Positions 1-64,000 of a DNA stretch of 64,000 nucleotides are shown here, piece after piece (position 1 is the first letter of the stretch; each line of letters starts with the position of its first letter). Origin of the DNA: Malacoraja senta (Eukaryota); contig JAXLNO010005841.1 of the NCBI GenBank assembly GCA_038087875.1, positions 3,534,001 through 3,598,000 on the forward strand, written 5' to 3'. The translations under genes and the position numbers were made by a program. The notes below the pieces were generated by a model. It had not been told where the DNA came from. It saw nothing but the letters and a program-made list of their open reading frames with translations, and did not search any database.

Positions 1-5
1 CCAAG
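1..5 (+). CDS. 3' end of the signal-peptide exon of MAG/Siglec-like gene copy 1
   Basis: CCAAG|GTAAAA is identical to 61412-61422, where the full exon (MIWQYCFPLLLLQ-G, phase-1 donor) is visible. Confidence 0.75.
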
Positions 6-613
6 GTAAAATCGGCAACGTTTCGCATGGATTGCTTACATCCCTGGCAAATTATAATAGTGATACGATGGGGCTAATGTCAACATGGACGCAGTGTGGT
101 AACGCACACGAGTCGTCCATCACCGTTGAGGCCACGGAGTCAATTAGTTCAACATCTCAATTGTCGGAATCATCGTCTCTCATCCATCCTTCGCCAACCG
201 CAGTTGCACTGGACACGTTTTGTGTACAGAGAAGGGCGGGTGCCTGGAATGCACAGCTGGAGTAGTGGTGGAGGGAGATACGATAGTTGCAATTAAAATT
301 ATTTTGAATAGGTCCACAGGTATATGCAGCGAATGGTGTGATATGATTTATGAGTAGGCGGAGGAGATTGATGTGGCATCATGTTCGGCATCGTTGGGGC
401 AGCGATCTCGGATATTTGCAGGGGAGAATGTTGTGGATAAAGAAACAATCTTCTGGATTTCCCAGCGGATCAGGCAACCATTGTGCAGAGAAATGACCAA
501 ACGACGTTCCGGGTCGAGGCCCTTCACGCGTCAGAGTGAGTGGAAGGGAGATAAGAAGTATAAGATGTAGGCGAGATATGATTGATTGATTGATTGATTC
601 ATAGATTCATTGT

Positions 614-1742
614 TGATGAGGGAGGAGTTGGCCAAAGTTGACTGGAAAGATACTGTAGCAGGGATGACAGTGGAACAACAATGGAGGTATTTCGAGGAAT
701 AATACAGAAGGTGCAGGATCAGTTCATTCCAAAGAGGAAGAAAGATTCCAAGGGGAGTAAGGGGCGACCGTGGCTGACAAGGGACGTCAGGGACAGTACA
801 AATATATAAGAGAAGAAGTACAATGTAGCAAAGATGAGCGGGAAGCAAGAGGATTGGGTAATGTTTTAAGAGCAACAGAAGATAACTGAAAAGACAATAC
901 GGGGAGAAAAGATGAGGTACGTAGGTAAGCTAGCCAAGAATATAAAGGAGGATAGTAAAAGCTTCTTTAGGTATGTGAAAAGGAAAAACATAGTTAAGAC
1001 CAAAGTTGGACGATTGAAGACTGAAAAGGGTGAATTTATTATGGGGCATAAGGAAATGGCAGATTAGTCGAACAGGTACTTTGGATCCCTCTTCACTAAG
1101 GAGGACACAAACAATCTTCCTGAAGTACTAGTGTCCAGAGGATCGGGGGTGATAGAGGATCTGAAGGACATCCACATTAGGCTGGAAATGGTGTTGAGTG
1201 GACTGATGGGACTGAAGGCTGATAAATCCCCAGGGACTGATGGTCTGCATCCCAGGGTACTTAAGGATGTGACTCCATAAATCGTGGATGCATTGGTGAT
1301 AATTTTCCAATGTTCTAAAGATTCAGGATCCGTTCCTGTGGATTGGATGGTAGAAAACAGGGAATTATAGACCAGTTCGCCTGACATCGGTGGTGGGGAA
1401 GATGCTGCAGTCAATTATTAAAGATGAAATAGCGGCACATTTGGATAGCAGTAACAGGCTCGGTATGAGTCAGCATGGATTTACGAATGGGAAATCATGC
1501 TTGACTAATCTTCTGGAATTTTTTGAGGATGTGACTAGGGAAATGGACAAGGGAGAGCCAGTGGATGAGGTGTACCTGGACTTTCAGAAAGCATTTGATA
1601 CGGTCCTATATAGGGGATTAGTGAGCAGAATTAGGGCACATTTTATTGGGGGTAGAGTGCTGACATGCATAGACAATTGGTTGGCTGTCAGGAAACAAAG
1701 TATAGGGATTATCGGGTCTCTGCTTTGTAGGCAGTGACTAGT
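614..1742 (+). mobile_element. CR1-clade LINE ORF2 fragment (decayed)
   Basis: KSPGTDGLHPRVL, QHGF..GKSCLTNLLEFFE, YLDFQKAFD. Confidence 0.9.
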
Positions 1743-1745
1743 TTG

Positions 1746-3505
1746 GTACTACTCCAGAATCTAAGGAGTTTTGAAAAATTATCAAATGCATCCACTATTT
1801 CTGGGGCTACTTCCGTAAGTACTCTGGGATGCAGCCTATCTGGCCCTGGGGATTTATCGGACTTTAATCCATTCAATTTACCTAACACCACTTCCCGGCT
1901 AACCTGGATTTCACTCAGTTCCTCTATCTCATTTGGCCCGCGGTCCCCTGCTATTTCTGGCAGATTATTTATGTCTTCCTCAGTGAAGACAGAACCAAAG
2001 CAGTTCTTAAATTGGTCTGCCATGTCCTTGTTCCCCATGATCAATTCACCTGTTTCTGACTGCAAGCGATCTACATTTGTTTTAACTAATCCTTTTCTCT
2101 TCACATATCTATAAAAACCTTTGCAGTCAATTTTTATGTTCCCTGCCAGTTTTCTTTCATAATCCATTTTCCCTTTCCTAATTAAGCCCTTTGTCCTCCT
2201 CTGCTGGACTCTGAATTTCTCGCAGTCCTCTGGTAGGCTGCTTTTTCGGGCTAATTTGTACGCTTCATCTTTTGTTTTGATACCATCCCTGATTTCCCTT
2301 GTTATCCACGGATGCACTACCTTCCCTGATTTATTCTTTTGTCAAACTGGGATGAACAATTGTTGTAGTTCATCCATGCAATCTTTAAATGCCTTCCATT
2401 GCATATCCACCGTCAACCCTCTAAGAATCAATTGCCAGTCTATCTTGGCCAATTCACGTCTCATACCCTCAAAGTTACCTTTGTTTAAGTTCAGAACCCT
2501 TGTTTCAGAATTAGCAATGTCACTCTCCATCCTAATTAAGAACTCAACAATATTATGGTCACTCTTGCCCAAGGAGCCACGCACAACAAGACTGCTAACT
2601 AACCCTTCCTCATTTCACAATACCCAGTCTAGAATAGCCTGCTCTCTCGTTGGTTCCTCTGCATGTTGGTATAGAAAACTATCCCGCATACATTCCAAGA
2701 AATCCTCTTCCTCAGCACCCCTGCCAATTTGATTCACCCTATCTATATGTAGATTGAAGTCACCCATTATAACTGTTTTACCTTTGTTGCACGCATTTCT
2801 AATTTCCTGTTTGATGACATCCCCAACTCCTGTTAGGTGGCCTGTACACAACACCCACTAGCGTTTTCTGCCCCTTAGTGTTTCGCAGCTCTACCAATAT
2901 CGATTCCACATCCCCCAAGCTAATGTCTTTCCTTTCCATTGCGTTAATCTCCTCTCTAACCAGCAACGCTACCCCACCTCCTTTTCCTTTCTGTCTATCC
3001 CTCCTGAATATTGAATATCCCTGGATGTTCAGCTCCCAGCCTTGGTCACCCTGGAGCCATGTCTCCGTGATCCCAACTATATCATACTCATTAATAGCTA
3101 TCTGCACATTCAACTCATCCACCTTATTACGAATGCTCCTTGTATTGAGACACAAAGCCTCCAGGCTTGTTTTTACAACGCTCTTACCCCTTATACAATT
3201 ACGTTGAAAAGTAGCCCTTTTTGATTTTTGCCCTGGATTTGTCTGCCTGCACTTTTACTTTTCCCCTTGCTACCTATTGCTTCTACCCTCATTTTACACC
3301 CCTCTGTTTCTCTGCTCACACATTTACGAAACCCACCAACTCTTATTCTCTGTTTATTATTTTGTTCTTCTTTCACCCCTACATGTTGGGTCTGAGTGCT
3401 TCCCTTCTCTGCCTCGTGCCTCACACACTGTCTACTAGCTTTCTCTATTTGAGTCCCTCCCCCCAACCGTTCTAGTTTAAACTCTCCCCAGTAGCCTTTG
3501 CAAAT
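1746..3505 (-). mobile_element. CR1-clade LINE fragment (end of ORF1 plus ORF2 endonuclease)
   Basis: CLNTRSIRNK..GITETWL..GGGVALLV, MGDFN, SDHN motifs; frameshifted. Confidence 0.92.
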
Positions 3506-4025
3506 CTCCCCACCAGAATAATAGTTTATGCGACGTTGTATAGTCCCTGCGTAGCCTACTTCCTCTGTCGTTTCGGACACCCACCACGCCAAAGAAGTAT
3601 TGGTTAATTGCCTTCTGTAAAATTGGAAATTGTCCCTACTGTGTAGGATACTGTTAGTGTGCGGGAATCGTTGGTCGGAGCGGATAGAGACGGCCTAAGG
3701 GCCTTTTTCCGCTCTGTATCTAAACTAAACTAAACTAAACGTAACATTTTTGGGGGAAAAGGCACCCCTAGGATTCATATTAAATGTTCCCCCTTCACCT
3801 TCAACCTATGAAAGTAGAAATGTGATTTACTGATTTTTTTTTAAATTAAGCCATGTTGTAGCTATGTAATTGTATAAAATGTGCAGCAGGTCAGAATTTT
3901 ATTTTTTCTGTTGGCGGTAGCAATGACTTACCTGGAATCATTCCAGTAGATTGCCTTTTGCTGTTTTAGTGGTTCCTGCCGCACCATTTAACACTGTCGT
4001 CAACTTATCTGCTCCACCATTGCAG

Positions 4026-4382
4026 GCGTCCAGCCGGGAGAGTGGACCATGCAGGCGCTGCCCCACCGTGCCATCAGGAAGTCTTGCGTGGTGATACCCT
4101 GTACGTTCGACTTCCCTTCGCGTCCTTACACCGCCATCCACGGAGCGTGGTTCAAGTACTGGGACCACTGGAAGTACACGGTGTCTTACTCCAGAGATCC
4201 CAACTACGGGATGGCCGGATTCAAGGGGCGGGCTGAAATCGTTGGTAACCTGGAAGAGAAAGACTGCTCGCTGAGGATCAATCACCTCAGATCCGAAGAC
4301 TCTGATGTGTATTACTTCTACGTGGAACTGGACGGCTTTGATACTTACACCTACAAACCCCCCGTCCATCTGCACGTTCTGG
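4026..4382 (+). CDS. MAG/Siglec-like gene, V-set Ig exon (D1)
   Basis: ttgcAG acceptor, G|GTGAGG donor, phase 1-1, 357 nt. GVQPGEWTMQ..SCVVIPCTFDFP..HGAWF..FKGRAEIVGNLEEKDCSLRINHL..DSDVYYFYVELDGFDTYTY: Siglec CxxxxC B-strand pattern and E-strand Cys, closely like MAG D1 (CVSIPCRFDFP...YYFRGDLGGYNQYTF). Confidence 0.9.
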
Positions 4383-5462
4383 GTGAGGCCCCTTCAAAGT
4401 TTGCCTCCGCTGTGCGCACGTACTTCAGAGTTGGTTTCGCTCCGTTTTGAAATTTCGTTTCTCAGTCCTTTCTCAGTCCCGCGCTTTATGAACGGGCGCA
4501 GGAGGTTTGCAGCCTTGGGGAATTGCACAGCAATGTGAATACGTATTGGGACAGCGACAGTACAGAGGGCGAAACGTTCAATGAGAGAGAGGTGCCAGTA
4601 ACGGCTTGGCGTCCAACAAGCGTGGTTCTAGCGAGTGGTAGAGTTGCTGCGTCATAGCGCCAAAGACAGGGGTTCCATCTTGTCTACGGGTGTTTTCTAC
4701 GTGATTTTTGCACGTTCTCCCTGGGAATAGGTGGGATTTCGTGGGGTGCTACGGTTTTCTGCCGCACTCCTCAGACGTACATATTTGCAGGTTAATTGGC
4801 CGAATAGGCAGGGAGGTAAAAAAAACGTTGAAAGCCCCCTGGTGAAATCCGTCGGTGGAACTGCAGTGATTCCTAGGACCTTACACTGTGGAATGTTGGA
4901 GCCATGGCGATTTGTCCTCGGCGACACTCTTAATAAATGGGATTAGTACATATAGAGAATAGGTAGATAGATAGATCGTTGGATAGATGGGTGGGTAGAT
5001 GTTTCGGTAGGTGGATAGATAGACGGATGGGGATGGATGGGTGGAGTGGTGGGGGACATATGGGTGGACGGATGGTGGTCAGGTGGTGGACAGATGGGTG
5101 GATCATGGATGGACAGGTGAATTTTTTAATGATCTTATAATCATAGTATGCCCCACTCTCTTGGGCAGATAAGTGGCTACAGATGGTGGATTCCAGAGCA
5201 ATAGCTGGAGTGACTGCGAGCAACATCAATGGAGTCAAAATGATGGTGGACAATTTGGGTTGAGATTGTGCCTTCCATACCATCTCTTTCCCTCCACAAA
5301 TGCTGCTCAGCATGTTGTGTTCCTTCATCAGTGTGTTCTTGGCTCCCTCCAAGGCAGTGCGTTCTGGACTAACAACAGTTTGAGTCTAAAATATAACTCG
5401 CATGACCACCCCCTCCCACTTCAGACCTACACGTTGTTTCACTAAATCTTTCCAATCTCCAG

Positions 5463-5753
5463 ATGTACCTGATCAACCCGAGATTTTAATCCCGGGAACT
5501 CTCACAGAAGGGACTCCGGTGAATATCATCTGCAAAGCCCTCTACACATGTCCCGATCAACGCCCATCCCTCACCTGGAGTGAGCTGCCAGATTCCACCA
5601 TCATTGTGCTTGTGGAGAAAAGGAAGGGTGAAATTTCCACTGTCTTGACTTTTACTCCTTCCGTCGCTCATCACGGTCAAACGGTTCGCTGTACGGTTGA
5701 CTACTTTGATACGAGTCACAGACTGGCAAACTCCGTTACCCTGAATGTAGCAT
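5463..5753 (+). CDS. MAG/Siglec-like gene, C2-set Ig exon (D2)
   Basis: ctccAG acceptor, T|GTAAGT donor, 291 nt phase 1-1. DVPDQPEILIPGTLTEGTPVNIICKALYTCPDQRPSLTW..LTFTPSVAHHGQTVRCTV: includes the extra Cys of Siglec D2 (CxxxxxCP). Confidence 0.9.
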
Positions 5754-6254
5754 GTAAGTATTTTTAAAATAAATTATTATAGTCAAAGAGTCACCGATCC
5801 GTGCAGCAGAGAAACGGAACATTCCTTCCACCTTATCCATGGGATCTAGTTGGCTTTCTTTGGGCGTCGCGTCTACCTGCATTTGGGCCCTATCCCTCGA
5901 AATACTTCCCATCCATATATCTGCAAAGCCGTATTTGGAAAGTTATAATTGTCGTTCATAGCTTCCGCAGGCAAAGAGCTTCAGATACGGATTACAATCT
6001 GCGATCCTCCATTTTAGAATCTTCTTCCAGAGGTTCAATTTATGCGTGCTCTTGTACACGAAAAATAAAATCACCCGTCAGCCTCCTGCGTTCTGAAGAC
6101 AAAATGGCCAAGTATGGCCAGTCTACCTCCATAATCCAACCCGTTACACGCAATGGACATCCCGAGTGAATCCCTTCTGCATATATTTTCCATCGTAATT
6201 ATATCCTTCAATTTTTGGACGAAAGCTCTCGCTGGGGCACATCAGCGCCATGAT

Positions 6255-6860
6255 GAGCATTTATATCAAGAGGATTGGAATAAAATAAGAGATATGTAAC
6301 GCTGAGGCTCTATAAGGCGGTGTTCAGGCCCCCTTTGGAGTACTGAGAGAACATTTGAGCCCATTATCTAAAAAGGATGCGCTGGCTCTAGAAGGTCCAG
6401 AGGAGGTTTACAAGAATGATTCCTGGATAGGTGGGATAGCATGTGATGAGCGTTTGACAGCACTGGGCCTCTACACGCTGGAGTTTAGAAGGTTGAGGGG
6501 GTTCCTCATTGGAACTTACAGAATAATGGAAGACATGTACAGTGTACAGGATGTTGCCACTGGTGGGAGAGTCTAAGACCACAGGTCATAGCCTCAGAAT
6601 TAAAGGCGTTCTTTTAGAAATGATGTGAGGAGGAACATCTTTAGTTAGAAGGTAGTTAATCTGTGGAACTCATTACCACAGAGGGCCGTGGAGGCCAAGT
6701 CGGTGGATATTTGTGAGGCAGAGGTAGATATTCTTGATTAGAACGGGAGTAAATGGTTATGGGGAGAAGCCAGGAAAATGGGATTAGATCAGCCATGATT
6801 GAATGGCGGAGTACATTCGACGGGCGAATGGCCTAATTGTACTCCAATAACATGTGCACT
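6255..6860 (+). mobile_element. CR1 3' end, decayed
   Basis: LGLYTLEFRRLRG..I..Y; CR1-type 3'UTR. Confidence 0.75.
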
Positions 6861-9106
6861 TATGACAGCTGCATCGTGGTATCCCAAATGTTGTCGTCAA
6901 TATCATTCCAAATGCGGTCAATCATACCAAACGCCTCTTGCCATTCTATCCACATAAAAAAAAACTTTCAGGGAACTGCGCTCCAATTCCTATACCGGGA
7001 ACGTGCACTCCACATCTTGTCCGTGCACTCCACATCTTGTTCTCTATTCTGTTGCACTGTGAGAGAATCTGCAAATCCGGCCCTGGCTTTACATATGAAA
7101 TTGAAACAGCTAACACTTGCCAGAGTATTATCTGTATTGTGAACATCATTCCTTCAAAGAGGGCATCACAAAGGAAAAGCAAGTTACGTGAATATGGCAC
7201 AGTTGATGAAAAAATAAATCCGTTGGTTTAAATTGATATCCATTTGAGGGACAGCATTTCATATTTCGCTTGGGCAGCTTGCAACCCAGTGGTATGAATA
7301 CTGATTTAACTAACTTCAAGAAACCCTTGCAATCCCTCTCTCTCCATCACTCCCCCACTCAAGTCGCATAGGTTTCCCGTTCTCACCAAGCAAGCAGCTA
7401 ACAATGGCATGTTTCCATTAACATTGTAACCTTTTTATATATCTTTCATTCATTTGACCAATATCTCTCTACATCATCTTTGTAGACTCAACTCAAAATC
7501 AATTATCAGTACTTCACACCCAGGCAGTTAAAAGGAAAGCCAACCTCATTACACAGGATCCCACCCACCCCTGCACAAGTCCTTCCAACTTCTGCCATCA
7601 GGCCGCCGATATAAAGTCCCACTATCTAAGAAAAACATTCACAAAAACTCATTCATACCCATTGCCATAAACAGCTTAAATAAAAAATGAACAATGGACA
7701 AATTAATCCTGACGCACTGTCACTTTACACGTATCTACAACTTTCATCTTGTCTATTTTTACAGTTTTTAATCCTTATAATTGCTTTTAAGATCTATACA
7801 CACGGTGTGTGCTCGCAGAAATCTGTGTTGTATGAATGCTTATCAGTACATTGTCCTGTTTGTATGTTGAGCCACGCCAAAGAAGATTTTCTGTTACGAC
7901 AGACAATAACGTTTTCTGAATCTGAATCTGAATTTATCATTGTCTATATCTCTGGTTTCCCTTTCCCCTAACTAGTTTGAAGAAGGGTCTCGACCCGAAA
8001 CGGCACCCATTCCTTCTCTCCAGTGATGCTTGTAGTCCCACTGAATTACTCAAACATTTTCTGTCCATCATCTGGTTAAACCAGCATCTGCAGTTCCTTT
8101 CTACCCTTTGATTATACGGCTGCTCTTGGAAGAATGTGCATATCTCCCGTCCTTGTGGTCTTTGATTAGATCATAGTCAGCGCAGTACATTTTTTTTTTA
8201 AATGTCATATATCATGGTTAGACCACACCAAAGTACCGGACACGGATAGAATACACGGATTGTCGTGGATGAAGCTAGAGTCATACAGCCCGTTCGGCAC
8301 AACTTACCCCTATCTACAATGATGGTTCACCTATCCCAGTTCCACCTGCCTGCATTTACCCCTTAATCCTCTAAACCTTTCCTATCTATCTACCTGTCAA
8401 AATGCCTTTTATATGTTGCTCTAATTTCTGCCACAACGAATTCTTGCGGTCGCTCGTTCATTACACCTACCATCCAATATGTAAACAGTTGTGCATCAGT
8501 TTCCTATTATTTTCTTCCCCTTTCACATTAAACGTACCTTCTCTGGTTCGTGTACCCTTACTTAGGAGAAGGGACTCAGTGCATTTACTCTATCTATTCC
8601 CCACATGATCGTTCTCACAGGTATAAGATCATCCCTCGTTCCCCTTTGCTCCAAGGAACGTAGTCCTAACTTGCCGAACCTTTCCTTTTTCACACATGCA
8701 ATATAGTCCTGGCAATATACTTGTAAATCGTCTCTATATTCTTTCTAGGTTCACAACATCTTCCTTTAGCAGTGTGACCATAATTAAACAGTTCCGGAAA
8801 TGCGGCTGCACCAATATTTTGCACATGTATAACATAGCATCATAACTTCTAGAGTCATAACCCAAACCGATGAAGGCCAATGTACCGAAAGCCTTATTGA
8901 CCAACGTAAATACCAGTGACGGCACGTTTATTTAACTATATACCTGCACTCCTTTTGACGAAGACATTGTCCAGCACCCTGCCTTTTACTGTGTAGGTCT
9001 TGCCCTGGTTTGATTTACCAAAATGCAACACCTCGCATTTATCTGCATTGTATATCATTAAAGATTCATCTGCCCACTTGCCCAAATGATCAAGTTTCTG
9101 CTGTAG

Positions 9107-9972
9107 TCTATTTATTACTAAAACTCTCATCTTGTTTGTGATTCTGTGTGCGTGCGTGTCTGTGTGCGTGTCAAAGAGCTCCAGGAACTACGCCAAAACG
9201 GTACACAATAGCGCTGCAAATTTTGTACCACCTCACTCACAATTGTCTTGTGGTGTGTTTTTTTAAAATCAAGTTTCGTTCAGAGTTATGATATATTTTA
9301 CAAGTTATTCACTTTTTAACTTCATAAAATCCAGTTTGAGGAATAATCAGTTGAACTTGTTGTGGCAGTTGCAGTGGCAGTTAGCAGCTAGGACGTCACA
9401 ATGGGATCTCATTTACACAAATTGCCCGTGAGCAGTGCGTCCCCCGACAATTACATCACAATGGGACATAATTTACATTAACTGCCCATCATCAGTGTTC
9501 CACCCAGTGCAGTAAGAGATTTGTTACATTGTTGCTATGAGACGGAGGGAGTGGGGGAGGGAAGGAGGAGAAATGTCGGATACGGGAGAGGTGATGAGTG
9601 GGGGAGCAGGGTGATAGAGGGAGAGGAGGGGGATAGGGAGAGGAGAGGGGTTATGGAGGGATGGAGGGAGAGAGTGACTGAGGGTAGGGGAAATGAGAGG
9701 GAGGGAGAGGTGACGGGGTGGAGCAGGAGATGAGGAGAGGGGAGGGGATAGAAGAGGAAGGGTGAAGAGGAGGGGGTTAGTGTTGGTGGATGAGGGGAAA
9801 CGAGCCGTACCTGCGCATTTTGGGGCTATGCGTGAGTGGTGGAATACTGCATTGGGGAACGGGTTGCGTTGGGGGAACGGGTTTGTGGTGGAAACGGGCT
9901 GCATTGGGGGTGGGATGACTGGTGAAATATTGCTTTGGGGGAACGGGGCCCAACGGGTCCCACTTGGTCTAG
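9107..9972 (+). mobile_element. Non-autonomous Helitron-like element
   Basis: 5' TC, 3' CTAG followed by T, GC hairpin GGGGCCC-AAC-GGGTCCC about 11 bp before the end; related to 54409-55173. Confidence 0.6.
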
Positions 9973-10727
9973 TTTTTTAATAAATATCTTGGTTATCTAT
10001 GATATAACATTGGTACAGTGATATCCCCAAACTTACTGATCAGACCTCCTATATTCCCATCAGATAGAAAACACTGCTCAGATCACAACTGACGTGTCAT
10101 TGTGCCGTTTTGCTGGAAAGTGTACAGGATGGAATTACGAGAATGATCCCACGACTTGAGGGCCTGCGTTACAGACAAAGGTTGTGCATGCTAGGACTTT
10201 ATTTTTTGGAGCGCAGCAAGATAGCAATATTTAGATTTAGAACCTGAGGGGCAACATACTCTCTCTCTGAGAGTCCTGATTTTGGACACTTGGAATATTC
10301 TGGTACGCTTTATCGATTGGAAAATGTCCTTGCGATTATGACAGAGTTACCCCGTTGAACAGGCCAAACCTTTGCGACGAATGTCCTTCTATAATAGGGA
10401 GCTGATGATATATTTCCAAAGTGATGTGGGACGCAAGTAAAATGTGGGAGCTACCCTCCCTTGCGTCCGAATCCTCGGTCAATATTGGCGGTAGAAGACG
10501 TAGCTTGCGGTCTCAGTAGGTAACAGCTTACATGCTATAAGAGGTTGTTTGTGTGAACATAAATGACTGTTGTCCGAGGCAGGGTCGGTGTTTGGCTGGT
10601 GGATATTGTGGCAGTTAACTGGGCTGCTTGTTTTCGTCGGTTGGCGTTTGCCAGACACGCGTCACGCAGGAGACGATAGGTTTCCATTTCTATCCCGCTA
10701 ACATGCTGATGATGTTCTGTTTCCAAG

Positions 10728-10988
10728 ATTCCCCCCGGAACACGGTGGTCGAGTGGAACTTCAAAGAAGCCAAAACGATTTCCCTGCGTTGTTCCACTGA
10801 CGCCAACCCCAGTGCCACCAGTTTCTCCTGGTTCAAGGTCACCCGTGGCGTTGAGACTGATCTAAGGCGGGAAATTCAAAATATCACCGTTCACCTTGAT
10901 TCGGAAAAGGCAAATACATCCTACAGCTGCACGGCGACAAACGCTCTTGGGAGCTCACGTTCCGCGCCCGTGCGAGTCCGCAGTCAGC
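10728..10988 (+). CDS. MAG/Siglec-like gene, C2/I-set Ig exon (D3)
   Basis: ttccaAG acceptor, C|GTGAGT donor, 261 nt phase 1-1. YSPRNT..LRCSTDANP..FSWFK..SYSCTATNALGS. Confidence 0.9.
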
Positions 10989-11546
10989 GTGAGTATTTGT
11001 TGTGATCGGATGACCGAGCCATTGGCTACTTGGTATCTGAGATGAGGACTACCTCCGATTAATGTCTATTTCCGCAATTCATTTTATTCCACATTCGCAT
11101 CAACGCTTAGGTTTCCACTAGATGTTAAATGAGTAGCAGGATCTGGACCCTTGATGAAACTGTAAGCACATTAAATTGTAATTCGCGTACATGGGCAATT
11201 GATGGTCGGCATGCGTTTGCTCGGCCAAATGGCCTGGTTCATTGTTCCATATCCCTGTTGTACAATTATGCCCAGATTACACCACTCATCTATGCGTCGG
11301 AGGCGACCTACACCGTCCAATTAACCTATTACACAACATGTTTATGGGTTGGTGTAACTTAACAGATCCGGCAGTATATTTGGAGAAAGGATAACCGACG
11401 TTTCGGGCCGGGAACACTTCTTCAACGATTGTAGTGAGTACATGGGAGAGAAAGCTGAAAAAGAGGCGGGGCAGAGCGAGTCAGATTGATGCTGCCGCAT
11501 AGATGCTGCTCGAACAAATCCTTCTTGACCAAGTCAGATTGATTAT

Positions 11547-13052
11547 AGAAACATAGAAACGTAGAAAATAGGTGCAGGAGAAGGCCATTCGGCCCTTCGA
11601 GACTGCACCGCCATTCAATATGATCATGGCTGATCATCCAACTCAGTATCCTGTACCTGCCTTCTCTCCATACCCCCTGATACATTTACCCACAAGGGCC
11701 ACATCTAACTCCCTCTTAAATATAGCCAATGAACTTGCCTCAACTACCTTCTGTGGCAGAGAATTCGAGAGATTCACCACTCCCTGTGTGAAAAATATTT
11801 TTCTCATCTCGGTCCTAAAAGATCTCCCCTTTATCCTTAAACTGTGACCCCTTGTTCTGGACTTCCCCAACATCGGGAACAATCTTCCTGCATCTAGCCT
11901 GTACAACCCCTTAAAATTTTTGTAAGTTTCTATAAGATCCGCCCTCAATCTTCTAAATTCTAGCGAGTACAAGGCAAGTCTATCCAGTCTTTCTTCATAT
12001 GAAAGTCCTGACATCCCATGTATCACCGGGGAACCTTCTCTGTACTCCCTCTATGGCAATAATGTCTTTCCTCAGATTAGGAAACCACAACTGTACGCAA
12101 TACTCCAGGTGTGGTCTCACCGAAACCCTGTACAAATGCAGTAGAACCTCCCTGCTCCTATACTCACATCTTTTTGCTATGAATGCTAACATACCATTCG
12201 CTTTCTTCACTGCCTGCTGCACCTGCATGCCTACTTTCAATGACTGGTGTACCATGACACCCAGGTCTCGTTGCATCTCCCCTTTTCCTAATCGGCCACC
12301 ATTCAGATAATAGTCTACTTTCCTGTTTTTGCCACCAAAGTTGATACCCTCACATTTATCCACATTATACTGCATCTGCCATGCATTTGCCCACTCACCC
12401 AGCCTATCCAAGTCACCTTGCAGCCTCCTAGCGTCCTCCTCACAGCTAACACTGCCCCCCAGCTTCGTGTCATCCGCAAACTTGGAGATGTAGCATTCAA
12501 TTCCCTCGTCTAAATCATTAATATATATTGTAAATAGCTGGGGTCCCAGCACTGACCCTTGCGGTACCCCACTAGTCATTACCTGCCATTCTGAAAAGGA
12601 CCCGTTTACTCCTACACTTTGCTTCCTGCCTGCCAGTCAGTCTCTATCCACATCAATACTGAACCCCCAATACCATGTGCTTTAAGTTTGTATACTAATC
12701 TGTTATGTGGGACCATGTCGAAAGCCTTCTGAAAGTCCAGCTATAACACATCCACTGGTTCTCCCTTATCCACTCTACTAGGTACATCCTCGAAAAATTC
12801 TATAAGATTCGCCAGACATCATTTACCTTTCATAAATCCATGCTGACTTTGTCCAATGATTTCACCACTTTCCAAATGTGCTGCTATCCCATTTTTAATA
12901 ACTGACTCTAGCAGTTTCCCCACTACCGATGTTAGACTAACTGGTCTGTAATTCCCCGTTTCCTCTCTCCCTCCCTTTTTAAAAAGTGTGGTTACATTAG
13001 CTACCCTCCAATCTTTAGCAACTACTCCAGAATCTAAAGAGTTTTGAAAAAT
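11547..13052 (-). mobile_element. CR1 LINE 3' portion (RT plus 3'UTR tail)
   Basis: SGVPQGSVLGP, KFADDTKL, RPHLEYCVQ; (CTATGTTT)-like tail. Confidence 0.95.
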
Positions 13053-13157
13053 TATAGTACGGTGGAGACATCTGGAGGATTGTTGATGGGGGGGGGGGGG
13101 GGGTGAGGAGGAGATCACATTGATTGGTCAGCATCTACAGTCCCTTTCATTAGGATT

Positions 13158-26671: not shown

Positions 26672-26793
26672 CAGAAGATTCCACCGAATCCACCCCATGC
26701 CTCCCACTGAACATTCACTCGTATGAACGGGATATCGGTCTGTCTGCTGGGATCCTGCTTAATATCGGTCTACTTCTTTATGGTTTACAGTAA
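26672..26793 (+). CDS. Candidate stalk plus hydrophobic anchor exon, copy 3
   Basis: Same acceptor; AEDSTESTPCLPLNIHSYERDIGLSAGILLNIGLLLYGLQ*. Confidence 0.5.
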
Positions 26794-27340
26794 GGAATAC
26801 CGACCAAAACGCAGAAGAGGCGCATGTTCCTCTGCTGTTTTTTCTTACGTGCAGCAGTTTCTTTAAATATTTTAAGTGGATAGATCAAGCAAGTGGCGGA
26901 ACGGTGGGGCGGCGGTAGAGTTGCAGAATCACAGCATCAGAGACCCTGGTTCGATCCTGACTACGGGCGCTTGTCTGTATGGAGTTTTACGTTCTTCCAG
27001 TGAACTGCGTGGGCTTTCTCCGGTAGCTCTGGTTTCCACCCACACTCCAAAGACGTACAGGTTTGTAGGTTAATTGGCTTGGTAAAATTGTAAATTGTCC
27101 CTTATGTGTGTTGGATAGTTTCAATGTGCGATTGCAGTTAGGGGTCGGTCGGGCTGTTGGCCGGACGGCCGACCGACCGGTGGGTGCTGTGAGGGGTCGG
27201 TCGGGCTGTCGGCCGGCCGGTGTGTGCAATGAGGGGTCGGTGGGCTGTCGGCCGGCAGGTGGGTGCAATGAGGCGTCGGTCGAGCTGTCGGCCGGCCGGT
27301 GGTTGCTGAGAGGGGTCGGTCGGTGTAGATTAACAATATG

Positions 27341-28377
27341 TAGCAATGTTACAAAATTTTGAGACTTAAAAAATAAAGTCTGCAATTTATCCCATCAGAT
27401 AAAATATAAAAAGAAGTTTAATTTGACACCTAATTCACTTTCATATCTTCAGTATTAAAAAGGTTATGGCCATTTTCATACTCGGAAATTAGCATCTTGT
27501 TCCCTATTGCTTTTCCATTGATTTAACACAAAAGCTGTGATCGAGGACAGTCAAAAGCACATAACTTTCTTAAAAATTAAGAGAACTGAAATAAATTTTC
27601 AGTTATTATAAATTGAAGCATTCAGAAACAAATATGAAACAATCTTACTTAGATGACATGAAAAGAAAGCATATAATTAGTTAGTTACCTAATTGTAGCT
27701 AATTACAAAATTCAATTACTAGATCTAAATATCTATCAATTTCTTAAGAATAGATTAACATTTATAAATAGCCTAAGTGTCCAAATAACATTCACACAAG
27801 AATTCACAATATAACATAATTTTTAAATTTCATTGTCATGGATTTACAGGCCAAATGGAAGGAATTGAATGTTTAATACCTGTAAATTAATGGTCATTTA
27901 AATCATTTTACGAGTGAGGTTTTCTGGAACACGATCATTTGGAACGTTGATTTGCGGTGAATTTAACCCCATATCGGCATGAAAAATTCTGCCGTTAGTT
28001 GGGGGAAAAGAATCACCGTTTCGCATTTTAAAAAAAATGAATTAAAGGCTTCTTAAGAAGCACTTTTATACATTAAAATAAACTACTTTCCTTTACCTGC
28101 CCCGTGTGCGAAAATCGTCCCCGTTGTCGGCGTTGTTTCGAAGCTGATTTTAAAATAACTCCAGCGCTGACATTGTCCATTTAATAAAAATAAAAAATAC
28201 ACAAAACGCCCGTAGGAACGATTTTTCAGCAAACGCTTGTACTCCAACGAAATATAATACAGGACAAGGTAGGAGAAACCCGCGTTTTAACCCCCCCCCC
28301 TCAAAGGCGCCAAAATCGCGCACACGGCCAGTGGCAGAATTGCAGCGCCGCTGACGGTAAGTATTGTAACATACCTA
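27341..28377. mobile_element. Non-autonomous TIR DNA transposon (~1.04 kb); truncated left halves in array units 1 and 2
   Basis: Left end TAGCAATGTTACAAAA versus reverse complement of the right end TAGGTATGTTACAATA; flanking 7-bp repeat CTATATG (CAATATG in this copy, CTATATG in units 1-2). Confidence 0.7.
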
Positions 28378-29589
28378 CTATATGAACCTACCTTTCCTAT
28401 ATCTATCACCACACGTATTATGCATGCTGCACATTGCATATGTAGACCAGTCCGGATCTTCATCCCTATCATGGTTCTTCACCATCTCACGGTAAGACTT
28501 GATGCTGACTACGGAGACGATAGCACGTAATGATTCCTCCGCTTGTGTTACAATAAAGGTCTATGAGTTGTTACTCCTCTGTATGGGACTCATTACACAA
28601 TAGTCGGCCTGTCGGCCGGCCGGTGGGTTCTGTAAGGGATCCGTCGGGCTGTCGGCCGACCGGTGGTGCAGCGACGAGCGGGCGGACTGATGGAGCTTGC
28701 GCTATGGGGGTGCTGAATGCGGCCCTGGACCGAGCTGAGCAGCAGGGCGGAAGAGAGTGTGTCAGTCAGTCCGTCGGGCAGATGGCCGGCCGGTGGGTGC
28801 TGTGTGGGATCCGTCGGGCTGGTGAGATGATGGTTCCGTAGATTCATAACACCTGTGAAGAAACTGTCCCTGAATCTGGATGTTTGCGTTTTCTAACATG
28901 TGTATCTCTTGTCTGATGGAAATGAATTGTGTGATACCGGTCCACGATTAAGCTGGTGACCATGCCGATGCAGCGTGAAATGTAGCTGGAGTCGATTGAA
29001 GGGAGTTTGTTTGGCGTGATGGTCAGGGCTACGTCCACAATTCTCTGCATTTCCTAGCAGTCTTGGATGCAGCTGTTCCTCAAACATTTTGCGATGCACA
29101 CCGAGAAGTTGCTTTCTACGGCGCATCTGTGTGTGTTTTAGTGGTATGATGGGAACATGCAGAACTTACTAAACCTTCTATAACAAAATAGTGGCGATGT
29201 TATGATTTATTGGGCATTACTTCGTTGTGGCTGGTCCAAGACAAATTGCTGGTAATATTTAATCCTAACAATTTTTATTCTCAATTCATTTTACTTTATT
29301 GTCAAGTGTGCCACGGCACAGTGAAAATATTGTCTTGCGTGCTATCCCGTCATCATAAACTCAATACATGATTACATGCGAGTCATTTAGTTTGTATATA
29401 CATGATAAGGGGATAATGTTTAGTGCATGGTTAAGCCAGCAAAGCCCGATAAAGAATAGTACGAGGGACACCAAAGAGGTAGGTAGCAGTTCAGTACTTC
29501 TCTCTCTTTGTGGGGGATAATTCAGTTTTCTGAGAACAGCTGGGAAGAACTTGTCCCTGAATCTGTAAGTGTGCGTTTGCACACTTCTT

Positions 29590-31400
29590 TATGTTTTGCC
29601 TCATGAGAATGGCGGACGAGGAAGTGGCCAGAGTGCGACTCGTTCTTGATTATGTTGCTGGTCTTGCCGCGGAAGCGTGGGTATAAATGGAGTCAATCGA
29701 AGGGAGGTTGGTTTGTGTGATGGTCTGGGCTGCGCCCACAATTCTCTGTATTGTTTTGCGGTCTTGGGTTCCCAAACCGTAGTGATATATCGTGATACAA
29801 TGATGTCTATGTTGCACATGTAGAAATTGTTGAGAGTTGTTGGGGACATGCCGAATTTCCGATGCCTTCTAAGGAATTAGATGCGTTTGGTGTGCTTTCT
29901 TGGTCGTTGCTTCAATATGGGTGGTCCAGGAGAATTTGTTGGTGATATTCACTCCTTGGTATTTGAAGTGTTCATTCATGTCTACGTCGGCACCGTCAAT
30001 GTAATCTGGGGTACTTCTTTACTTCCTGAAGGTCCTAATCTCATTTGTCTTGCTGACATAGAGAGAAAGGGTGTTGTCTCGACACCAGGACGCGAGGTTC
30101 TCAGTCTCCTTCCTGTACTATGTCGCATCATTATTTGATATCCTGCCCACAATGGTGGTGTCGGCCGCGAAATTGAAAATTGAATTAGATTTGTACATGG
30201 ATGCACAATCATGGGTGTACGAGGAGTAAAGAAGGGGGCTCAGAAACCATCCTTGCGGAGTGCCCGGGTTGATGATTGTCGAAGAGGATGGTTTTCGCTC
30301 GATCTTTCCTCATTGGGGTCTGTTGGTCAGGAAGTCGAGGGTCCAGTTGCAGAGAACAGGGCTGACATCAAATCTTCCGAGTTTGGCGATAGCCTTGGAT
30401 GGTATAATGGTATTAAAGGCAGAGGCACAGTGTGTGAATACATGTCTGGATTAGGTATCGCTCTTATCCAGGTGTTATAGGGATGAGTGTCGGGCTAGAG
30501 CGGTGATATCGTCCATGGACATATTGTGGCGGTAGGCGAACTGCAGTGGGTCAAGGCCGCTGGAAAGACTAGATTTAAGGCGTTCCAGAACTAGCTTCTC
30601 AAAACATTTCACTATGATAAATGTCAAGGTCACTGGAGGGTAGTCGTTTAGGCATGAGATTTAGCTTTTCTTCAGCATTGTTATCATGGTGGTCTTCTTG
30701 AAGCAGGTGGGTAGTGAGAACGGTGATGGGAGAGATGAAAGATGTCCGCTGGGTGGTTCGCAGTGTTACTAAGTACACGGCCAGGAAACACTTCTGGGCC
30801 AGTTGCTTTTCGTGGGTTTACCCTCAGGAAGGCCGATCGAACGCCTGCTACAATCATTCTGGGGAGGGGCACATTGTAGTCTAACGTGTCAGGTGATCAC
30901 TTGGCCTTCTGCTCGAAGCGAGCATAGAAAGCTTAGGGTCGCACTATCGCCAATGATGATACCTGACCTTGCATTGCAGCCAATTATCATATTCAGACCT
31001 TGCCACATTATCCGTGTGTCCGAGTGATTACACTAGGACTCAGGTTTGTCCCGGTATTGTCTCTTGGCATCGTTGATGGCTATGCGGAGATCAAAGCGGG
31101 CCTTCATGTCCAGCTCGGGATCCTTTGACTTTTTCGCAGAAAACCGGACCTTAACCTGTGAATGTACCTCACGATCGGCACAAGAAGCTGAGGTTACTCA
31201 GCGGGTCAGACAGCACCCCTGGGGAAAAGGAATAAGCGACGTTTCATGTCCAGACCTTTCTTCGGACCTCGCGGTTCATCCGTGGTTTCCGGATGGGGAA
31301 GACTTTTATTTACTTCGACGGCGCACAGCCGCGCACGCACTCGCTGGTGAAATCAGTCACGGCATTATTGTACTCATTCTGGTTCGCTGCGGAATCCCTG
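29590..31400 (-). mobile_element. Rex1/Babar-like non-LTR retrotransposon, decayed
   Basis: RVNPRKATGP..PGRVL..PADIF and downstream RT-like remnants with many frameshifts. Confidence 0.65.
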
Positions 31401-32295
31401 AATATGAACCTGGGGAACTTAGATGGAGATAGGGTGAACTTTAAATTTTCGATCATATGTACTTCGCCGCCATAAATGTATACCGTGATCGCGGTGTCTG
31501 TATTTCATTGCTTCCTGAAGTCAATCACAATATCCTTTGTCTTTGGTGACGTTGAGTGAAGGGTTGTTGGCTGTGCACCAGGTTACGATGTTCCCAATCT
31601 ATCTCTGCATGGTTTGATTGCACTCATGTGTGGTCTCTTTAATATAGTTTAGTTTAAGGATACAGCGCGGATACAGGCCCTTCGGCTCACCGAGTCGGCA
31701 CCGATCATCAATCCTCGCACAATAAAACAAGTCTACGCACACGAGGGACAATTCTAAACTCATACCAAGTAAAAAAAAAGCAATCAAATTAACCTGCAAA
31801 CCTGTAAGTCTTTGGAGTGTGTGAGGAAACCGAAGATCCGGGAGAAAACCCTCCAGGTCATGGGAAGAACGTGCAAACTCCGTACAGACAGCACCCGGAG
31901 TCAGGATGGAACCCAGGTCCCTGTCCCTGCGGCAACTCTACCGATGCGCCACCGTGCCGCAACTCTACAAGGATAGGACGCAAACAAATGTATCTCTGTA
32001 TCTCGGCACACGCGACAGCAATAGCTAATATGAATGTATTGATAAGTTTATTGGCTAAGTATTCACATACAAGGAACTTGCCTTGTTGCTCCGCCCACAA
32101 GTGACAACATGACATACAGTGAAAGTTAAGAATGAAACATCAATAATAAAACATTATTGATTAAACATGTGAAGTAAATCAAATACCAGAGCGAAAGGAG
32201 GCAACAGATTTTTGGTTATTGAGTAGAGTTACTACTCGTGGAAAAAAACTGTTTATATGTCTGGCTGTGACAGCTTTGATAGTCCGGAGTCGCTC

Positions 32296-33282
32296 CTAAG
32301 CCTGGCCGCCCATGCTTGCAGGCGGAATTACTCCATCGTCAGCCAGCAGGGAAGTGTTCCATTTGCAACATAATTTGTGTAGCGCATCGCGAAGCTTGCA
32401 TACACCGAACACGATGACCATGGGATTCAAAACTGCGTAGCAGAAGGCATCGTAAAGATACGAAAACTCAAACAACTTCTCCATCATAAATGAACATTGC
32501 GATGATTGGGATATCGCACACAACAAAAATATAATTCTCGCAAAGATAAAGGCAAGAAAAAGCAGATAAAGTGAAACAACCATTGCTATTATGCGCAAGT
32601 GATGATCCCCCTTCTTGGGACGTTTAACGTTGGCGGCGAGCTGCTGAGACGATCGCCGATGTCTCCATAAGACGGAGATGAGGTAAATACAAGAAGTGGA
32701 CATCACTAGAGCGGGGAGCGCAGTTGCAAGGATTAGGCTCATGTATATGTTTAATTCTTCAGTTGCTTCGGGGTTCATTTCCTGCGACCCGTTTGTCCAT
32801 CCAAAATGATAAGATCCGTTCTGGTAATGGCAGGTTAACGCTGCATTGTCGATGTAGCAATTCAACGCTCCCAGAGCGCAGCTGAACAACGCCGTCGCAC
32901 CGACCCAGAGGAAAACCTTGCCGCTGATCACTTGGGCTAGTTTCTTGGCGTTGGGCCGATGGACACTAACGATTTTCAGGCAGTAGAAGAAACAGAGGAG
33001 AGCGCTGACCCAAAAGCTGAGGGAATGGGAGAGCGCGAGGAAGGACATGGCGACCTTTTGCTGGATCTCGCAGTAGTTGTGAATGAAGTCCACGACCATT
33101 GTGAACACCGCCACGAGGATGGTGGAAACATTGGCGACGGCCAGAGCGCTGACGATGACCTCCGCGGGAGGCGCGCTGACTTGACCTAACCCTCGCCACG
33201 AAGTCAGGAGGATGAAGACGTTGGTAATCAATCCGAAAATGCTGAAGAATCCGACAACAGCTGACTTCACCCACAATTCCAT
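32296..33282 (-). CDS. TAS2R: Taste receptor type 2 (bitter receptor, TAS2R/T2R family), intact, 328 aa, single coding exon
   Basis: Seven hydrophobic segments with T2R signatures: GLITNVFI (TM1), SLSFWVSALLCFFYCLKI (TM3), ECL2 NGS sequons, LISVLWRH (TM5), FGVCKLRDAL (TM7/H8). The symbol is family-level only. Confidence 0.92.
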   Translation of the reverse strand: MELWVKSAVVGFFSIFGLITNVFILLTSWRGLGQVSAPPAEVIVSALAVANVSTILVAVFTMVVDFIHNYCEIQQKVAMSFLALSHSLSFWVSALLCFFYCLKIVSVHRPNAKKLAQVISGKVFLWVGATALFSCALGALNCYIDNAALTCHYQNGSYHFGWTNGSQEMNPEATEELNIYMSLILATALPALVMSTSCIYLISVLWRHRRSSQQLAANVKRPKKGDHHLRIIAMVVSLYLLFLAFIFARIIFLLCAISQSSQCSFMMEKLFEFSYLYDAFCYAVLNPMVIVFGVCKLRDALHKLCCKWNTSLLADDGVIPPASMGGQA

Positions 33283-33549
33283 TTTCCTGTAGAAATAAAT
33301 TTAACCAAGGCTATAATAGATAGTTGCGTGCCCAGAAAATCTCACGTTATTGAAAACCACATTGCAAAAACAATTGTGTCTGTTTGAAATATTTGTTAAC
33401 AGCTCGAAATATTAAGACTAGCAATATCAAAGTTATAATTCTTGCAGGATTTCGAAATGCGAAGGACATTTTAATAGCCATAATTTTATGGTTATTACTG
33501 CGTTCTCACAATGCCTAATGCTAGGTTACATCGTTTAATAGAGTATCGT

Positions 33550-33970
33550 TGCGCAAATGTCCCTAAACAAATCCTGTACTCTCAATTGAAGGAAGGTCAG
33601 CGAGCCCCCTGCAGGCCAAAGAAACGCTTCAAGGACAACATCAAGAACAGTCTGAAGAAATTCCAAACCACATCGAGCAACTGGGAGCACATTGCACTGG
33701 ACAGGCGCTCCTGTAGGAAATCCGTGCTGGAAGGAGCTGCACGTCATGAAATGGAACTACGCCGTGTCGCAAAGACAAAGCGACAGCACCGTAAGGACAG
33801 AGAGAAGGGGCATCAACGACTACCAACCACCGCCAGTCTCCACTGTCCACGTTGCACCGTGTGTGGATTGCGGATCGGCCTCTGCAGGCATCTGCAGACC
33901 CTCAAGTAGACGACACTATGGAGGGGAGAGGACAGTCATGCTCGTTTAGAATGATCGCCGATGATGTGCA
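33550..33970 (+). mobile_element. RTE-clade LINE 3' end
   Basis: PKQILYSQLKEGQR..RPKKRFKD..WE..ALDR..C..C..GL..H. Confidence 0.85.
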
Positions 33971-36900
33971 AGTGTCAATCGAACTGATTGACAATCGGTT
34001 TGAAACTGACAACTTTGCTGTAAGGAAACACAGGTGTCAGATTACTGCGACACGGTTACATGCTGACATTTATCGCAGTGGATTGTTTTTCCTCAAGACA
34101 GCTGTTCTTCTGCTTGCCAGTTTCACAAGTAGCTTTTTCGTGGAATTCTCGTTCCGATGGAATTCACGTTTAAACAAATTTAGTCTACAGTATAAAAATA
34201 GGAATCTAATTAAAACACAACATGCGGGCTTAAATCAGCGGTTCAGGCCGCAGCTGTGAAAGTTAAGATTGTAGCAGTGTAAGGAGACAGAAAAGTGAAT
34301 GGGGGCGGGTGGATTCTGGTAAGGGACATAGAGACAAAATGCTGGAGTAACTCAGCAGGTCAGGCAGCAACTTTGGAAATAATAAATATGTGACGTTTGG
34401 GGTCGAGATCCTTTTTCATAACTTGGTAAGGGATGTTAATTGGCAGGTGGGTGGAGAAGGACAGAGATTAAAATGAGACAAAGGCAGGGAGAGAGGAGGA
34501 GCACAATGTGTAGCCGAGAGGGGGGGGGGGTGGGGTCCGTACGTGTGTAATGTGACCGCGTGGGGGAGGTGGAGGGGTGGGCAGGGGGGGGGGTAGGCTT
34601 GGGAGGGCAGGATATTTGTAGAATGGTTGCGCATGGGCGACATTGTTCAAACGATTGGGCTGGAAGAAAACCATGCGCAACCATGCTTTTATCTAGTCTG
34701 CGTGTGGCCTCACTCTGGCAATGGAGGAGATCCCTAATTCATCGATAGTGGCGTTACAGAAATAAGCGTTATAGCATATTCAGGCAGATTTGTACGTGAT
34801 GGTAGGTCAGAGAGAGTCGTCGAATTTCCCAGAGTCAGCGGGCATAGTTTCAGAATCCTGCCAAGTCCATCTGGGAAGGCGATTGGGGAGAGATTTAATG
34901 ACCACGTTTTAATCAGGGGACGTGCATGGTAATTTTACCGTTCAGTTTCAGTTCACGTACAGTTTAAGTTTATGGCCATGCGCAGAGAGGTAGAGCAAAA
35001 AAGCTTTTATTGCGTGCTAACCAGTCAGCGGACAGACAATACATGATTACAATCGAGCCTTTTACAGTGTATAGATATATAAGAGAATACCATTTAGTGA
35101 ACGGAAAAGCCAGTGAAGTCCGATCAAAGATAGTCCGAGGGTCAACAATGAAGTAGATATAACAGTTCAGGAGTGCTCTCTAGTTGCGGTAGGGTGATTC
35201 AGTTGCCTGATAACAGCTGGGAAGAAACTGTTCCTGAATCGGGAGGTGTATGTTTTCACGCATCTACATCTTTTGAATTATGGGCGAGGGGAGAAGAGGG
35301 AGTGACCAGGATGCGACTCGTCCGTGATAATGTTGCCGAGGCAGCGTGAGGTATAGATGGAGTGAATGTAATGGAGGTTGGTTTGTGTAATGGCCTGGGC
35401 TACGTCCAAAATGCTCTGCAATTACCTGCGGTCTTAGGTGGAGCTGTTTTTCCCAAGCTGTAAGGCATCGGGATAAAATATTTTTTGTTTAATGACACAC
35501 AAATCTAGGATTTCACGATATTGAGATCCGGGGACCGTGGGTAAAAATTTGGCACAAGTATCAAATATGTTCAAAGGCAGCACAATGTCGCGGCAGGGAG
35601 GGCGACTACAACAGAGCGCGGTTCGAACCTGACGCCGGCCACGTTCTTTCCGGAGTTTACATGTTCTCCCCGTGACTACGCGGAGATCTTCCGGGTGCTC
35701 CTGTTTCCTCCTACATTCCAAAAAGTCCCGCAGTTAATTGGGGTTAATTTGACCTCCATAAATTACCACGAGCGTGTGAGCCGAAACGGAATTAGGCCAC
35801 TCGTCAGAGAAGTTATAGGAAAATGAAGTGGAAGTGATTATTTATATGAGGTTCACTCTAAGTCACCATGGACACGTTGGACAGAATGGCCTCTTTCCAC
35901 GTTGTACATTAATATGAATGAAGGGAAGCAAGATGACCAGCACATTTTATTTGTTCTTATAAAGAAACTAATCGCATCCTTCATGATTGTGTACACTTTT
36001 GTAGATCACCCCTCAGCCTCCGGCGCACCAAATAATAATGTCAAGCCTGCCCAATCTCTCTCTGTAGCTCAGGCCCCCGGGTCCTGGCAACACTCTCGTA
36101 AATCGTCTCTGTAGCCTTTCCAGATTAATACTTATTTGGAATTGATTGTTTTCGCAGAACGGCCTTCTGTTTCCTATAAAGACTAATAATGGTGATAGAC
36201 AAAGCAAGCGCCAATAAAATAGATCAATAGATCCATGACGAGATTTCCCATTGTGCCCGCACGTTCTCCACAACTTCATCCTAACACTTCCACGCGAACA
36301 CTCCTTTATTAAAACGTTCAGTTTGACTTCCATGGGATCTAGTTATTTTTCAATTTTCTGTTTAACTTCCGGACAACGAATGCTGTTCAGTCGAAGTTAA
36401 TCTATTTCCCCCAACATTTATGAGACGAACTATCAGCATGACAACATTATTGAAACGAAAAACGAAAGTTTAAGCAGATAATATGAAATGCAATGTTTAC
36501 CTCAATCTGGAGATTCCCAGTTATTACATTATAAACGATGTGCTTTTCCGCAATCAATCAATTGAGCCGACTATATTACGGAGGTTAACAGCAGCAGCAT
36601 TTATATGACGACTTCAAACCTAATACGCACAGTTGCTAAGGAAGCGATAATTTGAATATTTCTGGAACAGTCGTCATTTGAGCAGTCAAATTATACATGG
36701 AGTTGAACCTTGCAGAATATTTGCTTGTTTATGACCGTGATATCGTCTTGTTTACTGAAGCTGGAATATTTCCTTACACTTCACTGTTGATAGGAAGGGA
36801 ATGCATTCGTACAATAGTTCCAGGATACATTTTCTTCAACAGGTCTTTATTGATCATCTACTTCTTCTTTCGTGTGGCGTGCACAGCCTAAAGTTGTTGG

Positions 36901-38869
36901 ACAACTGGTTCTATTTGATCTTCCGTGTTTGTGCACGTCGAGTTGATTGCATTAGTCGAAACAGGGCGGACCACGTGAAGTTTGCAATCTTCCACCCCTT
37001 TATTGATCATAAGATCATACGACATATGAGCGGAATTAGACAATTCGGACCATCGAGTAAACTCCGCAATTCGATCATGGCATATCTATTTTTTCCTCGC
37101 AACCCCATTCTCAAGCGTTCTCCTCATAAACTTTAGTACCCTTACTTTTCAAGAATCTGTCAAACTCCGTCATAAACATACTGAATTACTTGGCCTCCAC
37201 AGGCGTCTGTGGGAAGACATCCCACAGATTATTCTCCTACTGGATGAATAAATTCCTCCTCATCTCCATTTAAAATATACACAATTTTATTCTGAGGCTG
37301 TGGCCTGTAGTCCTCGACTCTCCCAATACTGCAATCATCCTCTCCACGTCCATCCCCTCCTCTGTCGCAGCCTGTCTTTATTCGATACATTTCTATGAGA
37401 TCCTCCCTCATCCTTCTAAAACTACAGAGAGTTCGGGCACAGAGCCACCTGTTCGATTTATCTAGGTATTATAGCAATAGACAAATGGAAGCTCAAGATG
37501 AAACTGGTAGATTGAATTTAGGTATTCTGGATGGAGGTAAGGCATTTGTAGTTTCAAAAGGCATCGGATGAGATTTTAACAACACATTCAATGAAATGAC
37601 TTACCGTTTCCTTAACTCGCATTCGAATTATCTTTTTTGAAGTTTGTCCATCTGCCCTTCCGTAATGCTATCATTTGTTTCATATTTCAATTCTATGTCG
37701 TGCAATAACGAGGAAATTTTTGATGTATACAAATCAATGAGATTGTTCAGACAAATGCTCCTGAATGCAAGGGATACTTTATGATCCACTTCATCTTTCC
37801 GATTACCCTATTGATCTATTTCATTGGCGCTTGCTTTGTCTATCACCATTATTAGTCTTTATATATATAATATTTCCGCCGAAGGTCACATCAGCATTAC
37901 TGTTTGCTTATTTCAACAGATTAATCTCTTTCCAGTTGTTCATTTGAATTAAGGTAACTTTTACTGACGACCTTAATTATTTGCATGGGATTGGGCTGTT
38001 TATAAAATGTGCTTACTCCGGATATTTGCTCAGAAATTACTGCCAGAATACCAGCAGGTGTGTTTGAACCTTCTGGTTGTCTTCATAAATCTTCATACGG
38101 CATATTTGTCCAAGGTGAGGGATAACCACAACAATTTTGGTTCAATTGCTGAGGGGAGATTCGAGTCTTGTTAGCTATCGCGTATGAACAAGTTAAGTTA
38201 AATCTATAAGCCAGCAGGTACCACAGGCAGCGAAGAAAGCAAATGGCATGTTGGTGCAAAGAGTGTGAGTGAGAGAGACAGACAGAGACAGAGACAGAGA
38301 GAGTGAGAGAGACTGAGAGAAGAGGGAGAGAGAGATAGAGAGAGAGCGAGAGAGAGATAGAGAGAGAGAGACAGAGACAGACATAGATAGAAAGGGAGAG
38401 AGGGAGAGAAANNNNNNNNNNNNNNNNNNNNNNNNNNNNNNNNNNNNNNNNNNNNNNNNNNNNNNNNNNNNNNNNNNNNNNNNNNNNNNNNNNNNNNNNN
38501 NNNNNNNNNNNNNNNNNNNNNNNNNNNNNNNNNNNNNNNNNNNNNNNNNNNNNNNNNNNNNNNNNNNNNNNNNNNNNNNNNNNNNNNNNNNNNNNNNNNN
38601 NNNNNNNNNNNNNNNNNNNNNNNNNNNNNNNNNNNNNNNNNNNNNNNNNNNNNNNNNNNNNNNNNNNNNNNNNNNNNNNNNNNNNNNNNNNNNNNNNNNN
38701 NNNNNNNNNNNNNNNNNNNNNNNNNNNNNNNTGAGAGGGAGAGTCGGTTGAGCGGTGGGAGGGAGTGGGGAGTCCGTAGAGGTAGGGACGGGAGGACGAT
38801 AGAGGGAGAGGACGAGAGGATGTGTGGGTGGGAGATGGGAGCAGAGGTACAGAGGATGGAGAAGAAAGG

Positions 38870-39310
38870 GGAGGGGTGACAGAAACTGGGAGAGTGGGTG
38901 AAGGTGCCGGAGTTGAAGGGATTACAGAGACGCGGTGATGGGTGTGGGGGGATGCGGGGTGGGGGTTACAGAGGCGGGAAGATGGGGTGTAGGGGCCGAG
39001 GGAGCTGTGTTACCGAGACGGGGACAGTGGAGTAGGGGCCGGAGGGGAGGAAGTTACAGAGACGGGGGGGAGGGGGTGTAGCGACCGGAGGGGACGGGGT
39101 TACCTAGCAGGGGAGAGGGGGTGTAGGGGCCAGAGCGTTGGGGGTTACAGAGACGGGGAGAGGGTGTAGGGGCCGAAGGGGAGGTGGTTACAGGGACGGT
39201 GAGCGGGGGTGTAGGGGAGGGGAGGGCGTTACAGGGACCTGGAGCCGGTGTGACGGGGAGCGGAGGGTGTTACAGAGACGGGGCGACGGGGTGTAGGCCG
39301 CCGAAAGGGT
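38870..39310. repeat. G-rich ~43-bp minisatellite (GGGGTTACAGAGACGGGGAGAGGGGGTGTAGGGGCCGGAGGGA-like); also ~39840-40010, 44540-44870, 47606-47805
   Basis: Recurrent TTACAGAGACGGG / GTGTAGGGGCCG cores in tandem. Confidence 0.85.
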
Positions 39311-39414
39311 GGGGGTCACTCTAACTAACTAAATTATACTCATTTTGTTGATAGTTTCCCATTTGTACAGAGAGTGGGAGGCGGAGACCTGGCGCGGCCG
39401 TCGGGGACACGGGC

Positions 39415-39564
39415 TCAGTTTGTCGCGATGGTGCTCTCGATCCAGGAGACGTAGTTGCAGACGCCAGTGTAGACACCGCGATCGCCCCTCGCGATACATC
39501 CGTAACTCCACGACATCACTGCCTAGAGCACTCTGTTACAAACCTCTGGCCCGCCAGCATTACC
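39415..39564 (-). pseudogene. Trypsin-like serine protease pseudogene B, last exon
   Basis: gtgacAG acceptor; GNAGGPEVCNRVL*AVMSWSYGC..GVYTGVCNYVSWIESTIATN*; catalytic GDSGG changed to GNAGG, internal TAG. Confidence 0.9.
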
Positions 39565-40116
39565 CTGTCACAAGGGCAGATGTGAGTGGAGGTTAATTGG
39601 ATTCGGTAAAGATTGTAAGTTGTCCCCAGTGTGTGTGTGTGTGTGTGTGTAGGATAGTGCATGTACGAATCGTCTCGACGGCAGCGACTCGGTGGGCCGA
39701 ATGGCCTGTTTCCGCGCTGTATCTCTAAACGAAACCAGTGTGTGAACGGGTGATCGTAGCTCGGCACCGACTCGGTGGGCGAATGGCCCGTTTCCGCGCT
39801 CTAGTTGGGAGCGAGGGGGGGGGAGGGGAGGGGATGGGAGGTGGTTACAGAGACGGGAGAGAGGGTAAAGGACGGAAAGTAGAGAGTTGAAGAGACGGGC
39901 AGCGACGGTGTAGGGGCCGGAAGGGAGGGGTTACACATACGGGGAGAGGGGGTGTAGGGGCCGGAGGCGAGCGGTTTACATAGACGGTGGAAGGGGTGGG
40001 GCCGGAGGGAGCGCAGGGGACGGGGGGAACAGAGGGGAGGTGCAGATGGGTGGGAGGGGAGCGGAGGGGAGGGGAGGGGAGGGGAGCGAAGAGGAGGGGG
40101 AGCGGGAGGTCTGTAT

Positions 40117-40237
40117 CTGGCAGGGGTGACTGCTTCTGTCGCCGAGGCACAACACTTTGTCAGTAATCCATCTCTGTCCAGAACCACGACACTCCGCGTC
40201 ATTCCGAATCGGAGCGTCAAAGCGCTGACGCTAGTGG
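40117..40237 (-). pseudogene. Trypsin-like pseudogene B, decayed exon 4
   Basis: QRFDAPIRNDAECRGS..WITDKVLCLG..PCQ matches QCLDAP..C..SYPG.IT.NM.C.G..DSCQ; donor mutated (CAG|ATACAG versus CAG|GTACAG in copy A). Confidence 0.75.
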
Positions 40238-41859
40238 CTGCAAAACGATATTCGCCCTACTCTCTCTCTCCCTCTCTCTCACCCCCTCTTTTCCCCTCTA
40301 ATCTGCCCCTTCCCTCTCTCCCTCTCTCCCTCTTTCCCCCTATCTCTGCCTCCTCTCTTTCCCTTCTCTATCCCCTTCTCTCCCCGCTTCCATCTCTTCT
40401 CCTCACTCCCTGTTCCACCTCGTCTCTCACCCTCTCTCTCCCCCCTCCCCTCTCCCTCCGCTCCTTCCTTTCTACCCACCCACCCCCATCTCTGCCACTC
40501 TTCCCCTCTCATCTTCACCTTCTACCGCCCTCTCCCAATCGCTCTCTCCTCCCTCCTTCCCACCTCTCGTCTTCCTCCTGACTCTCTCTCTCTCCCATCC
40601 CTGTCTCCCTTCCCCTCTCCCCTTTTTTCTGCACTCTCTATCTCTCCACCAACCCCCCTCCCCTCTCGTCCCTCTCCCTGCCCATCCCTTCATACCGCTG
40701 GGGTGTAAGCTCCCCAGAAAAATATGAGGTGCCGTTCCTCCCAATGTGTGCTGGGCCTCACTCTGACAATGGAGGAGGCCCAGGACAGAAGGTCAAATTG
40801 GGAATGAAAGGGGGAGTTGAAGAGCTGAGGGACGGGAGTCAGGTAGGACTGAGCGGAGGTATTCTGATCTTATTAGTTTAATGCTTGAGTTTAGAGTTTG
40901 TGTTTAGTTTAAATTAATTTTATTTCATTCCTCCCTCCCTCCCTCCCTGCCTCCCTCCTCCCCCTCCCTCCCTCTCTCCCTCCTCCCTCCCTCCCTCCCT
41001 CCCTCCGTCCCTCCCTCCGTCCCACCAACTTCCCTCCCCGACCTCGCCCAGCGGTATACAAGGCTTGAAAGAGCACAGGTGCGGCCGCTCGCCAAAGGCA
41101 TCCGCGCCGACCCCACACAACCCTTCTGCTCTTCGTGTTCCTCCGACACGGACTCCCCCCGGGTTCCAACCTACACCCTTCACCCCTTTATTTCCCTCCC
41201 CGTTTCTCTTCCCCCTTCCTCTGTCTACCCATCCTGTCCCCGGCCCTCTCCCTCTCCTCCTCTATCTCCCTCCTCTCTCTCCCATTTTCTCCCTCCCTTA
41301 TCTCCCCCTTCTTTATCTACCCCCACTATTTTTCACCCACTCTCTCCTCTCCCCCTCCTATCTCCCCTTGTCTCCCTCTCCCCTTCTCCCTCTACTACCT
41401 CCCTAATCTCTCTACACCTCTTTCTCCCCCTCCCCCTCTTTCTGTCCCCCATCCCTCTCTCCACCTCTTGTCTCAACCGCTGCGCTCTCGCCCCTCCTCT
41501 CTCACCCTCCCTCTCCCCTCCTTCTTTCCCTTTTCTCTATCTCGCTTCTCGCTCTCTTCACCATCCCCCTCTCACCTCCCCCCCATTGTTAGTGACCTCT
41601 TTCCGTCTCTGCAACCCCCTCCTCCCCGGCCCTTACACTCCCTCTTCCCCGTCTCTGTAATATTCACCTCTCCCTCTCCTCTCCCCCTCCTCTCACCCTC
41701 CTCCCCCATTCATCTCCCCTCCCCATCCTCTCCTCTCCTCACCTCTCCCCTTCCTCGCCTTCTCCCCCCTCGGTACCACCTTCAGCGCGGAAACAGGCCT
41801 TTCGACCCATCGAGTGGATGTCGAATTTGAGCTCATAGTTCATAGTTTGTGTTTAGAGT

Positions 41860-43805
41860 GTGAAGACAAATGTAGGTCCTTCTTCTGTCGTATGTCCTTT
41901 AGACCTGTAGGTCCGTTGAGGCGAGCCAGGCCAACGTGTCATCGTCCAGGCCAATCGGAACTCGTTCACCATTCGGTGGCCGGTGTTTGGGCAACTGGTG
42001 ACTATGTGCTCCACTGTCTGTGTTGCGTCCCCACACTCGCAGGAGAAGCTGTCCAAGAGGCTCCATCTCTTCATCGCTACTGCATAGCGTCCGATGCCTG
42101 TCCTCAAGCGGTTGAGGGTTGTCCACTGCTTTCGGGGCAGGTCCTGGTCAGGGACGTCCATGGGGTCATTGATGTACTGGTGTAGCCTAGATGGTTCCGC
42201 TGACTTCCACTGGTCTCTCCATCTCGTCTTGACGCAGGCGGCCTTAGAAGCGTCAGCAGGTGTTGTGCAGAGCAGCTCTTGGGCTTGAGTGGCAAAGGGG
42301 TGCCGTGACTTGAGGCGCAGTCGTCGTGGTCTCTCTGTGACGGTCTGATGGAGGAGGTGGGATTCGTTGGTCTGTGCCTTTCGGGAGAGGGCCAGCGTGG
42401 CTGCTTCTTGTCTGATGTTGGCTGGGGCAATGCCAGCGAGGACGGGCAGTTGGTTTACTGGGTTGGCTCGTAGGCATCCGGAGACAGTCCGCAGTGCGCT
42501 GTTGAGGGCAGAATCCAGCTTCTTGCCGTGAGGGTTACGGCACCAGACCGGGGCGCAGTACTCGGCGGTTGAGAACACCAGGACCACTGTGGACATGCGC
42601 AGTGTAGGTCCCTTACAATAAGACACAGGCGCATTTATAATGGGAAACGAAGAAATGGCAGAACAGTTAATCGAGTGCTTCAGTTCAGAAGGGAATCCAT
42701 ATTAGTCAGGAAATGGTGTTTGGTAAAATGTTGGGACGGACGGCAGATACATCCCCAGGGCTTGATGGTCTGCATCCCAGAATACTTTATGAGGTGGCCC
42801 TAGAATTCGTGGAAGCATTGGTTATCATTTACCAATGTTTTCTCGACTCTGGATCAGTTCCTGCGGACTGGAGGGTAGCCAATGTAAACACACATTTTAA
42901 GAAAGGAGGGAGAGGGAATTATACACCGGTTAGCCTTACATCGGAATTAAAGGGGCCTTTTCAGAATGGCAGGCAGCGACTAGCAGGGTGCCACAAGGCT
43001 CATTGCTGGGACCCCAGTTATTTACATTATATATTTACGATTTGGACGAGGGAATTAAATGTGGCATCTCCAAGTTTGCGGATGACACAAAGCTGGGTGG
43101 CATTGTCAGCTGCGAGGAGGATGCTGTGAGGTTGTAGGGTGACTTGGATAGGTTGGGTGAATGGGCAGCTGCATGGCAGACGTAGTATAATGTGCATAGA
43201 TGTGAGGTTATCCAGTTTGACGGCAAGAACAGGATGGCCGAATATTGTCTGAATGGTGTCAGATTAGAAAAAAAGGGGAGTGCAACGAGACCTCAATTCT
43301 TGCTATTGAGGGAATGCAGCGTGCGTTCGGCCAGGTTAATTCCCGGCACGTCGAGAGTGACATGTGATGAAAGAATGGGTCGACTGGGCTTGTCTTCACT
43401 GGAATCATGAGAGGGGATCATATTGAAACATACAAAATTCTTAAGGGATTGAACAGGCTAGATGCAGGAAATGTGTTCGCCATGTTGGGGGAGTCCGGAA
43501 CCAGTGGTCACAGTAATACAGAATAAGGGGTCGGCAATTTAGGACTGAGCCCAAGATAAAGTTTATCTGCCAAAGAGTTGTGAATCTGTGAAATTCTCTG
43601 ACATATGAAGCAGTGGAGGCTAATTCATTGGATGTTCTCAAGAGAGAGTTAGATTTAACTCTGTGGGCTAACGGAATCAAGGGATATGGGGAGAATGCAG
43701 GAACGGGGTACTGATTCTATATGATCAGCCATGAATGGTGGTCCTGGTTTGATGGCCCGAAAGGCCTACACCTGCAACTATTTTTAATGTATCTATGTTT
43801 CTATG
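41860..43805 (+). mobile_element. Deleted CR1 LINE (host of the Vingi insertion)
   Basis: VKTNVGP|LQ split by the insertion; SPGLDGLHPRIL, FADDTKL, CR1 tail. Confidence 0.8.
41880..42602 (-). mobile_element. Vingi/Ingi-clade LINE 3' fragment nested in CR1
   Basis: STAEYCAPVW..LD..LN..R..GCL..LAGIAP, W..LNRLRTG..CECG..QTVEHI..CP; flanking duplication TGTAGGTCC (41871 and 42603). Confidence 0.82.
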
Positions 43806-43909
43806 ACAGTAACATGAACCATTCTTCATTGCAACAATTGTATTGATATTTTCCCGGTTGTACAGAGAGTGAGAGGCGGAGACGTGGCGCGGCCTCCTTG
43901 GACACGGGC

Positions 43910-44059
43910 TCAGTTCGCAGTGATGGTGCTGTGCATCCAGTAGACGTAATGACAGACGCGAGTGTAGACGCCGGGATGGTCAATGACCTCACACCCGTAT
44001 CCCCACGATACTATTCACTGGAGCACTCCGTTACACACCACTGGCCCGCCAGAATCAGT
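43910..44059 (-). pseudogene. Trypsin-like serine protease pseudogene A, last exon
   Basis: gtgatAG acceptor; [44 protein letters not shown]; premature TGA at 44015-44017. Confidence 0.92.
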
Positions 44060-44877
44060 CTATCACAAGGGCAGACGTGAGAGGAAGTTAATTAGTCATA
44101 GAGGGATACCACGTGGAAAAAGGCCCTTCGGCCCAACTTGCCAACACCGGGCAACATGCCCCATCTACACTAGTCCCACCTGGCCGCGTTTGGCGCATAT
44201 CCCTCCAAACCGGCCCTGTCAAGGTACCTGTCTAAATGTATCTTAAACGGTGGGATGGTCGCTGCCTCAACGACCTCACCCGGCAGCTCGTTCCATACAC
44301 CCAGCACCCTCTGTGTGGAAAAGTTACCCCTCAGGTTCCTATTAAATCCTCCCCCCTGCACCTTGAACTTATGTCCCCTGGTCCTCGATTCCCCTACTCT
44401 GGGCAAGAGAATCTGTGCGCCTACCCGATCTAAGCTCTCCCTATAGCTCACACCCTCTGGTCCTGGCAACATCTTTGGTGGGCCGAAGGACCTGTTTCCG
44501 CGGTCGGGTGAACGAGAGGTGAGAAAGAAAGGGAAGGGGAGAGAGTTACAGAGACGGGGAGAGGGGGCGTAGAGGCAGGAGGGCTGGTGGTTACTGAGAC
44601 GGGGGAGGGGGTGTAGGTGCCGGAGGTGTGGTGGTTACAGAGACGTGGGGGGCGGGTGGTTTGTAGGGGCCGGACAGGGGAGGAGGTTACATAGACGTGG
44701 AGAAGCGGTGTGGGGGCCGTAGGGGAGGTGGTTGCAGAGACGTGGGGAGGGGATATATGGGCCGTAGAGGAGGGGGGTACAGAGACGGGTGGATGGGATA
44801 TACGGGCCGTAGAGCAGGGGGTTACTGAGACGGGGAGGGGAGGATTTTACAACGACGCGGAGAGAGGGGGTCTGTAC

Positions 44878-45011
44878 CTGGCGGGAGTCGCGCCCTCCCT
44901 CCTTATAGTCGACACACATCATGTTGCAAGTGATCATTCCCGGGTAGGAGCCATGACAGTCCACTTCACTCATAACCGGGGCGTCCAAACACTGAAGGTC
45001 GCCGCGGAACG
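44878..45011 (-). pseudogene. Trypsin-like pseudogene A, exon 4
   Basis: AG/GT bounded, phase 1-0; [41 protein letters not shown] (S1 Asp kept, DSCQ Cys changed to Arg). Confidence 0.9.
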
Positions 45012-45211
45012 CTTGTGGGGTAATTGTGAGAGAAACCCTCTCCCCGTTTCCGTAACCCCCTACCCTACGGTCACTACACCTCCTCTCCCCAATCTTTCCT
45101 TCTTTCTCACATTCCTTTCCCTTTCTCTGTTCCCTCCCTTCCCCTCCCCTCCCTCACTCTTCACTTCCTCTCCTCAAATTCCCTCTCTCTCTCCTCTTCT
45201 CGCCTCCACCC

Positions 45212-47048
45212 TGTAGATTAACCCCTATTAATACATACGATTTATAATCTCCACTACACATATATGCATGCCACCATTTACATGGTATCCTCAGTAAACC
45301 TATCCACACGGCAGCAGCGCGTTTACAACGCATGATGGACGAACTACAGAGGTATGACATCAGACTAACCTACAAACGCGGTAATGGCATGCACTTAGCT
45401 GACACCCTCTCACGGGCACCTCGCCCAACCTGCGAAACACACCTGTCTGATGGTGAGCACGAGGGGTACACGGTTATGGCACCCTAGTGGCTAGAATCGC
45501 TGGCCACTGTCATCCGCCGCGGCTGGCTAGACAAACAGCACCACCTGGCGCTGGCTATCCGTCCATTCTACCCAGTCAGCGATGAACTGGTCATTCAAGA
45601 CGGCATTATAATGAAAGGACATCCCGTAATCCCGAATTCTCTTCAAAGCAAGTACTTCGATATTGTCCATTGGGGCCATCCTGCCGCTGAAATAACACTC
45701 AAACATGCAAAGGGTATGCTTTTCGGGCCTGAAATGGCGGACTACATTCTTGAGAAAGTTGCTACCTGCCCGATTTGCAATAGCCTGACCCCGCACTAGC
45801 AGAAACAGCCGCTTCTCCCGCACCCCACACCGAATTTACCCTGGTCCACAGTAGCAGCCGACATTTTTGAGTGTCACGGCAAACAATACCTGGTTGTAGT
45901 CGATTCCTACTCAGGATGGTTTGAAATCGACCTGCACAGTAGCCCGACCTCAGCCGTGGTCATTTATAAACTCACTCGCCACTTTTCTGACCACGGAGCA
46001 CCCCTCAAGCTACTTTCAGACAATGGAACTCAATTCTCCAGTCAGTTCTTCACAGATTTCGCGAAACGCTGGGACTTTCACCACACCACCAGCAGCCTCG
46101 AGTACAGGCAGTCCAACGGCCTGGCCGAGCGCGCGGTAAGGAGTGCAAAATAAATAATGGAACGCTCACACAGGGCCGGCTCCGATGTCTACCTCGAATT
46201 ACTCCACCCACGGAACATCGTCCGCGACCCTCTCCTGGGATCTTCGGCCGAACGACTCATGACACGGCGTACCCGCTCCACCCTGTCTATGGCCAAGCAA
46301 CTGTTAGAACCACAAGTTCGTGCACCGTCACTGATCCAATCTCAGCTCCAACGTGGCCGCGACATACAAAGAAAATACTACGATAAACCCAGTTCTCCGC
46401 TTCACCCGCTCAACAAGGGACAGGTTGTCCGTTTACGGTCACTCCGAGTGTACGACCCCCCTCGGAGACATTCAGGGGTCAACCGCAGATCCGCGCTCGT
46501 ACCTGGTCAGTATTGACAACGGCATCTATTGACGCACCCGTCAACACCTCCTGTCGGTTAATGAACCGGCACCTCCACGTCCTTATCCGTACCAGCCTGC
46601 CGGTCTTCCCGCACGTTCCGCGAATGCCACTCCAGCGATTCCTCTACCGGTGCCAGCGCCATCCCTGCCTTCCCCGGTGCCCCCATCTCCACCGGTGTCT
46701 TCTCCGTGTTCACCCGATAAGGGACTCGCTCCCTCAGAGAAGGATGAGGCACACGAGGGGTATTACCGCACACGTGCAGGTCGTGTCTGCATGACAAAGC
46801 TGCTGATTGGAAAATTCACCGGCTAGATTTCAACTGTGCACGACCCGTTTCGTTTTATGTGCTCACATATGCACAAGCATGTACAAGTAAAATGAGAAAT
46901 GCCCACACCATATATAGGTGTTTTACAATATGCCCGACTAACCAATATGCTTCGCTTCCTTAAGAGGAAGGAGTTAGATTAACCCGTATTAATCCAACAA
47001 TTTATAATCTCCAGTACACATACATGCATGCCACCATTTACATGGTAT
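45212..47048 (+). mobile_element. Internally deleted Gypsy/Ty3 LTR retrotransposon in the intron between trypsin exons 3 and 4
   Basis: ~70-bp direct repeats (45212-45282, TG..CA; ~46975-47042), TGGTATC after the 5' repeat, purine tract at 46962-46973; RNase H end (LADTLSR), integrase HHCC remnants, VVVDSYS, SDNGTQF, SNGLAERAV; stop codons present. Confidence 0.9.
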
Positions 47049-47291
47049 TTTGGTACTACATAGCTTTACACTAGCAAGGTCAGGCGGCTCTCACAAGCCA
47101 CGCCGAGCTGGAAGTGAATGGCTGGCAGTTTAAATGTTCCTGATTGCTGAAGGAATAAAGATTTATCTTTCACTATGTTTGTCGTTGTGGATCATTCACA
47201 AACACACCCCTCCCATTCTCTCTTTCCGTCTTTCGTCCCCTATTTTCCTCTCCCCCCCCCTGTCTCTCCCCCACCAGTCCCGGAGTCTCAC

Positions 47292-47545
47292 CCGCTTCCC
47301 TGGTGCGCCCCCCCCAGCCGGAGATGAGACACATCTCGCAGGTCTGGGCGCACTTCGTCGGCAGGGAAACGGCGTCCACATTGCTGTTTATGGCGGCGGG
47401 CTGGGACAGTTTGATCATCATGATGTCGTTGTCCATGGTGTAGTAATCGTACTTGGGATGTCTGATCACCATCTCCGAAAAGATGAACTGTTCCGAACCC
47501 TCCGTAACCTTGATATCATTCTCGCCCAGAAGAACCTCTATTCTC
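47292..47545 (-). pseudogene. Trypsin-like pseudogene A, exon 3
   Basis: AG/GT bounded, phase 2-1, 254 nt; RIEVLLGENDI..EGSEQFI..IRHPKY...MDNDIMMIKL..CLISGWG (catalytic Asp motif). Exons 1-2 were not found. Confidence 0.9.
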
Positions 47546-50500
47546 CTACGAACAGAGCGTAAAACCAGACCGCGCCTTAAAACCAAACCCGATCGGAGGG
47601 GATGGGGTTACAGAAACGGGGAGAGGGAGAGGTGCGAGGGCCCGAGAGGAGGTGGTTTCAGAGACAGGGAGAGGGCGTGTAGGGGCCGGAGGGGAGGGCG
47701 TTCCAGACAAGGTGAGAGGGGGTGAAAGGGCCGGAGGAATTTATAGAGACGAGGTGTAGAGGCCGGAGGGGAAGGGGTTACAGAGACGGGGAGAGGGGTG
47801 TAGACCCCTGTATTTACGAGTGGTGATACTGAGCTGACGAAGGGAGGGAGGTAGGGAGGGAGAAAAAAATTGAGAGGTACGGAGGGAGGGAGGTGGGGAA
47901 GAGGGAGAGAGGGGCGAGCGGGGAATGGGGAGAAGAGGGATGGAGCGCAGGGAATGAGAGGAGGGAGGTGAGGGGGAGGTGGAGGGAAGCTGTGGACGGA
48001 GGGTGGGGAGTGGGAGGGAGTTGGAGGGAGGGACTGGGCAGAGGGGAGGGGAAGGGAGGTGGAGGCACGTGGAGGGAGGCTGGGGAGAGATGAGAGGGGG
48101 AGGGAGGTGGAGGGAGGAACGTAGAGGAGGGGCAGGGAAGGTAGGGAGGAGGTTAGAGAGACACAGTTTAAGAATAAGGGGTAGGCCATTTAGAACTGAG
48201 ATGAGGAAAAACAGTTTCACCCTGAGAGTTGTGAATCTGTGGAATTCTCTGCCACAGAAGGCAGTAGAGGCCAATTCACTGGACGTTTTCAAGAGGGAGT
48301 TAGATTTAGATCTGAGGGCTTACGGAACCAAGGGATATGGGGAGAAGGCAGGAACGATTTTGGATGATCAGCCATGATCAAATTGAATAGCGGTGCTGTC
48401 TCGAATGGCCGAATGGTCTACTCCTGTACGTATTTTCCGTATTGCTATGTTTCTATGTTGGACATTTCCACCCTGAGCAAAATGTTCTGACTACCCAATC
48501 TCCACCTCTTCATCTCATATACCTCTATCAAGTCGCCCCCAATATTCCTGAGCAAACACTCCAAGTTCATCCATCCTTCCTTTGTAGCTGAAACGCTGTA
48601 ACCCAGGAAGCATACTGGCAACCCTCATCCGCTACTGTCCGAAAGCATTAGCATCCTCCCTGTAATCGGTATCAAGCCACCAGGCCAAAATGCAATACTC
48701 CACATGCGGTCTAGCCAAAGTTTCAGAGCACATAGGTTTAACGTGAAGGGGAATATATTTCTGAGGAAATAACATGAATCTGAGGGGTATCTTTGTCACA
48801 CAAAGGGTGGTATGGGTGTGCAACAAGTTAGTAGAGGCAGGGACTTTCACGTTTAAGAAGCAGTTATACAGGTATATGGATAGAACAGGTTTGGAGGGAT
48901 ATGGGCCAAAGGCGGGCAGGTGGGATTAATGTAGCTGGGACATGATGGCCGGTCTGGGCAAGTTGGGCCGAAGGTCCAATAACTACGCTGAATCACTCTA
49001 TGCCTCCATGACTATCTGTAAAAATGCTTCTTAAATGTCGATATTATACCTCTCAACCCTTTTCTTTGTCAGCTCATTCCATATATTCAGTTTCTTCAAA
49101 CCAATATCCCTATTAAGGCTTCCCTCTTTCGTGTTTTTGAGGAAAAATCACATCTGTGCATTCATCCAATCGATGCCTTCGCACACCTATCCGATTTGTC
49201 CCAGTCTCCTGCGCCCAAAGCAATACAAACCTTACTTGCCCAAGCTCTTGAATAGCGTACTCTTGAAAAAATATTGATGTGTATTCGCCCTATCAACAAC
49301 TCCCCTCATGGAGTAATTCACCTGAATATGATCTGGAATTCGAAGTACTTGCACAACTGAGGATGTACTTTCTGCGGCAGCCGAGGAAGCTCAATGATGG
49401 GGAAGGCAATGATGGTCCAATTCTATACGGCCATCGTAGAGTCTTTCTTCACCTAATTAAATAATGGTGATGTTCGGATATTTCAACGCGCTTTTAAGCT
49501 GCTCTCTTGACATCCTTTGAGTTACCCCATAAAAGCTTTTCGCTGCGCCTCGGTATACGTGACAATCATCTAAACTCAACTAAACTAAACGGAATTCAAC
49601 TCCACTAAACTAAACTGGTGCTGAAATATATTCTGCTTTTAGACAATAGACAATAAACAATAGACAATAGACATTAGCTGCAGGAGTAGGCCATTCGGCC
49701 CTTGAAACCAGCACCGCCATTCAATGTCATCATGGCTGATCATCCCCAATCGGTACCCCGTTCCTGCATTCTCCTCATATCCCCTGACTCCGCTATCTTT
49801 AAGACCCCTATCTAGCTCTCTCTTGAGAGTATCCAGACAAGCGGCCTCCACCGCCCTCTGAGGCAGAGAATTCCACAGACTCACAACTCTCTGTGTGAAA
49901 AGGATTTTCCTCATCTCCGTGCTAAATGCTTACCCCATATTCTTAAACTGTGGCCCCTGGTTCTGCACTCCCCAAATCACATTACTCGTAATTATTTCAT
50001 CTTCTCATTCCCAAGATCATTTTCTGAAGCCCGGTCTCGACCCGAAACGCCACCCATTTCTTCTCTCCAGCGATGCTGCCTGTCCCGCTGAGTTACTCCA
50101 GCATTTTGTGTCTACCATGTTCACAGTCGTCTCCAACAGGAATTAAACTGGCTTCCAACTGCAGTAACAGGGTAAATTGGTTTAGTTTATGTTTGAAATA
50201 TAGCTTAGCATCAGACCCTTCCGCACAGAGAGTCCACGCTGACCATCGATCTGCCGTTCACAGCAGTTCAGTGTTTTCCCTACTTACGCATCCGATGCCG
50301 ACACATCAGAGGTAAATTCATAGAAACATAGAAAATAGCTGAAGGATTATGTCATTCGCCCCTTCGAGCCAGCACCGCCATTCAATAATATCATTGCTGA
50401 TCATCCAGTTCCTGCTTTTTCCCCATATCCCTAAATTCCGTTAGCCCTGAGAGCTAAATCCAACTGAGTTGTAAAACTAAGTTGCCCAACTCTTTCTTAT

Positions 50501-51501
50501 AGCTCTCTGTTCTCAGCTCATGCCTAGGCCCTCTTGTTTCTTAATCCTCTACACTGGGTAAAAAAGACTGGGGGTATTACTTAATCGAACAAACGCGGGG
50601 CTTCATACTTCTTCAGACCTCGGGCAGCACGGTTCCGCAGCGGTAGAGTTGCTGCCTGATCTACGGGTGCATGTATGTACGGAGTTCGTACCTTCTCCCC
50701 GTGACCGTCTGGGCTTTCTCCAAGATAATCGGTTTCCTCTCGCACTCCGAAGACGTACGGGTATGTAGGTTGATTGGCTTGGAACATTATTAAAACATGT
50801 TACTAGTGCGTGTAGGATGGTGTTAATTTGCGGGGATCGCTGGTAGGCGCGGTCTCGGTGGGTGGAAGGGCCTTTCCGCGCTGTATCTCTAAAATTAAAA
50901 ACTAAAATTCTGATAGAAGTATATGAAATTATGTGGTTCGACAGGATAGGCTATCGCTGATCATGGTCAGCCATTATCACATTGAATGGCGGTGTTGGCT
51001 CGAAGGGCCGAATGGCCTACACTTGCACCTATTGTCCATTGTCTATTGTCTAGTAAACCCATCCCCACCCGTTCTCGCCCCGCCGTCCCCGTGACCCCCC
51101 CCCCCTCCGATGGAAATGACAAAGTTGCGGAGGCGAAGATGTGGGGGCATAGATTGTCGGTGAGAGGGACAATATTTGATGCAGACGTATGCGGCAAATA
51201 TTTTTACATGGAGAATGCTGGGTACCTGGACCGCGTTTTCGGTGGTGATGATGGAGCCAATACGGCAGTGGCGTTTAAGAGTGTTTCGACTGGCACAAGG
51301 ATATGCAGGGAATTGATCGCAATGGATCATGTGCACCCAAATAAGACTATTTTGTCTGGGCATAAGGTTCGGTGCAAATATTCTGGGCGAATGGGGCTGT
51401 CCCTGTGTTATAAAATTCTATGTTTTTATGGTAATTCTGGCTATTTCAGGACATCCGCTGTGGATATGTTTTGATACTAACCCCTCGTGTTTCTCTTGCA
51501 G

Positions 51502-52415
51502 TTAATTTAGTGGCGATTGTGATCCTGTCCCGAGGAAACTGCGGCCTGTCCAAATGTATCAGCCGGTATCTCCTGTCTATGGCGGTGACGGATCTTTTGG
51601 TCATTCTCACTGCAGTGATGTTAAACCGGATACCCGCCATTTATTTTCCGGGTAGCTTCCTCGCCATAACTCCCATATGTAGTTTCAGCATTGCGTTGAT
51701 TTATGCAGCGAGAGACAGTTCGGTGTGGCTGACAGTCACGTTCACATTTGATCGATTTGTAGCCATCTGTTGCCAGAAGCTCAAAGCAAGATATTGCACC
51801 CACAGAACAGCGGGCATTGTTGTCTCAACCGTCTGTGCGTTGGGCTGTCTGATCAATGTTCCCTGGTACTTCCTGCACGAACCCATCTATATCATTGACA
51901 ATGTCCCTTGGTATTGCAAACGGAGGGATATCCGTTATTCTTTCCTTTTGTGGACAATATTTGATTGGGTTGATCGCGTTTTAACCCCTTGTCTCCCCTT
52001 CATTCTTGTCATCGTGTTCAATGCACTAACCGTCCGGTACATACTGGTGGCCAGTCGAGCACGGAAGAGACTCCGTTCTTGCTCCACCGGTGAGAAACTG
52101 AGCGACCCGGAAATTGAAAACCGCAGCAAGTCCATTATCCTCCTTTTTGCCATCTCAGGCTGTTTCATCCTGCTGTGGATGCCGTATGTTATCCAATTCT
52201 TTGTAGAAAGGTTTCAAGTTGGTTATAAAATTAATGGCTACAGTGACCCCAGGTTTATATTGATGGAAAGTGCTAATGTGGTTCAATTGTTGAGCTGCTG
52301 CACAAACACGTTCATTTATGCAGTTACACAAAATAAATTCAGGGAGCAGGTGAAGGCAATAGTGAAATATCCATTCAACCAATTGCATTCGTTCATTAAT
52401 TTCCGTAAGTCATAA
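51502..52415 (+). CDS. GPR139/GPR142-like class A orphan GPCR, main coding exon (first exon not located)
   Basis: ttctcttgcAG acceptor, phase 1; VNLVAIVILSRGNCGLSKCI, MAVTDLL, SVWLTVTFTFDRFVAICC, FILLWMP, SCCTNTFIYAVTQ; AATAAA at 52474-52479. Confidence 0.88.
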
Positions 52416-52730
52416 GTTCCATGAATTATTTTGTGTTAAGTGTTCAAAAGTTTAGTATTGTATTTAACTGAAAAATAAAGTCCATGGATTAATCTGAATT
52501 GAAAGTATCTTCATTTTATCCTGTACATAGATAATTAACGGAAAATAATATATACTAAACGCGTTTTCGCTGGGTGCTCCGGTTTCCTCCCACATGACAA
52601 AGACTGCAGCCTCTTTAGGTTAATTAGCTTCTGAAAATTGTCCCCAGTGTGCTGGAGAGAACTGGTTTCCTGGTGATTTCTGGTCGGCACGGACGATGAG
52701 CCGATGGGCATGTTTCCATGCTGTATCTCT

Positions 52731-52856
52731 CAACTAAACTGGACTAAATTAAATTAAACTAAACTAAGCTAAACTAAGCTAAGCTAAACTAAGTACATCT
52801 ACGCTAATGTAAGCTGAACTAAACTAAACTAAACTAAACTGAACCAAACTAAACTA
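52731..52856 (+). repeat. (TAAAC/TAAGC)n pentanucleotide SINE tail
   Basis: Direct reading. Confidence 0.9.
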
Positions 52857-54408
52857 TATTAAGGAGGACATGCATTGCGGATTGGATTGAAATCCGATTT
52901 GAGAAAACAGCATGGAATGAGACTCTTCAGCCCACCGAATCCACGCCGTCGATCGATCACCCGTTCAAACGTTCAGTGATAACACGTCTTCACTCACTCC
53001 CCACACATTGGGAACGATTTACAAAGGCCAATTAACATTCAAAACAGCATGACTTTGGAATGTGGGAGGAAAGCGGAACACGTATAGGGTGCTGAGAATA
53101 TAAAATGAGATACCAGAGAAAGCGGTTGAGGCAGGTAGTATAACAGAATTGAAGCGAAATTTGGACAGATACATGGATGGGAAAGGTTCAGAGGAATCTC
53201 GATCAACTTTTTCTTCAGTTACGTGCCTCACCTCATTTTTCAAGGCGCGGTCCAGTATTGGGCGCTCTATATCTTGGCGAGGGAAGCTCTTTGGAACATA
53301 TTTGACTAATTCTATCCCGTCCAGGTCGTTCCTCGCATCAGAAACTCAATCACTAGTCGGGATAATGAAATCTTCCACTAATTCTAAATTGTTGCGTTGC
53401 TTTATCTGCAATCTCCTATTTATTTTTTCCTATTATTCCTATTATTTCCCTTGTCAATGCGGAAGCGTATACACTCTCAGTGAAGCGATCATTTCCTCCT
53501 TGTTTAAACTTTATGCCCATATAGGCTCACTGGACGAATCTCCAATTATATCCTATTTAATATCTCCATGGGATTGGCCACTAATGGCAGAAAAAAGGAA
53601 TACGAAACGAGCAATTTCTTTGATTGTAATTATACTGTAGTCCATCCAATAACTAGCGTATTTGAGAGAACACAGATTCGGGCATTTTGCGAAATGAGTT
53701 AAAACAATGAGGTTAATGTTTAAGAAACCAAGTATTTTAGAGGTTTGAATCAGGGAAAAGCATATGTGGGAGGGAATTTTGTACTTTACTCATACCCTAT
53801 ATCTGACTTTACTCAGATAGGCACAGCCACAAAATAAAACAGCTCATAGATTAGTGGTGAGTCCATAGCATAAGTCGGTTTCATAAAGGCCTTTGCGTCA
53901 TACATGGGGAAACAGTGTGAGCATGCTCAAGCTGCCTCCAAATATTACAGTAACTGTAGGATGTTTACACACTCATGACACAATGGTTACTTGTGGAGTT
54001 GAAATAAACCATCATTAAACAATGCCTCCCCAAAGTTAACGTTAATCTTGCATTTCCTTTTGTTTAGAAATCTCGCTCCCCTATATCTAACATGTAGATA
54101 TCATAAATGTCCAGATGCTGCTCGCCAAATGGAGTCCCCTCGTAAATGGCGCCATTTGTTAACTTTTTGTGTGACTTGCCTTCTAAACACAGTGACCAAA
54201 AGCTGGTGTAATGCAAAATTAAAACAAATAAGAATCTAGGCAGAACTACTAAGGAATATCCTCCCCCTACTGATACCAAAGCCTGTTTCTCAGCAGAATG
54301 TTTCAGCTTTAGCTATTTTAACTACCTTCTATCTTGGCCATATCCGCACCATGCTCCCAGTATGTGAGCTCCAGCGTCAATCAAACTATAACATACTAAT
54401 TTTCCTTA

Positions 54409-55173
54409 TCATATACTTATTAAAAGTCTGACCTTGTTCGTGTGTATATGTGTGTGTAAATGTGTGTGTATGTGTGCGTGTATATGTGGTTGTCTTTACA
54501 TCTTCTCAAAAACACTACGCGGTAACAATTACATTTTTACATATTCCGATTGACATTTTTCCCATCGAGGTCGGGATCACCTTATCTGAACATTTTTTGC
54601 TTTATTTCTCGACTTATTCTCGACTCATTATTGATTAAAATTCCTAAAAAGTCAAAACATTTTGAAATTAAAACTACCAGCTTCAACTGATGCCATCACA
54701 ATGGCTCCGCAAGCAGAGATTAAAGATTTAATCCTGTATTTGACACGTTATTCGCGATTATAGCTTTAAAAATGCCAACTTTCGCAAGGTTTTTACATAT
54801 TCTGATTCACATTTTCCCCTCGACGCAAAGATCACTTTCATTGAACATTTTATGCTTTATTTCTCGACATTGCTGATTAAAGTAAAACTAATCAAAATAC
54901 CTTGAATTTCAACGACCAGCTTCGACGGATGACGTCACAAAGGCATATTCAACTGATGACGTCACGATGGATAGACTAGCAGGGGGGGGGCGAATTGCTA
55001 TTGCAACACGCAGGGCAAGAGCAATTGGAATTGTTTTTAATGAGCACTGCTGAGGGAGGAAAGGGGTGCCGTTCGGGAACGGCTTGAGTTGGAGGACCAC
55101 GCCTCCCGTGCGGGCTACGGTTGGGGAACGGGTGCATGGGGGAGCAGACCCAACGGTTCTGCACTTGGTCTAG
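54409..55173 (+). mobile_element. Non-autonomous Helitron-like element
   Basis: A|TC start, CTAG|T end, hairpin GCAGACCC-AAC-GGTTCTGC about 11 bp before the end, no target duplication. Confidence 0.65.
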
Positions 55174-55439
55174 TAATAGTTAAAACTCCCGACAACACCA
55201 TATGTCAGGCGTTAGAAATGTTAATGAACGAAACTCTTGACGTATACATGGGAATATTGGAGGGAACCGAACAATAAACTGGAATGGCAATGCGGGCTTC
55301 GACGTTACATTGACAGGTAGGGTTGAGGAGAATCACTCAGTTTTCTGTAGAAGTAAGAGTATACATAGAATGAATAGGTCGGAGAAACATAGATAATAAG
55401 TGCAGGAGGAGGCCATTTGGCCCTTGGAGCCAGAACAGC

Positions 55440-56143
55440 ATCAGTCTATGAAAGTAAGCATGCAGGTACAGCAGGCAGTGAAGAAAGCGAATGGCATGTT
55501 GGCCTTTATAACAAGAGGAATCGAATATAGGTGCAAAGAGGTCATTCTGCAGTTGTACAGAGCCCTAGTGAGACCACACCTGGAGTATTGTGTGCAGCTT
55601 TGGTCCCCTAATGTGAGGAAGGACATTCTTGCCATTGAGGGAGTGCGGCGTAGGTTTACAAGGTTAATTCCCGGGATGGCGGTACTGTCATATGCTGAGA
55701 GGATGGAGCAGCTGGGCTTGTACACTCTGGAGTTTAGAAGGATGAGAGGAGATCTCATTTAAACACATATGATTGTTAAGGGCTTGGACACAGGAGAGGC
55801 AGGAAACATGTTCCCGATGTTGGGGGAAGTTCAGAACCTGGGGCCATCTGTTTAAGAATAAGGAGTAAGCCATTTAGAACGGAGACGAGGAAACACTTTT
55901 TCCTCACAGAGAGTGGTGAGTCTATGGAATTCTCTGCCTCGGAGGGCGGTGGAGGCAGGTGCGCTGGATGCTTTCAAGAGAGATCTAGATAGGGCTCTTA
56001 AAAATGGCGGAGTCAGGGGATATTGGTAGAAGGCAGGAAGGGGGTACAGATTGTGGATGATCAGCCTTGATCACATTGAATGGCGGTGCTGGCTCGAAGG
56101 GCCGAATGGCCTTCTCCTGCAACTATTGTCTATTGTCTATTGT
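55440..56143 (+). mobile_element. CR1 3' end
   Basis: KKANGMLAFI..RPHLEYCVQ..LEFRRMRGDLI; (CTATTGT)n tail. Confidence 0.92.
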
Positions 56144-58270
56144 CCACCAATTCAGCTTCGTCCCCTCCGTATCGTGGGGCTTTAATCGACCCGTTCGCGG
56201 GTCCTGTCATCACCCGGCGCGGGTTAAAACCGGCCGCGGGCCTTCCATCCTCCGGCGGGGGCTTCAACATCGGGAAGCAGCAATTTTACCGCGAGGTGGT
56301 GGAAGATCCCGCGGCCGATTTTAAGCAGCGCCGCTCCGGGCGATGAAAGGCCCCGCGAACGGGCCGATACAAGCTCCGCTCTATGATCTGTGCTCTACCA
56401 GGACGTCTCCCTCCTCCAATCACCGCGCTCCATCCTCAGTCCCACCCCCCTACTTCCGCATCTGACCGACACCTATCTCCTCCAATCACCGTACTCTATC
56501 CTCAGTCCCACCCCCTACCTCCGCCTCCGATCGACACTTCCGTCTTCCAATCATTGCGCTGAATCTTCATGTCCCGGCCCCCCATAGCCTGTAGTCCGAC
56601 GTCTCTCTCGTCCAATCGCCGCCCTCGATCATCAGTCCCACTCCCACTGTCTCGCGGAAAGCGGAGATCTTTAATAGTTTTTTTTCACCGAATTTCGAAA
56701 TCCGGATTACAAAACATGGAAGGGGGGGGGGGGGGGTGGATTGTCCCCACCTCTCAAAACATGGAGGGGACGTGTGCCTCCGCCCCCCCCCCCCCGGGAT
56801 TTCCGCCCATGCAGGGATGTGCAGACGCGAGAAGTTCACATCCGGAAACATCCCAGTAAGTAGGAGAATAAAGGCCAGCCATGCTTGTAGACATACCACC
56901 GATTGAGCTCAAACAAGTGGACGACCTCGGCCGGCCTCACATGACACTGGTTAGCATAATTGATACCACCTTCGCCCAGGGGAGAAGTGGAGCATTATGT
57001 GATCGCTACCCTCCAAGTGAGTTACTTGTGAATATTCAGAATTATGAGGGTAGTTAGCAGAAACGATTGAAATTCACCAACTCTACCCCGAAGACCGACG
57101 TGTGTTGGTTAAAGCTAAAATCCCAAGGGATATGAGTGTCAATATGGCCCAGCGGAAATTCGGGATAATCTCTTGACGACTAGCGAGGATCCTGGCAATG
57201 AGGACAGATACCTTTGTATAAAGGAGTTAGTGTGACAGCGCCCAGGGCGGTGACGGGTAGTGGGAGGGGGATGGGCAGGTAATTGCCCGGAGTTGGGAAC
57301 TGCTCGTCTCCTTGTCACCGCGTGGGTTTCCATGTTTGCTCCTGGGGGAAATTGTCGGTAATGTGAAGGAAATAGGCGTAAACGTGAGATAACATATAAC
57401 TAGCGTGAAAGAACAATTGATGGTCCATTGAACCTCGGTGGGCTAAAGGGCCTGCTTCCCCGCTGTAGCCATAAACTAAACGGAACAAACTGAACTGANN
57501 NNNNNNNNNNNNNNNNNNNNNNNNNNNNNNNNNNNNNNNNNNNNNNNNNNNNNNNNNNNNNNNNNNNNNNNNNNNNNNNNNNNNNNNNNNNNNNNNNNNN
57601 NNNNNNNNNNNNNNNNNNNNNNNNNNNNNNNNNNNNNNNCTAAACTAAATTCATCCCTTCCCGCAGTACTCTCTCACGATTCTCCTCGCTTCATATTCTC
57701 CAAGCAGGTAACATTATAAATGACCATCTGCACCAGGGACACAGTCTGATCGTTCACTGAATTTGCAAGGCGATTCATACAGAAGATTGTATTTGCACTT
57801 CTCGTGTGGTTTCCAAATGGTTGTGGTTTATGTCGTCTAACTCGAAAGTATCAACTGATGAGAAATGTCTTAGGTTTAATAGGTTTTCAATCATTCCGGC
57901 AACTGTTTGAAATATGGACCCGGAAACACCTTCTACGAGTTAAAGGAACTGCAGATGCTGGAAAATCGAAGGTACACAAAAATGCCGGAGAAACTCAGCG
58001 GGTGCAGCAGCATCTATGGAGCGAAGGAAATAGGCAATGTTTCGGGCCGAAACCCTTCTTCAAACACCTTCTAAGAGGACGTCCAATTGCCGCCTATCTG
58101 ACGCGGCTAGTAGTCGTCCCACATCCGTTTCCCTTCAAATGGCTATGCTGGTACAGAAGCCGATCGATCCGGCTCATTTCGACATTTCAAAATCAACATC
58201 GGTTCTGAGGAGAAAAGAGTCCAACGAATCCAGTGTCAGGTTTTAACGCTGCTTTATCTGAAATTTACAG

Positions 58271-58534
58271 GTGCGACGGTTTTCGAACCGAAGTAACCAA
58301 ACCTGCAGAATCATTACCGATCCTACTGAAAATAACTTCAGAGCAAGGCTACAGAACAAAACTGCAGAAGTAAACGAACAAACATACAGAAAGAAGACCG
58401 AAGACCACTCTATTTACAGTATCATCAGGCGAATCGTAGGCCAGTTATTTTCCCGGACCCGTGGTTTCTAATAAACTGCGCTCCAGCAATTACCTGCAGA
58501 CTCCGTGCAAGCTGCCACACCGACAGCTTTGAAC
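58271..58534 (+). other. Exon-like segment (AG ... GTAAGT) of unknown assignment
   Basis: aaatttacAG at 58269-58270, AAC|GTAAGT at 58535; non-repetitive; phase-0 frame contains SIYSII. Confidence 0.35.
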
Positions 58535-61376
58535 GTAAGTAAGACTTTAGCTTCTCTCCAGTTGATCGAATTTGCTCTCTATTCATATGACAAAAGAATG
58601 GGGGGGGGGGGGGGTGTTGTGATCTGGTTGTGTGAGCCCGGTTGTGTGAGAACGCGAAAGAGTGCGTGGGTGATGGGGGGGGGGGGGTTACATTTGATTA
58701 GTTACATACGCTGCTGTTGTGTGGATCTGTGTGTATGCGCGTACGCCTTCGAGCTGTGTGTTTATGGAAGGAGTGCATGTGTTTTATGTGCGGGTGCGTG
58801 CACGCAGCACGTGTACGACAGGGCCTGTGTGCGTTTATTGAACGAGTGTGTGTTATGTATATGCTGTGTTTTGTGTGTTCTTTACATACAGTATGTGCCA
58901 TGTGCACATGAAGTGGGGACTGTGTGTATATGCAAGCTGTGTGAGACTGGGTATTCAGTGCATCTGTGAGCGCGGGGTGGGTTGCATGTGCATAGATACA
59001 TAGATACATAGAAAATAGGTGCTACCCTCCAATCATCAGGAACTACTCCTGGGGGGTTTGATTGTGTGTGTTTGTGTTTGTGTGTACGTGTGTATGTGTG
59101 TATGTGTTCAATGATCAGATGATTCAATTATACTTTATTGTTCACAAGTGCCTAGGTACAGCGAAATGCTTTGTTTTGCACAATACCTGGTAAAAACATA
59201 CAGCAGACCTCACCTCGGCAGTCCACAAATGTCGCCACGTTTCTGGCCCTGACGAAGTTACAGAAATTTATCTTCTGCTTGCCGCGGCACGTGGTAGCAG
59301 GCTGAGTCCCTTCCCCCACACCCTTCCCCGCCGGCTCCCCCCTTCAATCTCGGCGCAGCCCCCACCCCTTCGGTCTCGGCGGCAGNNNNNNNNNNNNNNN
59401 NNNNNNNNNNNNNNNNNNNNNNNNNNNNNNNNNNNNNNNNNNNNNNNNNNNNNNNNNNNNNNNNNNNNNNNNNNNNNNNNNNNNNNNNNNNNNNNNNNNN
59501 NNNNNNNNNNNNNNNNNNNGTGTTTTTAGGTGTGTGTGTGTCTATAAGTGTGTGTGTGTTTGTTTGTGGGTTTGTGCTTGTAAGTGTGCGTGTGTGTTTG
59601 GAGGTAAATGTTTGTGTATGTGTGTGTGTTGGTGCAAGTCTGTATGTATGCTCTGCATTCTTGCCTCCTTGCCAAAATAAAATGTCCACATGATTTCTCT
59701 GAAATCCATTGTGAAATGTAAACTTTTCGCTCCCATTTTTTGTGAAGTTATAGTAACCTCCGAATGTCAATCTACAAGTACGTTTCATTGTAAAGTCTGC
59801 TTTCGACTTTGTTTCTGGAACAAGTGTTGCAACGTGGCCTCATGCAGTTGTTGCAATACCGTTTTCCAGCCAAAATAATTTGGCTGCAAATCCCGCAGCA
59901 GAACTTAAAGGCAAAATCATCACTGCTGAATGTCCCAGGAGTCATGTGGACGGTGAAGTTCATGAAGGGAGGGGTAACTCAGGGTTCTGGCCCTGGTCGA
60001 TTGAGCCATTTAGTTGGGGAATGAGCGTGTTGACAGCCAATAACGCAATTAAAATAAAATAAAATAAAATTTCTTTTTGAGCCAAGATCATTGTTTTTTT
60101 TAAATCTGATTCGGGTATTTTCCTGAACTCACAGACCCAGAACGATGGTTAAAATCGTCGAGCTTTACATGACAAGAAAAGACCATTCTGTCCCTCTGGT
60201 TCGTGCTGAACAGGTTACCTAACTGAGCTTGAAGATAGACACAAAGGCTGTAGTAACTGAGTGATTAAGGCAGCATCTTTGGTGACGTTTCGTGTCGAGA
60301 CTCTTCTTCAGGCTGAGAGTCAGGGGAGAGAGAAACGAGACATATACAGTAGCAGGTAATATAGAGAGATAGAAAGCATATGAATGAAACATTTGCAAAA
60401 TGTAACGAAGATCAAGGAAAGGTGAAGCCCACCGTGGTCCATTGATATTATCTGAAAAAAGTGCAGATTGCAATAGAATCATTGACACATACATCTAGTC
60501 CAAACTTAAAAAGAGAATGGCGGCGTCTGGAACGCGCTGCCAATGGCAGTAGTGGAAGCAGATCGATAGTGGTATTAGGCACTCGGACATGCAGGATATG
60601 GAAGATTGTGCCTCGTGTAGCCGGGGTGAAATTATTTGAACTCAGCATCGCGTTCGGTACAAACATTATGGGTCAAAAAGCTTGTTCACGTGCAGTTCTA
60701 TTTTCTATGCTCTTCTATTTCCCGATCTCAGAACCTTATCTTCCATGCATCTTTCCTCTTCATATAACTATGCGGTGGCACGGTGGCACGGTGGCGCAGC
60801 GGTGGATTTGCTGCTTTACCCGGGTTCGATCCCGACTATACGGAATATGCACTTTCTCGAAGTGAACTGCGTGGATTTTCTCCGGGATCTCCTGCGATCT
60901 GTTGGTTTATCGATTATGTTATGAATATTTTTCGTTCGGATTTCTGAGGCGCAAAACCGCAAAGCGAGAATATATCTATTAAGAATTAGTTTAGGTTAAT
61001 TTATAGATACAGCGCGGAAACATGCCCTTCGGCCTGCGGAGTCCGCGCCGACCAACGATTCCTGCACACGAACATCATCCTACACACACTAGATACAATT
61101 TAAAATGTTATCGATGCCAAATAACCAACAAATCATTACGTCTTTGGAGTGTGGGAGGAAAGCGCTGCTCCAGCCGTAAACCCATGCAGGTTACGTGGAG
61201 AACGTACAAACTCCGGACAGACAGTACCGGGAGGCAGGATGGAACCCAGGTCTCTGACACTCTAAAGCACCAACTCTATACGCTGTTCCACCGTGACGCC
61301 TATAGTAATATTATTTGATTTTTCTTTTTTCCAGAACCCGATAACCTTAAACGGACGATATATTCAAGAAAACACA

Positions 61377-61416
61377 ATGATCTGGCAATATTGCTTCCCT
61401 CTGTTACTTCTCCAAG
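61377..61416 (+). CDS. Signal-peptide exon of MAG/Siglec-like gene copy 2
   Basis: ttttttccAG acceptor at 61333-61334 (implies an upstream 5'UTR exon); MIWQYCFPLLLLQ-G then GTAAAA; joins in frame to a V exon like 4026 (LLLLQ-GVQPG-EW). Confidence 0.85.
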
Positions 61417-64000
61417 GTAAAATCGGCAACGTTTCGCATGGATTGCTTACATCCCTGGCAAATTATAATAGTGATACGATGGGGCTAATGTCAACATGGA
61501 CGCAGTGTGGTAACGCACACGAGTCGTCCATCACCGTTGAGGCCACGGAGCCAATTAGTTCAACATCTCAATTGTCGGAATCATCGTCTCTCATCCATCC
61601 TTCGCCAACCGCAGTTGCACTGGACACGTTTTGTGTACAGAGAAGGGCGGGTGCCTGGAATGCACAGCTGGAGTAGTGGTGGAGGGAGATACGATAGTTG
61701 CAATTAAAATTATTTTGAATAGTTCCACAGATATGCAGCGAATGGTGTGATATGATTTATGAGTAGGCGGAGGAGATTGATGTGGCATCATGTTCGGCAC
61801 AGGAATGGTGGCTCAGGGGACCAGTTCCTCTGGTGTACGGTTCTATGTTTGCGGTGATATGGATGAGAAATAAGAAATCCAAAGGAGCCCATCGTTGGGG
61901 CAGCGATCTCGGATATTTGCAGGGGAGAATGTTGTGGATAAAGAAACAATCCTCTGGATTTCCCAGCGGACCAGGTAACCATTGTGCAGAGAAATGAACA
62001 AACGACCTTCCGGGTCGAGGCCCTTCACGCGTCAGAGTGAGTGGAAGGGAGATAAGAAGTATAAGATGTAGGCGAGATATGATTGATTGATTGATTGATT
62101 CATAGATTCATTGTTGATGAGGGAGGAGTTGGCCAAAGTTGACTGGAAAGATACTGTAGCAGGGATGACAGTGGAACAACAATGGAGGTATTTCTAGGAA
62201 TAATACAGGTGCAGGATCAGTTCATTCCAAAGAGGAAGAAAGATTTCAGAGGGGAGTAAGGGGCGACCGTGGCTGACAAGGGAGGTCAGGGACAGTACAA
62301 ATATATAAGAGAAGAAGTACAATGTAGCAAAGATGAGCGGGAAGCAAGAGGATTGGGTAATGTTTTAAGAGCAACAGAAGATAACTGAAAAGACAATACG
62401 GGGAGAAAAGATGAGGTACGTAGGTAAGCTAGCCAAGAATATAAAGGAGGATAGTAAAAGCTTCTTTAGGTATGTGAAAAGGAAAAACATAGTTAAGACC
62501 AAAGTTGGACGATTGAAGACTGAAAAGGGTGAATTTATTATGGGGCATAAGGAAATGGCAGATTAGTCGAACAGGTACTTTGGATCCCTCTTCACTAAGG
62601 AGGACACAAACAATCTTCCTGAAGTACTAGTGTCCAGAGGATCGGGGGTGATAGAGGATCTGAAGGACATCCACATTAGGCTGGAAATGGTGTTGAGTGG
62701 ACTGCTGGGACTGAAGGCTGATAAATCCCCAAGGCCTGATGGTCTGCATCCCAGGGTACTTAAGGATGTGACTCTATAAATCGTGGATGCATTGGTGATA
62801 ATTTTCCAATGTTCTAAAGATTCAGGATCCGTTCCTGTGGATTGGATGGTAGATAATGTTATCCCACTTTTTAAGAAAGGCGGGAAAGAGAAAACAGGGA
62901 ATTATAGACCAGTTCGCATGACATCGGTGGTGGGGAAGATGCTGCAGTCAATTATTAAAGATGAAATAGCGGCACATTTGGATAGCAGTAACAGGCTCGG
63001 TATGAGTCAGCATGGATTTACGAATGGGAAATCATGCATGACTAATCTTCTGGAATTTTTTGAGGATGTGACTAGGGAAATGGACAAGGGAGAGCCAGTG
63101 GATGAGGTGTACCTGGACTTTCAGAAAGCATTTGATACGGTCCTATATAGGGGATTAGTGAGCAGAATTAGGGCACATTTTATTGGGGGTAGAGTGCTCA
63201 CATGCATAGACAATTGGTTGACTGTCAGGAAACAAAGTATAGGGATTATCGGGTCTCTGCTTAGTAGGCAGTGACTAGTGTGGTACTACTCCAGAATCTA
63301 AGGAGTTTTGAAAAATTATCAAATGCATCCACTATTTCTGGGGCTACTTCCGTAAGTACTCTGGGATGCAGCCTATCTGGCCCTGGGGATTTATCGGACT
63401 TTAATCCATTCAATTTACCTAACACCACTTCCCGGCTAACCTGGATTTCACTCAGTTCCTCTATCTCATTTGGCCCGCGGTCCCCTGCTATTTCTGGCAG
63501 ATTATTTATGTCTTCCTTAGTGAAGACAGAACCAAAGCAGTTCTTAAATTGGTCTGCCATGTCCTTGTTCCCCATGATCAATTCACCTGTTTCTGACTGC
63601 AAGCGATCTACATTTGTTTTAACTAATCCTTTTCTCTTCACATATCTATAAAAACCTTTGCAGTCAATTTTTATGTTCCCTGCCAGTTTTCTTTCATAAT
63701 CCATTTTCCCTTTCCTAATTAAGCCCTTTGGCCTCCTCTGCTGGACTCTGAATTTCTCCCAGTCCTCTGGTAGGCTGCTTTTTCGGGCTAATTTGTACGC
63801 TTCATCTTTTGTTTTGATACCATGCCTGATTTCCCTTGTTATCCACGGATGCACTACCTTCCCTGATTTATTCTTTTGTCAAACTGGGATGAACAATTGT
63901 TGTAGTTCATCCATGCAATCTTTAAATGCCTTCCATTGCATATCCACCGTCAACCCTCTAAGAATCAATTGCCAGTCTATCTTGGCCAATTCACGTCTCA
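61412..64000 (+). repeat. Segmental duplicate of 1-2463
   Basis: Base-by-base near identity including the same two head-to-head CR1 fragments; copy 1 has two deletions (near 391 and 1352). Confidence 0.97.

What the first reader, a model, noticed from the sequence alone, without database searches (positions are those of the whole stretch)
32296..33282. Intact bitter taste receptor in an apparently chondrichthyan genome, with class-A-like NP in TM7
Seen: a full 328-aa T2R ORF with no disruptions. TM7 reads LNPMVIVFG (NP at 32422-32427) where bony-vertebrate T2Rs usually have HS/HPxIL, and TM2 reads LAVAN instead of LAxSR. Established: T2Rs were long thought absent from cartilaginous fishes and were only recently reported there as very small repertoires. 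Inference: an early-branching T2R whose motifs may be closer to class A GPCRs (NPxxY).
Basis: partly seen in the sequence, partly recalled or inferred. Interest (0 to 1): 0.72.

Follow-up and report, generated by a model that had tools for sequence, protein, structure and literature searches.

The report
Intact ray/skate bitter taste receptor T2R1
This is an intact copy of the single bitter-taste receptor gene (T2R1) already described in sharks and rays. Its unusual NP motif is shared with the sawfish, and the more interesting lead is that the gene sits inside a recently duplicated ~61-kb block.

Summary
Window 32296-33282 (minus strand) is an uninterrupted 328-codon ORF, and N-P is encoded at 32422-32427.

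It is a true T2R:
- Pfam TAS2R scores 70.7 bits over the full length, with no V1R match.
- The predicted fold matches human TAS2R4, TAS2R46 and TAS2R14 best.

It belongs to the published cartilaginous-fish T2R1 clade (Behrens et al. 2023, Policarpo et al. 2024):
- It is 64% identical to sawfish T2R1 and 47% to catshark T2R1, and the three form a clan with 100/100 support.
- dN/dS against sawfish is 0.21, there is no rate acceleration, and every family-conserved residue is kept. It is probably functional.

The motif claim is only partly informative:
- N286-P287 does sit at 7.49-7.50. N is shared by all three elasmobranch sequences. P is shared with sawfish but is A in the functional catshark receptor.
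Early-branching bony T2Rs vary widely at 7.49 and mostly have N at 2.50.
- I could not fetch V1R/ORA sequences, so ancestry is unresolved.

New lead: window 1-2463 recurs at 61412-64000 (98-99% identity), so the T2R lies in a ~61.5-kb tandem duplication unit. The scan's first readers also noted two more intact 987-bp T2R-like ORFs elsewhere on this same genome piece. I could not read them. Published work reports no T2R1 duplication, and pseudogenes in skates.

The parts
32296..33282 (-). Single-exon coding sequence (328 codons plus stop) of the elasmobranch T2R1 bitter taste receptor ortholog
   Evidence: Intact ORF. Pfam TAS2R 70.7 bits over the full length. 64% identity to Pristis pectinata T2R and 47% to Scyliorhinus canicula T2R. 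Clan with 100/100 support. dN/dS 0.21 against Pristis. AF2 model with 7 TM helices plus helix 8, pLDDT 83.5. Foldseek top hits are human TAS2R4, TAS2R46 and TAS2R14.
32422..32427 (-). Codons for N286-P287, positions 7.49-7.50 of the TM7 activation motif (here N-P-x-x-I; H-S/P-x-x-L in mammalian T2Rs)
   Evidence: AAT CCC. Positions assigned by ungapped alignment to TAS2R46. Sawfish has N-P and catshark has N-A.
33130..33144 (-). TM2 motif L-A-V-A-N, with N51 at position 2.50
   Evidence: N at 2.50 in 3 of 3 elasmobranch and 13 of 25 bony T2Rs. R occurs only in one tetrapod clade.
32974..32988 (-). TM3 motif F-Y-C-L-K, the T2R counterpart of the class A DRY motif
   Evidence: Y100 is invariant in all 28 sequences. 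In the 27 other sequences K103 is found in 24 and F99 in 22. The motif is defined in PMC11641376.
32812..32820 (-). N155-G-S sequon in extracellular loop 2, a likely N-glycosylation site
   Evidence: N155 is conserved in 24 of the 27 other T2Rs, and N-G-S/T is present in all three elasmobranch T2R1 proteins. The role of the ECL2 sequon in T2R function is from my own knowledge and was not tested here.
1..2463 (.). Left copy of a ~61.5-kb tandem segmental duplication whose unit contains the T2R
   Evidence: Self-megablast: 1-390, 389-1354 and 1352-2463 match 61412-61799, 61890-62853 and 62889-64000 at 98.3-99.1% identity.
61412..64000 (.). Start of the next duplication unit. It runs off the end of the window.
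   Evidence: Offsets of 61411, 61501 and 61537 show two small indels between the copies.

Best explanation
The ORF is the ortholog, in a ray or skate (batoid), of T2R1, the one bitter taste receptor gene of sharks and rays and the sister lineage to all bony-vertebrate T2Rs. It is an intronless class T GPCR with seven TM helices and a short N-terminus, and it is most likely functional. By inference from the tested catshark and bamboo-shark orthologs, it would be expressed in oral taste cells. There it would bind both xenobiotic bitter compounds and endogenous steroids or bile acids in a pocket formed by TM3, TM5, TM6 and TM7, and signal through a G protein. Its TM7 switch reads N-P-x-x-I, a lineage variant of the T2R H-S/P-x-x-L motif. 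Together with N1.50 and N2.50 it could form an all-asparagine polar core. The gene lies inside a unit of a young ~61.5-kb tandem duplication, so this genome may carry more than one copy.
For: Shown here:
- Intact 328-aa ORF.
- Pfam TAS2R 70.7 bits over the full length, with V1R not listed even at E up to 10.
- All 28 aligned relatives match TAS2R.
- The nearest proteins are annotated T2Rs of Pristis (64%) and Scyliorhinus (47%). The next nearest are lungfish, coelacanth and amphibian T2Rs at 17-24%.
- ML tree: elasmobranch clan 100/100, window plus Pristis 94/97.
- dN/dS 0.21, with differences by codon position of 76, 62 and 146.
- Relative-rate test: 25 window-unique against 21 Pristis-unique changes, p = 0.56.
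- Every column conserved in at least 80% of the family is retained, apart from one elasmobranch-wide change and one poorly aligned C-terminal column.
- AF2 model of 7 TM helices plus helix 8, pLDDT 83.5, pTM 0.83. Best structural matches are TAS2R4, TAS2R46 and TAS2R14.
- Duplication arms at 98-99% identity.
From papers:
- T2R1 is a single gene in 12 cartilaginous fishes, sister to bony T2Rs, with V1R/ORA as the outgroup.
- The catshark and bamboo-shark receptors respond to amarogentin, denatonium, colchicine and a bile acid.
- The catshark gene is expressed in taste tissue (PMC10691231).
Against: - No expression or ligand data exist for this copy.
- dN/dS is averaged over a very long branch (dS 1.14), so it cannot exclude recent relaxation of constraint.
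- Behrens et al. found T2R1 pseudogenes in two skates, and Policarpo et al. list 0 complete T2R genes in Amblyraja. If this genome is a skate, a decaying locus is plausible.
- I had no V1R/ORA sequences, so the placement against that family rests on Pfam scores and on the published tree for the orthologs.
Confidence: 0.88

Rival explanations
1. It is an ORA/V1R-type olfactory receptor rather than a taste receptor.
For: T2R and V1R/ORA are sister families (PMC10691231). 4 of the 28 aligned T2Rs also give weaker V1R Pfam matches. A first-stage note on another copy speaks of a 'mosaic of T2R and V1R motifs' (unchecked).
Against: The window protein gives no V1R Pfam match at E up to 10, but a full-length TAS2R match. 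All sequence relatives down to E 1e-3 are T2Rs. The F-Y-x-x-K motif is present. Its orthologs were placed inside T2R with maximal support in a published tree that included ORA1-6 (PMC10691231).
Confidence: 0.02
2. It is a recently inactivated or redundant copy whose reading frame is still open by chance. This could be one member of a decaying duplicated array, in line with the reported pseudogenisation of T2R1 in skates.
For: Skate T2R1 genes were reported as pseudogenes (PMC10691231), and Amblyraja has 0 complete T2R genes. Other agents call this genome a skate. The neighbouring GPR139-like ORF in the same unit lacks its first ~19 residues, so the block does carry damaged genes.
Against: There is no stop or frameshift in 984 coding bases. 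All family-conserved residues are kept and there is no rate acceleration relative to sawfish. dN/dS is 0.21.
Confidence: 0.08
3. The NP motif marks retention of the class A N7.49-P7.50 state from the common ancestor of the T2R and V1R families, which would make elasmobranch T2R1 a structural intermediate.
For: N7.49 is present in all three elasmobranch T2R1 proteins, and P7.50 in both batoids. P7.50 also occurs in 5 of 25 bony T2Rs, mostly lungfish and coelacanth. A TM7 proline is listed as conserved in V1Rs (PMC12294341). N2.50 is isosteric with the class A D2.50.
Against: Position 7.49 is one of the most variable motif positions in non-amniote T2Rs (S, Q, C, T, N, A and I in my sample). N appears independently in two amphibian T2Rs. 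The catshark has A at 7.50. Y7.53, DRY and D2.50 are all absent. No outgroup was available to polarise the change.
Confidence: 0.25

Closest known systems
Cartilaginous-fish T2R1 (Behrens, Lang and Korsching 2023, PMC10691231; also Policarpo et al. 2024, PMC10869828; Itoigawa et al. 2024, cited in PMC11641376 but not in the library)
   Same: - Single coding exon of about 330 aa with the same start.
- 64% and 47% identity to the sawfish and catshark members, and a 100/100 clan with them.
- Shared clade-specific residues: A7.46, N7.49, S212 and a two-cysteine ECL2 with the N-G-S sequon.
- One copy within the 64-kb window.
   Different: - The host is a batoid other than the sawfish, and the exact protein is not in the public protein collection searched.
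- The gene is intact, whereas the two skates examined in the paper had pseudogenes.
- It lies in a young ~61.5-kb tandem duplication, whereas the paper stresses that no duplication was seen in any species.
Bony-vertebrate T2Rs (Pfam PF05296; human TAS2R4, TAS2R14 and TAS2R46 structures)
   Same: Same Pfam family, the same 7TM plus helix 8 fold (TM-score about 0.77 by target), N1.50, the F-Y-x-x-K motif in TM3, the L-x-x-H segment at the end of TM5, G-x-x-K-L-R after TM7, and the ECL2 sequon.
   Different: Only 17-24% identity. TM7 reads A7.46 and N-P-x-x-I instead of P7.46 and H-S/P-x-x-L. TM2 ends in A-N rather than S-R, although N2.50 is common outside the tetrapod clade that carries R.
V1R/ORA olfactory receptors (Pfam PF03402)
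   Same: Sister family of intronless chemosensory GPCRs of about 310 aa with a short N-terminus.
   Different: The window protein gives no Pfam V1R match, and all of its detectable relatives are T2Rs.

Membership tests
T2R / TAS2R (class T GPCR, Pfam PF05296) | Full-length match to the TAS2R profile above the curated cut-off, and better than the match to V1R | tested here: met
   70.7 bits against a 22.2-bit cut-off, covering profile positions 12-300 of 303. V1R is not listed at E up to 10.
T2R / TAS2R (class T GPCR, Pfam PF05296) | Seven TM helices, a short N-terminus, and a fold closest to solved T2Rs | tested here: met
   The AF2 model has pLDDT 83.5 and shows seven TM helices plus helix 8 (TM4 drawn as two adjoining helices). 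Foldseek ranks 1-4 are TAS2R4, TAS2R46, TAS2R4 and TAS2R14. Class A GPCRs score only slightly lower, so fold alone does not discriminate.
T2R / TAS2R (class T GPCR, Pfam PF05296) | Intronless coding region | tested here: met
   One uninterrupted ORF aligns end to end with its orthologs.
T2R / TAS2R (class T GPCR, Pfam PF05296) | TM3 motif F-Y3.50-x-x-K3.53 | tested here: met
   F99-Y100-C-L-K103. The motif is defined in PMC11641376.
T2R / TAS2R (class T GPCR, Pfam PF05296) | TM7 motif H7.49-S/P7.50-x-x-L7.53 and TM2 motif L-A-x-S-R2.50 (mammalian hallmarks) | tested here: not met
   The window has N-P-x-x-I and L-A-V-A-N. In my sample these hallmarks hold only for one tetrapod clade: R2.50 in 7 of 7 and H7.49 in 6 of 7, against 0 of 18 other bony T2Rs. 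They therefore define a subclade and not the family.
T2R / TAS2R (class T GPCR, Pfam PF05296) | Monophyly with T2Rs to the exclusion of V1R/ORA | tested here: inconclusive
   No V1R/ORA sequences could be fetched, so my tree is unrooted. A published tree places the orthologs inside T2R with maximal support (PMC10691231).
T2R / TAS2R (class T GPCR, Pfam PF05296) | Activation by bitter compounds, and expression in taste cells | not testable with these tools
   Shown only for the catshark and bamboo-shark orthologs (PMC10691231).
Elasmobranch T2R1 clade | Groups with the published T2R1 sequences, following the species relationships | tested here: met
   Clan with 100/100 support, and the window is sister to the sawfish at 94/97. 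Only 2 of the 12 published sequences were available to me.
Elasmobranch T2R1 clade | Single copy per genome | tested here: inconclusive
   There is one copy in the window, but the window ends repeat at a ~61.5-kb period. First-stage notes list two more intact 987-bp T2R-like ORFs further along the same piece. I could not read that DNA.

The most novel reading that the evidence does not exclude
This batoid, called a skate by other agents of the scan, has multiplied T2R1 by young segmental duplications of a roughly 60-90-kb cassette, giving three or more intact copies. The cassette carries Siglec-like, T2R and GPR139-like genes. That would be the first expansion of the otherwise strictly single-copy cartilaginous-fish bitter receptor, in the very group where it was reported to be decaying.
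Probability: 0.45. Interest if true: 0.6.

Novelty: new member of a known kind. Interest (0 to 1): 0.35.

Why it matters
T2R1 of sharks and rays is treated as the closest living proxy for the first bitter taste receptor. Part of the reason is that it has never been seen to duplicate. The published picture for rays rests on one intact sawfish gene and two skate pseudogenes.

A second intact batoid ortholog under purifying selection shows the gene is kept in at least one more ray lineage. It also gives a second N-P-x-x-I receptor to compare with the functional N-A-x-x-V catshark receptor.

If the tandem copies are real, they would overturn the no-duplication rule. They would also provide young natural paralogs for studying how a broadly tuned ancestral receptor starts to subdivide its ligands. 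On its own, the gene in this window is an ordinary member of a described family.

Tried and rejected
1. A single-sequence phmmer search of PDB found nothing. A profile of 28 T2Rs was needed.
2. P0003, the second-best hit in the exhaustive search, is a spurious repeat protein that matches only a 25-residue ECL2 stretch eight times. I dropped it.
3. The ESM Atlas search with TAS2R clusters excluded gave only generic class A and odorant-receptor clusters at 0.85, below the tool's own reliability level. It yielded no V1R sequences.
4. A second homolog search with the three-sequence profile found no further shark or ray T2R1 proteins. The motif comparison within the clade therefore rests on three sequences.
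5. Catshark locus DNA was not retrievable, so there is no three-way codon analysis.
6. Microsynteny with the sawfish locus (±10 kb) showed only the T2R plus multi-copy transposon-like ORFs and scattered repeats. It neither supports nor contradicts orthology.
7. An exact-protein look-up gave no record, so the species could not be read off.
8. Species identity via the neighbouring GPR139-like ORF was inconclusive. That ORF is sister to a clade of 19 stingray and devil-ray copies and is not close to any annotated skate copy. This is compatible with a batoid outside crown Myliobatiformes, but does not confirm 'skate'.
9. Coordinates beyond the window are not accepted by the notes tool, and its sequence look-up was blank. 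I could not examine the other T2R copies.
10. Model coordinates were not exposed to scripts, so distances within the asparagine core were not measured.

Full report
**Observation.** The window holds an uninterrupted ORF of 328 codons on the minus strand at 32296-33282. Its start codon aligns with the start of the two closest proteins. The codons AAT CCC at 32422-32427 encode N286-P287 in the context L-N-P-M-V-I-V-F-G. L-A-V-A-N is encoded at 33130-33144 and F-Y-C-L-K at 32974-32988. A tblastn of the protein against the whole window finds no second copy or fragment.

**What it is.**
- Pfam's TAS2R model matches with 70.7 bits (cut-off 22.2) across positions 12-300 of 303. The V1R model does not appear even at E up to 10.
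- The word-indexed search of 5.8 billion proteins returned two proteins. One is a Pristis pectinata (sawfish) T2R at 64% identity over 99% of the query. The other is a Scyliorhinus canicula (catshark) T2R at 47%.
- An exhaustive HMMER search of 1.84 billion cluster representatives found 31 proteins at E up to 1e-3. One (P0003) is a spurious repeat protein. All the others carry or sit in clusters with T2R names: lungfish, coelacanth, gar, cichlid, amphibian, turtle, chicken, marsupial and bat. The 25 of them that I aligned are only 17-24% identical to the query.
- Every one of the 28 aligned sequences matches Pfam TAS2R.
- An AlphaFold2 model built on that alignment has pLDDT 83.5 and pTM 0.83, with seven TM helices plus helix 8. 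Its best Foldseek matches in the PDB are human TAS2R4, TAS2R46 and TAS2R14, with TM-scores of 0.76-0.79 by target.

**Placement.**
- In a maximum-likelihood tree (LG+C20+F+G4), the window, sawfish and catshark proteins form a clan with 100/100 support on a long stem. The window is sister to the sawfish at 94/97.
- I could not obtain V1R/ORA sequences, so the tree is unrooted.
- Behrens, Lang and Korsching (PMC10691231) built a rooted tree with ORA1-6. It placed 12 cartilaginous-fish T2R1 sequences, including these two species, as sister to all bony-vertebrate T2Rs with maximal support.
- Policarpo et al. (PMC10869828) independently reported a single T2R in most cartilaginous fishes.
- The window gene is therefore a further ortholog of a described gene.

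**Is it functional?**
- Against the sawfish coding sequence (L001), Nei-Gojobori dN/dS is 0.21, with dN 0.24 and dS 1.14. Differences by codon position are 76, 62 and 146.
- With the catshark as outgroup, the window has 25 unique replacements and the sawfish 21 (p = 0.56). There is no sign of acceleration.
- All columns conserved in at least 80% of the family are retained. These include N1.50, W91, L96, F-Y-x-x-K, the ECL2 asparagines, P190, L205, H208 and G-x-x-K-L.
- The exceptions are S212, which all three elasmobranchs share, and a poorly aligned C-terminal column.
- This argues for a working receptor. However, a dS above 1 means the test averages over a very long time and cannot exclude recent loss of constraint.

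**How it most likely works.** This part is inferred from orthologs and was not tested here. The catshark and bamboo-shark T2R1 respond to amarogentin, denatonium, colchicine, a bile acid and other compounds. The catshark gene is expressed in taste tissue (PMC10691231). The window protein most likely does the same job: a broadly tuned G-protein-coupled sensor for xenobiotic bitter compounds and endogenous steroids.

**The motif claim.**
- The ungapped alignment with TAS2R46 puts N286, P287 and I290 at 7.49, 7.50 and 7.53. The T2R motif there is H-S/P-x-x-L and the class A motif is N-P-x-x-Y (PMC11641376).
- Its weight is limited by four points, all from my 25 bony T2Rs.
  1. H7.49 (6 of 7) and R2.50 (7 of 7) occur only in one well-supported tetrapod clade and in 0 of 18 sequences outside it. 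LAxSR and HS are markers of that clade and not of bony vertebrates as a whole.
  2. Outside that clade 7.49 is S, Q, C, T, N, A or I, and two amphibian receptors have N. N2.50 is the majority state there (13 of 18).
  3. Within T2R1, N7.49 is shared by all three sequences. P7.50 is shared with the sawfish but is A in the catshark receptor, which is experimentally functional.
  4. Other class A hallmarks are absent: there is no DRY, no D2.50 and no Y7.53.
- One real peculiarity stands out. All three elasmobranch T2R1 proteins have A at 7.46. That is where 15 of my 25 bony T2Rs, and 76% of human TAS2Rs (bioRxiv 10.1101/2020.10.23.348706), have the main TM7 proline.
- The batoid receptors therefore carry their only TM7 proline at the class A position, and the catshark receptor has none.
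- N1.50, N2.50 and N7.49 could form a polar core analogous to the class A N-D-N network. This is speculation.
- Polarity cannot be settled without outgroups.

**Context and the more interesting lead.**
- A self-comparison shows that window 1-2463 recurs at 61412-64000 with 98.3-99.1% identity and two small indels. The window therefore spans one unit of a ~61.5-kb tandem duplication plus the beginning of the next, and the T2R lies inside the unit.
- The scan's notes list, further along this same genome piece, two more first-reader reports of intact 987-bp T2R-like ORFs. They start about 170 kb and 258 kb beyond the window's end.
- The notes also list a similar Siglec-like anchor-exon repeat near the first of these, and a T2R/trypsinogen/Siglec-like block at the second.
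- I could not read that DNA, so these remain leads. Other notes on this assembly raise the possibility of haplotype mis-joins.
- Published work states that T2R1 has not duplicated in any species examined, and that repertoires range from zero to one (PMC10691231, PMC11641376). Per-species counts in Policarpo's supplement are 0 or 1, with 0 for the skate Amblyraja.

**Which animal?**
- Follow-up agents on other windows call this genome a skate. My own evidence shows only that it is a batoid.
- The T2R groups with the sawfish.
- The neighbouring GPR139-like ORF (51471-52415) is 85% identical to a Mobula protein. It sits as sister to a clade of 19 stingray and devil-ray copies, and is not close to any annotated Leucoraja, Amblyraja or Rhinoraja copy.
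- The exact T2R protein is not on record in the public collection.
- If the genome is a skate, an intact T2R1 contrasts with the pseudogenes reported for two skates.

**Verdict.** The gene is a new member of a known kind. The NP motif is a batoid-wide variant, as judged from two species, at a variable position, and it is of modest interest. The possible multi-copy state is the item worth following up.

Noticed in passing
window 1-2463 and 61412-64000: The two ends of the window are 98.3-99.1% identical at an offset of 61.4-61.5 kb with two small indels. The window is one unit of a young tandem segmental duplication that includes the T2R.
   Followed up: partly
window 51471-52415 (+): A single-exon class A GPCR ORF belongs to the very large elasmobranch 'probable GPR139' family (2510 proteins at E up to 1e-30). 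It is 85% identical to a Mobula hypostoma protein but starts at that protein's residue 20 and has no ATG. It is probably a 5'-damaged pseudogene, or it has a separate first exon.
   Followed up: partly
window 19237-27690: A tandem triplication of a 3.2-3.5-kb unit at 95-97% identity.
   Followed up: no
window 11643-12636 (-), 13377-14438 (+), 55400-55762 (+): These ORFs have no Pfam match where tested, but they hit several separate places in the 21-kb sawfish locus at 39-56% protein identity. They are probably coding remnants of an interspersed repeat shared by batoids.
   Followed up: no
window 33283-33300 (-) and about 32047-32052 (-): A pyrimidine-rich tract ending in CAG lies 4 nt upstream of the T2R start codon and looks like a splice acceptor, which would suggest a non-coding 5' exon. 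An AATAAA/ATTAAA-type signal lies about 243 nt after the stop codon.
   Followed up: no
window 17132-17582, 18636-18846, 38412-38731, 57499-57639, 59386-59519: Five runs of N (gaps or masked stretches). None touches the T2R ORF, and I left them as they are.
   Followed up: no
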